Part shown: positions 1-64,000 of the stretch, piece by piece
How positions within the stretch are numbered: position 1 is the first letter of the stretch
Layout of the letters: each line of letters starts with the position of its first letter
Assembly (NCBI GenBank): GCA_047600465.1
Contig: JASGKU010000004.1
Location: 490,445-554,444 of the forward strand
DNA: 64,000 nucleotides
Direction of reading: 5' to 3'
Source: Agriterribacter sp.
Lineage (GTDB): Bacteria > Bacteroidota > Bacteroidia > Chitinophagales > Chitinophagaceae
Program-made: the position numbers and the translations under genes
The notes under the pieces: model-generated
Told to the model about the DNA's origin: nothing
The model's input: the letters and a program-made list of their open reading frames with translations, nothing else
Databases searched by the model: none

Positions 1-2482
1 TTGTTTGTTTTTAGATGAGGCCCATCATGTGAAAGCCAGAACGTGGGATGCGTTTAAGAATAAGTTTCCAGCAGAAAAAATAGTTCAGTTTACGGCCACA
101 CCTTTTCGCAATGATGGCCAGCGAATCGAAGGAAGAATCATCTTCAATTTCCCTTTAAAGAAAGCCCAGGAACAAGGCTACTTTAAAAAAATACAGTTTT
201 TGCCAATTCGGGAGTACGAAAGAGATAAGGCTGATATACTAATCGCTCAACTTGCAATTCAACGATTACGTGAAGACATCGCCGCCGGCTACGAGCATAT
301 ATTAATGGCGCGTTGTGAAAACAAAGAGAGAGCAAATATGGTGTACGAGCTATATCGTACCGAGGCGGACTTGAAACCTGTTCTGTTATATTCGGGTGTA
401 CTTGGCTTCAGGGAATCCTATGAGCGAATTTTAAGTAAAGAAGCACGTATTATAGTGTGTGTAGATATGCTTGGCGAAGGTTTTGATTTGCCGGAACTAA
501 AAATTGCGGCTTTTCATGATATCAGAAAAAGCTTGCCGATTACATTGCAATTTGCGGGGAGGTTTACTCGCTCCAGTCATGATGCAGTTTTAGGTCAAGC
601 ATCTTTTATCGCCAATATTGCTGACTTAACAGTTCGCGCTGAACTTGCCGAACTATATGCGTTGGATGCTGATTGGAATCAAATTTTGTCAGATACTAGT
701 TTCGGAAGAATTGAAGAAGAGGAGGACTACAAAAATCTGATGAACGGATTCCCTAAAATAAATACTGCACAGATACCCTTTCATACTATAGATGTAAGCA
801 TGAGTGCCGTAGTCTTCCGAAACAAGACCACCGAATGGTTCCCGTTGAATTTTAAGTCGGCTATCACAAAATATGATGAGCTTGACTATAAATTTTATGA
901 CCTCAACCGAAATGATAAACTACTTATTATTATTACAGCCCGCAAAGAAGATGTGGACTGGATCGATGCTAAGGATATGTTTTTTGTCGACTGGCAGTAT
1001 TTATTGATTTTCTGGGAAACCCGAAATAATTTGTTGTTCATTAACAGTTCGGACAATGGTAGCCTATACTCAGATTTGGCAGAAGCCATTATTGGGGAAA
1101 ATGCTGAACTCATACGAGGAATCAACGTATTTCGCACATTCGCAAACCTGAAACGCACAAGATTGCAAAATGTTGGACTTAAGTACCACCTTGGAAAGAA
1201 TGAACGCTTCAGAATGAGTGTGGGAAGTGATGTTGCGGAAGCTTTAGCCATTGCCGAACGACAAAAAGGAGAGAAGGCTTTTGTAATGGGCGTCGGTTAT
1301 GAAGAAGGAGAATCAGTAAATATTGGCGCTTCTTATAAAGGGCGCGTTTGGTCAAAACTGTCGGGCGACTTTAAAGATTTTATTGAATGGTGCACTGCTG
1401 TCGGAAATAAATTGGCAGATGAATCAATCGATCCTAATCAAATCCTTAGAGAAACTCTTATTCCTGTCCAAGTAACGGCGGTTCCAGCCTTAATGCCCGT
1501 ATGGATAGATTGGGATATTGATTTGTATATCTCCCACGAAACAAAGTTTAAGTTTATTGTTGATGGTAAAAAAACAGATGTTTCAACTACAGATATTGAG
1601 TTATTCAATCCAACGCTAGGGGGTGATATTGAATTTAATCTTGTTACTCTTGATACAATTGTACATTTTAGAATAGCACTATTCGAAAATACTTCCGATC
1701 CAGAAAATCGCTATCCAGATTTCAAAATTGAGTTGATTGGGACTAGTAGTGTTGACGTCATAGTCGGAACCCGAGTAATTTCTGCCGTCAAGTTTTTTGA
1801 GGAATTCACTCCGACTGTATGGTTTGCGGATGGCTCATCATTAACAGGCAATGACTATATTCAATTATTGCAAAGCATCGGTCAGTTCCGTGTGGACAAA
1901 TTAATTGCGTGGGACTGGACAGGAGTTGACATTAGCAAAGAGTCGCAGGGCGTTCATCCAAAAAGAACGGACTCTATTCAATATAAGGTAATTCAGCATT
2001 TGGTTTTGTGTGATGTTGATATAGTGTACGATGATGATTATAGTGGTGAAATCGCAGATGTCGTTACATTGAAATATGAAACAGACAAGATTAAGATAAA
2101 TTTATATCATTTAAAATTTGCATTGGATGGTAAGGTCAGCAACCAAATCAAAAATTTCTACGAAGTTTGCGGGCAGGCACAAAAATCCGTTCACTGGAGA
2201 CACAAGGAAGGGACAGAATTTATTAACCATTTATTGCGTCGCGAAACAAAAGTAAAAAATGGTCAGTCCTGTTCACGCATTCAAAAAGGCTCAAAAAGGG
2301 ATATTGAAAAATTACTGAAGATTGTAAAGAATGAAATACCAGTTGAGTTTGAAGTTTTCATCGTTCAACCAGGAGCTTCCGTTAGTGCAGTGAGTAACGA
2401 CATATTGATGTTATTGGGCGTTACAGAAAACTTTCTAAAAGAAGTAGGAGGTATTAATTTACAAGTGATTTTGAATTCGTAA
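1..2482 (+). CDS. SF2 (DEAD/DEAH, ResIII-like) helicase with C-terminal putative nuclease domain; 5'-truncated by the window
   Basis: Motifs DEAHH (II), TATP (III), VCVDMLGEGFD (V) and QFAGRFTR (VI). The C-terminal DDDYSGEIADVV...HLK...YEVCGQAQKS resembles a PD-(D/E)XK-type fold. Confidence 0.85.
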   Translation, partial: CLFLDEAHHVKARTWDAFKNKFPAEKIVQFTATPFRNDGQRIEGRIIFNFPLKKAQEQGYFKKIQFLPIREYERDKADILIAQLAIQRLREDIAAGYEHILMARCENKERANMVYELYRTEADLKPVLLYSGVLGFRESYERILSKEARIIVCVDMLGEGFDLPELKIAAFHDIRKSLPITLQFAGRFTRSSHDAVLGQASFIANIADLTVRAELAELYALDADWNQILSDTSFGRIEEEEDYKNLMNGFPKINTAQIPFHTIDVSMSAVVFRNKTTEWFPLNFKSAITKYDELDYKFYDLNRNDKLLIIITARKEDVDWIDAKDMFFVDWQYLLIFWETRNNLLFINSSDNGSLYSDLAEAIIGENAELIRGINVFRTFANLKRTRLQNVGLKYHLGKNERFRMSVGSDVAEALAIAERQKGEKAFVMGVGYEEGESVNIGASYKGRVWSKLSGDFKDFIEWCTAVGNKLADESIDPNQILRETLIPVQVTAVPALMPVWIDWDIDLYISHETKFKFIVDGKKTDVSTTDIELFNPTLGGDIEFNLVTLDTIVHFRIALFENTSDPENRYPDFKIELIGTSSVDVIVGTRVISAVKFFEEFTPTVWFADGSSLTGNDYIQLLQSIGQFRVDKLIAWDWTGVDISKESQGVHPKRTDSIQYKVIQHLVLCDVDIVYDDDYSGEIADVVTLKYETDKIKINLYHLKFALDGKVSNQIKNFYEVCGQAQKSVHWRHKEGTEFINHLLRRETKVKNGQSCSRIQKGSKRDIEKLLKIVKNEIPVEFEVFIVQPGASVSAVSNDILMLLGVTENFLKEVGGINLQVILNS

Positions 2483-2895
2483 GTATAAAAGCCTTGTATC
2501 TATGCCACTTAATTAGTTAAATAGTATCTAGTTTGAAAATTAATATAGTCTTCCCACAATTACTTTTTTGACCAATCAGTAAATTAATGCTCTCAGAACT
2601 TTTGAGGCTTCCGTCAATTGAAATGAAGCCAAATACGAAATACTATAATTGAAAATTGTATTTTCCATATGATCTGTTGATCATTTCGATAATTAATACG
2701 ATACCTAGTAAACCGATTATTTCATGCACACTTAAACTCATTATCGAGGTTAAAAAGCTTTAAATATTTGTTAACCGGAAATTTTCTAAAATCTTCTGAA
2801 GGTATTTAGCATATGACAATCTATTCTTTAGAAATGTGTTGAACCACGAAGGCTATCGGATTCACAGAATTTTAATTTTCAAAAAATCCCATTTA

Positions 2896-4737
2896 TTAAA
2901 TTTCCGCTGCCTCACTCTCCGAAAACCCCGCCCTTCCCGACCATTTACTCCTATACCCATTTTCACCCGACTTTGTTCTCATAGACTCATCTGTTTGTAA
3001 CAAGATTCCAAAAGGTATATCCGGACTGATTTCCTGCTTTTGTTTTATGCGGAGCGTTTTGAGATGAGAAATAGTTAACCCTAATGAACTCTTGATGATA
3101 GAAAAGCGCCTGGCACGATCTATAAAATACATATAACATTCACTACGGTGGTGACTCCAGTCAGAGAGATTAGTTAGAGATGCTTCTATCTTTATCCATG
3201 CGGTTTCAAGCCATTCCTCGTCAAGGGTTTTATAATAATACTTCAGACATTCATCTGTACATAGTTCAATCGCTTTCTCTCGTTCTAATACTATTTTCCT
3301 TCTGCCGGTATGGAATTTAAATAAGCCGGAATAATAAGCAAAAGTCTGCGAGTCTACCCAGGCAATATTATCTACATGGCAATGGTGATGATCCCTGTCT
3401 TTAAAAATGATGTGAACATGGCTACGCGGATTAGGCAGAAAATGTATTGCTACAAGCGTAGCAAGCCCAAGGCATTTATATTCTCCGCTTCCTGCTTCAG
3501 TAGGTTTTAACCGGATGATAAGCGCTTTACCTTTTCTTATGTTGGGCTTAAGCAGCCTGTTTCCTTTATAAACGGTTCCCGAAGGCGTGATATAATAGCC
3601 AACAAACCCTTGTACCGGTATTCTTTCAGGATCTATCCAAACTGTTTTTGTCTTTTTAACCTGTGTAACTCCAAGCAGCTCATCGCTTGATCTGTTACGG
3701 TGCTTACGGCTATAAAAGTCATCTCTACTTAGCCACCGTAGATTTTCTATATTTATATTCCTTTTGTCTCCGTCTTTAAAAATCACATGTTCAAACCCTT
3801 GCGGGTTGGATATAAATGCTGTTGCCACAAGCCTGGCAACTGTTATTAGTTTTTTGTTGGCATATCCATCTCTCAGTTCTACCCTTTCCGCTTTTCCTTT
3901 GCTTCTTTTTTTACAGAGTATCCTGTCCTGAAAATATACTGTACCGTCTTTAGTAACGTAATAATCTTCATAACCCGCAACAGGTTTTCTATTTGGATCA
4001 ATTTCTGTAGTTCTTCTGCCAAAATCAGGATTTTTTTTAAAGGAGCGTAGGTAGTTATTATATTCTTTACCGTTTACCCATCCAATGTTTTCTACTGTGC
4101 AGTTCTGTTTGTTTCTGTCTTTGAATATCACATAACGGTATTTTTCAGGGTTGGGCAGAAAGGTAGTAGCTACCAGCTTTGCTAAACCAAATGATCTTGA
4201 ATTTCCATTCGCTGATAGTGTAATCACAAGAGATTTACCGTTATTTAGATTTGATGGGTTAACGATCCTGTTATTTTTATATATCTTACCCGATGTTGAA
4301 ATATAATAACCGGGATAGCCTTCAATCTCCACGGTACCGGGTTCGTGTTCAACTGTAGCAGCGTGAGAGTTCTTTTTATCTTTTCGCCTTGCTTTTTGAA
4401 TGACGTTTTTTTCTTCGTTAAACCATTCCTTGTCTTTAAAAAGTGTACCATGGGCAAAAGCTCTATCACTAATCCATTCAATATTGCTTACGCAGCAGTT
4501 GTATTTATTGCCGTCTTTAAAAGCGATCCTGGAGTACCTATTGGGGTTAGGAATAAAATGACTGGCTAATAAAGTGGCAAGCCCCAACTCGCGTTTAATG
4601 GTTCCCGTTTTCAGTTTTACTTTTACAGCCCGTCCTTTTTTCACGAGTAGCTTTGTCTCTTCCTCATAATAATATATTTTTCCAATAGGGCTGATGCTAT
4701 AACCGGGGTAACCTTTTACAGGTATTGTGCCGGGCAT
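2896..4737 (-). CDS. Protein with four tandem NUMOD4/HNH-like repeats (catalytic His absent) and a C-terminal helical region
   Basis: Four copies of G(Y/F)xxYxI/VxxxGxI/VY...L(V/L)AxxF(I/L)xNP...(I/A)FKDx(N/D)xxxxxxxN(I/L)xW. The ATG at 4737 is chosen over the upstream TTG. Confidence 0.8.
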   Translation of the reverse strand: MPGTIPVKGYPGYSISPIGKIYYYEEETKLLVKKGRAVKVKLKTGTIKRELGLATLLASHFIPNPNRYSRIAFKDGNKYNCCVSNIEWISDRAFAHGTLFKDKEWFNEEKNVIQKARRKDKKNSHAATVEHEPGTVEIEGYPGYYISTSGKIYKNNRIVNPSNLNNGKSLVITLSANGNSRSFGLAKLVATTFLPNPEKYRYVIFKDRNKQNCTVENIGWVNGKEYNNYLRSFKKNPDFGRRTTEIDPNRKPVAGYEDYYVTKDGTVYFQDRILCKKRSKGKAERVELRDGYANKKLITVARLVATAFISNPQGFEHVIFKDGDKRNINIENLRWLSRDDFYSRKHRNRSSDELLGVTQVKKTKTVWIDPERIPVQGFVGYYITPSGTVYKGNRLLKPNIRKGKALIIRLKPTEAGSGEYKCLGLATLVAIHFLPNPRSHVHIIFKDRDHHHCHVDNIAWVDSQTFAYYSGLFKFHTGRRKIVLEREKAIELCTDECLKYYYKTLDEEWLETAWIKIEASLTNLSDWSHHRSECYMYFIDRARRFSIIKSSLGLTISHLKTLRIKQKQEISPDIPFGILLQTDESMRTKSGENGYRSKWSGRAGFSESEAAEI

Positions 4738-4810
4738 ATGAGTATTGCCAGAGATGATCATTTTGCAATAAACCCAACAGGCACTTAAAGACAAATTTTA
4801 CAAAAGCATA

Positions 4811-4863
4811 TCGTATACCTGTACACGACATATCATATCCGTATATGATATCCACTAATTTTG
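4811..4863. promoter_or_regulatory. Divergent promoter/operator region between the HNH-repeat gene and the XRE regulator
   Basis: Palindromes TCGTATACCTGTACACGA (imperfect) and ATATCATATccgtATATGATAT-like. A TAATTTTG box at 4856-4863 matches the Bacteroidota -7 consensus. Confidence 0.6.
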
Positions 4864-4892
4864 TATTTTAGCTGATAGAAAATAAATACATT

Positions 4893-5306
4893 ATGAGTGC
4901 AACAACAGAACCTGGCAAAGTGCATTTGGGTAGAAACATTAAAAGGATCAGGGAGATTTTAAAAGTAAAGCAACAAACCCTGGCAACCCAATTAGGAGAA
5001 GACTGGAACCAGAAAAAAATATCTCAACTGGAAGATAAAGAGGTGATTGATGACGCATTAATCGCAGAAGTAGCAAAAGCGCTTAATGTGCCTGTTGAAG
5101 CGATTAAAGAATATGATGAACAGTCTCATATTCTCAACATTCAGAACAATTATGACGGATCAAATTCCGGTGTATCAAACGTCGCAGTTCAAAATTATCA
5201 ATGCACATTTAATCCCATTGATAAAATTATCGATCTATTTGAGCAGTTGTTGAAGAGCGAAAGAGAAAAGATTGAACTCCTTCAAAAACTTTTGGATAAA
5301 AAGTAA
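4893..5306 (+). CDS. XRE-family helix-turn-helix transcriptional regulator
   Basis: HLGRNIKRIREILKVKQQTLA...WNQKKISQLE; C-terminal FNPIDKI...LLKSEREK is typical of Bacteroidota XRE proteins. Confidence 0.9.
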   Translation: MSATTEPGKVHLGRNIKRIREILKVKQQTLATQLGEDWNQKKISQLEDKEVIDDALIAEVAKALNVPVEAIKEYDEQSHILNIQNNYDGSNSGVSNVAVQNYQCTFNPIDKIIDLFEQLLKSEREKIELLQKLLDKK

Positions 5307-5648
5307 CTTTCTGTAAAAAGCTTTAGAAGTAATACTTCTCAAAAAATCTTATTGTCCAGATTATTACGAATCAAATTATTTTTCCCGCTTAAGAAACTAT
5401 TCAAAAAAAAGCATCCTGCGAAATGGCGATCAAGAGATTCACGCTTAACAATTGAGATTCTCGTTGCCAAATAGGAGATTCGAATGACGAACACGGCAAT
5501 TGTCAGGACAAAAAATAAAACTGATTCGATCCGGCATCAAGCTGTTTTCTTTTGCGGGCTTTCTACTTCCCCAAACATCAATATTCAGTTGCTTTCAACA
5601 AACTTGTTCATTTCCTCGAAGAAATTTTGATGACGATAGTAACAAAAT

Positions 5649-5801
5649 TCATGAACTCCATCCTATTTTATAGAACACAAACAGTAATAATAGTCCGGTT
5701 CCGATCGATATTAAAATGTTGAGGCGGTTGTCTAATATCCACTCCCAGGATGTTCTTGTTTTATCATCTACATATTCCGAATCTTCATTTGTTAGTGGCA
5801 T
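5649..5801 (-). CDS. Small 50-aa putative membrane protein (below the ORF-track cutoff)
   Basis: MPLTNEDSEYVDDKTRTSWEWILDNRLNILISIGTGLLLLFVFYKIGWSS, with an AT-rich leader and one hydrophobic segment. Confidence 0.45.
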   Translation of the reverse strand: MPLTNEDSEYVDDKTRTSWEWILDNRLNILISIGTGLLLLFVFYKIGWSS

Positions 5802-6049
5802 GATTTATATTTAATTCTTTATTTACAATTGCGAGCTTCGAGTCGATTAGAATAAGGTAGACGCTTCCTGACAAATAAATATAATACAGATAATTATAAG
5901 TTTTGAGCTTTCAACACAAAATTGATATTTGAAAACTTTTCCCGTAGGACTTAATCGGTAGAAGGATATGTGTTATAAAACCAAGATGGAATGGTCAAAT
6001 CATATCATAAATGGTGTTCCGTCTATCTTCTTTTAGTTTCCACTAGTCA

Positions 6050-6119
6050 CAAAAAACCCTTCAAAAAATTGAAGGGTTATCAAACTGCTATAGAAAACTA
6101 AACCAGCCACTCAAATATA
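6050..6119 (-). ncRNA. Putative mini sRNA unit (promoter + TTTTCTATAG motif + terminator hairpin)
   Basis: TATATTTG box, then GGTTTAGTTTTCTATAGCAG, then an ACCCTTCAA/TTGAAGGGT stem and T-tract; no ORF. Confidence 0.45.
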
Positions 6120-6333
6120 TTCAAAATAGTCGAAAACTTTCCATGGCATCACCAGCAGTCTGACTGTCTGATATTAAATTGACGGTTTCGATTTATATGA
6201 AACCTTAATGAAAATACAGTTAGATTATCCTATTGTAAAAGTTCTTGGAATGATTGTGCTGGATAATGAGATCCGTAGACGAAAATAAGGGCCGTGCAGC
6301 ACTTAAGGTGCTCCCCGGCTATCATTACAATGG

Positions 6334-6777
6334 CTATTTTTTCGGCTTCTGAAGAAACCCCTGCTCTTTAATATTCTTCATCCATTGATTCGCAAAATTG
6401 CAGTGTCCTTTCTGCCAAGCTTTGATAATGGTAAACTTTCCGCCTTCTATAGAAACACTTTCTTCATAAAGCCCGAGATTGTCCTGCCGGTACATCTGCG
6501 GATAGACTTCCATTAAATGATAGTCTCGCGGATCACCGCGTTTATCAATGACGAAAAAACACATTTCCGGATCGCGCATGAGGTCGCCATTTTGTGTGTA
6601 GGTGTGACTAAGACTGTAGAGATTTGCGGCTCCGTATGGTGTTGTAATATCATTAGCAATACATTCTACAGAGAGCGGCATAAATCCATCTGATGATAAC
6701 CGGATATACACTTCGTCTTTTAGTTTACTTAGTAAGTGACAAAATATTTTTGTTGCCCGTTGATTTAATTTTTGCAT
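6334..6777 (-). CDS. DUF6908/DUF1249-like mobile-element protein
   Basis: FMPLSVE...YSLSHTYTQNGDLMRDPEMCF...FANQWMKNIKEQGF motifs. Confidence 0.7.
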   Translation of the reverse strand: MQKLNQRATKIFCHLLSKLKDEVYIRLSSDGFMPLSVECIANDITTPYGAANLYSLSHTYTQNGDLMRDPEMCFFVIDKRGDPRDYHLMEVYPQMYRQDNLGLYEESVSIEGGKFTIIKAWQKGHCNFANQWMKNIKEQGFLQKPKK

Positions 6778-6788
6778 CGTTGCTATTT

Positions 6789-7295
6789 TTAATCCTGAGT
6801 AATTGTTTTTGTTACCAGTCTTGTGTGGATGGTTTCAGTGCCGTACTTGCGGCGGATTTCTTCAAGCGGTGCATTGGTGCCTCTTGTTTTAAAAACTTCT
6901 GATCTGTAATACCAGGCGACCTTTTTCGAAGCGTACAGGAAGCCGGCGTCTTTAAGTACTGTCTTAACCGGGAAAGTATTACCGGTTACCCATATCCAGT
7001 TGCCGACTACTTCGATAATAATGGCGGGTAGATGGATAATCTTTTCAATTACTTTACGGTATTCTTCGGAGAATTTCATTTGCTCGTCTGCCTGCTCGTC
7101 GGTTAAACCAGCACCTTTAGCAAGCATGACACATGCAAAAGCATATTCAGTATTGATGGCCTGCATAGTGGCTGTATCTCCTCCCAGGTCCGGATGATTT
7201 TCCTTTGCCAGTTTTTTGTAGAGGGACTTTACCTCTTCGATTGTTTTGCACTGCTGAAAAAACTTTGCAACAAATCCTGATTTTCCTGATTCCAT
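6789..7295 (-). CDS. J-domain (DnaJ-like) protein of mobile elements
   Basis: YKKLAKENHPDLGGD...MQAINTEY with the HPD motif; C-terminal EVVGNWIWVTGNT...LKDAGF...KVAWYY domain. Confidence 0.8.
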   Translation of the reverse strand: MESGKSGFVAKFFQQCKTIEEVKSLYKKLAKENHPDLGGDTATMQAINTEYAFACVMLAKGAGLTDEQADEQMKFSEEYRKVIEKIIHLPAIIIEVVGNWIWVTGNTFPVKTVLKDAGFLYASKKVAWYYRSEVFKTRGTNAPLEEIRRKYGTETIHTRLVTKTITQD

Positions 7296-7722
7296 AACTG
7301 TAAAATTTAATTGTGATAAAAATGATTAAGAGAGAAACTCCGCCTGCGGCTTCGTTTCATACTCGTAGCAACCACTTCTTATCACGGGACTTGGGAAAAG
7401 CAAGGTTTTTTGCAACAAAAAATTTTTGACCGTGGAATAAAAACAAAGTGATTATGCCGCGAAAGCAAAACCTCTCAACAAGAAGGGGTTTAATTTTTTT
7501 GCAAAAACCCGCAAGGCAAATGAGTGACAAGGATCCTCATTTGACGCAGACCTTGCTTTTACTAAGGACGGTGTAAGATCTTCGCGTCCCGAGGGAGAAA
7601 GAGGCGAAAGGTTTTGTGGGGTATAAAGTCGCACTAATAGTTGCAGATAAAAAGTGGAGGATACTATTAAAATGGATAAACAAAAAAAGTCAGATCACAG
7701 GTACATTAATAAAATACAGCTT

Positions 7723-7781
7723 AAAATATTTTCCCTCCGACCCCTTTTTTTGGGTGTAGGGGATCAAGGAAAAAATATTTA
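7723..7781. other. Imperfect inverted repeat downstream of the mob operon
   Basis: AAAATATTTTCC...GGAAAAAATATTT with inner CCCCT/AGGGG. Confidence 0.5.
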
Positions 7782-7814
7782 TACATTCAGTTTGCGATAG
7801 GCAACCTGACTACA

Positions 7815-8195
7815 CTAGTGAGGAACAAAATTTCTCAGCAATAAAAAACTATAAGTAGTAATAAGCATATAGAGCAACCAGCGGAGGATTGTTCCATAAT
7901 ATTCCTTCGCCTGATGCTCTGGGAAGAATAAATATCGTTTCTCGTATGTCAACTGCTTCGGTTGCTGCGCTATGATTTTTTTTATTTCTTCCGTATATGT
8001 CCGCATGATGATGTGCATCTGAGCACCGTCTATGCCTGACTGCTGCGATTGCAATCCATCCAGTCGCTTATCAAAATCTTTTACAGTCCTGGTTAATTCC
8101 CCCACAGCTTTTTGTAAGGCATTTGCTTCCTTATTGTACGCCGACTGCTCAGACAGTATTTCATTCAACAGGATTTTTATTTCTTCATCTTCCAT
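7815..8195 (-). CDS. Coiled-coil membrane-anchored hypothetical protein downstream of the relaxase
   Basis: Heptad-rich N-terminus, C-terminal hydrophobic helix, positioned in the mob operon. Confidence 0.7.
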   Translation of the reverse strand: MEDEEIKILLNEILSEQSAYNKEANALQKAVGELTRTVKDFDKRLDGLQSQQSGIDGAQMHIIMRTYTEEIKKIIAQQPKQLTYEKRYLFFPEHQAKEYYGTILRWLLYMLITTYSFLLLRNFVPH

Positions 8196-8221
8196 TCACG
8201 TATCGTTTATCGTTTAAAAAT

Positions 8222-9262
8222 TTAAGGTCGCGGCTTTTTCTTCCGGCGTCTTTTTATTTCCTCTTTTGTAAGTTCCTGGTTAATGCTCTGTTGTTCTCCT
8301 GCGTCACTACCCGTGAGAACATCCAATGCTTTTTGTATCAGGCTTCCAGGCTTCGAAGTGCCTTTATCTTCAAGTTGGATGTCCTTAGTGATTGTCGGCG
8401 ATTGCTTTTTGTCAGCTTGTCCGGGTACAGCTGCTGAATCAGATGATGCCTTATGCTGTTCAGCCGGTCCTATTTTTCTAACAGCGCTCATCTCCATTTG
8501 CTGTAACACATTTTTTTTCTGACCTGGGTTTAACTGCAGGATCCTTTCGATCACGCTCAAAGAAAATCGAACCGCACTTCCTTTCGTATACACTTTTTGC
8601 GGGTCCCGGAAAGCGATGCCCCTGGATTTGATTACTTCATATTGTAATTGTTTCATTTTTTGTTCAAACGCCTCATAGGTATTTGATGTCCCAAGGCTTT
8701 GAATAATATCTTTTTTCAATTGCTCTTTTCGCCTGTCCCGTCTCAATATATCTCGCTGCTCTTTTGATAAAAACTTTTTCGGATTCAGCACTTTTTGAAG
8801 TCCATACTTTGTTTCCATGCGGCGGCAACAGTCAGCCATCCTTTTATAATTATTGCTATCGCTTAGGGTTTTGCCGTTAAATCCAACACGGTTTACGATA
8901 ATATGAAGGTGCTGATGACTGGTATCGGTATGCTCGACTGCAATAAACTGGTGCTTGTCAAAGTCCATTTCCTTTGCAAAGTCTTCCACTAGTTCCGTGA
9001 GTTGATGAGCAGGTAATTTTTCATTGGGTGCAAAACTCAGCGTGATATGCTGTACAGGGTTTGACAACTTTTTATTTAGTTGTCTCACCTCACTGAATTG
9101 TTTGATCAGTTCTCTTTCATTACCAAAGCATTGATTGAAGAGTAGTATTTCAGCTCTGCTTTTTATAAGCTGCCCAGGTTTGTTTTTATTTTCGAGCTTA
9201 TCATTCAGACAATATTTAATACAGCCGCTGAAAGATTTGCCGGTAATAATCTTTCCGATCAT
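8222..9262 (-). CDS. Relaxase/mobilisation nuclease (MOBP/VirD2-like)
   Basis: MIGKIITGKSF..IKY, HITLSF, HTDTSHQHLHIIVNRV (HUH motif). Confidence 0.93.
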   Translation of the reverse strand: MIGKIITGKSFSGCIKYCLNDKLENKNKPGQLIKSRAEILLFNQCFGNERELIKQFSEVRQLNKKLSNPVQHITLSFAPNEKLPAHQLTELVEDFAKEMDFDKHQFIAVEHTDTSHQHLHIIVNRVGFNGKTLSDSNNYKRMADCCRRMETKYGLQKVLNPKKFLSKEQRDILRRDRRKEQLKKDIIQSLGTSNTYEAFEQKMKQLQYEVIKSRGIAFRDPQKVYTKGSAVRFSLSVIERILQLNPGQKKNVLQQMEMSAVRKIGPAEQHKASSDSAAVPGQADKKQSPTITKDIQLEDKGTSKPGSLIQKALDVLTGSDAGEQQSINQELTKEEIKRRRKKKPRP

Positions 9263-9639
9263 TGGAGATGGCTTTTAATATCCTCGGCTATTTTTTTTAT
9301 TTGGGTAGACAACACCTGCAGTGCTGCCAGTTCCATCGGATCTAAACTGTCACCCCGGTTCCGCTTTTTTGCTACTTGGTTCATATTAGCAGCGAGATGA
9401 TTTAAGGTGGCGGTGAAGAGTAATATCTCTTTAGGAAAGGTTTTTATCCTGCTGTCAACCTGTCCTTTCAATGCAAGGGTGCGTAGAAATTCAGAAACGG
9501 AGAGGTTAGCATTTTTTGCTTTTAATGCAATCAGTGCACGCTCTACCTGGTTGCACATCACAGCTAATTGCTGGTCTCTTCTGACAGGCTTTTTAGGTCT
9601 TCCACCTGCGTGCTTTTTCTTTTGTCCTTCACTATCCAT
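9259..9639 (-). CDS. mobC: Relaxosome accessory protein MobC (ribbon-helix-helix)
   Basis: GGRPKK...LSVSEFLR...AANMNQVAKKRN; stop overlaps the relaxase start. Confidence 0.88.
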   Translation of the reverse strand: MDSEGQKKKHAGGRPKKPVRRDQQLAVMCNQVERALIALKAKNANLSVSEFLRTLALKGQVDSRIKTFPKEILLFTATLNHLAANMNQVAKKRNRGDSLDPMELAALQVLSTQIKKIAEDIKSHLQ

Positions 9640-9682
9640 AACTCATCATTTATCATTCACACTTGTTTCAATCTCTCTATGA

Positions 9683-9747
9683 ATCCGCCTTGGGCGGATG
9701 AATAGAGCCAGCACCAGTTTCGACGTAGGAGAAACATAGCTGGCTCT
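9683..9747. other. Putative origin of transfer (oriT)
   Basis: Upstream of mobC; hairpins ATCCGCC/GGCGGAT and AGAGCCAGC...GTTTC..GAAAC...GCTGGCTCT. Confidence 0.6.
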
Positions 9748-9832
9748 TATATAACTCCAGCAGTCTCCCCCTCTTCGACGCGCTTCAGAGTTCGTCTTTA
9801 TTTACTTCCAGCTAAAAATGCGAACGATTTTT

Positions 9833-11224
9833 TTAAGCTGCTCCGGCGTCTGATTTTAACTTTTGTAATTTTTTTTCCAGATATAGAATTTTTGCCTGCC
9901 TGTATTTATCCTGGTATTGATGTAAGTCGATAGGATTAAATTCTTGTTTGTTTCTAACCATCTTATAATATATCGTTGCCAACTTATTTGCTGTAGCCAC
10001 AATGGCATATCGCTGTCCACCCTTAGCTTTCATTCTTCGAAAATAATGCCCTAGCCAGTGATCACTTTTTTGTACTCCATTAGCTGCAGCACGAAATGCA
10101 AGGCTTGCCATGTTCGGTTTTTTCTTTTGCAGTTTGCTGCTGATCACTTTTCCTCCCGATATTTTTGTGTTAGGACAAAGATTTAACCAGGAGACAAAAT
10201 ATTTTTCCGAAGGCCATTTACTTAGATCAGTTCCTGTTTCCGCAAGAATTTCCAATGCGCCAATGTCACTTAAACCATACATGGCAATTACATTTATACC
10301 GAATATTTTTTGCAGGTAAGGAACGGTATTTAAAGTAGGATGCCGCTTTTCCATTTTGCGTTTAACAAACCTGTCGGAAATGTTTTCAGTGGAGATTTCT
10401 TCTTTGGGAGCAACGACTCCTTCGTGTAAACTCGCTTCATAGCGTTCCAGTTGCGCGAGAATTTCTTTTTCACAGGCTTCAATCCTTTGCTGCATAAACT
10501 GGTAACATCGATAGTTGGCTTCCAGCAAAAACAAGTGTTCCGGCAGCCAGTTACCTTCCAGGGATTTTATAATATCTTCCTTTTTTGCCTGGACGCGTTT
10601 ATCTATGAGCGGAAGAAAATTTTCTGCTTTCCGTTCTCCCGCAATAATTTTTTCCAGGATGGCAATACCGCTTTTGCACATTACATTAGCAAGGACTGAC
10701 TGCAATTTGATATTCATTAGCGCCAGCGACTTTTGAATACGAAGAGTAAACCGGTTACAATCATAGACCAGGGTACGACGGTAGCGTACCAATGCACGCA
10801 ACGTCTCTTGCTCTGCATCCGGCAAATAGCAACTGCTTAATAATCCACAACTGTGCAATTGTTGCAACCATTGTGCATCGCTTTGGTCGGATTTTCTTCC
10901 TGTCACATTGCGTACATACTGCGCATGAACAAGGTACACTTCAAAGCCTGCGTGTACCAGCATCGTGAACAATGGCTTCCAGTAAACACCGGTAGCTTCC
11001 ATTGCAACCGTGTCCACTTCACAATGCTTTAACCAAGCTATAATCTGCTTCAAATCACAAGTCATCGCTCCGAATGTTTTAACTTGTTCTTCATCCCTGC
11101 CTGAAGGAACGGCAACGGCATGCAGACTGGCACCAATGTCAATGCCGGCTGCATTAGGATGCAAAACCGGCATATTTATAAACCGGTTCTTGTCCGCTTT
11201 TGATTTTTGGGTTTTCTTTTCCAT
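9833..11224 (-). CDS. IS110-family transposase/recombinase
   Basis: DEDD RuvC-like motifs GIDIG, AMEATG, KSDQSDA; C-terminal Tnp20 region with WLNLCP...ISGGK serine motif. Confidence 0.95.
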   Translation of the reverse strand: MEKKTQKSKADKNRFINMPVLHPNAAGIDIGASLHAVAVPSGRDEEQVKTFGAMTCDLKQIIAWLKHCEVDTVAMEATGVYWKPLFTMLVHAGFEVYLVHAQYVRNVTGRKSDQSDAQWLQQLHSCGLLSSCYLPDAEQETLRALVRYRRTLVYDCNRFTLRIQKSLALMNIKLQSVLANVMCKSGIAILEKIIAGERKAENFLPLIDKRVQAKKEDIIKSLEGNWLPEHLFLLEANYRCYQFMQQRIEACEKEILAQLERYEASLHEGVVAPKEEISTENISDRFVKRKMEKRHPTLNTVPYLQKIFGINVIAMYGLSDIGALEILAETGTDLSKWPSEKYFVSWLNLCPNTKISGGKVISSKLQKKKPNMASLAFRAAANGVQKSDHWLGHYFRRMKAKGGQRYAIVATANKLATIYYKMVRNKQEFNPIDLHQYQDKYRQAKILYLEKKLQKLKSDAGAA

Positions 11225-11239
11225 AATATTGTTTTTAAT

Positions 11240-11388
11240 AAGCCCACTGCCTTCCGGCAGAAAATGTTTAATCTCTTATACGGGGTCTTGTATGCCCCAA
11301 TCTGAAACAGGATGAGCCAGAAGAACCAGACTACTGCAAATGAACTTTTTATCCATTGCCAGCTTAGGTTTTGCTGCAAAGGGCTATA
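11240..11388 (-). ncRNA. Putative IS110 bridge RNA
   Basis: ~150 nt non-coding end closed by an AGCCC/GGGCT stem, with internal hairpins GGGGCATACAAGACCCC and CTGCCGGAAGGCAG, preceded by a TAAATTTG box. Confidence 0.6.
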
Positions 11389-11763
11389 CTCCAAATTTAC
11401 CCAATTGAAACAATGAATTTCGTCAGGGTCTTACCAGAGTTATTCTCCGCAGAAAGATCAGCCCGCCTGATTTGGAAGACTCCTGCAATTCAAAAAGCCT
11501 GTCTGTATTACTATCTTCATCTTTTACGAAAACTGGATCTGTATTTACAAAACAGCAAACTTCCTCTATAGCTTATGATGGCTTTACCCGGTACAAGATT
11601 TTGGCTTCTCATCAACAGGTTTCATCACACATATATTTTCTACCGAAAAGATATTATATCAATACTTGCTATCAAACCTGTATTGTTGATTTTAACGGGC
11701 ATCCATCTTGCAATAACATTATTCAGCTCATGCAAAAATGGCAGCAGCCGTTAATTGTAAATG

Positions 11764-12138
11764 TTATCTCAAAGCTTCGCGGTTAAAAATGTTGATGTCA
11801 TTGATAGGATGTGCGCGAAGTTTATCCTTTAAGTCCATCCAAAGCCTGATATTATAATCGGCAATCTCCTCGAGTTCTTGTCTGGTTAGCCGGTGAGGAT
11901 TTGATACAACCGCAGAAGGTTTTTTCATGATTTTGGGTTTTGTAGTTTTTAAATCAGTGATGTCTTTTACTGGATCAACACTTAAATCTTCTACTACTTG
12001 CTCTTCAAAAAAAGAAAATATGTTGGGTGCAGCGCCTTCGCCGATTTCAAGCGCGCTGTTAATGGCAAGGCTATTGCCAAAAAGTTTGATTTGTTTACCT
12101 GTGCTGAGTTGAAGGGTTCTTCTTTTTAATGCTGCCAT
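11764..12138 (-). CDS. Hypothetical mobile-element protein
   Basis: Intact 124-aa ORF directly downstream of the HTH gene. Confidence 0.7.
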   Translation of the reverse strand: MAALKRRTLQLSTGKQIKLFGNSLAINSALEIGEGAAPNIFSFFEEQVVEDLSVDPVKDITDLKTTKPKIMKKPSAVVSNPHRLTRQELEEIADYNIRLWMDLKDKLRAHPINDINIFNREALR

Positions 12139-12187
12139 GAATAATTTATTTTAATTGTTGTAAATCGGATTAATGTAGGGGAAGGAA

Positions 12188-12529
12188 TTATTTTGATTGT
12201 TCATCGGATAGACGAAACAATACTTCCAGATCCTTCCAGAGAAAATAAACTCTTGAGCGGATTTTGTAAGGCTTGAGTTTTCCGTGTTTGATCCAATCGT
12301 AGATAGTTGGCCTGGAGACCTGGAGTATCTGGCAGACCTCGCCAATCTTGTATAGCGGCTTGTAAGTCATGCCAGGTGTTTGATATTCCGGTGAAGGATT
12401 TTTTATCTTATCTATTTTGCTGACCTCTTCACGGATAATTTCCCTGATCCGTTCCCAGAACTGCGAGGGTTCATAAGGGAATAACATAGGTATTTCTGTC
12501 CTTTCACTCTTCACATTTCTTTTCATCAC
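12188..12529 (-). CDS. Excisionase-like helix-turn-helix (HTH_17) DNA-binding protein
   Basis: LYKIGEVCQILQVSRPTIYDWIKHGKLKPYKIRSRVYF. Confidence 0.88.
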   Translation of the reverse strand: MMKRNVKSERTEIPMLFPYEPSQFWERIREIIREEVSKIDKIKNPSPEYQTPGMTYKPLYKIGEVCQILQVSRPTIYDWIKHGKLKPYKIRSRVYFLWKDLEVLFRLSDEQSK

Positions 12530-12706
12530 TGCTGTATTAAGTTGTAATATAGAATTTCATTAGCCGCGCTTTCAAACATGTTCGATTTTTGAACTGGCAA
12601 TAAATAAGGATCAGTGTGTCAGATCATGCCTTAGCACTTGCCTATAGGGCGGAGCATTTTATGTACTGAGAAACCAGTATATAAACCCGGATGAAAACGG
12701 GTTGTG

Positions 12707-13177
12707 TTACAACAACCCTTCGTCAGAGAATGACAGATATTCATCGCCGGTAAGGATGATGTGATCGACTATTTTCATATCAAAAAATGAAGCCGCCTGT
12801 TTTATTTTATGAGTAAGTATCAGATCGGCATTGCTTGGTTTAAGATTTCCGGAGGGATGAGAGTGAGATAAGATAAGGTAACAGGCGGCTAATTTAAGCG
12901 CCATGGCAAATATCAGTCTTGGGTCTGCAATAGTGGCGGTAATGCCTCCGGTAGATACTTTATAGATGCCAAGAATCCGACAGGCTCTGTTAAGGTACAT
13001 GACGCTGAACTGTTCCTGCAGCTCGATCGTTTCTTCATTGTAAAAACTTCTCAGGATTTTTTCGATATCTGCTGAGCACTTTACAACAGGGCGGGCAGCA
13101 ATTTTTACTTTTGATTTGTAAACGAGCTCTACCTCTGATACCATGTTCCAATTTGATGAATCATTTTGCATTTCCAT
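12707..13177 (-). CDS. radC: RadC-like JAB/MPN domain protein
   Basis: EQFSVMYLNR...GGITATIADPR...HSHPSGNLKPSNAD...DHIIL. Confidence 0.93.
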   Translation of the reverse strand: MEMQNDSSNWNMVSEVELVYKSKVKIAARPVVKCSADIEKILRSFYNEETIELQEQFSVMYLNRACRILGIYKVSTGGITATIADPRLIFAMALKLAACYLILSHSHPSGNLKPSNADLILTHKIKQAASFFDMKIVDHIILTGDEYLSFSDEGLL

Positions 13178-13179
13178 AA

Positions 13180-13375
13180 CTGAAGATTTTAAAGTTTAAA
13201 AATTATGGAATACAGCACCGGTTTTTTGCGAGCAAGTCCAAAGCCGCAGGCGGAATAAATGATGGCAATGTGCGAAGAGCTCCTGCGTTTATGCCGAACG
13301 GTTTGGAACGCTACCGAGGCAAAAAGCCGAACTTTTGGAATAATGATGCAAGCCTTTAAATCATTTTAATTTCAG
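13180..13375. promoter_or_regulatory. ~195 nt nested inverted repeat upstream of radC (candidate ssDNA promoter or structured leader)
   Basis: Nested pairings CTGAA/TTCAG, GATTTTAAAG/CTTTAAATC, CGGTTTTTTGC/GCAAAAAGCCG, TCCAAAGCCG/CGGTTTGGA, CGGAATAAATG/CGTTTATGCCG. Confidence 0.6.
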
Positions 13376-14072
13376 ACTGTTTATTTTATTATTTCCTTAT
13401 ACCTATTGCAGTTTAAATTTCTGCCGATAGTGTTAGAAATATTTTCTTCGCTAAGAGAATTTTATTTTAAAGTTTAGTCCCCGAGCTATATGGGGCTAAA
13501 GTATGTGTTACGTGCATTCATTAAAAACCCTTTTTGAAAATATCACACATAATAATTTATATCCTTCATCGGTATGCCTGTATGAGATAAATGCTGTATG
13601 AGTTGAAAAAAACTTTTAAAAAATCGAGGCACATGTTGTTTAATTTATAATTAAGCGATCAAAGACAAAAACTCAATCGCGCTCTTTCTATTCGTTGCAA
13701 CGCTGAAATGCCCAAAAGCGTTGCATTAAAGACGCTTCACCTTACGGAGAATCTTATTTGTTGAATACTACAATCGCAAAATGTTTGCGTATTGTACAAG
13801 AACTTATTTAACAGACCAAGTCAATAAATCTAATAGACGGTCTTTAAAAAATTATATTGACGCCTATTTTCAAATTGAAGCATATATCAGGGCAAAAGCT
13901 AACAAAGTAAGACGTCGACGATCATTAATAACTGTATCATAACCGATACATACCTATATCACAAGAGAACGGCCAAGCGTAATCTCTCTTATCTTAATTT
14001 TATGAAAATCATAGTCTTATAAAATGGGCATATTTTTAGAAGCCAGGGAACAGATAACAATAATTAATCTTT

Positions 14073-17000
14073 TTGAATTCCTATACATTCTATTTTAATC
14101 TGTATGATATTGCCTTTCTTGGGGCAATATTTATTGGGCTTACTTTTACCCTGCTTTTATGGTTTACCTCAAGTGTCAACCGCAGTGCTAACCGGTTTCT
14201 TGCTTTGGCATTGGTCTCGATGATCTTATGGATGATCCGGATATTGGCGATTGACCTGCAGCTTGAAACCTATCTCCCAGGTTGGAATCGGGTACCGATG
14301 CAATTTTTGCTGGCTATAGGTCCACTCCTATACTTATATGTGCTGAAGATAACAAACCCGAAGCATACGCTTCGCCGGAAGGATTTAATTCATTTCAGCC
14401 CTATGTTATTGGAGCAGGCAGCATTAGTACTGGAAATCAGAGAAAGTGTACGAACAGGAGCTGTCACTTATCATACTTATGTTTTTCAGCAATTAAATCC
14501 TATAATACAACTGCTTATTTTTATCTCGGTCATAAGTTACTTGTACTTGTGCCGAAGAGTGATTCAAAGGTTTTACCGGAATCTGCAGCCTGTTTTGATG
14601 GACCGTCCGCTTGTGGAATTCCGTTGGTTACGCCGTCTGCTTACTGCTACTGCCCTGTTATGGTTTCTCTGGATTTTATGCGCCGCTGTTGATTATTATG
14701 GCTATCGCCATCAACCGGGCATACGCCTCTATTACCCTTTTTATATCTGTTTTGTAGTAATGATCATATGGACTGCGGCAGCAGCATTCTTAAAGCCGCA
14801 AGCCGCAGCACTGATTCAAACGACTGCAGGATTTAAACCTTCTGGCTCTTCCGAGTTAAAAGCAAAAGGTGCCTGGCTTAAAAGGCTCATGGAGACAAAG
14901 TTTTATTACAAGGACCCTGAGCTGAGTTTAACCTCCCTTGCTGAAAAGCTACAACTGCATTCCAATGAATTATCACGGATTATCAATTCGGGACTGAAAA
15001 AGAGCTTTAATGATTTCATTAATGAATATCGCGTCCTGGAAACTGCCCGGAAAATCCAGGATGCTGATTTTGATCATATGACACTTTTGGGAATTGCCTT
15101 TGAGTCGGGATTCAACTCCAAAACTACATTCAATCGGATTTTCAAAGAAATGACCGGAAAAAGCCCGACGGAATACAAAAAGCAGGTAGAAAAAGAGCGC
15201 CCAAAATGTAATTTGGGGCGCCAGCCCCGGTCCGCGCTGTTAATATTGCAACGGGAACCCCTAAAACGGTGGGTGCCCGAAAAATTAAACAGCCATTATA
15301 TGTTCAGAAGCTACGTAAAGATCGCCTGGAGAAATCTTCTTCATAACAAAGTGTATTCTGTTATCAATATTTCCGGCATGGCTATCGGCCTCGCGTCGAG
15401 TATTCTTATCTTGCTTTGGGTAAAAAACGAAAGAAGTTTTGACAGGTTCCACAAAAATGCCGGTCAGATTTATCGCATTACCGGCGAACTCGGAGACATG
15501 AAAGCCGCAGTGAACTCGCAGGCTATGCCAGCCGGAATAAAACAGGAAATCCCTGCTATTGAAAATACAGTCCGGTTAAGCCTGCCATCTACAGTGCTGT
15601 TTGAAGCCAGTAACAGGAAATTTGAAGAAAAGCGCGTGCTGTATGCCGATCCAAGCTTCATGGACGTATTTTCTTTTCCCCTGGTAGCAGGCGATCGTGC
15701 TACTGCCTTAAGTAACGTGGATGGTGTTTTAATAACGCAGGACATTGCAAAAAAATACTTCGGGAACGAAAACCCGATTGGAAAGATCTTGCGAAAAGAC
15801 AACCAAGAAAATGTTGTCGTAACAGGTGTCCTGGCAAACATTCCCGCTAATTCAGATCTGCAGTTCGACTTCATAATGCCAATGGCTGTCATACTAAAAA
15901 CGGAGGGCAATCAGACTGATAACTGGGAGAATTTTAATTTCTACTCCTATATTCAATTAGCTCAGAGTTTTGATCCTACTCCTGCAAATTTATCGGCGCT
16001 GGAAAAGCAAATGAAGCAGATATTTATTAAACATAGCCCAATGCCGGTTACGTTTCATTTACAGCCGCTGACCAGTATCCATCTGGCACCTGCACTTATG
16101 GGGGATATGCAAGGTCATGGGAATGCACAATATGTAACCATCTTTTTTATTACCGCTATTTTAATACTGATAGTAGCCTGTATTAATTTTATGAACCTGG
16201 CTACTGCGCGATCAGCGCGGAGAGCCAAAGAAATTGGCTTGCGCAAAGTGGCAGGAGCTGTACGAGGGCAGTTGATCCTCCAGTTTTTGAGCGAGGCTGT
16301 TTTTGTCTCATTTCTTTCGCTATTACTTGCCCTTGTGGTTGTCCTGTCATTTTTGCCGGCGTTTAATAAGATAGCTGACAAAACATTGGTCATCCCTTTT
16401 GCTAATGCCGGGTTTTGGTTGACGCTCTTAGGTATAACGTTGTTGGCAGGATTGGTTTCTGGCAGCTATCCGGCTCTTATTCTTTCGGGCTTTAACCCGG
16501 TCAAAGTATTTAAAGGCAATACAAAATCAGGGAGTGGCAATCTCCTATTTCGTAACGCGCTGGTCGTTATTCAATTCACGGCATCTATCATATTGTTGGT
16601 TGGTACAGTGGTTATTTATAACCAGCTTACATTTATAAAAGACCGCAATCCGGGTTTTGAAAAATCCAACTTGTTGTATATGCCCATCAAGGGAGATCTT
16701 TGGAACAGGCAGCAAGCTTTGAAAAATGAATTGAAACAAAATCCACTGACTACCGATTTCACCGTCACGTCCGACTTGCCAGCCAATCTGCTATCCGGAA
16801 ATGGAAGTGCGGATTGGGAAGGCAAAAATCCCAACTTACAGATGAATTACACCTTTATGGATGTCAATGAAGATTTCATAGATGTGTTTAAGCTCAAGCT
16901 GGTTAATGGAAGAAGTTTTTCAAGGTCATTCCCTGCTGATTCAAATAATTTCATGGTCAATGAAAAAATGCTTGGCATCATGGGCCTGGATGCCACCAAA

Positions 17001-17660
17001 GCCGTGGGTAAGAAATTCTCTTACACGGGAAGGAGCGGTACAATCGTTGGTGTCGTAAAGGATTTTAATTTCAAACCAGTGCAACAGGCTATAGAACCAC
17101 TAATCCTGCGATACAACAAAGACGGTGGTTTTCTAATAGTAAGGACAATGCCGGGCAAGAATGATGAGACCATAAAAGCATTGTCAAAAATCAGCCAAGA
17201 GCTCAACCCTTCCTATCCCTTCAAATTTGATTTTCTCGATCAGGAGATGGCTAATCTTTATAAGGGAGAACAACAGATGGGCGGAATTTTTAACCTCTTT
17301 GCTGTTCTTGGCATTTTTATCGCCAGTCTCGGATTATATGGGCTTTCTGCTTTTATGGCGGAACAAAGGACTAAGGAAATCGGAGTTCGTAAAGTATTAG
17401 GGGCATCCGTCGTAGAACTGGTATATTTATTATCTGCTGGTATCACAAAACTTATTCTTATTGCTATAGTCATCGCAATACCACTTTCGTGGTGGGCGGT
17501 TAATAGCTGGCTCGCAAATTTTGCTTACCATGTCCAGGTGAGCTGGCTGGTATTCTTCGTTACATCACTCGGAGCATTGGGGATTGCCTGGCTGACGGTT
17601 AGTTATGAATCTGTAAAAGTCGCCATTGTTAATCCTGTAAGGAGCTTAAGAACTGAATGA
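14073..17660 (+). CDS. Fusion: multi-TM sensor + AraC HTH + MacB/FtsX-type ABC permease
   Basis: N-terminal TM helices; AraC motif LLGIAFESGFNSKTTFNRIFKEMTGKSP; then MFRSYVKIAWRNL (ATG 15300) and two FtsX motifs RAKEIGLRKVAGA and RTKEIGVRKVLGA, with no internal stop. Confidence 0.88.
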   Translation: MNSYTFYFNLYDIAFLGAIFIGLTFTLLLWFTSSVNRSANRFLALALVSMILWMIRILAIDLQLETYLPGWNRVPMQFLLAIGPLLYLYVLKITNPKHTLRRKDLIHFSPMLLEQAALVLEIRESVRTGAVTYHTYVFQQLNPIIQLLIFISVISYLYLCRRVIQRFYRNLQPVLMDRPLVEFRWLRRLLTATALLWFLWILCAAVDYYGYRHQPGIRLYYPFYICFVVMIIWTAAAAFLKPQAAALIQTTAGFKPSGSSELKAKGAWLKRLMETKFYYKDPELSLTSLAEKLQLHSNELSRIINSGLKKSFNDFINEYRVLETARKIQDADFDHMTLLGIAFESGFNSKTTFNRIFKEMTGKSPTEYKKQVEKERPKCNLGRQPRSALLILQREPLKRWVPEKLNSHYMFRSYVKIAWRNLLHNKVYSVINISGMAIGLASSILILLWVKNERSFDRFHKNAGQIYRITGELGDMKAAVNSQAMPAGIKQEIPAIENTVRLSLPSTVLFEASNRKFEEKRVLYADPSFMDVFSFPLVAGDRATALSNVDGVLITQDIAKKYFGNENPIGKILRKDNQENVVVTGVLANIPANSDLQFDFIMPMAVILKTEGNQTDNWENFNFYSYIQLAQSFDPTPANLSALEKQMKQIFIKHSPMPVTFHLQPLTSIHLAPALMGDMQGHGNAQYVTIFFITAILILIVACINFMNLATARSARRAKEIGLRKVAGAVRGQLILQFLSEAVFVSFLSLLLALVVVLSFLPAFNKIADKTLVIPFANAGFWLTLLGITLLAGLVSGSYPALILSGFNPVKVFKGNTKSGSGNLLFRNALVVIQFTASIILLVGTVVIYNQLTFIKDRNPGFEKSNLLYMPIKGDLWNRQQALKNELKQNPLTTDFTVTSDLPANLLSGNGSADWEGKNPNLQMNYTFMDVNEDFIDVFKLKLVNGRSFSRSFPADSNNFMVNEKMLGIMGLDATKAVGKKFSYTGRSGTIVGVVKDFNFKPVQQAIEPLILRYNKDGGFLIVRTMPGKNDETIKALSKISQELNPSYPFKFDFLDQEMANLYKGEQQMGGIFNLFAVLGIFIASLGLYGLSAFMAEQRTKEIGVRKVLGASVVELVYLLSAGITKLILIAIVIAIPLSWWAVNSWLANFAYHVQVSWLVFFVTSLGALGIAWLTVSYESVKVAIVNPVRSLRTE

Positions 17661-17823
17661 AGAATGTGAATTGTAATCCCACTCAAGAATAATTACACCG
17701 CAAAACAAAGAGATGTGCTGGAAGCTCAAAGGCATAACCCATGCCTTTGCCATACATGAAAAAAATATGGTTTTTAACAGTCGAAAAGTGTACTATTTAT
17801 TAATCTCATTAAACAAACTAATT

Positions 17824-18558
17824 ATGGACCGTATCATTCATTTGTTGTCATTCCCGTTTTTATTTATCGCAACTGCCCTATCAGCGCAAACAAAAAATGT
17901 AAGTGATTTTAATAAAATCATTGTAAGTCCTTACATACAGGCAACGCTGGTTCAGGGAAATGAAGAAAGTGTAACCATCAACAGTATTGAAGGGGACAGC
18001 AATAAGCTGCACATACAAGTAAATGACCACACGCTACGACTTTATCTTGACGGAGCCAAAAACTTTCCGAAAAAAGATTATTCAAAAAGTTATGAAGAAA
18101 AACATGCAGTGTATAACAAAACAATCGTCAAGGTAACAATAACCTACAAAATGCTTGAGGCACTTTCCCTTCGCGGTGAAGAAAACCATGTTTGCAAAAG
18201 CGCTATTAATGGCAACGCGTTTTCATTGCATGTGTATGGCGAACCAAGCATTGTTTTGGATGAAATCAATGTGAACGACTTACGCACTACTTTATACGGA
18301 GAAGGAAAAGTAGAAATAAAAGGCGGCACCGTAAAGCGTCAGAAATATACATGCTATGGCAAAGGAAAAATTGATGCACTGGCAATACAAAACAATACAG
18401 CGATTATTACATCCTATGGCAATGCCGATTGCAAACTGAATGTTTCAGACAGGATTAAGATAACTGCTTTTGGCGATGTCACATTGGATTATACCGGCGA
18501 TGCATCCATTTACAAAGGGATACATTTTGGCGATATAACAATTAATAAAATAAACTAA
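17824..18558 (+). CDS. DUF2807 / head GIN domain protein
   Basis: Signal peptide, repetitive beta-helix YGxxxI motifs and a C-terminal YTGD. Confidence 0.8.
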   Translation: MDRIIHLLSFPFLFIATALSAQTKNVSDFNKIIVSPYIQATLVQGNEESVTINSIEGDSNKLHIQVNDHTLRLYLDGAKNFPKKDYSKSYEEKHAVYNKTIVKVTITYKMLEALSLRGEENHVCKSAINGNAFSLHVYGEPSIVLDEINVNDLRTTLYGEGKVEIKGGTVKRQKYTCYGKGKIDALAIQNNTAIITSYGNADCKLNVSDRIKITAFGDVTLDYTGDASIYKGIHFGDITINKIN

Positions 18559-18731
18559 ATCACTGCACGCTTCATTAAAGAATATAGTTTCTGTTTCTTT
18601 TATTGCGGCGGATTTAAGATTGTTATACACATTGCTTCTGTACTGGTAAATCAAATCAACAGCGTAGTAGGCTACCGCTAACACGATGCGGGCATGAGAA
18701 AAAATAAAAAAGAAATTTAAAAAAAATCACA

Positions 18732-20231
18732 ATGAACTCTAAAGTCACTTTGTTCTTAATGATGAGTCTTTGGTACTGTAATCTGTTTGCGCAACAAATT
18801 CCCGGCATACGCGATTCTCTCAGTTCATCTATATTGAAAGAAAAAAGATATTTACAGATTGTGCTGCCGCCAAATTATGAAACGGAACCCACCGCCAAAT
18901 TTGATGTAACCTATGTGCTCGACGGCGATTGGAATACCAAGCTGCTATCAGATGTAGAGCAGGTCTTGGGAAGCGATGGCAGGATACCACGAAATATTAT
19001 CGTCGGCGTAATCAATACCGACCGCGACCGCGATTTTTTGCCCACCCATAATAAAAGTAACCCGACATCGGGCGGTGCGGACAATTTCCTTGCGTTTTTT
19101 AAAGATGAGTTGATCCCTTATGTAAATAAGACCTATCGTTCTAACGGGGAAAATACCTTGTTCGGTCATTCCTTCGGTGGTGTGTTCGTAACTTATACAC
19201 TGCTGACTGAGCCGCAGTTGTTTGATTCTTATATCGCAGGCGATCCAGCTTTCTGGTGGGATGAAAGCGAGATGATGAAATGGGCTCCTGCAAAACTCGC
19301 AGCCCTGACTGCCACAGGTAAAACATTATACATCGCAGGCAGAGAGGGCGATGCCCTGACAGGTATGGGTATACTACAAATGGATAGCGTGCTCAAAAAA
19401 TACGCGTCGCCAATACTGAAATGGAAAATGAAGGCTTATCCTGATGAATCACACGGGACCGTGCGCCTCAAAAGCGCTTATGATGGACTGAAATACAGCT
19501 ATGAAGGCTTTAGTAATTCAGGTATCGCATATCACCCTATGAACGGTATCCTCTTGAAAAATAAGCCGATTCATTTATGGTATTTTGAAGATACTACACA
19601 CGTCAGGTATACCACGGATGGTTCGGTACCAGATAAAAATTCACCGCTTATCAAAACGGAGAACCTCTTGACAGGACCGGCTAAGGTTACTATCCGGCGA
19701 ATGTCGGTACGCAGCGCTGATGATGAACTATTTTCGGGGAGTTTTGTAGAAGGTGATTATCTGTCGCCTGCAAAACGCAATAGCAAAATGAAAGCTGGGG
19801 GCTTCAATTATGCCTATTACGAAGGTCAATGGACGAAACTGCCGGATTTTAGTAATTTGACGCCCGTAAAAAGCGGGCGGATGGACTCCACTTTCAGTAT
19901 TGACAAAATGCCACGCCAGGAAAATTTTGGTCTGGTGATTTCGGGGCAGCTGGAGATCAAAGAGGATGGCTATTACATCTTCATTCTTGTTTCAGATGAT
20001 GGCTCGAAGATGTACCTTGGCAACCGGTTGCTGATTGACCATGATGGGCTTCACGGCGACCAGCAGATACGTTCCTATATCATCCCGCTAAAGAAAGGGT
20101 TCTATCCTTTTCGCACAGAATATTTTCAGGCTGGCGGCGGTCGGAAGCTGGCCATGGAATACTTAACTCCATCTACTATGGCATTGAAGATGACAGCACC
20201 TTTTCCCGTAGCACTACAATATGGATATTAA
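18732..20231 (+). CDS. Secreted alpha/beta esterase (IroE-like) with C-terminal PA14 domain
   Basis: YVLDGD, RDRDFLP, FGHSFGG nucleophile elbow; YTTDGSVP linker; SDDGSKMYL...DHDGLHG (PA14). Confidence 0.85.
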   Translation: MNSKVTLFLMMSLWYCNLFAQQIPGIRDSLSSSILKEKRYLQIVLPPNYETEPTAKFDVTYVLDGDWNTKLLSDVEQVLGSDGRIPRNIIVGVINTDRDRDFLPTHNKSNPTSGGADNFLAFFKDELIPYVNKTYRSNGENTLFGHSFGGVFVTYTLLTEPQLFDSYIAGDPAFWWDESEMMKWAPAKLAALTATGKTLYIAGREGDALTGMGILQMDSVLKKYASPILKWKMKAYPDESHGTVRLKSAYDGLKYSYEGFSNSGIAYHPMNGILLKNKPIHLWYFEDTTHVRYTTDGSVPDKNSPLIKTENLLTGPAKVTIRRMSVRSADDELFSGSFVEGDYLSPAKRNSKMKAGGFNYAYYEGQWTKLPDFSNLTPVKSGRMDSTFSIDKMPRQENFGLVISGQLEIKEDGYYIFILVSDDGSKMYLGNRLLIDHDGLHGDQQIRSYIIPLKKGFYPFRTEYFQAGGGRKLAMEYLTPSTMALKMTAPFPVALQYGY

Positions 20232-20929
20232 GCTTGTTAAAATTACTGGGACAGACCTGTATCTTGGGCCGTCCGCGTCGCGTTGTCAGCAGTAAGGCAA
20301 CGCTGTACAACCTGAGATCATCAGCATGTTCACCAATATAGTTACACAATAACTTGTCCTTGCCATAAACAATTAGAAACGCGTTCAGTAACCTAACTCT
20401 GTAAGATTAAATTGAGATGCCAATGACAAAATCTTCCATTTTGAATATTGAAATTATTTCATCGACATCTTCTCGATCCTAAAAAGAGTATCGCCTTTTT
20501 TAAAATCTCTCTTTAACGTGTTCTGAGAGAGTAACAATTTGATTTGTTCTTTTGTAAAATACAATAACAATATTTAATTTTTATTCGGTCCTCTCATTCG
20601 ACGTAACAATCGTGATTGACAATTGCAAAGATTATTCCGTTACAAAAATTGGTAAATTAATTTTGCCGGACTGAAGCACCTTTCATGCAGTTCATAATAC
20701 TATACAGCATAAACAGGTGAATATAAAAATCTATTATTGTGATTCTGGCTCTATGCTGTTTTATTTTCAAACTTAGTTTTCAGTTTGATTTTTGGCAGTA
20801 GCAATATGACAGACTTTTTGAAGCAAAAGTAGAATGGACAGCTCTTTACAAATGGTTGACAAATGATTTGCGAAGTAATAAGTATGTTGTTGCTGATTGA
20901 TATAGCATAAAGAAAATATCAATGCAGAT

Positions 20930-20960
20930 AGACCCCGGTATTCTTACCGGGGTATTTATT
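20930..20960 (+). terminator. Orphan hairpin with TTCT loop
   Basis: ACCCCGGTA-TTCT-TACCGGGGT followed by an AT-rich tail. Confidence 0.5.
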
Positions 20961-21094
20961 TGAAGTTATAAAACAGTCCGCAGCTATCATTCCAAGTAAG
21001 ACATTTGTATACTGTGAAGTTTTATTGTCGATAATACGGACACATCAAGCGTAAGTTTTGATCAGAGGGTAAGAGCCATCGAAATCCATAAAAT

Positions 21095-21145
21095 AAAAAA
21101 GCCTGAGTAAGAATACTCTGGCTTTAACATGAGAAAACTATAGCT
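21095..21145 (-). ncRNA. Putative mini sRNA unit
   Basis: TAGTTTTCTCATGTT motif, then GCCAGAGTA-TTCT-TACTCAGGC and a T-tract. Confidence 0.35.
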
Positions 21146-21649
21146 AGATAATTTTTGCAACATCAAGCTGCCGTTTGATTTCCTAACGCTACAAACTGGA
21201 TTATTCTCTATAGGAATATAAAATAAAAGAGGTTGAATTAAAAGAGTTTTGAGGAATTACAGCGCTCTTCCATAACTTTTCATCATCTCTAAAGATCTTC
21301 CCTGGAGCAATAAAAATATCGAAATTTCATGTATATTTATCCTACACTCTAACGAAAAATTCTTACTAAGATACTATGTAAGCCGGCTTATAATTAGATT
21401 GGTATTTTTTTATCTGCAGGAGTTTTAGAACGTTGAAGATATTTCGTTGAAATTTTTCTAATTTCCTAGTTTATGGCGGAGCCGGTTAAGGAATCAAGAG
21501 CGGGTTTTTCTTTTAAATTTCCAAATGCTTTAGGCGCATAGAATGTTGCAATAAGGGTAAACGGAACTCATAAGAAGCGATAAAAATGTTAACTTGATGA
21601 TACTTGGGTGTTTAGTTAATGTGTGGAGTTAATGTTTCTTTGACAATAG

Positions 21650-21813
21650 AACTGTATGAAACTCAGGTTTGCAAAGTTCGATCAAGCAACATTATTAAAA
21701 TTCTTATCACAGGGCGTGGGCTGGAACTTTCTATAGTTAAAAGTATTGCGGAGTTTCACACACTCGGTCTCAAAGTTTCTTTAATATCGGGAAATGGAGT
21801 ATTTTTTCAATAG
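21650..21813 (+). pseudogene. Remnant of a histidine kinase HATPase C-terminus
   Basis: GRGLELSIVKSIAEFH resembles the GxGLGLSIVK..AExH G2 box. Confidence 0.4.
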
Positions 21814-22181
21814 TTTTCCCGCGAGTGCTCCTCGAAAACGTTTAATTTAAGAAGGTTATAATACCAAGTCAAAAACTCGTATTAAATCGTCTATTGCTTG
21901 CATTGTTAGATATCCAGTCTCTTCTTTTTGTCTATCCATATCCTTTATTTTCGTAATGCTTTAAAACTCCTAATGACTCGCAGGATTTATTTTATCGCAT
22001 TCCTTTTTAAAATAAAAAGAACATCACAATACTTAACTTCACAAGATATTTTGCCTGGAATTTCTGGGATGATTTTTGTAAAATCCTTTAAAATCAGTCT
22101 ATCTAAAGCCAGGGACTTTTGATGGATTGACCTTTACTATAGAATATTCTAAGTTGAGTTTTTAAATCTAAACGTCGAGTA

Positions 22182-22448
22182 ATGAAACTTTCGGAAGCAA
22201 TTGCATTCGCTACTTCACACAAATCCTTCGTGAATTTTCTGGCAACTAGAAATATTAATCCAGACTCTGCGCATCACATTACGGTAAAAGTTACAAATTT
22301 AAAACCTAACATCGTAGAACATCGTCTACATATCGACTTTGGAGATCCGGGGCAAAGCTCCGATGATGTAAGGGTAATTGTTGATTATATTAAATCTTCC
22401 GGAAAATTTGAGTTCATTCAAGCTGATTTTCCTCCTCGCATTCGATAG
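22182..22448 (+). CDS. Hypothetical protein
   Basis: 88-aa ORF with plausible composition and start context. Confidence 0.55.
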   Translation: MKLSEAIAFATSHKSFVNFLATRNINPDSAHHITVKVTNLKPNIVEHRLHIDFGDPGQSSDDVRVIVDYIKSSGKFEFIQADFPPRIR

Positions 22449-23100
22449 GCAAAGAACCGAGTTGCTGATTCGCATTCCCGCTTGAAAATATAGATGTAGT
22501 GGGAAGGCTCTTAATCATATTGCTTATAATACCTGACACTTGATTTTGAAAGGATATAATATAAAAGAAAATATTTTATAAAAAGCGTATCTTAAGTTTC
22601 AAAAAATACTGATAATCATTAAAGAATTTCAGGATATACTTAATATCTATTAGACCCGTGCTTTAATCCGTGCTCCAGTTAGAGTCATATTATCTAAGGC
22701 AGCCTTTTTCAAAGGGCTGCTATTATTTTAGGATGTAAGCTTGCACAGCCCGGCGGTTCGTATAAAGGAAAAGCGCAGAGGAATAGATCTCCTTTTTTTT
22801 CCAGAGTCTTCGATATACGATTCTTGCAGCCTGAAGTTATATTTTGAAGGGCATGAAGTATTCTGAAGAGTTTTTTCTCAGGCAGGATTTTAAAAAATCA
22901 AATTTATTAATAAGTAGTTTTCTGCATAATCCCGACTGAAAATGACCTTTGTTTGGACATAACTACAACTACTTAAGCGGTCAGTTATGCTATTTTTTGG
23001 TTTTGAGTTACAATTATTATTCTGGATTTATATTCGTCGAGTTGTATTGTTCCAACCGGAATGTCTACTTTTGATGTCCCTTGATGAAATATTAATTTAA

Positions 23101-23167
23101 AGATTGTATCCAATGAGTCATTCAAAGGATAAGGTTTACCGAGGCCCATTTCTATGGGCCTTTTTTA
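23101..23167 (+). ncRNA. Putative mini sRNA unit (AAAGGATAAGG subtype)
   Basis: CAAAGGATAAGG, then GGCCCAT-TTCT-ATGGGCC and a T-tract; no upstream ORF. Confidence 0.35.
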
Positions 23168-23418
23168 TGCTGTATATAGTATACGTTGATCGGAATATTG
23201 ATCATGAAAAGAAAGGTAACAGTATTAAAATTCCTATACTAAGGAGAATCTTTTGAATCTCTTCGGGAGACGAAACATTTTTTAAAGAAGCTAAGAACTT
23301 TCTTAAGACAGGTGTCAAATAAGTTAGAGGCAGTGTTTAATATTGACAAAAACTCTGCTGAAAGGCAGCGTTTGATTGTATGTTTGGAGATGCTGAGATA
23401 AAATTTCTCGGAGTTCTG

Positions 23419-24798
23419 CTATAAAATAGTTCCTTTTAACATAATGGCAGCTATGGTGAAGTAAATGACTAATCCCGTTACATCTACTAAAGTTGCTACG
23501 AGCGGGGCGGATGAGGTGGCAGGATCTAACTTGCATTTTTTTAAAATAATAGGTATCATTGAACCGCTCAGTGTGCCCCACATTACAATACCGATTAATG
23601 AAAAGAAAATAGTAAGTGCCAATAAAAAGGAGTATTTACCGTAATCAAATAAGTGAAGGTGTTGCCATATTTCTATTCTTACAAAACCGATCGCCCCCAA
23701 AATAAAACCTAATGTAAGTCCCGATAAAATTTCCCTCCGCATGACAAACCACCAATCTTTAACAGTTAGTTCCTTTAATGCCATTGCGCGGATGATAAGT
23801 GTTGCTGCTTGAGACCCACTGTTACCACCACTAGAAATAATTAATGGAACAAATAAAGCCAATACCACAGCCTTTGATATTTCAGCGTCAAAATAACCCA
23901 TTGCGGTTGCAGTCAACATTTCGCCGACAAAGAGAACAATTAGCCATGTAGCCCTTTTTTGGATCAGTGCAAAAAATCCTGTTTTTACATATGGATAGTC
24001 AAGCCCCTCCACTCCACCAAAATTTTGAATTTCTTTTGTAGCTTTTTGTTCTGCCACATCTATGATGTCATCCACAGTCACTACCCCCAAAAGGATATTT
24101 TCGTTATTTGTAACTGGAAGTACGACCCTGTCGTATTCTTCAAACTTGGCTATTGCTTCTTCTTTACTGTCGGTTATTTTAAGACGCGTGCAAATGTTAT
24201 CCAAAATTTCACTTATGTGTTTAGACGGCTCATTTAATACCAATCGTCTTACTGGTATATCATCTATCAATTTGCCTTCGTTATCAACGACATAAATAAC
24301 ATTGGCAGCTTCTGTGTCTTTGTGATGATTTCGTAGATGCTCGTTTGCTTCAGCAATAGTAATATTAGGTGAAATACTGGCAAATTCTGTATTGATTAAC
24401 CTTGCAACACTGTTTTTGGGATAGCCTAATGTATTATGAACAACAGCTTTATTTTTATCATTCAACAAATCAATTGTTGATGAAAGGGCAACACCTTTTA
24501 AAGATGAAAGAAAGATCATCCTGTCATCTGAATTTATCTCGTTCAGAATATAGGCTGCTCTGGCATGAGTAGCATTCTTTATTATTAGCTGCTGTTGCAG
24601 TAAATTAAGGTAAGGGAATACTTTTACCTGTGTATGTGCAGGCAATGCATAGAAGGCATCTATTGCTTTATCCTGCTGCACTTTGTCAAGCAGCTTTGCA
24701 ACTTCTGCAGGATGAATGTTTTTATTATCCTTGAAGAAGGAAAGTAAATTACTGAAATCACCCTTAAGCAATTTTCCTGTTGTCTCTCTTATATTCAT
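23419..24798 (-). CDS. mgtE: Magnesium transporter MgtE
   Basis: N-domain, two CBS domains (IYVVD, LLGVVTVDD), SSGGNSGSQ, DPATSSAPLVATLVDVTG. Confidence 0.95.
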   Translation of the reverse strand: MNIRETTGKLLKGDFSNLLSFFKDNKNIHPAEVAKLLDKVQQDKAIDAFYALPAHTQVKVFPYLNLLQQQLIIKNATHARAAYILNEINSDDRMIFLSSLKGVALSSTIDLLNDKNKAVVHNTLGYPKNSVARLINTEFASISPNITIAEANEHLRNHHKDTEAANVIYVVDNEGKLIDDIPVRRLVLNEPSKHISEILDNICTRLKITDSKEEAIAKFEEYDRVVLPVTNNENILLGVVTVDDIIDVAEQKATKEIQNFGGVEGLDYPYVKTGFFALIQKRATWLIVLFVGEMLTATAMGYFDAEISKAVVLALFVPLIISSGGNSGSQAATLIIRAMALKELTVKDWWFVMRREILSGLTLGFILGAIGFVRIEIWQHLHLFDYGKYSFLLALTIFFSLIGIVMWGTLSGSMIPIILKKCKLDPATSSAPLVATLVDVTGLVIYFTIAAIMLKGTIL

Positions 24799-25344
24799 AT
24801 CTTCTAATTTAGGTTGCCTTTCCAAATCCGAATCTCAATCTTGGATAGCTGCTACCCTTTTTATTGAAACGCATCATCGTTATAGCGCGTTGCATATTAT
24901 TGGAGCATAATGCTGAGCAACATATCATCGGCAAATGTAAGGTTCTGTTTCGGCGTACTGGTTTTCATCATTTTTACATTCTGATCCGAAGATTTTACTT
25001 TATTCCTGCAATAAGTGGATTATTGCAAGGATTTTGCTACCTGCAAACCCACGTAGCAGATTGCGAAACGTTAAGGTGATGGGTACGTCTTGGCACGTTA
25101 TCAGCGTTGTAAACGATATGACTACACGATCACCCTGTGATCCTGTTTCACGAAGTATATTATTACCAACCATGGCGCGCAATAAAGTATTGACATAAGA
25201 ATCCTTGCGTCTGAAAACATACATGGTGCATTTGCTGATAACCTTTCGTTTATTTGTTCAATGATGAGCAATATGCCAGGAAATTCGGAAATGAAGAACG
25301 GATTGGAAGTTGGCAAGCGTTCCTGAAGTGCTTACTATTTTTAT

Positions 25345-25600
25345 TCCTGTCTTGGTTTGCTTGGCATGGGTTTGTGTATGGCTGAACAGAGAGCCAAAAA
25401 TATTGGGATCAGGAAAGTATTGAGCGCTTCTGTATTTAACCTTTGGCGCTTATTGAGTAACGATTTATAGCAATGGTTCTCACCTCATTTGTTATTGCAT
25501 TGCGCATTGCTTATTATTTTATGTAAAATTGGTTACGGAATTATCAATCCCGAAATACACTATCATGTTAGATTTTTTGCTGCTTTTGTTTTTGGGCTTT
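25345..25600 (+). pseudogene. C-terminal remnant of an FtsX-type ABC permease
   Basis: Reads LGLLGMGLCMAEQRAKNIGIRKVLSASVFNLWRLLSND, then stops and frameshifts. Confidence 0.75.
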
Positions 25601-25664
25601 CAGCAACTAGGCAATATTTCATAAGTATCATCAGGGTTAATATTGTGGGATATATTTAACCTTA

Positions 25665-26030
25665 TCAAAGCATCCGAGATTCCTTTTTGCTGCTGGTCGG
25701 GCAGCCTGTAATCTCAAGCTTATTTTCCACCTGCAAAGCCGTATCCAAATTAATGTACCATTGCTTACCAACATGATGTCGTTGGTAAATATCAATGTTC
25801 CTGAAATTATGAAAGAGATGGCCAAATTCAATACATAATGGAATAGGAGCCATTCCAAAATAAATTACTTTATATTCAGGGTGTGCATTTAATATTGGGA
25901 GTATATCACCCGCAAAATACCTTCTGTGTTCCAAAGCATATTGCTCATAACCAGTATTGTAAAGTTTCTGAAGCTCTAATAGCTCAGAATAATTAATTTC
26001 GGCAACTATATACCAGTTGGGACTAACCTT
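25665..26030 (-). pseudogene. Truncated SAVED-domain-like fragment
   Basis: VIYFGMAPIPLCIEFGHLF...IDIYQRHH...W matches the first SAVED lobe pattern. The frame is open upstream without a clear start and lacks the C-terminal lobe. Confidence 0.55.
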
Positions 26031-26081
26031 GAAAATAAAAAACCAACTTAACGCTGGTTGTATGTTTTATAGGCACTTAGT

Positions 26082-26369
26082 CTATGAGTGCCAAATATCG
26101 TCTTCAAATACAGTGATAATATTGGATGAGCTATCTTCTTGGATGGCGTAGTCAAAGCCTGTTTCAAGTAATACATTCTTTGGATTATCTTTCTTGGTGG
26201 CTATAATGACATAAGCCTTCTTATTATCACCGTACTTTACATAGTCTCCAATATTATATTTCATCTGATCAGCTTTATTTACGCTCACCCCAATAACATC
26301 CTCAAAGCTGCCATCTATTGATAGCTTTTCTTCGTATTTGTCTGCACGTTCCTTTTTAGCTTTTGCCAT
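26082..26369 (-). CDS. Hypothetical protein
   Basis: ORF MAKAKKERADKYEEKLSIDGSFEDVI..., directly downstream of the AAA_14 gene. Confidence 0.6.
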   Translation of the reverse strand: MAKAKKERADKYEEKLSIDGSFEDVIGVSVNKADQMKYNIGDYVKYGDNKKAYVIIATKKDNPKNVLLETGFDYAIQEDSSSNIITVFEDDIWHS

Positions 26370-26388
26370 AAAGGTAAAATTAATCAAA

Positions 26389-27837
26389 CTAAATCATTTT
26401 CACATATTGATGAGCAATAGTGTTGTAGCCGGCATTGTATGCATATACAGAACAAGGGATGTAATTTATATTCAGCCCATCTATTGTTTTGTATTCGAAC
26501 TTATCTCTTGTGGTAACTACAGCATCTTTCAGACTGTTCTTATTGCAAAATGTGAACATGTTTTTAAGCTCACGCAAATTGTCGTATAACTTATTACCCC
26601 ACTTTATCTCGACTGCCCAAATGGGTTTTAACGTTTTAGAACCCAACCCAACCATATCAATTTCACCGCTTTGCCATCTTGCGTACCAAGGTATATAATT
26701 ATCGCGGTGCAGCCACTGAGAAAAAATTGCAGTTTCAACCATATTCCCAAATCTATCATCTGTTGGTTCCAGTGGCGAAAATAAAGCACTTCTTAAAGAT
26801 GGGTTTGTCAAATATATTTTATAAAGCCCCTGCCGTTGAAATTTATTTCCAGCTTCGTCAATTCGATGAATACGCTTAATTAAAAACGCGGCCTCTAAAT
26901 ATTCCAGATATTTTTTTAGCGTGTTTTTATTGACCCCACTTGCAACAGATAAAGAATCTACAGATAATTCGTTACCAGAATGAAATACCAAAGTAGTAAA
27001 AAAGGCATTTAACTCTTGTACATTTTGTATGCCGTATAAACTTGGTAGGTCACGTAACAACACTTTGTCAATAATGTCATTTTTGATATATCTCGATAAG
27101 TCGGATTGTATTTTTGAAGAAAAAATAACTTCTGGATACCCTCCATAGTTTATATACTCAACAAAGTGGTTGTTTAAAGATTCTACATTATTTGTTCCAA
27201 AAAAATCTAATTTTTTGCCTTGAAAAAAGATGTGAGTTCGGGTGATAAGATTTTCGTGATCTTTAAGATGTATGTATTCATGAAAAGTCAAAGGCGGAAG
27301 CATGAAATCAGTGAACCTTCCTGCCCCGCTTTCGTTACTCTTTATCTTCAGAGCAGCCGCAGCCGAACCAGACACTATAAATTTGGTATTAGGATAACTA
27401 TCTACCAGCACCTTCAGGTGAATCTCCCATTCTTTTAAATACTGAATTTCATCAAAGAAAACGAACCAACCATCTGGGTCTTCATTTTCAACAGATTTCA
27501 TCGCCATTAGAAATAGTTCTTGCAAACCTATGTTTACATACAATGGGTTCTCAATATTTATAAAGCAAATCTTGTTACTTCTAACTTTATTTCTTTTTAG
27601 TAGCCCGTCAATTACGTGGTGCATAATTACAGTTTTACCTACCCTTCTCGGGCCCATGAGGACAACTGCTCTTTTAACATCGACTTCTTCAACCAGTGTA
27701 AACAAAAGTTCGAAGTATAATCTCTTTTTTAGAACTCCATATTCTTTTTCAATATCTCCAGTTTCCCACCAAGGATTTTCAAACTTTAACCTATTAAGTA
27801 TGAACTCTTTAGGAATAGATTGTAGTTTTTTTGCCAT
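26389..27837 (-). CDS. AAA_14 ATPase with DUF4143 domain
   Basis: GPRRVGKT, FFDEIQY, VSGS, SGAGR, YGGYPE, KIYL, GNMVET, EIDMV...AVEIKW. Confidence 0.92.
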   Translation of the reverse strand: MAKKLQSIPKEFILNRLKFENPWWETGDIEKEYGVLKKRLYFELLFTLVEEVDVKRAVVLMGPRRVGKTVIMHHVIDGLLKRNKVRSNKICFINIENPLYVNIGLQELFLMAMKSVENEDPDGWFVFFDEIQYLKEWEIHLKVLVDSYPNTKFIVSGSAAAALKIKSNESGAGRFTDFMLPPLTFHEYIHLKDHENLITRTHIFFQGKKLDFFGTNNVESLNNHFVEYINYGGYPEVIFSSKIQSDLSRYIKNDIIDKVLLRDLPSLYGIQNVQELNAFFTTLVFHSGNELSVDSLSVASGVNKNTLKKYLEYLEAAFLIKRIHRIDEAGNKFQRQGLYKIYLTNPSLRSALFSPLEPTDDRFGNMVETAIFSQWLHRDNYIPWYARWQSGEIDMVGLGSKTLKPIWAVEIKWGNKLYDNLRELKNMFTFCNKNSLKDAVVTTRDKFEYKTIDGLNINYIPCSVYAYNAGYNTIAHQYVKMI

Positions 27838-28072
27838 TTAGGAAAAGTTTTTGATCTTAAAAACAAAGATAATCATAAATAAGATCAAATAAATTATCTT
27901 ATTTATTTTTTTTTCCACAATTAGCCATCTCTTTGTCCCTTGGTGCCATTACTTTTGTTCCATTCTTCGGTAATTATTTCCTGGTATAGCGACGATAGCC
28001 TCTTGAAAGAAAATCTTGTTTATTTATCACCTTTTATTGGAGTAATTATTTTCTCTACCACATATTAAATAA

Positions 28073-28122
28073 TGTAAATAATTATTTACAAAAAATGCTA
28101 TATTTGTAAAATATATTTGCCA
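28073..28122 (+). promoter_or_regulatory. hipBA promoter/operator
   Basis: Perfect 18-bp palindrome TGTAAATAATTATTTACA (28073-28090), a TATATTTG box (28099-28106) and a degenerate second operator. Confidence 0.7.
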
Positions 28123-28124
28123 TT

Positions 28125-28436
28125 ATGAAAAGCAATAAATTTCAAATACTGCCTACCACCGCTAAAATATTGGCCGAACTTGGTGAAAACATTAAGCTGG
28201 CCAGGTTACGAAGAAAGCTAAGTGCAGAGCAGGTAGCTGAACGGGCAAACATCAGCCGCCCCACCTTACTTTCTATTGAAAAAGGTATGCCTGGCGTGGC
28301 CTTTGGCTCTTATGCGCAGGTCCTTTTTGTGTTGAATCTGGAGAAAGATTTATTGAAGGTAGCAGTAGATGACACACTGGGTAGAAAATTACAGGATGCA
28401 GAGCTTACAGTAAAGGAAAGGGCTCCTAAAAAATAA
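28125..28436 (+). CDS. HipB-like XRE antitoxin
   Basis: LGENIKLARLRRKLSAEQVAERANISRPTLLSIEKG; directly upstream of HipA. Confidence 0.88.
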   Translation: MKSNKFQILPTTAKILAELGENIKLARLRRKLSAEQVAERANISRPTLLSIEKGMPGVAFGSYAQVLFVLNLEKDLLKVAVDDTLGRKLQDAELTVKERAPKK

Positions 28437-28447
28437 ACGACATACAG

Positions 28448-29704
28448 GTGGCAACCAATATAAAAAAAGACATACAGGTATATGCGCATTGGCAGGATTT
28501 ACACGCACCGGCAATCATGGGTACACTATCTGTTTCACTAGTCAAAGGCAAAGAATCTTTTTCCTTTGAATATGCAGATGCATGGTTAAAATCAGACTTT
28601 TCCCAAATGATTGACCCCGATTTGCAAATGTATTCAGGAGCATATTATCCACGGGGCGATAAATCCAATTTTGGTATTTTCTTAGATTCATGCCCCGATA
28701 GATGGGGCCGTGTGTTAATGCAACGCAGGGAAACCGCAATAGCAAAGCAGGAAGACCGGGCAGTAAAAAAATTATTGGAATCCGATTTTCTGTTGGGAGT
28801 ATTTGATGGACATCGCATGGGTGCACTGCGTTTTAAAGTACAAGAAAATGGGCCATTCTTAAACGATAATAAAGAAATGGCTGCACCACCATGGACATCG
28901 TTAAGAGAATTGGAGTATGCAAGCTTGAAGTTTGAAGAAGACAACACAGACGACCCGGAATATATAAAGTGGTTAAGTATATTAATTGCTCCCGGTTCAT
29001 CATTAGGCGGTGCAAGGCCAAAAGCAAGTGTGGTAGATGCAGACAATAATTTGTGGATTGCAAAGTTCCCCAGCAGGAATGATGAAAAAGATGTAGCAGC
29101 ATGGGAAATGGTAGCAAATCAGTTGGCATTAAATGCCGGCTTAAACATAGCAGAAGGAAAGCTTCAAAAATTCAACAATAAATATCATACTTACCTCACA
29201 AAGCGTTTCGATAGAACGGCAGATAATAAACGTATTCACTTTGCATCGGCAATGACATTATTGGGGCATATTGATGGAGATGATGCGGCAGGCGCAAGCT
29301 ATCTCGAACTGATGGAATTTATATCAAAACATGGTGCCTCGGTAGAAAAAGATTTAGAAGAACTCTGGCGTAGAATCGTATTCAGTATATGCGTAAAAAA
29401 TACAGACGACCATTTGCGAAATCATGGCTTTCTGCTTACTAATAAAGGCTGGTTGTTATCACCAGCCTATGATATTAACCCTAATGAATACGGAAATGGA
29501 TTAAGTATTAATATCACTGATACAGATAACTCACTTGATTTGAACTTGGCAAGAGAAATAGCTGGTTATTTTCGTTTAACGGATGAAAAAGCGGAAAGTA
29601 TAATACAAGAAATTTCAAATGCCGTTAGGGACTGGAAAAAAATAGCCGCCACTTGTAAAATTTCAAATGCCGAACAAGAAAGGATGTCAGCAGCATTTAT
29701 TTAA
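28448..29704 (+). CDS. hipA: HipA-family Ser/Thr kinase toxin
   Basis: PDRWGR, SSLGGARPKA, WIAKFP, KRFDR, NTDDHLRNH, LSPAYDIN. Confidence 0.95.
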   Translation: MATNIKKDIQVYAHWQDLHAPAIMGTLSVSLVKGKESFSFEYADAWLKSDFSQMIDPDLQMYSGAYYPRGDKSNFGIFLDSCPDRWGRVLMQRRETAIAKQEDRAVKKLLESDFLLGVFDGHRMGALRFKVQENGPFLNDNKEMAAPPWTSLRELEYASLKFEEDNTDDPEYIKWLSILIAPGSSLGGARPKASVVDADNNLWIAKFPSRNDEKDVAAWEMVANQLALNAGLNIAEGKLQKFNNKYHTYLTKRFDRTADNKRIHFASAMTLLGHIDGDDAAGASYLELMEFISKHGASVEKDLEELWRRIVFSICVKNTDDHLRNHGFLLTNKGWLLSPAYDINPNEYGNGLSINITDTDNSLDLNLAREIAGYFRLTDEKAESIIQEISNAVRDWKKIAATCKISNAEQERMSAAFI

Positions 29705-29711
29705 TGCTGTT

Positions 29712-29954
29712 TTATTTTAGCTCTTCGATATTTGAATTTTCCTCATTTTCATTTTCTTTAGTATACAAATGATACAATGCGTTGGATCGTTCAAATACAA
29801 GTGTAATTACCTCTTCTTTTTGTTCTGGTGAGAGATTCTTAAAATGCCCGTTCGCCTCTGTATCTTCTAAAGTAAGTCTAAGGTCTTGTTTTTCTTCTTT
29901 CATGGTGTTCTTCGCTTCTACTGGTTTAAAATTGTGCTCAATGAAAAAGGTCAA
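29712..29954 (-). CDS. Hypothetical protein
   Basis: Short ORF converging on hipA. Confidence 0.45.
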   Translation of the reverse strand: MTFFIEHNFKPVEAKNTMKEEKQDLRLTLEDTEANGHFKNLSPEQKEEVITLVFERSNALYHLYTKENENEENSNIEELK

Positions 29955-30365
29955 TCACCGATAGGAGCCGGCACTGGCTTGAAACTGCATGACATAAATT
30001 TAAGGGTAAATCTTAATTGCAAAATCAAATGTTCCAAGTGGATAAATGAAGATTAGTGGCTTTTTGCTGTTATCTCTTCGCCAGTTTCTATCCGTTTGCC
30101 CTTGTCACTAGACAGGATAAGATTAGACTGGTGTAAACGACATATCACAATGATTGGGGAATGAAGGGTGAAATACTCAACATACTTTCAAGGCATTCTT
30201 ATCCGAAGCATGAGGATCGTATGCGGGTGAATCGAAGTTGCTCAACGAAGCGAACGATAAACGAAATTATATCGTTTAATTCCAAATATTTTTGGCTATA
30301 AGAGAACCGTCAGAACTGACGGCTTTTTTGGGGGTATAATTTTTCAATTCGGCGACGAATTTCAC

Positions 30366-30587
30366 TCAATGTATTTGCCGAACCAGTTTAGTAATTCTTC
30401 TGGATGTTGACCGAAAAAGATTGCAGGCATAGAAAGGTTGGTTGGATTCTTCTATCCAAAAAAGTTCCTTTTCTTTTGATCCTAATCCATTAAATATTTC
30501 ATTTCCATCCTTTTCAGCTTTTACCAAAAAATCTCTATGAAGCTGGACCATTTTGGTAGGGGTGGTTACATCTTTTGCATATGGCAA
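30366..30587 (-). pseudogene. Degraded alpha/beta hydrolase C-terminus
   Basis: IFNGLGSKEKELFWIEE motif with no N-terminal part. Confidence 0.45.
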
Positions 30588-30684
30588 GGGGGTCTTATTT
30601 CAATTACGAAGGAATATAACTAAACGCTGAATATTTACCTGCCAAGATTATAATAAATGTTGGATTTGTTGTAATTATGTTAGT

Positions 30685-31029
30685 ATGATAGACTTCTTCC
30701 CAGACCCATATAAGGAAGTGATGATATTGTTTGATGATATCATGTATAACCCCAACATTATTGATTCCTTAACAAGGGGGGAGGAAATAATGTACAAAGA
30801 GCTATTGTCTTTTATAAGGGGGCGAATAATGCCATTAAGACAAGATATGATAAGGGAGCAGACATTGGCAACAGATAAATTGTGTGGTATATTATTTAAA
30901 ATGGCTCCCCAAAATGGAGAACCCAAGATGATAGCCTATTATTCTTTGGGCTTAGCGAGTAAGATAAGGGACAGTTTTACCGATGCGGATTTTGATTATG
31001 TTTATCGGAAGATAGACGGTTTGCTTTAA
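30685..31029 (+). CDS. Hypothetical protein
   Basis: Intact 114-aa ORF. Confidence 0.6.
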   Translation: MIDFFPDPYKEVMILFDDIMYNPNIIDSLTRGEEIMYKELLSFIRGRIMPLRQDMIREQTLATDKLCGILFKMAPQNGEPKMIAYYSLGLASKIRDSFTDADFDYVYRKIDGLL

Positions 31030-31424
31030 GCATAGCCTGATTTCAGTAGGTAGATAATAACTTTAATGTATTCAAGCAGGATATAGATGGAATACATAAG
31101 AAGATAGAAGTATTAACTAAATCGGCAGAAGCGTTAAAAGGTAGCACTAGCGACGGATTTAGTGATGTGAGGGTGAAACTTGAGTCTTAACAGAAGAAAT
31201 AACTAAAATCGGAGCGGTTACTAGTTACGCAGACCAATATAAGAACATGGAAGGGTTAAATAATTAGTATATCACTTATAAAGCATTAAACCAGAACAAT
31301 GTTCTGGTTTTTTATTTTAGCCTTGGTCTAAGTTGTATGTAGTTGCCACTCCACGCAAGCTTTTTGTTGCATATAATTCTGGCATCTATAACCTTTGATT
31401 AGAAAATCATCCAGCAGCTTTCTT

Positions 31425-31811
31425 TTACTGTAGTCTTTTCAAACGAAATAGCAATTGTTGAATCGCTTCCTGCGCATCATCAATGATAGATTGAGAAAAA
31501 GATTCAGGAAACAATGCCTTACGGTCATCCTCAATGTGCTTATAAAACCCCTCGATATGTTTGATATAGTCTTTGGGTCGGACTGTTTCAGGGATTACAA
31601 TATCAAGCGTTCCTTTCAGTGCAAAGGTGGTTTCTACTAACCGGTCAGTAATGTCCACGAGGGAATCAATAGCCTGATCCAGGGAAATATGCGCTTCATA
31701 GCTTCCTTTTCCAGTAATAGACCAGTGAATCAGTTTTAAGGAGTGACGAAAGGAGATCAGCGCTCCCAAAAAGAGAGCAATTTCTTTACTATCAGATTTG
31801 TTTTTGGCCAT
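31425..31811 (-). CDS. Dps/ferritin-like protein (DUF5856-like)
   Basis: LKLIHWSITGKGSYEAHISLD...DRLVET four-helix-bundle motif. Confidence 0.75.
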   Translation of the reverse strand: MAKNKSDSKEIALFLGALISFRHSLKLIHWSITGKGSYEAHISLDQAIDSLVDITDRLVETTFALKGTLDIVIPETVRPKDYIKHIEGFYKHIEDDRKALFPESFSQSIIDDAQEAIQQLLFRLKRLQ

Positions 31812-31929
31812 AGTTATACAGTTTTACTATAAATGTCCGTAAGTTTTTCTTTTCCCGCGTAATTTATTCCCTGATGCGGAACTCCCATATTGCTATATAA
31901 CGTTTACTTTGATAAATTTTACGATAAAA

Positions 31930-32654
31930 ATGCCGAGCCTACAAAAGTGGCTGGGAGATACAATGAATGTAGTCTTCAGTAAAATGGTTCATCCTGTTTC
32001 GGTGACGAAAAGTGAATACCTAAATGAAAGACTGAAGCGAGTGCGTTTCGAAGGTGATCTTTCAGGAACAAAATTTAAATCAGGCAACGTAGTAGCGTTC
32101 AGAGTAACGCCTAACGATTTCAGACATTACACCCCATCCTATTACAATGAGTCAAAAGGTATTTGCGAAATTATTTTCTATCTCCATGGCAAAGGTGTAG
32201 GTAGTCAATGGGCAGAAGAACTCTCGCCCGGGTATTCCTCCAGATTTATAGGCCCTGGACGAAGGCTAAGCTATTCACTCCAAAGCAGCAATCATTTTAT
32301 CTTTGGTGATGAAACCTCATTAGGACTAATGTCTTGTATGCACGCAGAAGCAGAGAGAAACAACCATTCTTTTTTTGCACTGATGGAAACCGGGTCCACA
32401 AACAGGCATTGGAACAGTTTTTTTCCTTCAATACCAGCCGTTTACATTACTTCCAGTATTGAATATCCCGCAAAATCGGGGATACTTTTTTTCGAGCAAT
32501 TGGATGATTGGTTGGTTGCAATGGAACATACTGCTTTTTACCTTACTGGACGTGCAAAATCCATACTTGCCGTCCGAAAATATTTGTTATCAAAAGGTGT
32601 CAGTAACAAATAAAAACGGAACCCTATTGGGCAGAAGGAAAAAAAGGACTTTAA
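31930..32654 (+). pseudogene. Siderophore-interacting FAD-binding protein, frameshifted near the C-terminus
   Basis: RHYTP, HGKGVGSQWA, GDETSLG; the expected tail IKTEPYWAEGKKGL lies in another frame after ~32610. Confidence 0.8.
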
Positions 32655-32843
32655 CGACTTTTAGACCATAATGATAGAAGGTGTTTAGAAGACCGGAAGG
32701 GACTTCGGCCACAAAGACAAAACTTAAATGCCTAAAAGAAATTGAAACATTCCGAAGAATTATAGATAAATAAATATTTGAAACAAACAATTAGACTTCA
32801 AAAAGTATTAACTGCAGACATCACCATAACCGCAAACTTCTGC

Positions 32844-33089
32844 TCATGCTGTTTTTACCAAAAGCATTTCAATAGATAGTATAACAGCTTTAATTAATTC
32901 TATATCGATATACTTTTCAGTTACATTCATAATAGCACGATAATTTTTATCTTCATCCCTTTCAAAAGTTACAATTTGATTATCTATTTCAACAAATATG
33001 GTGAACCTATATGACCCTTTTTCTAACCTCGTTGGTAGCTGCAACATGCATTCGTTGTAATAAACAGATATTTCAGATATTTCCATCAT
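32844..33089 (-). CDS. Hypothetical protein
   Basis: GSYRFTIFVEID...FERDEDKNYRA; short ORF. Confidence 0.55.
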   Translation of the reverse strand: MMEISEISVYYNECMLQLPTRLEKGSYRFTIFVEIDNQIVTFERDEDKNYRAIMNVTEKYIDIELIKAVILSIEMLLVKTA

Positions 33090-33572
33090 TAGTCAAACTT
33101 TCATGCACTGTTAAAGTTTCTGAAGATCTTTTGAAGGAATGGATCCAGATTGATCAGTTACGCGGTAATATAAAATTAGCCAAATAACATTAATCTTGAA
33201 AAGAGCTTGTAAGTTATTGAGAAATGATAAGTGTGAGACAAATATTAGTCCTTTTCCAACTGTTGGAACCAGCCATCCTGCATAATCTGTTACAATGATA
33301 ATCCAGTATAAGCCATTACAGTTTGTTTAAAATAACTCAAATTCCAGTTGGATAGCAATTCTCTAACCCGGAGAACCGCCTGTTCACAAATGTCCTCATA
33401 GTGTTCGACCAGGTAAAATTCAGCGCCATCAAAAACTGAGCGGGGTTATTGATTCTCAGATAACCTTAATGAAGCAGCTGAAATACTCTTTCTATAGAGA
33501 ACAAACTTGTTTGAAAAAGGGAATATTCACTATTAGTTTTCGGCACATTGCTGATTGTTGAACCATGTACAT

Positions 33573-34091
33573 TTACTCCGCAATAAGATTGCGCCAAAGA
33601 AGCAATAATCCTGCATTATTTCCCATTATTGGATCGGTGGAAGGAACAGCTACTGCAGATATATTTTTATCAGTCTGGGGACGTTCGCCATCACTGCCTA
33701 TATTAATATCATACCGTTTACCGTCAGGATACCCACCCACACAAATAATATCCTTTTCCTTTCCCATATTTTTATGAGCTACCCCGGCAGGTATAATCAA
33801 AACGTCCCCCGAACAGATTTCCAGTCTGACTCCATTATCCCCACCAAGTTGAATATTTGTTTTGCCGCTCACCACGCCAATTACTTCATGCGTATTACTG
33901 TGATAATGATTGTAGGTAAAAAATCCGCTTATCCAGTTGTTCGTCCATCCATGCTGGCTGAAAAGTTTTTTTACTGCATGCCCTGGAAATAAAAAAGGAA
34001 GAGACAACGCATTTTTATAAAGCAACACAGGGAGCTTACTATTGGGAAATATTCCATTGTCACGTAAACGATATTGAAGAGGAATATGCAT
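33573..34091 (-). CDS. Cupin domain protein (YjlB-like)
   Basis: PNSKLPVLLY, HYHSNTHEV, GDVLIIPAGVAH, VGGYP. Confidence 0.88.
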   Translation of the reverse strand: MHIPLQYRLRDNGIFPNSKLPVLLYKNALSLPFLFPGHAVKKLFSQHGWTNNWISGFFTYNHYHSNTHEVIGVVSGKTNIQLGGDNGVRLEICSGDVLIIPAGVAHKNMGKEKDIICVGGYPDGKRYDINIGSDGERPQTDKNISAVAVPSTDPIMGNNAGLLLLWRNLIAE

Positions 34092-34285
34092 ATAGTTATA
34101 ATTGACCTTGGCCCGAAGCTTACTTAAAGTCATAGTTTTTTTACATGTTTTCTGAACGCACGATTTGTATATATACAAAGGTGATTCCAAACTGCATTGA
34201 GATGCTCTTTTTTCAGAATTACGAAGCAGACTTTCAATTTTCAGCGCAGATTATTCCCCTTGGATGTTCTGGCATATTATACTAC

Positions 34286-34621
34286 CTACCATATTTTGTT
34301 TCCCAGCATATGGGTATCATTTTTAAACTTATTTATGCACTCATCTAAATCTCTTTTGAAATCGTCGAGCCATGCCTGCTTTAGCTGGTCATTCATCTTC
34401 CTGTATACCAGTTTCTCACTGTGTCCAATATCATCCTCCAGGACCTGAATATAAAAAGGCACTTTCGCAAGTTTCCTTTTATGATTTTTAAAAGCTAACC
34501 TCATCAGTGCAACTACTTCCCTGAAGGCATCAGGAATTACCTTTTTAAATATAGATCTGTCAAAATAAATATCGGTCCTCTGGATATTATTGTTAATAGC
34601 TTCTAGCCTTTTAATGGACAT
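34286..34621 (-). CDS. Hypothetical protein
   Basis: Intact 111-aa ORF. Confidence 0.5.
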   Translation of the reverse strand: MSIKRLEAINNNIQRTDIYFDRSIFKKVIPDAFREVVALMRLAFKNHKRKLAKVPFYIQVLEDDIGHSEKLVYRKMNDQLKQAWLDDFKRDLDECINKFKNDTHMLGNKIW

Positions 34622-34972
34622 TTCCGTTAATTATGAAATATAAGTTTCAATTGAATATTTGAATTCCTCAGCATAGCATTTACGCAAGCTGAAGACATTA
34701 GATTTATTATCGTTAGCCATAATAGTTAATCTTTAAAAATAGAGCTTAAAGCTAAGGCAAACAGGCAAAATTTGAACTCAATTACGGGCTAATGAATGTA
34801 AATCTTTACTCTTCAATTCCGGACAAAGAACAACCCATGGTTTTCCCCAACGGGGATTTATATGCACTTTGCTTATGAAAGGTCTTGCGTCATCACCTCA
34901 CAAAGCAGCAAAATTCCGTACGGCACATCTTTTGAAACAAACGAAATATAAACTTTAAAAAATATACTATTT

Positions 34973-35527
34973 ATGACAACTACAAAAGCTTCAGAAAAAA
35001 AGAACGCTCCAAAACGCGCAACTGTTGAAGGAAAAGGCCAGCTCGAAAGATATTTTTCCGATTCTCTTAAGGATATATACTGGGCCGAAAAAGCCTTGAC
35101 AAAGGCGTTGCCAAAGATGAAGAAAGCCGCAACTACCGCAGAACTGCAAACTGCAATCGAAACACATCTGGGACAAACAAAAGAACATGTAAGCCGTCTT
35201 GAACAGGTTTTTGAAATGCTAGGACAAAAAGCGCAGGCAAAAAAATGTGAAGCTATGGACGGTTTGTTAAAAGAAGGTGATTCTATCGTGGAAGAAACCG
35301 AAGACGGAAGTATAACACGAGATGCAGGTATTATCATGGCAGCACAAAAGGTAGAACATTATGAGATAGCTACCTACGGCGGACTGGTTACGCTTGCCAA
35401 GACACTAGGAAAAGAAGATGTTGCAGACATTTTGCACGTTACCCTCGAAGAAGAAAAAGAAACCGACAAGGGTCTAAGCGCTATTGCGGAAAACAATATC
35501 AATTGGGAAGCAGAACAAGAAAGCTAA
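34973..35527 (+). CDS. YciE/YciF ferritin-like stress protein (DUF892)
   Basis: LKDIYWAEK...H..QT..HV.RLEQVF...CEAMDGL...AAQKVEHYEIATYG. Confidence 0.93.
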   Translation: MTTTKASEKKNAPKRATVEGKGQLERYFSDSLKDIYWAEKALTKALPKMKKAATTAELQTAIETHLGQTKEHVSRLEQVFEMLGQKAQAKKCEAMDGLLKEGDSIVEETEDGSITRDAGIIMAAQKVEHYEIATYGGLVTLAKTLGKEDVADILHVTLEEEKETDKGLSAIAENNINWEAEQES

Positions 35528-35542
35528 AATGGAACCGCATAT

Positions 35543-35575
35543 AGGGAAGTCACCTTGTGCTGACTTCCCTCTTAC
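35543..35575 (+). terminator. Intrinsic terminator after the ferritin-like gene
   Basis: AGGGAAGTCA...TGACTTCCCT stem. Confidence 0.65.
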
Positions 35576-35837
35576 TTGAACGATCTCTGCACTATAAGAC
35601 TAAATAATTCTTACGCAATCAATTTTTAATTGTACGTGTCTGTGAAATGAGATGCTCATATCACCTTGGTTGGATTCATACATTCTTTCATCACCCCACA
35701 TTTCTTTTATTGAGTGAAAAATTCCACGTTTTAGGTTTTTTCGACCAGAAAGATTAAGACCGATGTCTCATAAATATTTCCAAAGGTCTTTAATATGTGG
35801 CCTTTCATTTGATTTAGTTTTAATAAAACAAACAGTC

Positions 35838-36029
35838 ATGAAAAAAATACTTATTGCCTTTATAGCAGGATTCGCAGCCGGAATCATATTTGCACCAGAT
35901 AAAGGTTCTGCCACAAGGAACAAGCTTCGCGAACGTTTGAATGATTTTTCAGACAGCCTTGAGGAGGCTGCAGAAAAACTACCGTTTGAACAAAAAGATA
36001 TTTCGGGTACTGTCACGAGCAACCTCTAG
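35838..36029 (+). CDS. YtxH domain protein
   Basis: GFAAGIIFAPDKGSATRNKL. Confidence 0.88.
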   Translation: MKKILIAFIAGFAAGIIFAPDKGSATRNKLRERLNDFSDSLEEAAEKLPFEQKDISGTVTSNL

Positions 36030-36127
36030 ACACAGAATGATTAATTAAAAGCGAAGTATTTATGCAATTTAGCATCTCCTATTGATGAGCTCTATATCGG
36101 CTGGCTCCGGCAGTAAACTCATATGCA

Positions 36128-37084
36128 ATGGCAAACAATCTTTTTAAAAAGTCCTGGTTACTTATAAAACAGACCTTCAAATCTTTTTCTGAAGACAAAG
36201 TGATGAAACTTGGAGGATCACTTGCTTATTACACTATATTTTCCATGGGACCTCTCTTGGTTGTCATTATTTCGCTATGTGGTATTTTTTTCAAAAGAGA
36301 TGCCATCGAAAATAAAATATATTCGGTTATGCAGGACTTTGTGGGCCAAGACACTGCTGTGCAATTACAAGAAATTATCAGAAATGCAGGAATAGGTAAT
36401 AAAGGTAATATCGCAGCCATCGTTAGTATCGTCGTATTGATCATTGGAGCCACATCAGTTTTCGCGGAAATACAGGATTCAATCAACGGAATATGGGGTT
36501 TAAAAGCAAAGCCTCAAAAAGCCTGGTTTATTTTGCTGCGCAATCGTCTTCTTTCTTTTTCTGTCATCATCAGTCTCGGATTCTTATTATTGGTATCGCT
36601 TACTGTAACAGGTATTATCGAAGCATTGAATAACAGGCTGAAGGCTTCTTTTCCGGATGTCACTGTAGTATTGTTCTACGTAGTCAACCTGATTATTACA
36701 CTACTGGTTAGTACATTGATCTTTGCCGTCATTTTTAAAGTATTACCCGATGCCAAAATCAAATGGAAGGATGTTATGATAGGAGCGATTGTTACCGCTT
36801 TGCTTTTTATTCTTGGCAAATTTGGAATATCAATGTATATATCTCAAACGAAAGTAGGAAGTACTTACGGTGCGGCCGGATCCTTGGTCGTGTTTATTGT
36901 ATGGGTTTATTACTCTTCGATTATATTGTATCTTGGTGCAGAATTTACCAAGGCGTATGCGGTTAATTTTGGCAGCGCGATTTACCCTAATGAGTATGCA
37001 GTTACTACCCAAACAGTCGAAATAGAAACCGGTAAAAAGCCAGTTGCAGATAAAGAAATATCCATCCAAAAGAATAGAAATTGA
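36128..37084 (+). CDS. YihY/virulence factor BrkB family membrane protein
   Basis: LAYYTIFS, YGAAGSLVV..WVYYSS.ILYLGAEF. Confidence 0.92.
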   Translation: MANNLFKKSWLLIKQTFKSFSEDKVMKLGGSLAYYTIFSMGPLLVVIISLCGIFFKRDAIENKIYSVMQDFVGQDTAVQLQEIIRNAGIGNKGNIAAIVSIVVLIIGATSVFAEIQDSINGIWGLKAKPQKAWFILLRNRLLSFSVIISLGFLLLVSLTVTGIIEALNNRLKASFPDVTVVLFYVVNLIITLLVSTLIFAVIFKVLPDAKIKWKDVMIGAIVTALLFILGKFGISMYISQTKVGSTYGAAGSLVVFIVWVYYSSIILYLGAEFTKAYAVNFGSAIYPNEYAVTTQTVEIETGKKPVADKEISIQKNRN

Positions 37085-37521
37085 AAACACACATAGCTAT
37101 ATTCTGGATATGACGATTTGAGTCGCCCGGAATCGGGACATACGCATGGATAGGGACATTTATTTTACTCGCTTTAATGTGCGCGTTATTGTTTGTCTTT
37201 GCGACCTTCTCCTTTATCAAAATCCCCGGTCCGAATGGTGAATTTTTCAGAAAGGCATCATTGTCCGGTTTTTTGTATGGGTTGTACTAACCAGGGCATG
37301 CGATACCAAGCCCGTCCGGTATAACCTTTTAAAGTGATAACGGTTGTTTCTGTCATATCCATTCTGTTTGTTGTCTTTTCGCCCAACAGAGGAATTGAAA
37401 TAAAATAACACACCATCTCTTTACAGCTATACAGAAACCAAGCATTTGCAGAGAAAGCGTCCAGGTTACATTTGTAAGGTTCTAACATCGTTAAACACTC
37501 CCCGAGAATAAAAAGAGACTG

Positions 37522-39344
37522 TCAAATATTTAAAATAAACGAAAATGTAGAACCGGCATTCTCAGAGCTTTCAACTTTGATAGTTGATCCATGAAGGTTC
37601 AGAAACTCAGAAACCAGATAAAGCCCGATACCATATCCCTTGACATCTTTTACTTTTTCATTTTCCACCCTGTAAAATCTTTCAAATAACTTTTGCTGAT
37701 CTTTTAGTGCAATACCTACGCCTTGATCCGCAACGGATACTTCCACACCATTCTTAATTTGGTTAAGGGTAATAGTTATAGTGGAATTTTTATTAGAATA
37801 TTTCACAGCATTCGATAAAAGATTATCCAGCACATGCCGTATTTTGTTTTTATCAGCGTATACAAAAACCGATGAGCTTGCATTCAAAATGATTGTGTGA
37901 TGCGAAGATAATATCCTAATACTTTCTGCCGCCTCTTTAATCAATTCGGCAATATCGAAAGTTTCCTTTTTCAATATAAGTTTTCCTTCCTGCAGCCTCG
38001 CCACGTCAAGAAATTCACCGATTATATTGTTCATCCTTTTGGCTTGCATCTCCATATTACGAAGTGTATTGCTTGCAAACTCGTCCTTCCACTCCACTGA
38101 TTTTAATAATAAAAGCTGAGAGTAAGTAAGTAGTGTTGTTAATGGAGTCTTTAATTCGTGGCTGATAAGAGAAATGAAATCATTTTTTCGTTGTTCCTCA
38201 TGCTTTTTATCCGTGATGTCTCTTGCAATTTTCGAAGACCCTATTATGCTACCTGATGCATTTCTGAGGGGTGAAATTGTTAGCGATACATCAACTAATT
38301 TGCCGGATTTGGTCTGTCTTTTGGTTTCATAATGAACAATCGGCTCGCCCTTCCGGAGCTTCGCTAGAATAGCAATCTCCTCCTGGTGGAGATCTGGCGG
38401 AATAAGTTTAAATATTGATCGTCCGATCATCTCCGTTGAATCGTAGCCAAACATACGCTCCGCCGACTGGTTCCAAGAAGTGATAACTCCTTCTAATGTT
38501 TTACTTACAATCGCATCATTAGAAGTTTCTACGATAGCCGCAAGTCTTGCACTTTTTAATTCTGCTTCTCTTAAATCAGTAATATCAATTGCAGTTCCGA
38601 TAAAACGAACAGGCTTATTAAAAACATCAAAATATACCTTGCCCTGCCCCGGACCCAACGCAGCATATTATCATCCATTCTATGAATACGATGCTTAATG
38701 TCAAAGGCTCCTGAAAAAGGGTTGTTCATGGCTCCCTTTATTTTGGATAAAACATACTCACGATCTTCCGGATGAATTAAGTCGGAATATAATTCAAAAC
38801 TAATCGGAGTACCAGTGGACAATCCATAGATTTTTATACATTCATCGGACCATTCTAATTTGCCGGAAGCGGGGTCATAATCCCAGGAGCCGATTTTGGT
38901 CGCTTCTATGGCCATTCTTAACCTCGCTTCACTTTCTGCTAAGGTTACAAAGAGCTTTGACCTTCTTTCCTCTTCCTGTGTAAAGTCACTATAATCCCGG
39001 GTAAAACATCGGGTATGAATAAATTTGCCCTCTCGCCTTAAAACATTTGAATCGATTAAGACGTGTTTGATGACACCATTTTTTGCTAACAGACTTGCGC
39101 GATAGTTATGAAGCGTTTCATTATTATGCAACCGGCGCAACATGTCGTTTGCAGTAACCTCATCAGCATGAAACTTGCGAATTGATTTTCCAATATATTC
39201 ATCCTCATTATATCCAAGATATTCCAGCTCCTTCTGATTTGCCCAAATAACAATACCATTTTCATCGAGCCAATGCAATGGAACAGATGCATTCTCTACA
39301 AAGTCGACAATATCCTCGTAAGATAAACTTAGTTTTTTTTGCAT
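37522..39344 (-). pseudogene. Multi-PAS sensor histidine kinase, split by one frameshift near 38650
   Basis: Three PAS domains, SHELKTPL, NLLSNAVKY, DQGVGI, GYGIGL; the frame changes at a G-run (WVR-GQG). Confidence 0.85.
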
Positions 39345-39573
39345 TTAGCTTTGGTTATGAGGTTTAATTTTATCGTATAACCATTGAGCAGAACAAATTT
39401 ATTTACTAAAAACAAATCCAGGGAAGAAACTTTTATGATAGTATTAAAAATAATCATTTTGAAAAATAGACCTCCTCCACCATCTAATAGAACAACTTAT
39501 TAAAGCGACGTTATACTTTGAGAATCTCAAGTGAAGCAGATTTTCAAACGTCATATATGAAATTATAATTATG

Positions 39574-39987
39574 TTAACCGGCAACTATATTATTGGATTT
39601 TGGACTTCCTTTTGTATAGCAATCGATAATCATCTGCTCCCATTTTTCTATTGGTTCACTTTTCACGATAAAGTCATCTGCACCCGCAGCCAAGATCGCG
39701 TTTCTTTTTTTGTCGTTTTCAAACACGGTCATTGCCAGAACTCTTACAGATGGATAGGCTGCCTTTAATTTCCTTACAGTTACACAGCCATCCATTACAG
39801 GCATATTTACGTCGATAATACATAACGAAGGAGGTTGATTGACAGAGCTCATTTGTTCGAGAAACCTTAACCCATCGGCTGCTACAATAAGAACTTTAAA
39901 GCCTATCGAGTCTAAAGCAATTTGAAGTGCCTTTCTTAAAAATATATGATCTTCTGCTATTCCAATAGTGATAGTTGAATTGTCCAT
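39574..39987 (-). CDS. Single-domain response regulator
   Basis: IAEDH, IIDVNMPVMDG, AGADDFIVK. Confidence 0.9.
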   Translation of the reverse strand: MDNSTITIGIAEDHIFLRKALQIALDSIGFKVLIVAADGLRFLEQMSSVNQPPSLCIIDVNMPVMDGCVTVRKLKAAYPSVRVLAMTVFENDKKRNAILAAGADDFIVKSEPIEKWEQMIIDCYTKGSPKSNNIVAG

Positions 39988-40221
39988 GTTGTAGTATGAA
40001 TATTAAAGATAAACTTGAAGACAAGCATTCCGCAGAATAGGTTGTATGATCTCACCTACGTTGGAAAATAAGATAAAGCTTCTTACATTTCCATTACACT
40101 CTTTCTAAATGAGAGTAATAATGAACACGTGATATATGACTAGGCGTTGTAAAAGAATATCTGAAGAAATAAGAAAGGCTATAAGCTCGGCAATAAACAG
40201 GAGCTATTCCAATTTTGGCAT

Positions 40222-40283
40222 CAAAAAGCCAGGCATCGAAATACCCGGCGTGCTAACCTATGAAAAACACCAATTCAAAATTA
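40222..40283 (-). ncRNA. Putative mini sRNA unit
   Basis: TAATTTTG box, then GGTGTTTTTCATAGGTTAG, then GCCGGGTAT-TTCG-ATGCCTGGC and a T-tract. Confidence 0.5.
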
Positions 40284-40946
40284 AGGACTTATAGTTGTAA
40301 GATCGTGGAGGGAGCATTGAAATAATCAGATTTTATCCACATGTTTACCAGTATAATTATTTTTTCAGGAATTATTAAATAATCCCGCGACTCGTCTGCG
40401 GAGGTGAGGCACATATACGTTTTTCTGCGTAGAATCCTAAACACGATTTCAATGCCTCACAGGAAACATACCATAATAATGAATGACGTTCACCACCATC
40501 CAAAATAATTTTTTCTTCCGGCACTGGCTAACTTATCATTGAGCATTACCCATCCTTGATTGTTCCTGCATCAAAACAGATATGTGACCACTATCTCATA
40601 ATTCTGATAAGAACAAAAAATTGTATGCAATTTCCACGAGGAGGCTGGCAAGCATGAAGATTATTTCCGGTCTGATTTCAGATCCGATCTTCTGATCCTG
40701 TTCTCACGCTCCATTGTTTAAGCGGTAGTTCTCGGATACGTTTATAACAACTATAATAAACCATGCATCATTAGAAATTTCGTAGACCTAATTCCATGTG
40801 CACGATTTGCGTCTGGAGATCCCAAAGTTCTTTTTAATTCTGGTCCGGTGCGGTTAGAAACAGGGGATCATAAACTGAAAACTTACTCCTGTACTTGCAT
40901 TACTAAGTTCGGCACGCTTTTTTATCTACGCTTGTAAAAGTGCGAG

Positions 40947-41153
40947 ATGGACAATGAAATAATAAAAGAACAAGAAATCAAACGAGAAATTGCATATTTA
41001 TGCCAGAGGTTTAATAAAAGTGAAGAACAGATCAGGGAAGCCATTCGGAGAGTTGGCAAAAGTAGCGAAAACCTTCAACAGTATTTTCAGGAATCAGGGC
41101 AACCCGTACAAAATCAATATCCGTCTTTTGGCGACCTGAATCCATCATTGTGA
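40947..41153 (+). CDS. DUF3606-like small protein
   Basis: EIAYLCQRFNKSEEQIREAIRRVGKS. Confidence 0.7.
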   Translation: MDNEIIKEQEIKREIAYLCQRFNKSEEQIREAIRRVGKSSENLQQYFQESGQPVQNQYPSFGDLNPSL

Positions 41154-41705
41154 AATTATTTACCCGCCGTCATTCATATTAAGCAACTGATTTCAAAATA
41201 TCCTGGAATGATCATACATCTACCAAAAAGATACAAAGCGCTTCTCATTCTCGCTTGCGCTGATGGAAAGAAAAGCCTGATAAAGTGACAGTATCCTGAA
41301 ATCAATTAAACGATACCGTCCTTAAAAACGAAGAATTAAAAAAGGATTAAAAAGGTAAATGTCACACACCAGGCAATCTTGACATTATTCATATAGGATA
41401 ATAATAAACAACAATGTGTTGGTTGTAGTAAATTTGATTTTTCATTTCATAACATCATTGCGATTCAAAACCGGGCAGAAAATCTAAAACATTGCATAGG
41501 TTTACCTAAAACACTTTTCACTGTAATTGCCTTTATTCATTTATCCTCAGTTATGTCATACAACCGTCATTTTTAAGTTTTCTGTAAGTTAATTTCCTTT
41601 TCGTGCAAATCGTTTTCCGGATTGGGCATACCAGCCTCCTTGCAGTACAGATAGTTTTGCTGTACTTTTTATAATAGCCAAACAAAATAACTCAAACCAT
41701 CCAAA

Positions 41706-44135
41706 ATGATACTCAAAAGAATATGCATTTGTTTACCCATATTGTTATGCACTATTGGTTTATTTGCGCAACCCAATAGTGGCTCCTTAAAAGGTATAAT
41801 AGTCACTAATGACAATAAGCCTGCTGCATCGGTAACCATTTTTATATTGGAGACAAGGAAGTCTGTGGTGGCTGATGACGAAGGAAAATTTATATCAAGA
41901 AATATACTGGCAGGCAATTATACAATAGAAGTTTCACTGACAGGTTATGAAACATTGAGAAAAACGGTAACTATCCAGCCGGGCAAAATAACAGACATTA
42001 ACCTTCAGTTGAAATTATCGGAAAAACAATTACAGGAGGTAATTGTTACTTCCAATAATAAATTTAAAAGCACCAAAAGTGACTATGTCAGTAAAATGCC
42101 GCTCAGCGCTCTTGAAAATCCTCAGTCCTACAGTACCATTACAAAAGACCTGATTAAAAGTCAAATATTGTTTACAGTCGATGAGGCTATGCGCAACGTT
42201 CCCGGGATGCAAAAAATGTGGGATGCGACCGGTCGTGCAGGTGATGGGGGCGCTTATTATGATTTACGAGGTTTCTCCATGCAGAATACCATGCGTAACG
42301 GACTTGCAAGTATGATTACTACCACTACCGATGCGGCCAACATAGAAAAAATAGAAATATTAAAAGGTCCTTCCGCTACTTTATATGGCAGCGCCTTGAC
42401 CTCTTACGGCGGGCTGATAAACAGGATTACGAAAAAACCTTATGACCATTTTGGCGGAGAAGTAAATCTTTCCGGCGGCAGTTACAAGTTTTTCCGTGGC
42501 AGTGCAGACATCAATACACCGATTGATAAGGACAAAGAAAATCCTGTTTCGTTTTAACGGTGCTTACAATACACAAGGAGGTTTTCAAAAAGTAACAGGC
42601 ACAGGGTATCGTTACTTTTTGGCGCCGAGCTTACTCATGAAACTGAATGATAGGCTCTCTATTTCATTAGACGCAGATCTTACTTACAGTAAAAGCGTGC
42701 CCAACCAGTTTATGTTTCTGTATTTCACAGCGGCAGATTTAGGGTTTGATAATGCAGGCGCAACTGGCTTAGATTACAAAAATTCTTATGCCGGGGTTAT
42801 CAATATGAAGTCACGCAGTTCCAATTATTTTGCCAATGGCATCTATAAAATATCCAATAAATTTACTTCCTCCACCAATATATCTTATAGCCGCAGTTGG
42901 TCAAACGGGCATAATCAATATTTTTTCCAGGTGCCTAACTATTTGGTTACGGGAGATCAGAACGATATTGGTACTCCTTCCGTTTATCTCGCGCGGGCAG
43001 ACCAATCGACCCGGCATTCACGCAACGATATTTTTGAGGTACAGCAATATTTTAATGGAGAGTTTAAGCTGGGATCCTTCCGTAACCGCGCGGTGTTTGG
43101 TCTGGATTACACTAACATCAATTCCAGGCAGAATTTTTTCAGTCAGCCCACCTATATAGATGTAGTACCAACTAATTTTCCAGGGTTTGATTATTCAACC
43201 TTCAACAATGAAATGATACAACATTTTTATGATACCGCAAATGCTGCTCTGGTACAGAGTTACCCTATTATAAGCAAAACCAATATTTACAGTGCCTTCG
43301 TTTCGGACGTATTGAACATTGCCCACAATCTTAACTTTCTTGCAGCTGTGCGCTTAGACCATTTTAAAAATAGGGATATTGCCTATGCAACATCTTACGA
43401 TCAAACAACCTTTTCGCCGAAATTTGGTTTGGTATATCAGCCTGTAAAAAACCAGGTATCGCTGTTTGCCAATTATCAAAACAGCTTTACTAACCAGGGA
43501 TCGTATATCGCAAATGTAGATGGTACCCTGGGTCCAAATTTGCAAAGCCAGCACATGCTAACCAGTGGGAGGCGGGTGTAAAAACCAATCTCATTAAAAA
43601 CAAGCTCACCGCCACACTTAGTTATTATGATATTAAAGTGAAGGATATGCTGCGCACCGACCCAAACGATCCTGCTAACGCACAAACACAGGACGGAACC
43701 CAGTTAAGCAAGGGTGTAGAACTTGAAGTTCTCAGCAATCCACTCAAAGGTTTCACCGTTTTGGGCGGCATAGCCTATAATGATTTCAGTTATGAAAATA
43801 CCAGTGATGATCAGGGAGGCTTTAAATATTCAGGTGCACCTTGGCTGGCAAACTGGTGGCTGAGTTATCAGTTTGATAATTCGTTGAAAGGTTTGCACAT
43901 CGGCTTTGGAGGAAATTATGCGAGCAGGAACGCTATACAAAAATCTGCGTCCACAGGTGAATTTTATCTACCTGCATATACGGTGCTGAATGCTTCCATT
44001 GGGTACGATTTTAAAAAAATCGGCGTCGCTTTGAAAGTAGATAATCTTAATAATGAACACTACTGGCAGGGATATACCACCTACAATCCGCAAATGCTGC
44101 GCCAGTTGGTAGGCAATGTTTCTTATAAGTTCTGA
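41706..44135 (+). pseudogene. TonB-dependent siderophore receptor, two frameshifts (~42535 and ~43535)
   Basis: CarboxypepD_reg N-domain, plug (ENPQS, IEILKGPSATLYG), barrel ending VSYKF, spread over three overlapping ORFs. Confidence 0.9.
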
Positions 44136-44219
44136 CAATGACATACATACATTAAGTAATTACTTTAAATGTTCCGGAATCAGGACCAGGCATTAGCAGT
44201 TAAAACACAAAACATTTCA

Positions 44220-45765
44220 ATGCAATTCAAGAGAACATACCGCCTTCAATGGGCAAAACACCAGAAAAGATGGTTTGGCAAATGGCATGTCTATCTTGGT
44301 ATTATTTCCGGCTTGATCATTTCGGTCATAGGGCTTACGGGAAGTATATTAACTTTCCAGGACGATATAGATGCTGCGCTTAATAGAAATCTTTTTGAAG
44401 TACGCAAAGACCGAACATAAGATTCCGCTGGAAGCTATTATCACCCAGGTAAAAGAAAAATATCCGTCATTGAAATTTGATTATGCTATGAATGAAAGCG
44501 ATGAGCCTGGAATGGCTTACCGGTTTTATGATTTCGCAACGGAACAGGAATTTTTTATTAATCCCTATACGGCCACATTGAGCGGCAAGCGGTTATATCA
44601 AAGTTCCTTCATCAGGGTGGTCACAAATATTCACACGTCGCTGCTGGTTCCGAAAGTTGGCACCTATATCACCGGTATATCCTCTCTTATTTTGCTTATT
44701 CTTACAATTTCTGGCTTGCGTCTTTGGATACCTCAAAAATGGAAACAATTGAAATCTATGTTAACTGTAAAATTCAGCGGAAGTTTTAAAAGGCAAAATT
44801 ATGACTGGCACAATGTGATTGGATTTTACTCATCACCGGTGGTGGCATTTTTATCTTTAACAGGTTTTTGCATCACTTTTTCAATCGTTATCATTCCGGT
44901 GCTTTTTACTTTAAGCGGCAAATCTCCACAAGGCATTGCGCAGATCTTCGATACTCATTCAGCATATACAAAAGAAGCTATAAAACTTTCCCCGCAACAA
45001 GCTGCTGTCTTGGCTTACCGGCAAATGCCAGGCAGCAGAATCGGCGGTCTCGCACTACCTGCTGACAGTGTTGGCACATACCGGTTTGATATGGTATCAC
45101 CCGGATTACCTGAAGACGGAAAAAGAGAAATGCTCATCATGGATCAGTATAGCGGGAAAATATTGTTGAACAGCCGAAAGGATTTTCCCCAAGTCGGCAA
45201 CGCTTACCTTGCATGGCTTACTCCGCTGCATTATGGGTCTTTTGGCGGACTGCCTACAAAAATACTCGCTTTTCTGGGTGGTCTTACGCCGCTGGCACTC
45301 CTGATTACGGGGTTTATCATCTGGTATCCACGCTGGCAAAAACAAAAAAGAATGGGTGATAAACAGCTTACGCAGACAGAGGATGAAACAATTCACTTCG
45401 CTATGCCAGCTATAGCCTATTCAAAAAAGATTTCGGTAATAAGCTATTTTTTGCAGCAATTGACATATGGGTTTAAATATGCTCTTTGGATATTATTAGT
45501 TACAGCGGTTATGGGCGTGTCATACGGTATTGTTTCAGGTATCATCGTGCAACCCGCCATATTTGGTATTGCCTATACTACTGTGCTGGTTGTAATTAAT
45601 TTTGTGATTGCTTTTTTGTGTTTCTTGTTCAATATCATTTTTTTGTCACCGTTCGGGAGAGGCAGCAGAATGCTTATAAGGTATTTTTCATTGTCGCTGG
45701 GCTTTTGTACTGTTTTTTTATTGTGCTATTTGCTATTAATGAATACAGGCATTCCTTTTTTTTGA
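44220..45765 (+). pseudogene. PepSY-associated TM protein, frameshift near 44415
   Basis: WHVYLGII, IHTSLL, DWHNVIG, LHYGSFGG; split into two ORFs. Confidence 0.85.
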
Positions 45766-45881
45766 TGACGGTTTTACTATACAATCAGCAATATTGTTAG
45801 AGCTTTACCCGTACTATTCTACTGCTAATGCCCGAAAACAAGTACATGTAGGTCTTAATTCATTTATGCTATCTTTAAAAT

Positions 45882-46495
45882 ATGATTTCTATCAGGCCAG
45901 TGGAGAACTGCGACGATTTAATTAAACCAAGGCGTATTATGAAATACGTTCTGATTTATTGTTCATCAGGCAGTCTGGTAACGGTAGTAGACGACAAAGA
46001 ATTTAACATTGCAGCATCACACCTAATTACAATAACATCCGGGCAATTTCATTATCTGAAGAAAATAGAAAATGCTAAAGGTTTTGTAACTGAATTCACT
46101 CTTGATTTCTTTGGTAAAAACGACAATGACATTGAACTGATTTTTCAAAATGGCTTATTCTGTCATTTTGCAATGAACGAAGTAATACAAGTCGACAAAT
46201 CTAGTATCGATTCACAACTGAAAATGATTGCAGAGGAGTTAAAGAAACAGCCTTATCAATACTTGATTTCCATCCGTAGCCGCATAGAACTAATACTCGT
46301 TGACATCAACAGAGCAAAGATTGATCGGGGAGACGAAGTATGGAAACCGGATGCGTTGTTCCTTAAATTTCTGGAAACTGTCCGCAGTAATTTTGAATAT
46401 AACTACTCTGTGAAACAATTTGCAAAAATGCTGAGCACTACAGAAATAAAATTGAATGAACTGGCGAAACTTCATGCCGGAAAAACAGTCCATAC
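45882..46495 (+). pseudogene. AraC-family regulator lacking its second HTH
   Basis: Cupin-like N-terminus; ends at LAKLHAGKT and then switches to unrelated sequence. Confidence 0.75.
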
Positions 46496-46675
46496 CACAA
46501 CCACCCGGGTGGTGAAGAAATTTTCATCCTGAACGGCGAAGCTATTCTGGAAGACATTACACTCTCAGAAGGAGATTATTTATATACTCCTCCTGGTTTT
46601 AAACACTCTGTTACTAGTAAAACGGGGTGTATTGTGTTACTCGTAATTCCTGAAGAAGTGGAAATTATAGAATAA
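46490..46675 (+). pseudogene. ChrR-like cupin C-terminal fragment
   Basis: HPGGEEIFILNGE...GDYLYTPPGFKHSV. Confidence 0.65.
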
Positions 46676-46722
46676 ATATTGAAAACACCTAAGTAACATT
46701 TTATAAACTTTAAAACATAAAA

Positions 46723-47073
46723 ATGGAAACCAATCAATTGGAAGGGTTTAATATATTCATGCAACAAAGATTGAAAGCTTCGACTGATTTTGTAGAAGGA
46801 AAATTCGAATCCTTAAAAGTAATATCGATCCAACAGCCACCCGCTACCATTTTTCCACCGATTGGTATTTGCATTAAAGGAATTGAAGAAGTAAATGCTT
46901 TTAATAAAAATGGAGCCGAGCATTTTTTGCCGGGTGCCAAAAACATCTTCGAAGTAATGCATCAGGAGGATGCCGATGAACACTTGGCATACTGGACAGG
47001 TATTCAACGGTCAGCGGTTAGGATGAAAGGTCGGCAGGAAGTTATTGAATTCAACTCACAAAAGCATAGGTAA
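46723..47073 (+). pseudogene. SnoaL/NTF2-like protein, C-terminally truncated
   Basis: PATIFPP.G...G.EEV...LAYWTGIQRS; ends abruptly. Confidence 0.6.
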
Positions 47074-47183
47074 CTCCAAACTATGAAAGCAATCCAAATT
47101 TCACCAATATATTTTAGAAGCTTTATGACATGATGATAGTCCAGGGATAAGCTTAGTGAAGGCTACATCTTCTCAACAACTGC

Positions 47184-47615
47184 TTAGTTGTTTTTCTTTT
47201 CTACCAGCGCTTTCCCACATTTAGGACATTTGCCTTCTTTATCAAGTGCCACGTCCGGATGCATGGGACACGTGTACAATTTTGTAACATCCGCTTTCAT
47301 TTGTTCTTTTACGGATAGTTGCATCGCCTTTCCGCATTTGGGACACTTGCCTGGATCATGACTGGTTACATCAACATGAACAGGGCATTTGTAATTTTTA
47401 GTGATGGATTCTTTGAACTGCTCCTTGGCAGAGAGCTTCATGTCCATGCCACACTTAGGACATTTGCCGGCTTTATCACTCATCACTTCTGGATGCATTG
47501 AACATGTATAATAACGGACATGAGTAATTGTATCCAACTTACCCGCTTTAGTTTGTGCAGAAACTACAGTTACGGCACAAAGAAATAATGAGCAGAATAA
47601 AATTATTTTGTTCAT
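47184..47615 (-). CDS. Secreted heavy-metal-binding repeat protein
   Basis: Signal peptide plus three Y(T/K)CxxHxxV...GKCPKCG repeats. Confidence 0.88.
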   Translation of the reverse strand: MNKIILFCSLFLCAVTVVSAQTKAGKLDTITHVRYYTCSMHPEVMSDKAGKCPKCGMDMKLSAKEQFKESITKNYKCPVHVDVTSHDPGKCPKCGKAMQLSVKEQMKADVTKLYTCPMHPDVALDKEGKCPKCGKALVEKKNN

Positions 47616-47975
47616 AGCTAATGATTTAAGATTATAATGACTGGAAATACATATTAAAAACAAAATTAGAGTGGGGTTAATACTTTTTAATTGTGTAATC
47701 TCAGGCAATGGACTGATTGTGATCAGTGTGGTTTTCTTTATGAATATTACACAGGCATATTTAACCAGTGACTGCCAAGTCAATTAGAGCATTCTAAATT
47801 AAACTAGGCAACCCTTAGCGCTAAGCAACGTTAAACAACAGATAACTGATGTGAGAACCTCGCAGCTCTTATCTCTTTGGTAAAAACAATACAACAAATC
47901 ACGCTTAACATGACGACAAAATAATTCTACTTCCAATCAGGATAAAATAAGGAAATTTGCAAAACTTCGCTAAAG

Positions 47976-48437
47976 ATGGATGAAGAAAAAAAGCCTACTT
48001 ATTTGCTTTCAGTTTTAAGCAACAGCTGCCCGCGGTGCAGAACCGGTAAGCTTTTCGTAAATAAAAATCCTTACAACCTTAAATCAGTTTTAAAAATGAA
48101 TAAAAACTGCTTTGTATGTGGTCAGCCAACAGAAATTGAAGTGGGCTTTTATTATGGAACAGCATATGTGAGCTATGCTTTAACTGTTGCATTTTGTTTT
48201 ACAACTTTTATCGCCTGGTGGGTGCTGATAGGATTTTCTGTAAAAGATGGTGATTACAGACTATTGTATTGGGGAATTATGAATGCAGTATTATTAATAG
48301 TGCTTCAACCATTATTTATGCGACTTTCTAGAAGTGTGTGGCTCTCGTGGTTTGTAAAATATGAGCCCGATTGGAAAAACAATCCTGTTTCTTCTGAAAG
48401 CGTTGAACGGATTGTACCGAACCAAATGAATGATTAG
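47976..48437 (+). CDS. DUF983 domain protein
   Basis: CPRCRTG.LF, C..CGQ..E.EVGFYYG..YVSYA. Confidence 0.85.
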   Translation: MDEEKKPTYLLSVLSNSCPRCRTGKLFVNKNPYNLKSVLKMNKNCFVCGQPTEIEVGFYYGTAYVSYALTVAFCFTTFIAWWVLIGFSVKDGDYRLLYWGIMNAVLLIVLQPLFMRLSRSVWLSWFVKYEPDWKNNPVSSESVERIVPNQMND

Positions 48438-48897
48438 TGGTACCTTGGTCTATTTTAGAAAAATAGAATTACATACGAAAAATTGATACTCTAGCCAGGG
48501 GCAAATATGGATACAAAAAATAACTACCTGCCATGCAGCAAGTAGTTTTGATTTCACGTTTATGTAATTTATGGAGTAGGTATGGCAATGATGGATAAGA
48601 ACGCGGGTCTTGATTGATTATTGTTAAATCCTTTACAAAAATCTACGTCACCAGTGGTAAAATTCCAGCAATTAATGAGAGCTTGTTTGTTTACGTCATG
48701 AAACTTGATATACGTGGTGCCCCCAGATTCATTTCAGCAACCATTACAATGTGCGGATACTTATCTGAGAGGTTTCTGGTTCTGTCTCATTAATGTATAA
48801 TTACTAAGGTGAGAATTGTGTTTTATCCATTTCAATTGTTCTTTTAGTGCCTTTAGTCTCTTTGTCAAAATTTTGAAATTCTTACTTAATGACTATT

Positions 48898-49581
48898 TTA
48901 TTTTTTCAATTGTTGCATCACCACTTTCGCCATTTCTTTTGAACTAAAAGGATTTTGCCCGGTGATCAAATTTCTGTCCACCACCACTTTGGATGTCATC
49001 GGAATAAGGGCCTTTTTGTAAATTACATTTCTCGCTTTAAGAGCGGCTTCAAGATTAAAAGGAACTTCCTTTTTTCGTCTTGCTATGGCTTCTTCAAACC
49101 AATCAAATCCTGTAATTTTCTTGTCTTTAATTAGAAGCTCGCCGTTAGAGAGTTTTACATTCAATAATCCACCAACACCATGGCAAATGGCAGCGACTAT
49201 TTTATTACTTTCATATTGTTCTTTAATAATTTTTTGGAGAGTAACGTCATTTGGAAAATCGTACATACTTGCATGCCCACCTGCAAGGTAAACGCAATCA
49301 AAGCTTAGTCGAGCAACTTCTTTTAGCGTTTTTGTTTGGAAAAGTAATCTCATAAATGCAGGGGTTGAGAAATACTTCATGGATGTTTTGTCAAGTACTA
49401 ATGGTTTCAAACTTTCGGGATCAATGGGGACTTCTCCTCCGTTCGGACTCGCAATCGTTATTTCAAATCCATTTTTTTTTGCAGCGTCATAAATGTGTGT
49501 TATCTCGCTTAACCATAATCCTGTCCTCAATTTACCACTTGCGTACTTGCTCACATTAGTTGCAATCAAAAGAATATTCAT
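48898..49581 (-). CDS. DJ-1/PfpI type 1 glutamine amidotransferase-like protein
   Basis: TGLWLSE, AGGH, AAICHG, LITGQNP.SS. Confidence 0.92.
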   Translation of the reverse strand: MNILLIATNVSKYASGKLRTGLWLSEITHIYDAAKKNGFEITIASPNGGEVPIDPESLKPLVLDKTSMKYFSTPAFMRLLFQTKTLKEVARLSFDCVYLAGGHASMYDFPNDVTLQKIIKEQYESNKIVAAICHGVGGLLNVKLSNGELLIKDKKITGFDWFEEAIARRKKEVPFNLEAALKARNVIYKKALIPMTSKVVVDRNLITGQNPFSSKEMAKVVMQQLKK

Positions 49582-49955
49582 AGCTACCTTATTGTCGGTT
49601 TATCGGCTGCCTAATACCACGTTCATACGTTGTAAATTTAAAATCTAAAAATCATTTTCCTCAAATGAATTTATATTTATCCCAGAGTAAGCATATTGAA
49701 ATAGGTTTCAAAATTCCTAAGCTTTTTAGATGTGCTGTTAGAATGGTGACTTTATATTCAATATCTATTATTTGCAAATTTGGTTTCGTTATATGAATTA
49801 ATTTCCTGGCGGTGGGAATATAATTCAGGCAAGCTAAATGCAAAAACGAACGGCTACCATTTCATTGATATTGGTCAAAGTCATATTATAAAAACAAAAA
49901 AAGCTGTAGCCTGTTTCCAATAATGCTTATTTTGGTACTTACTAAATTACCATGC

Positions 49956-50333
49956 ATGACTTATAATATTGCGGTAGCTATTATTGATGATTCCCTATTA
50001 TTCAGAAGCGCGTTGAAAGAAGTCTTGAAAATAATGGGATTCAATATTATTGCAGATGTGGAGAATGTTCAAGATCTCTTTGATGCATTGACAGCTACGA
50101 AGAAATCGCCAGACGTTTGCCTTGTTGATATTAAATTGACCGTTTTTGACCTGCATGAAACTTTAAAGAAAATAAGGTCCCGTTATCCAACTGTAAAAGT
50201 TCTTGGGATGACTATGTTGGATAATGAAATAAGTAGACGTAAAATAATAGAAGCAGGTGCAGATGGATGCATAGTAAAAACAGACCCAACTGAAGACTTA
50301 GAAAACCAAATACTAGAATTATTTAAGCAGTAA
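49956..50333 (+). CDS. Single-domain response regulator
   Basis: IIDDS, CLVDI, AGADGCIVK. Confidence 0.85.
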   Translation: MTYNIAVAIIDDSLLFRSALKEVLKIMGFNIIADVENVQDLFDALTATKKSPDVCLVDIKLTVFDLHETLKKIRSRYPTVKVLGMTMLDNEISRRKIIEAGADGCIVKTDPTEDLENQILELFKQ

Positions 50334-50954
50334 TATAAAAGAATTTAAAAGCACTCAATACAGTGGGCGCTAAATCTAAGATGTAAGATATTCCGTGTAA
50401 TAGTTAATCGTTAAAAAGTCAAAGTCTACAAATAAGATGCTGATCTATCAATCATCCAACATTTACTAAAAGAAGAGAATATTTGCATTTTAAATATATT
50501 CACTTGAGAGGGAAATGCTTACGTGTAAATATTCCGTCTAGCGTTACCCTTGTCAGAAATTGAGGGCTAATGTTAATTCTGCCCGAAAGGTTTTCGGATG
50601 CTTTTTTGAATGGATTGAAAATTGTTGGTCGTCAAGGCGATCAGGGTATGTTGTAAATTATTTTTCTAGTTTATATAGCTCTTGATCACAAGAAGGCATT
50701 TGCTAAAGGGAAAAATTAAACATACTTTTTTTTTAAAATGCAGGCTTCTCATTTGCAAATAAGAGATTCACATAACGAAGGTGCTAATTGTCAGGATAAA
50801 TCAGGATAAAGAAAAACTCTTTCTCTTGCTTTCGCGTACCAATGTTTTACAGGCAAGCCATCAGTATTATATTATTTTCTTACCCATCAAGTCATCTTCG
50901 CAAAACCTTCTAAAGATTCTACACACTATGATTAAACCCATTCCAGCCAGCATC

Positions 50955-51021
50955 AAGCCGTTTTCTTTTGCGCACTTTTCTTTTCCGGCGTTTGGGAAAA
51001 GAAAAGAGGTGATAGCAAAAA
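50955..51021. repeat. ~66-bp element, copy 1 (internal hairpin)
   Basis: AAGCCGTTTTCTTTTGCGCACTTTTCTTTTCCGGC is shared with 53256-53322; stem CTTTTCTTTTCC/GGAAAAGAAAAG. Confidence 0.85.
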
Positions 51022-51126
51022 ATCACACAGCTATATGGTTCATGTCATGCATCAAAAAGTGGACGATGCACTGGATGCCTTATTGAGTATACCGCGAACA
51101 AAAAATTAGAGAAGCAGGGTTAGATC

Positions 51127-51216
51127 TATTTTTGCGGTTTAGATAAAAAATTATGAACTTCATCATTGGGTTTTTCATAAGTTAGTTCGCCTGGGTAGTC
51201 TTGCTCAGGCGTTTTT
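51127..51216 (+). ncRNA. Putative mini sRNA unit
   Basis: TATTTTTG box, GGGTTTTTCATAAGTTAG motif, then GCCTGGGTA-GTCT-TGCTCAGGC and a T-tract. Confidence 0.45.
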
Positions 51217-51257
51217 ATAAACATACTAAAATAGTATACGATTGTTTTAATAAATAA

Positions 51258-51327
51258 TATCTTCGCTTCTTCATAAAAGGATAAGGTGTCATAAACACTT
51301 ATTTTCCCCTGTTTTTACAGGGGATTC
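51258..51327 (+). ncRNA. Putative mini sRNA unit (AAAGGATAAGG subtype)
   Basis: TATCTTCG box, CATAAAAGGATAAGG, CCCCTGT-TTTT-ACAGGGG. Confidence 0.35.
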
Positions 51328-51700
51328 TGTTTATGGATATGTATTCTTTGATTTTGGTCAGTAAGAAAGAACCATGATCCTGTAGTAATATGTTTCTAGA
51401 GATTAACAACGTCTGAATGTACAACCCTAACGTTCATCGAATCAAATACAGAGCTAAACAGGGTAAAGCGATATAGAGCGCGAATTCTGATGGCTTCACA
51501 CCGAAAATCAAAAATAATGGTAGCATTCTGCCCGGCTTTGTAAAACTCCTTTGATCCGTTCGTATTGCCTGTGCATTGCTTGAAATCTTTTATGAATGTT
51601 TCTGATCAAAGAAGTTGTTTTCATAGCATAATGCTGTCAGTGATTGGGCTTAGCATCGGGAACGGAATGTAAGCAAATGGCAATCTCTTTTACCGGTCTC

Positions 51701-51930
51701 TCAATTTAAATTCCTGTACGCATTAGGGGTCATACCCACTTTCTGTTTGAACAGTCGGGTAAACTGCTGCTGATATTTAAACCCTAGTTCTGTGGCAATA
51801 TCACTGATCGTTTTAGATCCGTCAAATATCCTCGTTTTAGCTTCATCAATTAGCTTGGATTGAATATAATCCAGGGCGGTATTGCCGGTCTCCTTTTTTA
51901 TGAGATCGCCAAAATAGTTGGACAATACAC
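51701..51930 (-). pseudogene. AraC C-terminal HTH fragment
   Basis: NYFGDLIKKETG...ISDIATELGFKYQQQFTRLFKQKVGMTP; no N-terminal domain. Confidence 0.8.
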
Positions 51931-52140
51931 TTACCAAACGGTAAGTATCCAATCAACCGTACTGATGCTGTATGCTAATAACAGGCGTAACGGTATCGGA
52001 TCATGTAAACGATACAAAAAGACAGAATAACAGCATCGGCACTTGAAAAATTGACATCAAAAATGTCAATTTTTCGCCGAAATAACTGGTTGGCACAAGA
52101 ACTGTTAGAACTTTTTTGAACCAAAAAAAGGAGGTTAATT

Positions 52141-52611
52141 ATGACAACTGCAATTGCAAAAAAACAAAATGGTAATCCATCTGTAAGTTTTGGAAATGTC
52201 GTTGACAACTTATTCCAGAATAGCTTACGTCGTTTCCTTGATGACAATTTCTGGGAATCCGATCTGCGTGTGTCAACGGGTAGTGTGCCGGTGAATGTGA
52301 GGGAGACCGAACAACAGTATGAACTGGATGTCGTAGCGCCAGGCTGTCGCAAGGAAGATTTCCAGTTGAACATCCAGGATAACCTGCTTACTATCGCTTT
52401 CCATCACAAAGAAGATAAACAGACTCAAGATCAGAAGGCGGGCTGGGTGCGAAACGAATACCTGCAACGTTCTTTCAGCAGAACATTCACACTTGATGAC
52501 ACCGTTGACGTAAGTAAGATCCAGGCAACTTATACCGATGGTATTCTGCGGCTCATCCTTCCTAAAAATGAGAAGGCAAAACAAATTTCCCGGAGGATAG
52601 AAATCAAATAA
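52141..52611 (+). CDS. Hsp20/alpha-crystallin small heat shock protein
   Basis: PVNVRE...APG..KEDF...SFSRTFTL...ATYTDGILRL.LPK. Confidence 0.95.
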   Translation: MTTAIAKKQNGNPSVSFGNVVDNLFQNSLRRFLDDNFWESDLRVSTGSVPVNVRETEQQYELDVVAPGCRKEDFQLNIQDNLLTIAFHHKEDKQTQDQKAGWVRNEYLQRSFSRTFTLDDTVDVSKIQATYTDGILRLILPKNEKAKQISRRIEIK

Positions 52612-52635
52612 AGAGCGAGGGATGACTATTTCGGG

Positions 52636-52670
52636 CAAAGGTGGGACAGATAAACTTCCCACCTTTGTTA
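52636..52670 (+). terminator. Hairpin after the Hsp20 gene
   Basis: CAAAGGTGGGA...TCCCACCTTTG stem. Confidence 0.6.
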
Positions 52671-52722
52671 TCCAAACGGTGAATTCGTGTTACTGACCTA
52701 TTCACTAGCTTAAAACAGGCTT

Positions 52723-53016
52723 ATGGAAACAAAATATTACATACTCCTAAGCATGAAGACGCCTGCCGGTCCGGAAAGTTTTGCCCAATTCTTTATCGGC
52801 AACAACCGGACTAAGGCGTATGCACTTTTCCAAAGCCTGAAGGGCACAACGAATGTGGATGAAAGAAATGTATTATATCTTGATTTTATGGAAATGCGTG
52901 ATGGACTTCCATTGAACCTGAAGCTGATTACATGTACCCTGGAGCAACTGGCAGAAAACTGTAAACTTATTACCAAAGAGGTTTTTAAAATGAATAATCT
53001 TGAAGGCGGGGCATAA
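52723..53016 (+). CDS. Hypothetical protein downstream of Hsp20
   Basis: Intact 97-aa ORF with a good start context. Confidence 0.7.
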   Translation: METKYYILLSMKTPAGPESFAQFFIGNNRTKAYALFQSLKGTTNVDERNVLYLDFMEMRDGLPLNLKLITCTLEQLAENCKLITKEVFKMNNLEGGA

Positions 53017-53040
53017 CGGATCGGGGATTGTAGCCGATGT

Positions 53041-53255
53041 TTATTTTTTCAATTGCTGTATCACCACCTTCGCCATTTTTTTAGAGCTAAATGGATATTT
53101 TCCGGTAATTAAGTTGCCGTCAATGACTACTTTTGAAGTCATAGGAATAAATGCTTTTTGATACACAACTTTTCTTTCCTTTAGCGCAGCTTTGAGGTTT
53201 AAAGGCACTTCTTTTTTTCGCATGGCAAGGCTTTCCTCAACCTGTCAAACCCGGT
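53041..53255 (-). pseudogene. C-terminal fragment of a second DJ-1/PfpI gene
   Basis: KKEVPLNLKAALKER...LITGKYPFSSK..AKVVIQQLKK parallels the end of 48898-49581. Confidence 0.85.
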
Positions 53256-53322
53256 AAGCCGTTTTCTTTTGCGCACTTTTCTTTTCCGGCATTTGAGAAA
53301 ATAAAAGCGGCGACAGCAAAAA
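53256..53322. repeat. ~66-bp element, copy 2
   Basis: First 35 bp identical to 50955-51021. Confidence 0.85.
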
Positions 53323-53369
53323 CGGGCAGCAAAAGAGTGCTACCCGGCAATAATAACGACGCTCATTTT

Positions 53370-53743
53370 CTATTTCTTCGAAAATCCCTGTTGCCTGATG
53401 TTCTTCAACCACTGGTTAGCAAAATGGCAGTGTCCTTTCTGCCAAGCTTTGATAATTGTGAACTTTCCGACTTCTATAGAAATACTTTCCTCATATAAAC
53501 CGAGATTATCCTGCGGGTACATTTGCGGATAGATGCCCACTAAATGAGATCGCCGTTTTGGGTGTAGTTATGACTAAGGCTGTAGAGATTAGCTGTTCCA
53601 CAGGGTGTGGGAATGTTATTACAGACACATTCTAAAGAAAGAGGCATAAATCCATCTGATAATAATTGTACATGCACTTCGCCCTTCAGTTGCTTAAGTA
53701 AGTGGCAAAATATTGTTGTTGCCTGTTGATTCAGTTTTTGCAT
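53370..53743 (-). pseudogene. DUF6908-like paralog with internal deletion
   Basis: Homologous to 6334-6777 but lacks the RDPEMCFF segment and stops after NGDLI; the C-terminal half persists downstream. Confidence 0.85.
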
Positions 53744-53754
53744 AATCCTTGTTT

Positions 53755-54261
53755 TTAATCCTGTTCAATTGTTTTTGTTACCAGTCTTGTGTGGATAGTT
53801 TCAGTGCCGTACTTGCGGCGGATTTCTTCAAGCGGTGCATTGGTGCCCCTGGTTTTAAAAACTTCTGATCTGTAATACCAGGCGACCTTTTTCGAAGCGT
53901 ACAGGAAGCCGGCGTCTTTAAGTACAGTCTTAACCGGGAAAGTATTGCCGGTTAACCATATCCAGTTGCCGACTACTTCAATAACAATGACCGGTAAATG
54001 GATAATCTTTTCAATCACTTTGCGGTATTCTTCCGAGAATTTCATTTGCTCCTCTGCCTGTTCGTCGGTCAGACCGGCGCCTTTAGCAAGCATCGCACAT
54101 GCAAAAGCATATTCCGTATTAATGACCTGCATGGAGGCTGTATCTCCTCCGAGGTCAGGATGATTTTCCTTTGCCAGTTTTTTGTAAAGAGACTTTACCT
54201 CTTCTATTGTTTTGCACTGCTGAAAAAACTTTGCAACAGACCCTGATTTTCCTGATTCCAT
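53755..54261 (-). CDS. J-domain protein, paralog of 6789-7295
   Basis: Same length (168 aa), HPD motif, only a few substitutions. Confidence 0.85.
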   Translation of the reverse strand: MESGKSGSVAKFFQQCKTIEEVKSLYKKLAKENHPDLGGDTASMQVINTEYAFACAMLAKGAGLTDEQAEEQMKFSEEYRKVIEKIIHLPVIVIEVVGNWIWLTGNTFPVKTVLKDAGFLYASKKVAWYYRSEVFKTRGTNAPLEEIRRKYGTETIHTRLVTKTIEQD

Positions 54262-55059
54262 AGCTGTAAAATTTAATCGTGATAAAAATGATTGGTGAGA
54301 AACTCCGCCTGCGGCTTCGTTTCATACTTGTAGCAACACTTCTTATCACGGTCTTTTAGAAAAGCAAGGTTTTTTGCAATAAAAATTTTTTGACCGTGGA
54401 ATAAAGGCGGGCCTTTTGCATTTGAAGAGGCATTGTGTTTATGCCGCGAAAGCAAAAACCCCTCGGGTAAGAATGGGTTTAATTTTTTTGCAAAAACGGC
54501 GCAAGTCAAATGAGTGACAAGGATCCTCATTTGACGCAGACCTTGCTTTTACTAAGGACGGTGTAAGATCTTCGCGGCCGAGGTAGAAAAGAGGCGAAAG
54601 GTTTTGTGGGATAATTATTTTTGTTGAATGAGGAAACACTTTTTCCTATAGGATTATCTTCAACAGAAAAGGGCTTAGCAAGTATGCCACTTCGATAGAC
54701 AACGCCAGTATCTCTGGGTGCCAGGCATGAACTTTCTTGTCCTGTTTTTCCATTTTGGTAATTGCTAGTTCTGCAAAACGATTGCGGCTGTTGCTGGATT
54801 CACTTTTCATTATTGATGATATTAAATTGACTAATAATTTACAAACCATTCCTTTGGGATTGCTTCCGCCGCTTTCTTTTGCGTTGTTCTTCCAGCAGGT
54901 CTTCCGGTAAAATAGCAAAAGCTCAAGGTGCTGACACAATCTCTTTTCTTTCCGAATCTTTGATGCCTGGTAGCGCTTTGTCTATACATAAACATTTATT
55001 AAATGAAGACTAGCTCATTTTTTACACAAAAGTTCCGATTCGTTTAGGCGTGGCAACAA

Positions 55060-55200
55060 ACGATATCAAGTTGAAGAAAGCGCGGTTGCGTTTATTCCAA
55101 AAGGAGTTTGGCATAGTCTGCGAAATACCGGAGGTGAAAATATTGAAGCCAGTTTCGCTTATACATCTTCAGGTTTCGAAGCTTTTTAGACAAGTCCGAA
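55060..55200 (+). pseudogene. Cupin remnant
   Basis: AFIPKGVWHSLRNTG...AYTSSGFEAF, bounded by stops. Confidence 0.55.
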
Positions 55201-55338
55201 CACCTGCAGGATAAACTTTCCTTCAAAAGACGATGGACCAAAGAAGAGCGATAGCAAAAAAGGGCGTGATTATGCTACTATGGCCAGTTGTTTGAAAATA
55301 AAATCGTTCACATTTTTATACCTTGTGGTTAAGAAACT

Positions 55339-56106
55339 ATGCATCCTAAACCTGGCAATGTTGATGAACTTTTAAAAAATCTGCGTGTGCTCAACCAGAT
55401 CGGTGCTTCCATTCTATCTGAGCAAAGTACTGAACAGATCATTGAAACAGTTTATCATTATGTGAATCAGCTCATAGATGCCTATTCTTTCGCCATTGGG
55501 GTATATAATAAAATTACAGGTTTTTTCGAGTACACAGGAGCAAGAGAAAACGATAAGGTTATGCCACCATTTTCCATATATGCACATAGTGATGAGCGCT
55601 TTTCGGGTTGGGTATTTGCACATAAAAAAGATATTCTCATCAATGACTTTGAAAGCGAATACCAACTTTACCTTCCTAAAACAATAAAAGCATTACAGGG
55701 ATTGGAACCTGCCTCTCTCATGTATGTGCCGATATTGCTGAATCAAGAGATCATCGGGATACTTTCTGTGAGAACGCCCATCAGGAATGCGTATTCTGCC
55801 CAAAGCCTCGAAGTATTGAAGACAATGGCGGTTTTTATTGGCAAGGCCATAGAAAATGCCGGGATCACGGGAAAGCGTACCCTAAAACCATTGCCAGCCA
55901 ACTATACATTAAATCCATTGTCGGCACGTGAACTCGAAGTGCTTGATCTTTTGTCGAAAGGTTTTACTAATAAGGATATTGCCGCGACCTTATTTATTTC
56001 AGCAAGCACTGTAAAAACACATACGCTGAATATCTACCAGAAGTTTGAAGCTGAAAACCGTACACAAGCCATTGTAAAGGCAAAAGAATTCGGAGTGATC
56101 AGTTAA
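55339..56106 (+). CDS. GAF + LuxR-type HTH transcriptional regulator
   Basis: GAF (SLMYVPI...IIGILSV) and LSARELEVL...GFTNKDIA..LFISASTVKTH. Confidence 0.92.
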   Translation: MHPKPGNVDELLKNLRVLNQIGASILSEQSTEQIIETVYHYVNQLIDAYSFAIGVYNKITGFFEYTGARENDKVMPPFSIYAHSDERFSGWVFAHKKDILINDFESEYQLYLPKTIKALQGLEPASLMYVPILLNQEIIGILSVRTPIRNAYSAQSLEVLKTMAVFIGKAIENAGITGKRTLKPLPANYTLNPLSARELEVLDLLSKGFTNKDIAATLFISASTVKTHTLNIYQKFEAENRTQAIVKAKEFGVIS

Positions 56107-56175
56107 AAATCCACCATTTGGTTGATCAACGCCAAAGAGCTGCTTTTTACTTTTGCTACAAATATTATTAATGCT

Positions 56176-56679
56176 ATGAACAAAGAATTGATTGCCGCTT
56201 TAGCGGCACATGTACCCGTCGACCAACAACTCGCACGTTCCCGCTGGTATGGGCCTAATCTTTTTACCATTCTTGCTACCGCCCGGGAAACACAGGGCAT
56301 ATTTTCTCTCATCAGAGTGACGCTGAGAAAAGGATTTGAACCTCCGCCTCATGTGCACAGCAGAGAAGATGAAAGTTATTTTGTACTTGAAGGAGAGATC
56401 ATTTATGAAGCGGGCGATCAGCGCATACATGCCAAGCAAGGGGACTATGTGCACTTACCGCGGTTAGTTCCACACAGGTTTAAACTTATAACAGATACAG
56501 TTACCGTGTTGCTCTTCATCACACCCGGAGGTTTTGAAAATATGTTCATCGAATGCAGCGGTCCTGCACTTCGCATGGAGCTTCCTCCTGTACCTACTGC
56601 TGCCCCTGGCAGGGAATTCTTCGAAAAGGTAAACCGGATCAGTGCTGAATTAGGTGTAACTACCCTTCCTGATCTATAG
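56176..56679 (+). CDS. Cupin domain protein (quercetinase-like)
   Basis: PPPHVHSREDESYFVLEG, GDYVHLPRLVPH, TPGGFE. Confidence 0.88.
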   Translation: MNKELIAALAAHVPVDQQLARSRWYGPNLFTILATARETQGIFSLIRVTLRKGFEPPPHVHSREDESYFVLEGEIIYEAGDQRIHAKQGDYVHLPRLVPHRFKLITDTVTVLLFITPGGFENMFIECSGPALRMELPPVPTAAPGREFFEKVNRISAELGVTTLPDL

Positions 56680-56758
56680 TTAATCAAAGTTTTTTATTGT
56701 CACCCAAAAAATCGTGTAAACAACACGAATGGGAAGCTATTTGCTTTAAAAAAATATC

Positions 56759-57364
56759 ATGAAAAAGATTTTATTAATAACAGTGATTGCGCTGTGCATA
56801 AGCAGTTGCCATAGCAACTCAGCACAACCCTCAGCATATAAGATTGATGATATGTTGTCAACAATTGAGTGGAAGGGTTCCGCAACAGACCATTTTCATA
56901 TTGGAGCTTTTAAAGTTACCGGCACTTTAGCAACAGGTGATAATGGAAGTATCAAGTCCGGAGACTTTACCATACCCATCTCCTCTATTGAAGATTATGA
57001 TCTTCATGATCCTCTACGGCAAACTTTGCTGGCGGATCTACGGGAAAACTTTTTCAAAATAGCCTTTCATCCTGATGCCAAATTTCATCTTATAAAATGC
57101 ATTGCCTATGAGAGCAGTGATACCACAGAAGTAAGCCATGCCAATTATCTGATAAGCGGCAATTTTACAATGCTGGGACAAACGCATTCGATTTCCTTTC
57201 CGACCAGGATTGTATCAAAGGGAGCAACATTGGCGGCTGAAGCAAAATTTTCCATAGATCGAAGAAAATGGGGGATGGACAATTATAGTAATCCTTCTGC
57301 GCACCTTTACATTCTGCCGGAAGTACAGATTCACCTCCGTATTGCCGCTACAAAACAATCATAA
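56759..57364 (+). CDS. YceI-family lipoprotein
   Basis: Lipobox-like ISSC, STIEWKG, FF....P.A.F, GNFTMLG.T..ISF, IDRRKWG. Confidence 0.88.
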   Translation: MKKILLITVIALCISSCHSNSAQPSAYKIDDMLSTIEWKGSATDHFHIGAFKVTGTLATGDNGSIKSGDFTIPISSIEDYDLHDPLRQTLLADLRENFFKIAFHPDAKFHLIKCIAYESSDTTEVSHANYLISGNFTMLGQTHSISFPTRIVSKGATLAAEAKFSIDRRKWGMDNYSNPSAHLYILPEVQIHLRIAATKQS

Positions 57365-57719
57365 TTGTAAAATCAAGATTCATGACATAGTTTCTTACAC
57401 CGACCATAATGCTTGCGGGCGTACCAGCACGTTTATTCTTGCGGTCTGGTGGACGCCGCAGATGCCGTAAAAATTACTTTGTATGATATGAATACAATTA
57501 AAAGATGTGCCTGTTAATAGAAGACGGTCATTAATACAGTGCAGCGCGGCTAGTATTTGGCAGAGGCTTTGCATTATATTACGGTGTCAATGATCATTGT
57601 TAGATCTTAGACCCCTGGTTGGTTTGAATTTGTGTTTGGATATTACCCCAACAAATTAAGCGTCATGCGTTGTATAAATACAATCACTATCGCAAGTATA
57701 ACACGTAAAAAGGACTGCC

Positions 57720-58004
57720 ATGTATAAAAAAATATTAAGTGATAATGTGCATGAAATTGAGCCCGGTGCTTCAGTCGCCGATTTTCCTTTAGAGGGAGAC
57801 CCCAAGGATAACTTTGACTTATCGGATCTTCCTAATATCAATTCTTATATAAACATGGAAGAGGAAGATGTTGGATATCTTTCTTTAAAACCACACCATT
57901 TCGGACATGTAGATGGCGAAAATTCGCCTCCTCAGTTAGATCACCTCAAAAAAAGTATAGATGAAATGATCAAGGAATCTACCTGGTGGTTTGAAAATCC
58001 GTAA
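57720..58004 (+). CDS. Acidic hypothetical protein
   Basis: Intact 94-aa ORF. Confidence 0.55.
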   Translation: MYKKILSDNVHEIEPGASVADFPLEGDPKDNFDLSDLPNINSYINMEEEDVGYLSLKPHHFGHVDGENSPPQLDHLKKSIDEMIKESTWWFENP

Positions 58005-58314
58005 TCGCCTTGACAGATATGTCGGCAGGCATATGTAAACCCGGTGCTCATACTTCGGTATATCATTATATTCTCCTTCCAACATATATGAACAGCAAGC
58101 CAAGAAAGACTTTCATGTTAGTGTGTAATATCGCCGGATAGCCGAATAATAAAAGAAGGAGCCTGCTTGCGCAGGACTCCACCCTTTTAGAAATGTCAAC
58201 GCAAATAAATTGCCTATGACCCAACTACCAAAATATATTTTCTAATTCGTGAATATATCACATCATATGATCCCTTCAAAAAATTGGGTAGTGTCTCAGT
58301 TTGAAATTATTTGA

Positions 58315-58545
58315 TTATTGTATCAAGTCTTTAATTGTTAGTTGCGTATTGCATTCCTCACATCTCAAATCAGAGTTTGAAAAGACTTCATCCCATCCAC
58401 CCTCTGGATGCAGTGTACCGTTTATATTCTGTAGTGACCATGATTGATACATTTCTGAATAAGGCTGGTCATTCTCCCTTAAAACAATATTCCCTTCATG
58501 CCCACAGTTGCTGCATATTACTTTATAGTACGTTCTCATTGTCAT
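58315..58545 (-). CDS. Small zinc-ribbon protein
   Basis: CSNCGH...ENDQPYS...CEEC. Confidence 0.65.
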   Translation of the reverse strand: MTMRTYYKVICSNCGHEGNIVLRENDQPYSEMYQSWSLQNINGTLHPEGGWDEVFSNSDLRCEECNTQLTIKDLIQ

Positions 58546-58692
58546 AATCTTGCCTTAATAGGATTGAATGTAAATAAAAAACCGCTTATTCAGCGGTTCC
58601 TTTCTTTTTATATTCTCCTCTTTTCTTTGCTTCTGGTTCCCAATAAAATAGAAGATAAGTCTGCTTATTATATTAATAAGAATAAGGTTTTA

Positions 58693-59065
58693 ATGCATGG
58701 GTGGATGCAAGACGGCGATGAGGCCAATGTTTTTCCCTCATTCCGATTTATTCAGTATCAGCATCAATGCTTTTCTTCTTGGGATAAAGTAGAAATGAAG
58801 TCTTTTTGGAGTTTCTTAGAGAAATTTCACAACCATACTTGCAGGATGCTATTTAATCAGGCAGGTAAAAGTGATAAGTCTGGGTTTGGGTATACGCCAA
58901 TGCCAATAGATTTATACCTGAGTCTGAATTTAAAAACACCATCGATCCTACGATAATATTTGAATTACGAGTAAACGACAAAGCGAGAGTACATGGTTTT
59001 AGAGATAAATCCGTCTGCTATATATGTTGGTTGGATAAGAACCACGAGGATTTTTGCCACTGGTA
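58693..59065 (+). pseudogene. Degraded RelE/ParE-like toxin-fold gene
   Basis: Frameshifted segments FSSWDKVEMKSFW and IFELRVNDKARVHGFR...WLDKNH. Confidence 0.5.
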
Positions 59066-59537
59066 TCGGGTTCTGTTTCACCTGTTGCTAAATCAACAAT
59101 TGACTTCGCTTTTTTATTTGCATCTGCTGGTAAGCCATGGGATAAAGATACAAAATGCTTTGCTTACCCGGTCAAGCATGGAAAAATCATTAAATTTCAA
59201 ACTGAGACACTACCAAAAATTGATGAGGATAATAAAACTGAAAATGTTTTACCTGGGCTGTCTACGAGATTAGTAAAAAATCAGAAGTCATCCATTCAAT
59301 AACAACGGCGTTGGCATCCCGCAAAAAGTATATGATAACCTGCTATTGCAAGCACAGCTATAATGGCTAAAGTGGATGAATATGATTTGCTATTAATGCC
59401 AGCATCTGTTATCATACAATTTTTATAGACGATAATTTGGCTCTTTTCTTTTCAACATTTTGAAAAGATAGTTAACTTTATATAGTCAACGTTAAGCGAT
59501 GTAAGGACTCGTCAAATGCGTTAAAATTTGCTCTTTT

Positions 59538-59622
59538 AGTAGACCCAAAAGTAGACCTAAAAAAGTAATCAACTGATTTTCAGATAGGAACGGTCGGAAT
59601 GAACTATCCCGTCCGGTCCGCA
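59538..59622 (+). mobile_element. Putative attR: tRNA-Asp-like 3' end with arm-type direct repeats
   Basis: TCCCGTCCGGTCCGCA (59607-59622) resembles the 3' T-stem/acceptor of tRNA-Asp; AGTAGACC occurs at 59538 and 59550; no complete tRNA upstream. Confidence 0.65.
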
Positions 59623-59624
59623 GG

Positions 59625-59656
59625 AAGGGATGATTGAAAAATCATCCCTTTTTTAT
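59625..59656 (+). terminator. Intrinsic terminator after the tRNA fragment
   Basis: AAGGGATGATT-GAAA-AATCATCCCTT followed by a T-tract. Confidence 0.8.
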
Positions 59657-59814
59657 TGGAGTCTATACAATGCATCTACTTGCAAATCAAGTAAATCGTC
59701 AATTGCAATCCAAAAATTTGCGGGTTCGATAAATCAGATTTTACCAGAACGATAAACTATTGATATATAGTTACTCCTTAGATTTTCAATATGAGTAGTG
59801 GATGGGGCTCGAAC

Positions 59815-59997
59815 TTATTTAATCTCACCCACCACTTCACCATTATTTTTCCTATAAATTTCATTGGCTTGTCTTATAGATATTTCCACTATAATTTGAG
59901 CAATTAAATTAAGGAAAGCCATTTCTTCTTCATTGAACTCATGAGAAGGATTATTGAGTTTCTTATTTGTATCAGGTTGCTTCAAGCTCTCTTCCAT
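59815..59997 (-). CDS. Small hypothetical protein
   Basis: MEESLKQPD...AFLNLIAQIIVEI, amphipathic helix. Confidence 0.5.
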   Translation of the reverse strand: MEESLKQPDTNKKLNNPSHEFNEEEMAFLNLIAQIIVEISIRQANEIYRKNNGEVVGEIK

Positions 59998-60224
59998 ATT
60001 TTTTTCAAGAGTATCTAACCTCAATCACTAACGAGTATTTCGGCCCTCTATAAGTCAGCTAATAATTTTAATCAGATACGATCTATTTGTTTCAGGCAAA
60101 CTAATTACTTATGCAAATGCTTCTGCCGTTTATGTACGACATGAAAACGAATGAAACCTTATTTGGTAAGGTGAGTAATGGAAAGGTGAAATTATTGCAA
60201 GGTTAAATTGATGCCACAGTTTGG

Positions 60225-60542
60225 TTAAAAGAAACCATTCATTTTTATCATATTGTCGAGATTGTCTTCCACCGTTGCATCTTTTACAGTTCGTAAAAAC
60301 TCCTTATTGCCTTCTTTAACTATTATGACATTTGCTCCCCTTTTCCAAGAAGCGGTTTGGTAGCTCCATTTCAAGGTCATTATAGTGTTATTTGCTTTTA
60401 ATAACTGTATTACTGCTGCTTCAGGAGTTTTTTTTCCAGCATTAAAACCTGTAGAAGTATTTAAATGGAGAAACACATCTGTAATCACTCCGGCATCTGT
60501 TTTCCATACACCTGTGATAAAATAATTGGGAGGTACTGCCAT
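60225..60542 (-). CDS. DUF3892-like protein, last gene of the CBASS operon
   Basis: YFITGVW...ITDVFLH...GANV.IV.....EFLRTVKDATVEDNLDNM. Confidence 0.75.
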   Translation of the reverse strand: MAVPPNYFITGVWKTDAGVITDVFLHLNTSTGFNAGKKTPEAAVIQLLKANNTIMTLKWSYQTASWKRGANVIIVKEGNKEFLRTVKDATVEDNLDNMIKMNGFF

Positions 60543-60560
60543 AAACTATAATTTTTACAA

Positions 60561-61637
60561 TTATTGATTGAATATTTCTTTGATATACCTGGGATTTTCC
60601 TCGATTCTCTCTATATCAGTAAATAACTGCTCAGCTAAATAATTCCTTTGTGAACTGCTTAATTTTGAATTAAGGTTATTGTTTGAGTTTGTAACATCTA
60701 AATAATTACTTTGTTGTATTCTTTTTGCAATAAAGTTCATACTGTTTAGCAAATTTTCAGTATCAGAGAAATGCACACCAAACCGGTTATCTGAAAGGGC
60801 ATCAACAACACATTGGTCAATAATTACACTGGGTAATTCTATTCCGTTTCTTACTTTATATGTTTTCAAAAGTTTTACCACTCTTCTGGCCTCAGGTTTA
60901 TTTACTGTAATAGTTTTCTGTACACCAATATTTGTTTTAAAAGAGCTTCCCTTTTGCCAAACCCAATCTGGCCTTACATATAAATTAAGTTCCTTAGTAA
61001 TCTTATAATCGCCAAATTCTCTGCCTGGTACAATATCAAAATGTATGGGAAGTCCATTATGTTCAAATGTTAATCCTATTGCCTTTGTTTGTTTACTTAC
61101 AATAGCTTTATTTCCAAATTGTGCTTGCAAGCAATCATACACATCATAATACATTTCTTCAAGAGTAGAATAACTGTTATTCCTGAACGCTAATACTATA
61201 TCTAAATCAGTATTGGAAGCAATAGCTGTACGTTTAAAAAATGAACCGGCATCTTCTGCTTTACAGATAAGCCTTGATTCAAATTTCCTATTCAGCCATT
61301 CTTTAATATCAGCCTTGTGTGAAAGATATTTTTTCAGTAGCAGTGGGTCCGACTTCAAATCCTCTTCAGACAACACTTTCTTTAAATATTCATCAGAATT
61401 AAAAGGATGTTTGGCTTCTTCAGATAATTTAGCCTCATAGGATAAATATCCAACTCCAGTACCAATTGCACCACCAATAAGAGCATTTTTGAATGTGCGT
61501 TTACCGTTATAAGATTCCCAGGTAAAAGGTTTCTTATCCAGCAAGTGTTCCAACCATTGTAATATGATATCAGCACCAGCTGTACCAGCAAACCCGATTA
61601 AAGCCCATTTTGTAATATATTGTTCTCTTCTTCTCAT
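60561..61637 (-). CDS. Second Pol-beta/SMODS-like nucleotidyltransferase with hydrophobic, Gly-rich N-terminus
   Basis: GSFFKRTAI...DLDIV, KQTKAIG, FDIVPG; N-terminal WALIGFAGTAG and ALIGGAIGTGVGYL segments. Confidence 0.85.
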   Translation of the reverse strand: MRRREQYITKWALIGFAGTAGADIILQWLEHLLDKKPFTWESYNGKRTFKNALIGGAIGTGVGYLSYEAKLSEEAKHPFNSDEYLKKVLSEEDLKSDPLLLKKYLSHKADIKEWLNRKFESRLICKAEDAGSFFKRTAIASNTDLDIVLAFRNNSYSTLEEMYYDVYDCLQAQFGNKAIVSKQTKAIGLTFEHNGLPIHFDIVPGREFGDYKITKELNLYVRPDWVWQKGSSFKTNIGVQKTITVNKPEARRVVKLLKTYKVRNGIELPSVIIDQCVVDALSDNRFGVHFSDTENLLNSMNFIAKRIQQSNYLDVTNSNNNLNSKLSSSQRNYLAEQLFTDIERIEENPRYIKEIFNQ

Positions 61638-61640
61638 AAC

Positions 61641-62501
61641 TTATTCGGTTGAGTATTTTTCATTAACTGCCCATTTTGTGTGTGCTCCAATTTCGTATTC
61701 CACTTCCTTTTCCCTTTCATTAAATCCTAATGAGTTGATAATAATTTCATCTGCCCATTTTATTTGCTCAGTATTGCCGTTTAAATACAATCGATTAAGA
61801 ACTTCAATTTGCTCATCATTGGGTATCAAATCAAAGATCTCAAAGATTAATATCTCCTGGCAATTCAGATTCTTTGCTTTTTGCATAGGTGTTTGAATTG
61901 TCTTAACATATTTATAGTCGATATATCTGAATGCATGTTTATCTGCTTTTTGTTCAATAATGTTGGAGGTAAGTAATTCTTCACAAAACTCACGCCATTG
62001 AGAAGTTTCTCTATCTTCTCGTGAATTAAACCATCTTATAATCTTTAATACAAATCTTCCGGGTAAACGAAAGCGTAAGTCATTTTTTGCAATCCCATGT
62101 TCTGTTTCAAATCTCTTATCAGGTTTAACTTTATACTTTTTAAAGACTTTCTCTACTCCTGGCAATGTTTTATAAGCTCCGCCAACCAACTGGTAATAGT
62201 TCCCTTTTCTATTTTTAACCAGAAGATACTTCCCGTTACTTTTAATTCGAAACAAATAGGAAATAGAAAGGCGTACATCTTGATTTCTATATAAAGTATT
62301 GGTTTTAAATATTAAGGGCAAGTTTTTTAAATTGTAAATACCCTCTACTATTCCAACATATATCGGAGTAGTAATTATGTTAATAGCTATTGCGATAAGT
62401 GCAGCCGGCAAAGGCTTGCTTGCGTCTTTGTAAACAAGAGTGTAACCAATTAATGCAACACCGGCTAAGAAAACCATTATTTCTGCATATTGTCTTTTCA
62501 T
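61641..62501 (-). CDS. 2TM + SMODS-associated NUDIX CBASS effector (Cap16-like)
   Basis: Two N-terminal TM helices; RLSISYLFRIK..GKYLLV...YQLVGGAYK...DLR...WF...RE...WREFCEEL. Confidence 0.8.
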   Translation of the reverse strand: MKRQYAEIMVFLAGVALIGYTLVYKDASKPLPAALIAIAINIITTPIYVGIVEGIYNLKNLPLIFKTNTLYRNQDVRLSISYLFRIKSNGKYLLVKNRKGNYYQLVGGAYKTLPGVEKVFKKYKVKPDKRFETEHGIAKNDLRFRLPGRFVLKIIRWFNSREDRETSQWREFCEELLTSNIIEQKADKHAFRYIDYKYVKTIQTPMQKAKNLNCQEILIFEIFDLIPNDEQIEVLNRLYLNGNTEQIKWADEIIINSLGFNEREKEVEYEIGAHTKWAVNEKYSTE

Positions 62502-63388
62502 ATGATTTTAGGACTTGGCTTTACTTTTGTAATTACATTTTTAAGTACTTCAAAAGATAATGGTTTGTCAGGAAAACTTTCAGCAATAGCTTCAGGTAGT
62601 ATTTTCAAGGCAAGGTCAGAATATGAGTACCCTAAACCTTCGTTTTTGGATGGCCCCGTAAGTTTAACGAGTTCGTTAAGTTCTGCACTTTGGATATGTA
62701 TTCCTTCAAGTGTTTTGACAAAAAATTCCTTCCTGTCATCATCATCGGGCCGTTCAAACTCCATAATTATGGCAGCTCTTCTTAGAATTGCTTCATCAAT
62801 AAAGTGTAACCGGTTAGTTGACATAAAAATAATTGCCCGGCCATTCAAAGCCCTGATTTCATCAATTTTTTGAATCAATGTATTGACAGCAGCTTTTTCC
62901 TCTTGATGCATTTGGTTTGTTGACCTTGTAGTAGCAATCGCATCTGCTTCATCAATAAATAAAAAAGCAATTCTTTTCTTACCAGCCTCTTGCTTTAATC
63001 TGTCAAAAGCATTATTCACAAGGCTTCCCATTTGTCCATGTAAGCCTTCACCACGAACCCTTGTACTTAATTTCAGAAAAAACCCTTCCTTACCTAATTC
63101 ACGAATCATTCTATCTGCGATACCTTCTGCTGACACGGTTTTCCCTGTACCGGCATCACCGGCCAATAACACAAGTGGGTACCTGTCAAGTATTGTATCT
63201 AATACAGGTAATTTAATTTTATGATGCTTTTTACTCCATTCAATTAATCCTTCCTGGTCAATTAATAGTTTAAGATTGTTGTGCACCCTTTCGAATCTTT
63301 TTTGAAACCCAATTAATGCATCAGCCCGTTTTTTTACATCTGAATTGGGCAACTCAATAATATTGTCAAAAATAGTTGTGTTGTTCAT
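62498..63388 (-). CDS. cap6: TRIP13/Pch2-like AAA+ ATPase of type III CBASS
   Basis: PLVLLAGDAGTGKT, VRGEGLHGQM, IDEADAIA..R...QMHQEEKAAVN, STNR...DEAILRRAA. Confidence 0.9.
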   Translation of the reverse strand: MNNTTIFDNIIELPNSDVKKRADALIGFQKRFERVHNNLKLLIDQEGLIEWSKKHHKIKLPVLDTILDRYPLVLLAGDAGTGKTVSAEGIADRMIRELGKEGFFLKLSTRVRGEGLHGQMGSLVNNAFDRLKQEAGKKRIAFLFIDEADAIATTRSTNQMHQEEKAAVNTLIQKIDEIRALNGRAIIFMSTNRLHFIDEAILRRAAIIMEFERPDDDDRKEFFVKTLEGIHIQSAELNELVKLTGPSKNEGLGYSYSDLALKILPEAIAESFPDKPLSFEVLKNVITKVKPSPKII

Positions 63389-63394
63389 GTTGGA

Positions 63395-63907
63395 TTACTT
63401 GTAATTTGTTTTACTTAATTCGTAACCATTACTGGCAAAAGTCTGAGCAGTTTGCCTAGATAAGTTTGGGAAGCTATTGTCAATATGCGATGTTGTCCAT
63501 CCAATTCTAAAGTCATTTGATTGTTGAAAGTTCTCTTTCTGTTGCTGTGTAAGAGAATGCCATGAACTAGTATAACTAAGAATAACAGACAACTCAGTGC
63601 TAGACAGATTCTGCCAGTCATTACCACCAGCTCTATCACCTGTAATAGAAGTACCTGCATCGTTTACAGTGTATTTAGCGGCACGTATAGGTTGGTTACT
63701 TGTATTTAATAAAACGATGTCAACAGTTTTTAGGTATTTTGCCTCAGCTAACTTTATTATGTCGTGGAATACCTTGTCAACATACTCTGTTGACCATTTT
63801 TCAGTACGTTTGGCAATCATTCTTAAATCTGCTTCAAAACCTTCAAAAGTTTTACGTATATCAACTACTGTATAGGTTGAAGTTGCTATGTAAGTGTTGT
63901 AACTCAT
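63395..63907 (-). CDS. cap7: Bacterial HORMA domain protein
   Basis: N-terminal STYT, ADLRMI, YL..V, LSYTSSW..LT..QK, C-terminal TFASNGYELSK; directly upstream of the TRIP13-like ATPase. Confidence 0.8.
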   Translation of the reverse strand: MSYNTYIATSTYTVVDIRKTFEGFEADLRMIAKRTEKWSTEYVDKVFHDIIKLAEAKYLKTVDIVLLNTSNQPIRAAKYTVNDAGTSITGDRAGGNDWQNLSSTELSVILSYTSSWHSLTQQQKENFQQSNDFRIGWTTSHIDNSFPNLSRQTAQTFASNGYELSKTNYK

Positions 63908-63909
63908 AA

Positions 63910-64000
63910 TCAATCTTCTGTTTTAATATTAAAAGAAGAACCAAAAACAAATTTCCATTCCTCTATAGTATCTCCTTCGTAATTTTTTGACTGTGCAATG
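63910..64000 (-). CDS. C-terminus of the probable CBASS CD-NTase (truncated by the window)
   Basis: Reads IAQSKNYEGDTIEEWKFVFGSSFNIKTED*; WxxVFGxxF is the typical CD-NTase tail; abuts the HORMA start. Confidence 0.7.
   Translation of the reverse strand, partial: IAQSKNYEGDTIEEWKFVFGSSFNIKTED

Follow-up and report, generated by a model that had tools for sequence, protein, structure and literature searches.

The window, a stretch of 64,000 nucleotides from Agriterribacter sp., ends within an operon in which DUF2188, a CdnC-like cyclase, HORMA, TRIP13, a 2TM-NUDIX effector (Cap16-like), a second nucleotidyltransferase (NT2, 358 aa) and DUF3892 follow one another, all on the minus strand (Table 1). 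The first-pass annotation had listed the tail of a CD-NTase, HORMA, TRIP13, 2TM-NUDIX, an NTase and a DUF3892-like gene, and each of them was found in its place, as were the ATGA overlap between TRIP13 and NUDIX and the 3-bp gap between NUDIX and NT2; NT2 and DUF3892 are separated by 18 bp. The HORMA start was placed at the ATG at 63907, with a TTG at 63913 as the alternative, and the scan for promoters and terminators performed no better than chance level. The primary CD-NTase extends beyond the window end (L001:6355-7326; to 64881 in extended coordinates), matches E. coli CdnC (6p80) at E 3.4e-24 in phmmer and falls in PADLOC family PDLC00808 (5.5e-100). With CD-NTase, HORMA, TRIP13 and effector in one operon, the system is a type III CBASS. 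The canonical type III layout has a single cyclase per operon, from which the present one departs in having, besides its PDLC00808 cyclase, a CD-NTase of a different PADLOC family, PDLC00803. Its first four core genes have the same identity and order as the E. coli MS115-1 type III CBASS (CdnC-HORMA-Trip13; PDB 6p80/6p8v) with a Cap16-type 2TM-NUDIX, to which the operon adds a second CD-NTase, from a different clade and bearing a hairpin at its N-terminus, and the flanking DUF2188 and DUF3892; HORMA/TRIP13 regulation and Cap16 are described in the excerpted text of a review (PMC10419184).

Table 1. Features of the CBASS operon at the end of the window and just beyond it.
Feature	Position	Strand	Details
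DUF2188 gene, 76 aa	L001:7353-7583	-	outside the window; PF09954 6.8e-25; first gene of the operon
Primary CdnC-like CD-NTase, 3' end	63910..64000	-	last 30 codons within the window; full gene 323 aa
bacHORMA_1 (bacterial HORMA)	63395..63907	-	Pfam 2.8e-47
TRIP13/Pch2-like AAA+ ATPase, 296 aa	62498..63388	-	PADLOC 9e-113
2TM-Sa_NUDIX effector (Cap16-like), 286 aa	61641..62501	-	Pfam 1.5e-63; PADLOC 2TM effector 1e-101; two TMs
NT2, hairpin-bearing second CD-NTase, 358 aa, without C-terminal tail	60561..61637	-	PADLOC cyclase PDLC00803 1.7e-51
NT2 N-terminal helical hairpin, residues 1-76	61410..61637	-	helices 3-33 and 45-76; conserved Q27, G55-G59-G63
DUF3892 gene, 105 aa	60225..60542	-	Pfam 8.6e-7, above cut-off; loosely linked passenger

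The catalytic set of NT2, described as complete on first inspection (GS...DLD...D), consists of G131-S132, D144, D146 and D201, and GS motif and D-D-D triad alike are preserved in 237/237 homologues (118/118 in subfamily a and 119/119 in subfamily b). The AF2 model (pLDDT 88) combines a Pol-beta NTase with a helical C-lobe, that is, the CD-NTase fold, and superposes on B. fragilis CdnB (7ljo) with Z 24.6 and an rmsd of 2.5 over 263 residues and on P. aeruginosa CdnD (6p82) with Z 24.1; the best Foldseek matches are CdnD, cGLR, CdnC and CdnB. In the profile check proposed for the second NTase, PADLOC assigns it to cyclase family PDLC00803, while its scores of 18.9 bits against Pfam SMODS (cut-off 26.5) and 19-43 bits against the NCBIfam CBASS cyclase models (cut-offs 150-200) stay below threshold. 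Its core is 29-33% identical to soluble members of PDLC00803, the minimal CD-NTases, of which it is a member or a sister. These soluble members serve as primary cyclases, and those linked to Cap2/E2 end in a tail of ~32 residues; NT2, by contrast, is a secondary gene that has acquired a hairpin and no longer has the tail. The dN/dS of about 0.07-0.10, in hairpin and core alike, rules out a pseudogene or chance ORF, and NT2 is a conserved, intact-looking CD-NTase and presumably a catalytically active one. Queried with whole NT2, the ESM Atlas returned only its own cluster above 0.9; no relatives were found in IMG/VR contigs or GenBank phages, the plasmid search gave one partial match only (28%), and no RNA data carrying the NT2 locus were found among the listed sequencing runs.

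The two Gly-rich hydrophobic segments noted at the N-terminus are both present, but their hydrophobicity is marginal: over 19-residue stretches, Kyte-Doolittle means peak at 1.30 and 0.77 in the window NT2, whereas the TMs of NUDIX reach 1.87 and 2.15. Subfamily a has medians of 1.86/0.82 for the two helices and subfamily b has medians of 1.25/1.41, and helix 2 lies below 1.6 in all 113 subfamily-a proteins. The hairpin is predicted to be helical at pLDDT 93 and conserves a GxxxGxxxG zipper together with the polar Q27/D23, features from which anchoring of NT2 in or on the inner membrane may be inferred. A hairpin shared with other proteins as a common domain is unsupported, all 52 full-length matches (52/52) carrying the NTase core; the 35 short matches appear to be pieces of NT2-family proteins (23/35 without the core), and 2 long repetitive ones appear spurious. 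Some of the hairpin-only or hairpin-plus-partial database fragments are apparently frameshifted and may be assembly errors. No second copy of the hairpin was found in its own genome, the fold search gave nothing significant (best Z 7.7; Foldseek E >= 1.5) and the ESM Atlas no match to the hairpin. At the other end of the protein, the flexible tail ending in Gly or Ala, a feature of type II cyclases conjugated by Cap2/E2, is absent: the NT2 core is followed by a median of 2 residues, whereas the median in 15 soluble sisters is 32 (11/15 of them ending in Gly), and the last residue is G or A in 4/117 and 10/117 NT2 homologues. Type II tails serve as the conjugation handle, according to the accessible part of PMC11153139, and NT2, having lost its tail, is therefore expected to be uncoupled from Cap2/E2.

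The survey set comprises 52 NT2 loci from Bacteroidota, 51 of them informative for CBASS context, and a CBASS core adjoins NT2 in 50 of these 51 (32 E2-type, 10 Cap2/Cap3 and 8 type III). The second NTase thus does accompany CBASS in other genomes, a point on which the first-pass annotation had staked its proposal, while the conserved six-gene type III subtype that it envisaged is excluded, since this order occurs in 3/52 loci, with NT2 copies 88-92% identical, and type III as a whole in 8/52. NT2 is not an extension of type III but a gene appended to several CBASS types. Its loci encode NUDIX, NucC or NARF effectors, an ordinary effector being visible in 43/52, and subfamily b, with NucC and NARF, rules out an exclusive link to NUDIX. 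The accompanying primary cyclases are CdnC-like, CdnG-like or soluble PDLC00803 members. Of the 45 loci in which 600 bp or more follow NT2, 42 have it as their final CBASS gene, and it lacks an effector of its own because no gene consistently follows it; no conserved extra gene was found beside it, the identified neighbours being CBASS core genes, DUF2188 and DUF3892. DUF3892, which the early description had made a set part of an extended CBASS, lies directly downstream of NT2 in only 4/45 loci with enough downstream sequence and anywhere nearby in 5/35, which excludes an obligatory pair; it is a separate, loosely linked, defence-associated passenger.

NT2 is an accessory, optional gene, present in 6/10 Sa_NUDIX loci of a 401-genome family sample, and it is missing from three NUDIX/CdnG-like/E2 operons, in one of which the cyclase shares 76% identity with its counterpart in L011, a locus that does carry NT2. 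On at least two occasions the entire core lying between DUF2188 and NT2 has been exchanged, NT2 staying put, and NT2 copies 81-92% identical accompany unrelated cyclases and NUDIX effectors ~33% identical; the DUF2188...NT2 frame is a cassette hotspot for CBASS cores. Along the NT2 tree, a quick tree, CBASS type changes 7 times, cyclase class 6 times and effector class 3 times, so that NT2 subfamilies track effector class, a concordance of 3 changes only, among related sequences. A few loci depart from the common arrangement. Downstream of NucC in L096, the terminal slot is filled by a hairpin-less cyclase of the PDLC00803 family with 46% identity to the one cyclase that was seen in L100, itself a NucC operon. 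In L098, a distant hairpin-NTase stands upstream of a cyclase and Cap2, and no further effector was seen there. The NT2 of L008 is intact but orphaned, and the copies in L009 and L013 are interrupted, possibly by sequencing errors.

Among the four mechanisms put forward at the outset, the best fit is a cyclase that acts as a second one or senses the membrane, whereas a Panoptes-type repressor of the shared effector and a catalytically dead NTase receptor are disfavoured. The favoured reading, with a probability of roughly 0.45, is that NT2 is a membrane-associated second sensor cyclase feeding the existing effector of its operon. Held in or on the inner membrane by the Gly-zipper hairpin, NT2 would be triggered by a predicted phage cue of its own, independently of the primary cyclase, and would make a cyclic nucleotide activating the resident effector, 2TM-NUDIX here and NucC in the sister subfamily. 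One effector would thereby receive two parallel inputs, so that a phage evading the HORMA- or Cap2/E2-controlled cyclase would still set off defence. The invariant triad, purifying selection, terminal position, tail loss, persistence through core swaps and the smaller number of changes in effector class than in cyclase class or CBASS type along the NT2 tree all count in its favour, as does the hairpin-less cyclase in the terminal slot of L096, and the accessible text of PMC11153139 provides a precedent for a CBASS cyclase partitioning to the membrane. Against it stand the marginal hydrophobicity of the hairpin, the small basis of the effector concordance (3 changes among related sequences), the arrangement of L098, which fits an effector role better, and the pairing of similar NT2 copies with NUDIX proteins ~33% identical, both types of which must then accept one NT2 product.

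The main rival to the second-sensor reading, although itself unlikely, is a self-contained one-gene guard, the logic of Panoptes in a single polypeptide: a nucleotide made or retained by the core would prevent the protein's own hairpin from doing harm, and removal of the nucleotide by a phage anti-CBASS sponge or nuclease, or binding of a phage protein to the core, would let the Gly-zipper hairpins damage the membrane. Such a guard is consistent with the independence of NT2 from the core, the lack of a partner gene, the conserved GxxxGxxxG zipper and Q27/D23, the absence of another effector in L098 and the intact orphan L008; a decoy would likewise track the signal class of the effector, and Panoptes often adjoins CBASS as its guard, as stated in the excerpted part of PMC12657218. 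NT2 stands alone, however, in just 1/51 informative loci, and the many hairpin-only or partial fragments in databases (23/35 short matches without a core) also argue against it, an argument that is weak because these fragments may be assembly errors. Less probable still is a relay or regulator that converts, amplifies or removes the primary signal, or nucleotidylates a protein or an RNA located at the membrane after the first signal; the intact catalytic set would suit this role, as would the near-obligate association with complete CBASS operons that already have a cyclase, but NT2 is kept across unrelated primary cyclases, probably with different products, and sister operons do without it. 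An improbable alternative is a second effector, in which the NTase fold would receive the primary signal and the hairpin would disrupt the membrane, like Cap14/15/16: two N-terminal helices before a nucleotide-binding domain match this architecture, and a hairpin-NTase fills the effector slot in L098, but the invariant triad, presumably beyond the need of a pure receptor, disfavours a dead NTase receptor, near-identical copies are paired with different cyclases, and 43/52 loci also have an ordinary effector. Least probable is constitutive production by NT2 of a decoy nucleotide repressing the shared effector (two-gene Panoptes logic, with NUDIX/NucC as OptE), since, despite the precedent of Panoptes and the tracking of effector class by NT2 subfamilies, loss of a repressor should be toxic, and yet the three NT2-less operons and, unless due to sequencing errors, the interrupted copies in L009 and L013 exist.

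Panoptes (OptS mCpol and OptE S-2TM-beta; available text of PMC12657218) resembles the NT2 loci in placing a second nucleotide synthase beside CBASS together with a membrane element; in contrast, the NT2 synthase has the CD-NTase fold and not that of mCpol, it is without a dedicated S-2TM-beta, CARF or SAVED partner, and its membrane element is fused to the synthase. Repression of the effector by a constitutive nucleotide is a feature of Panoptes, and for the shared effector of the NT2 loci it is indirectly disfavoured by the operons without NT2. The type II CBASS cyclase of B. cereus, which is conjugated to PspA, is likewise membrane-associated, but, in the accessible part of PMC11153139, this association is partial and the bond to PspA is formed by Cap2 through the tail, whereas NT2 is tail-less with a fused, genetically encoded hairpin. 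No description of the NT2 architecture was found in the literature searched, which did not extend to several founding papers. A bold and rather doubtful proposal is that hairpin-CD-NTases form an undescribed class of portable CBASS modules in Bacteroidota, each a single membrane-bound polypeptide (52 clusters or more at 50% identity), fixed at the locus end while cores swap, and, in its boldest form, a one-gene guard with synthase and membrane effector in one chain, firing when phages attack CBASS signalling.

Natural controls exist in near-identical NT2 copies with different cores (the window versus L003/L004; L023 versus L016/L019) and in related operons with and without NT2 (L011 versus L113), and they make the dual-input and guard models directly testable. 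The question bears on the sensing of infection by CD-NTases and on bacterial responses to phage sponges and nucleases, and a tail-less cyclase with a built-in hairpin, spread across type II, E2-type and type III systems, would constitute a new regulatory input outside the type I-IV scheme.

The minus-strand gene run described in the first-pass annotation was recovered with all genes in place and tightly coupled (ATGA overlap, 3-bp gap and 18-bp gap at operon junctions), and it extends past the window end in its own genome; the GC content of the operon is 33–35%, vs. 39% for the genome, and named relatives are from Chitinophagaceae and other Bacteroidota. Since the solved structure nearest to the first cyclase is that of E. 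coli CdnC (E 3.4e-24), the first four core genes amount, judged by sequence, to a standard type III CBASS whose effector is of the Cap16 type, both covered in a review (PMC10419184). In the surroundings, a tRNA-Asp(GTC) 3'-end repeat, ~108 kb distant from the tRNA, is probably where an integrated element has its right attachment site, the CBASS operon lying just outside that element, and a toxin–antitoxin-like pair (a 119-aa gene without Pfam match and an MqsA-like HTH-SocA/Panacea antitoxin) lies just upstream of the operon, past the window end; the same pair is found ahead of L005 and L006, both type III loci, and the antitoxin also occurs in L032.

Features and coordinates (L, homologue loci, L001 being that of the window; G000:C4, the window's own contig)
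Feature	Sequence	Coordinates	Remarks
DUF2188 (76 aa), CD-NTase (323 aa), HORMA, TRIP13, 2TM-NUDIX, NT2, DUF3892	window and flank		minus strand; gene order; each named by profile match
NT2	window	60561-61637	minus strand; 358 aa
DUF2188-containing region similar to L003	window, extended past its end	65504-64900	
NT2 region similar to L003	window	61639-60571	
tRNA 3'-end repeat	window	59607-59622	
tRNA-Asp(GTC)	G000:C4	441648-441723	
Toxin–antitoxin-like pair	L001	8020-9467	
IetAS-like pair	L002	2650-6109	
IetAS-like pair	L003	3504-6942	
Divergent three-gene block	L007	5514-7220	
TM-NARF	L049	2990-3742	
TM-NARF	L042	4224-5006	
TM-NARF	L075	4592-5359	
TM-NARF	L101	5816-6568	
Hairpin-less terminal cyclase	L096	8153-8941	262 aa
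Hairpin-NTase, soluble cyclase, Cap2	L098	4945-8528	
PDLC00803-like NTases	L099	5796-6632; 11388-12179	
Type IV-like CBASS, Sa_NUDIX, RT	L112	1980-7464	

Structure prediction on the second NTase (NT2), suggested at the first pass, returned a complete CD-NTase fold for residues 78–358 (AF2 mean pLDDT 88; Z-scores of 24.6 and 24.1 against B. fragilis CdnB and P. aeruginosa CdnD, respectively); PADLOC PDLC00803 is its top profile, and the Pfam SMODS and NCBIfam cyclase models fall below their cut-offs. Two word-index searches, with 184 matches each and 120 listed for each, defined subfamilies a and b, which share at most ~30% identity in a subsample; among the matches listed that are 330 aa or longer, the GS motif and the three aspartates are intact in 118/118 and 119/119 proteins, respectively. 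The dN/dS of the window NT2 against four close homologues is 0.077–0.101, hairpin and core alike. A median of 2 residues follows the NT2 core, and 15 soluble (hairpin-less) sisters carry tails of 27–35 residues, Gly-ended in 11; Cap2 conjugation of type II cyclases goes through such C-terminal tails, according to the available part of PMC11153139, whereas NT2 has none.

The N-terminal residues 1–76 are predicted to form two helices (pLDDT 93), with a basic N-terminus, an invariant Q27 and a G55-G59-G63 zipper, in line with the two Gly-rich segments initially proposed; their proposed hydrophobic character is only marginal (1.30/0.77 in the window NT2; medians of 1.86/0.82 in 113 subfamily a and 1.25/1.41 in 116 subfamily b proteins; 1.87/2.15 for the NUDIX transmembrane segments), and for this reason membrane association of the modelled hairpin is only plausible. 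Among 1.84 billion representatives, the hairpin HMM found 89 matches: 52 full-length, 35 short (12 with a partial core, the remainder resembling truncated or frameshifted family members) and two long repetitive proteins. Because all 52 full-length matches contain the NTase core, the hairpin appears to be specific to this family.

Of 66 large loci scanned, 11 had no hairpin-NTase (two N-terminus-less fragments and nine with soluble relatives only), and the other 55 became 52, the window's included, after removing three duplicates at 97%. CBASS core genes adjoin NT2 in 50 of the 51 informative loci (32 E2-type, 10 Cap2/JAB, 8 type III, several contigs showing just part of the core), L008 being the sole orphan; the expected co-occurrence with CBASS in other genomes was therefore found, whereas the type III framing proved too narrow and the six-gene order, seen in 3/52 loci, is not conserved. 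The effectors in the 52 loci are NUDIX (33), NucC (8) and NARF (2), with none visible in nine. Where at least 600 bp are available downstream (45 loci), NT2 is the final CBASS gene in 42 (exceptions L036, L042 and L098) and DUF3892 immediately follows it in four, and DUF2188 heads the operon in 19/35 loci with long flanks. Both domains were previously tied to defence (10.1101/2022.04.27.489752), and a dsRBD/HPF-like sensor fold was proposed for DUF3892 (10.1101/2025.01.14.632903), in the portions of these papers available. Other neighbours include an IetAS-like pair (AAA ATPase and S8 peptidase) directly upstream of the cassette in L002 and L003; a divergent block with an IrrE/M78 metallopeptidase, resembling CapH/CapP-type regulators, upstream of DUF2188 in L007, L017, L019, L023 and L025; and TM-NARF proteins, which take the effector position in type I and type II CBASS that have PDLC00803 cyclases.

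The DNA similarity between the window locus and L003 is confined to the DUF2188-containing upstream region and NT2; between these shared flanks, L003 has a NUDIX (33% identical), a CdnG-like cyclase and an E2, and the window has CdnC-HORMA-TRIP13-NUDIX, the pattern of L003 recurring in L004. As a separate case of core-cassette exchange, type III L023 and E2-type L016 and L019 have flanks and NT2 in common (NT2 91.6% identical, L023 vs. L016) and different cores. The labels CdnG-like, E2-type and Cap16-like were assigned here from PADLOC/Pfam matches and general nomenclature. Mapped onto the core-domain tree, CBASS type switches seven times, cyclase class six and effector class three, and one origin for the 47 hairpin forms together is compatible with the AU test (p 0.71), L049 and L098 being long branches. 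Subfamily a pairs with NUDIX and subfamily b mostly with NucC, a concordance of NT2 subfamily with effector class that is only suggestive because the sequences are related.

The profile matched 11/401 genomes of the family, all 11 with the hairpin form, and 4/401, 7/401 and 10/396 genomes in the phylum, order and class samples, soluble-only forms included; an unsystematic look at named records from other phyla showed no hairpin form outside Bacteroidota. Sa_NUDIX occurs in 10 loci of the 401-genome family sample, six with NT2 and four without; of the latter, three are NUDIX/CdnG-like/E2 operons and one is a type IV-like locus with a UG13b RT. The cyclase of one NT2-less operon shares 76% identity with its counterpart in NT2-bearing L011. 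NT2 is thus accessory to the operon, since related Sa_NUDIX loci occur without it. In L112, a type IV-like CBASS (QueC, TGT, cyclase, OGG) continues into 2TM-Sa_NUDIX and a UG13b reverse transcriptase as one gene run.

The simplest reading, with a probability of roughly 45%, is that NT2, as a predicted cyclase added to a complete CBASS operon, would feed the resident effector as a second input, because it is intact, selected, tail-less, without an effector of its own and indifferent to the operon regulators. This reading is supported by the type II operon of L096, where a hairpin-less PDLC00803 cyclase fills the same terminal slot after NucC and shares 46% identity with the one cyclase observed next to NucC in L100; L096 is a second kind of two-cyclase CBASS. 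Two observations count against a second input: near-identical NT2 copies accompany divergent NUDIX proteins, and in L098, where a distant hairpin-NTase opens the gene run ahead of a soluble cyclase and Cap2, neither JAB nor an effector was recognised at the locus. NT2 acting alone as a one-gene guard is unlikely, a role as relay or regulator is more doubtful, and a receptor-type effector is improbable. A repressor of the shared effector, by analogy with Panoptes (PMC12657218, accessible part), has the poorest prospects. Two NTases related to PDLC00803 were also seen in L099, in a duplicated non-CBASS gene context, and one of them looks catalytically degenerate.

NT2 is apparently uncharacterised in the literature to date: a full-text search, limited to the accessible text, returned no description of a hairpin-bearing second CD-NTase, and the tables of the founding CBASS/CD-NTase papers (Whiteley 2019, Millman 2020, Burroughs 2015, Burroughs & Aravind 2020, Ye 2020 and Govande 2021) may already list the architecture. 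The accessible portions of 10.1101/2023.05.21.541620, PMC9117128, PMC13692203 and PMC7159879 contain nothing relevant to it. NT2 is a real, conserved CBASS accessory, and its occurrence is wider than the type III systems in which it was initially placed.
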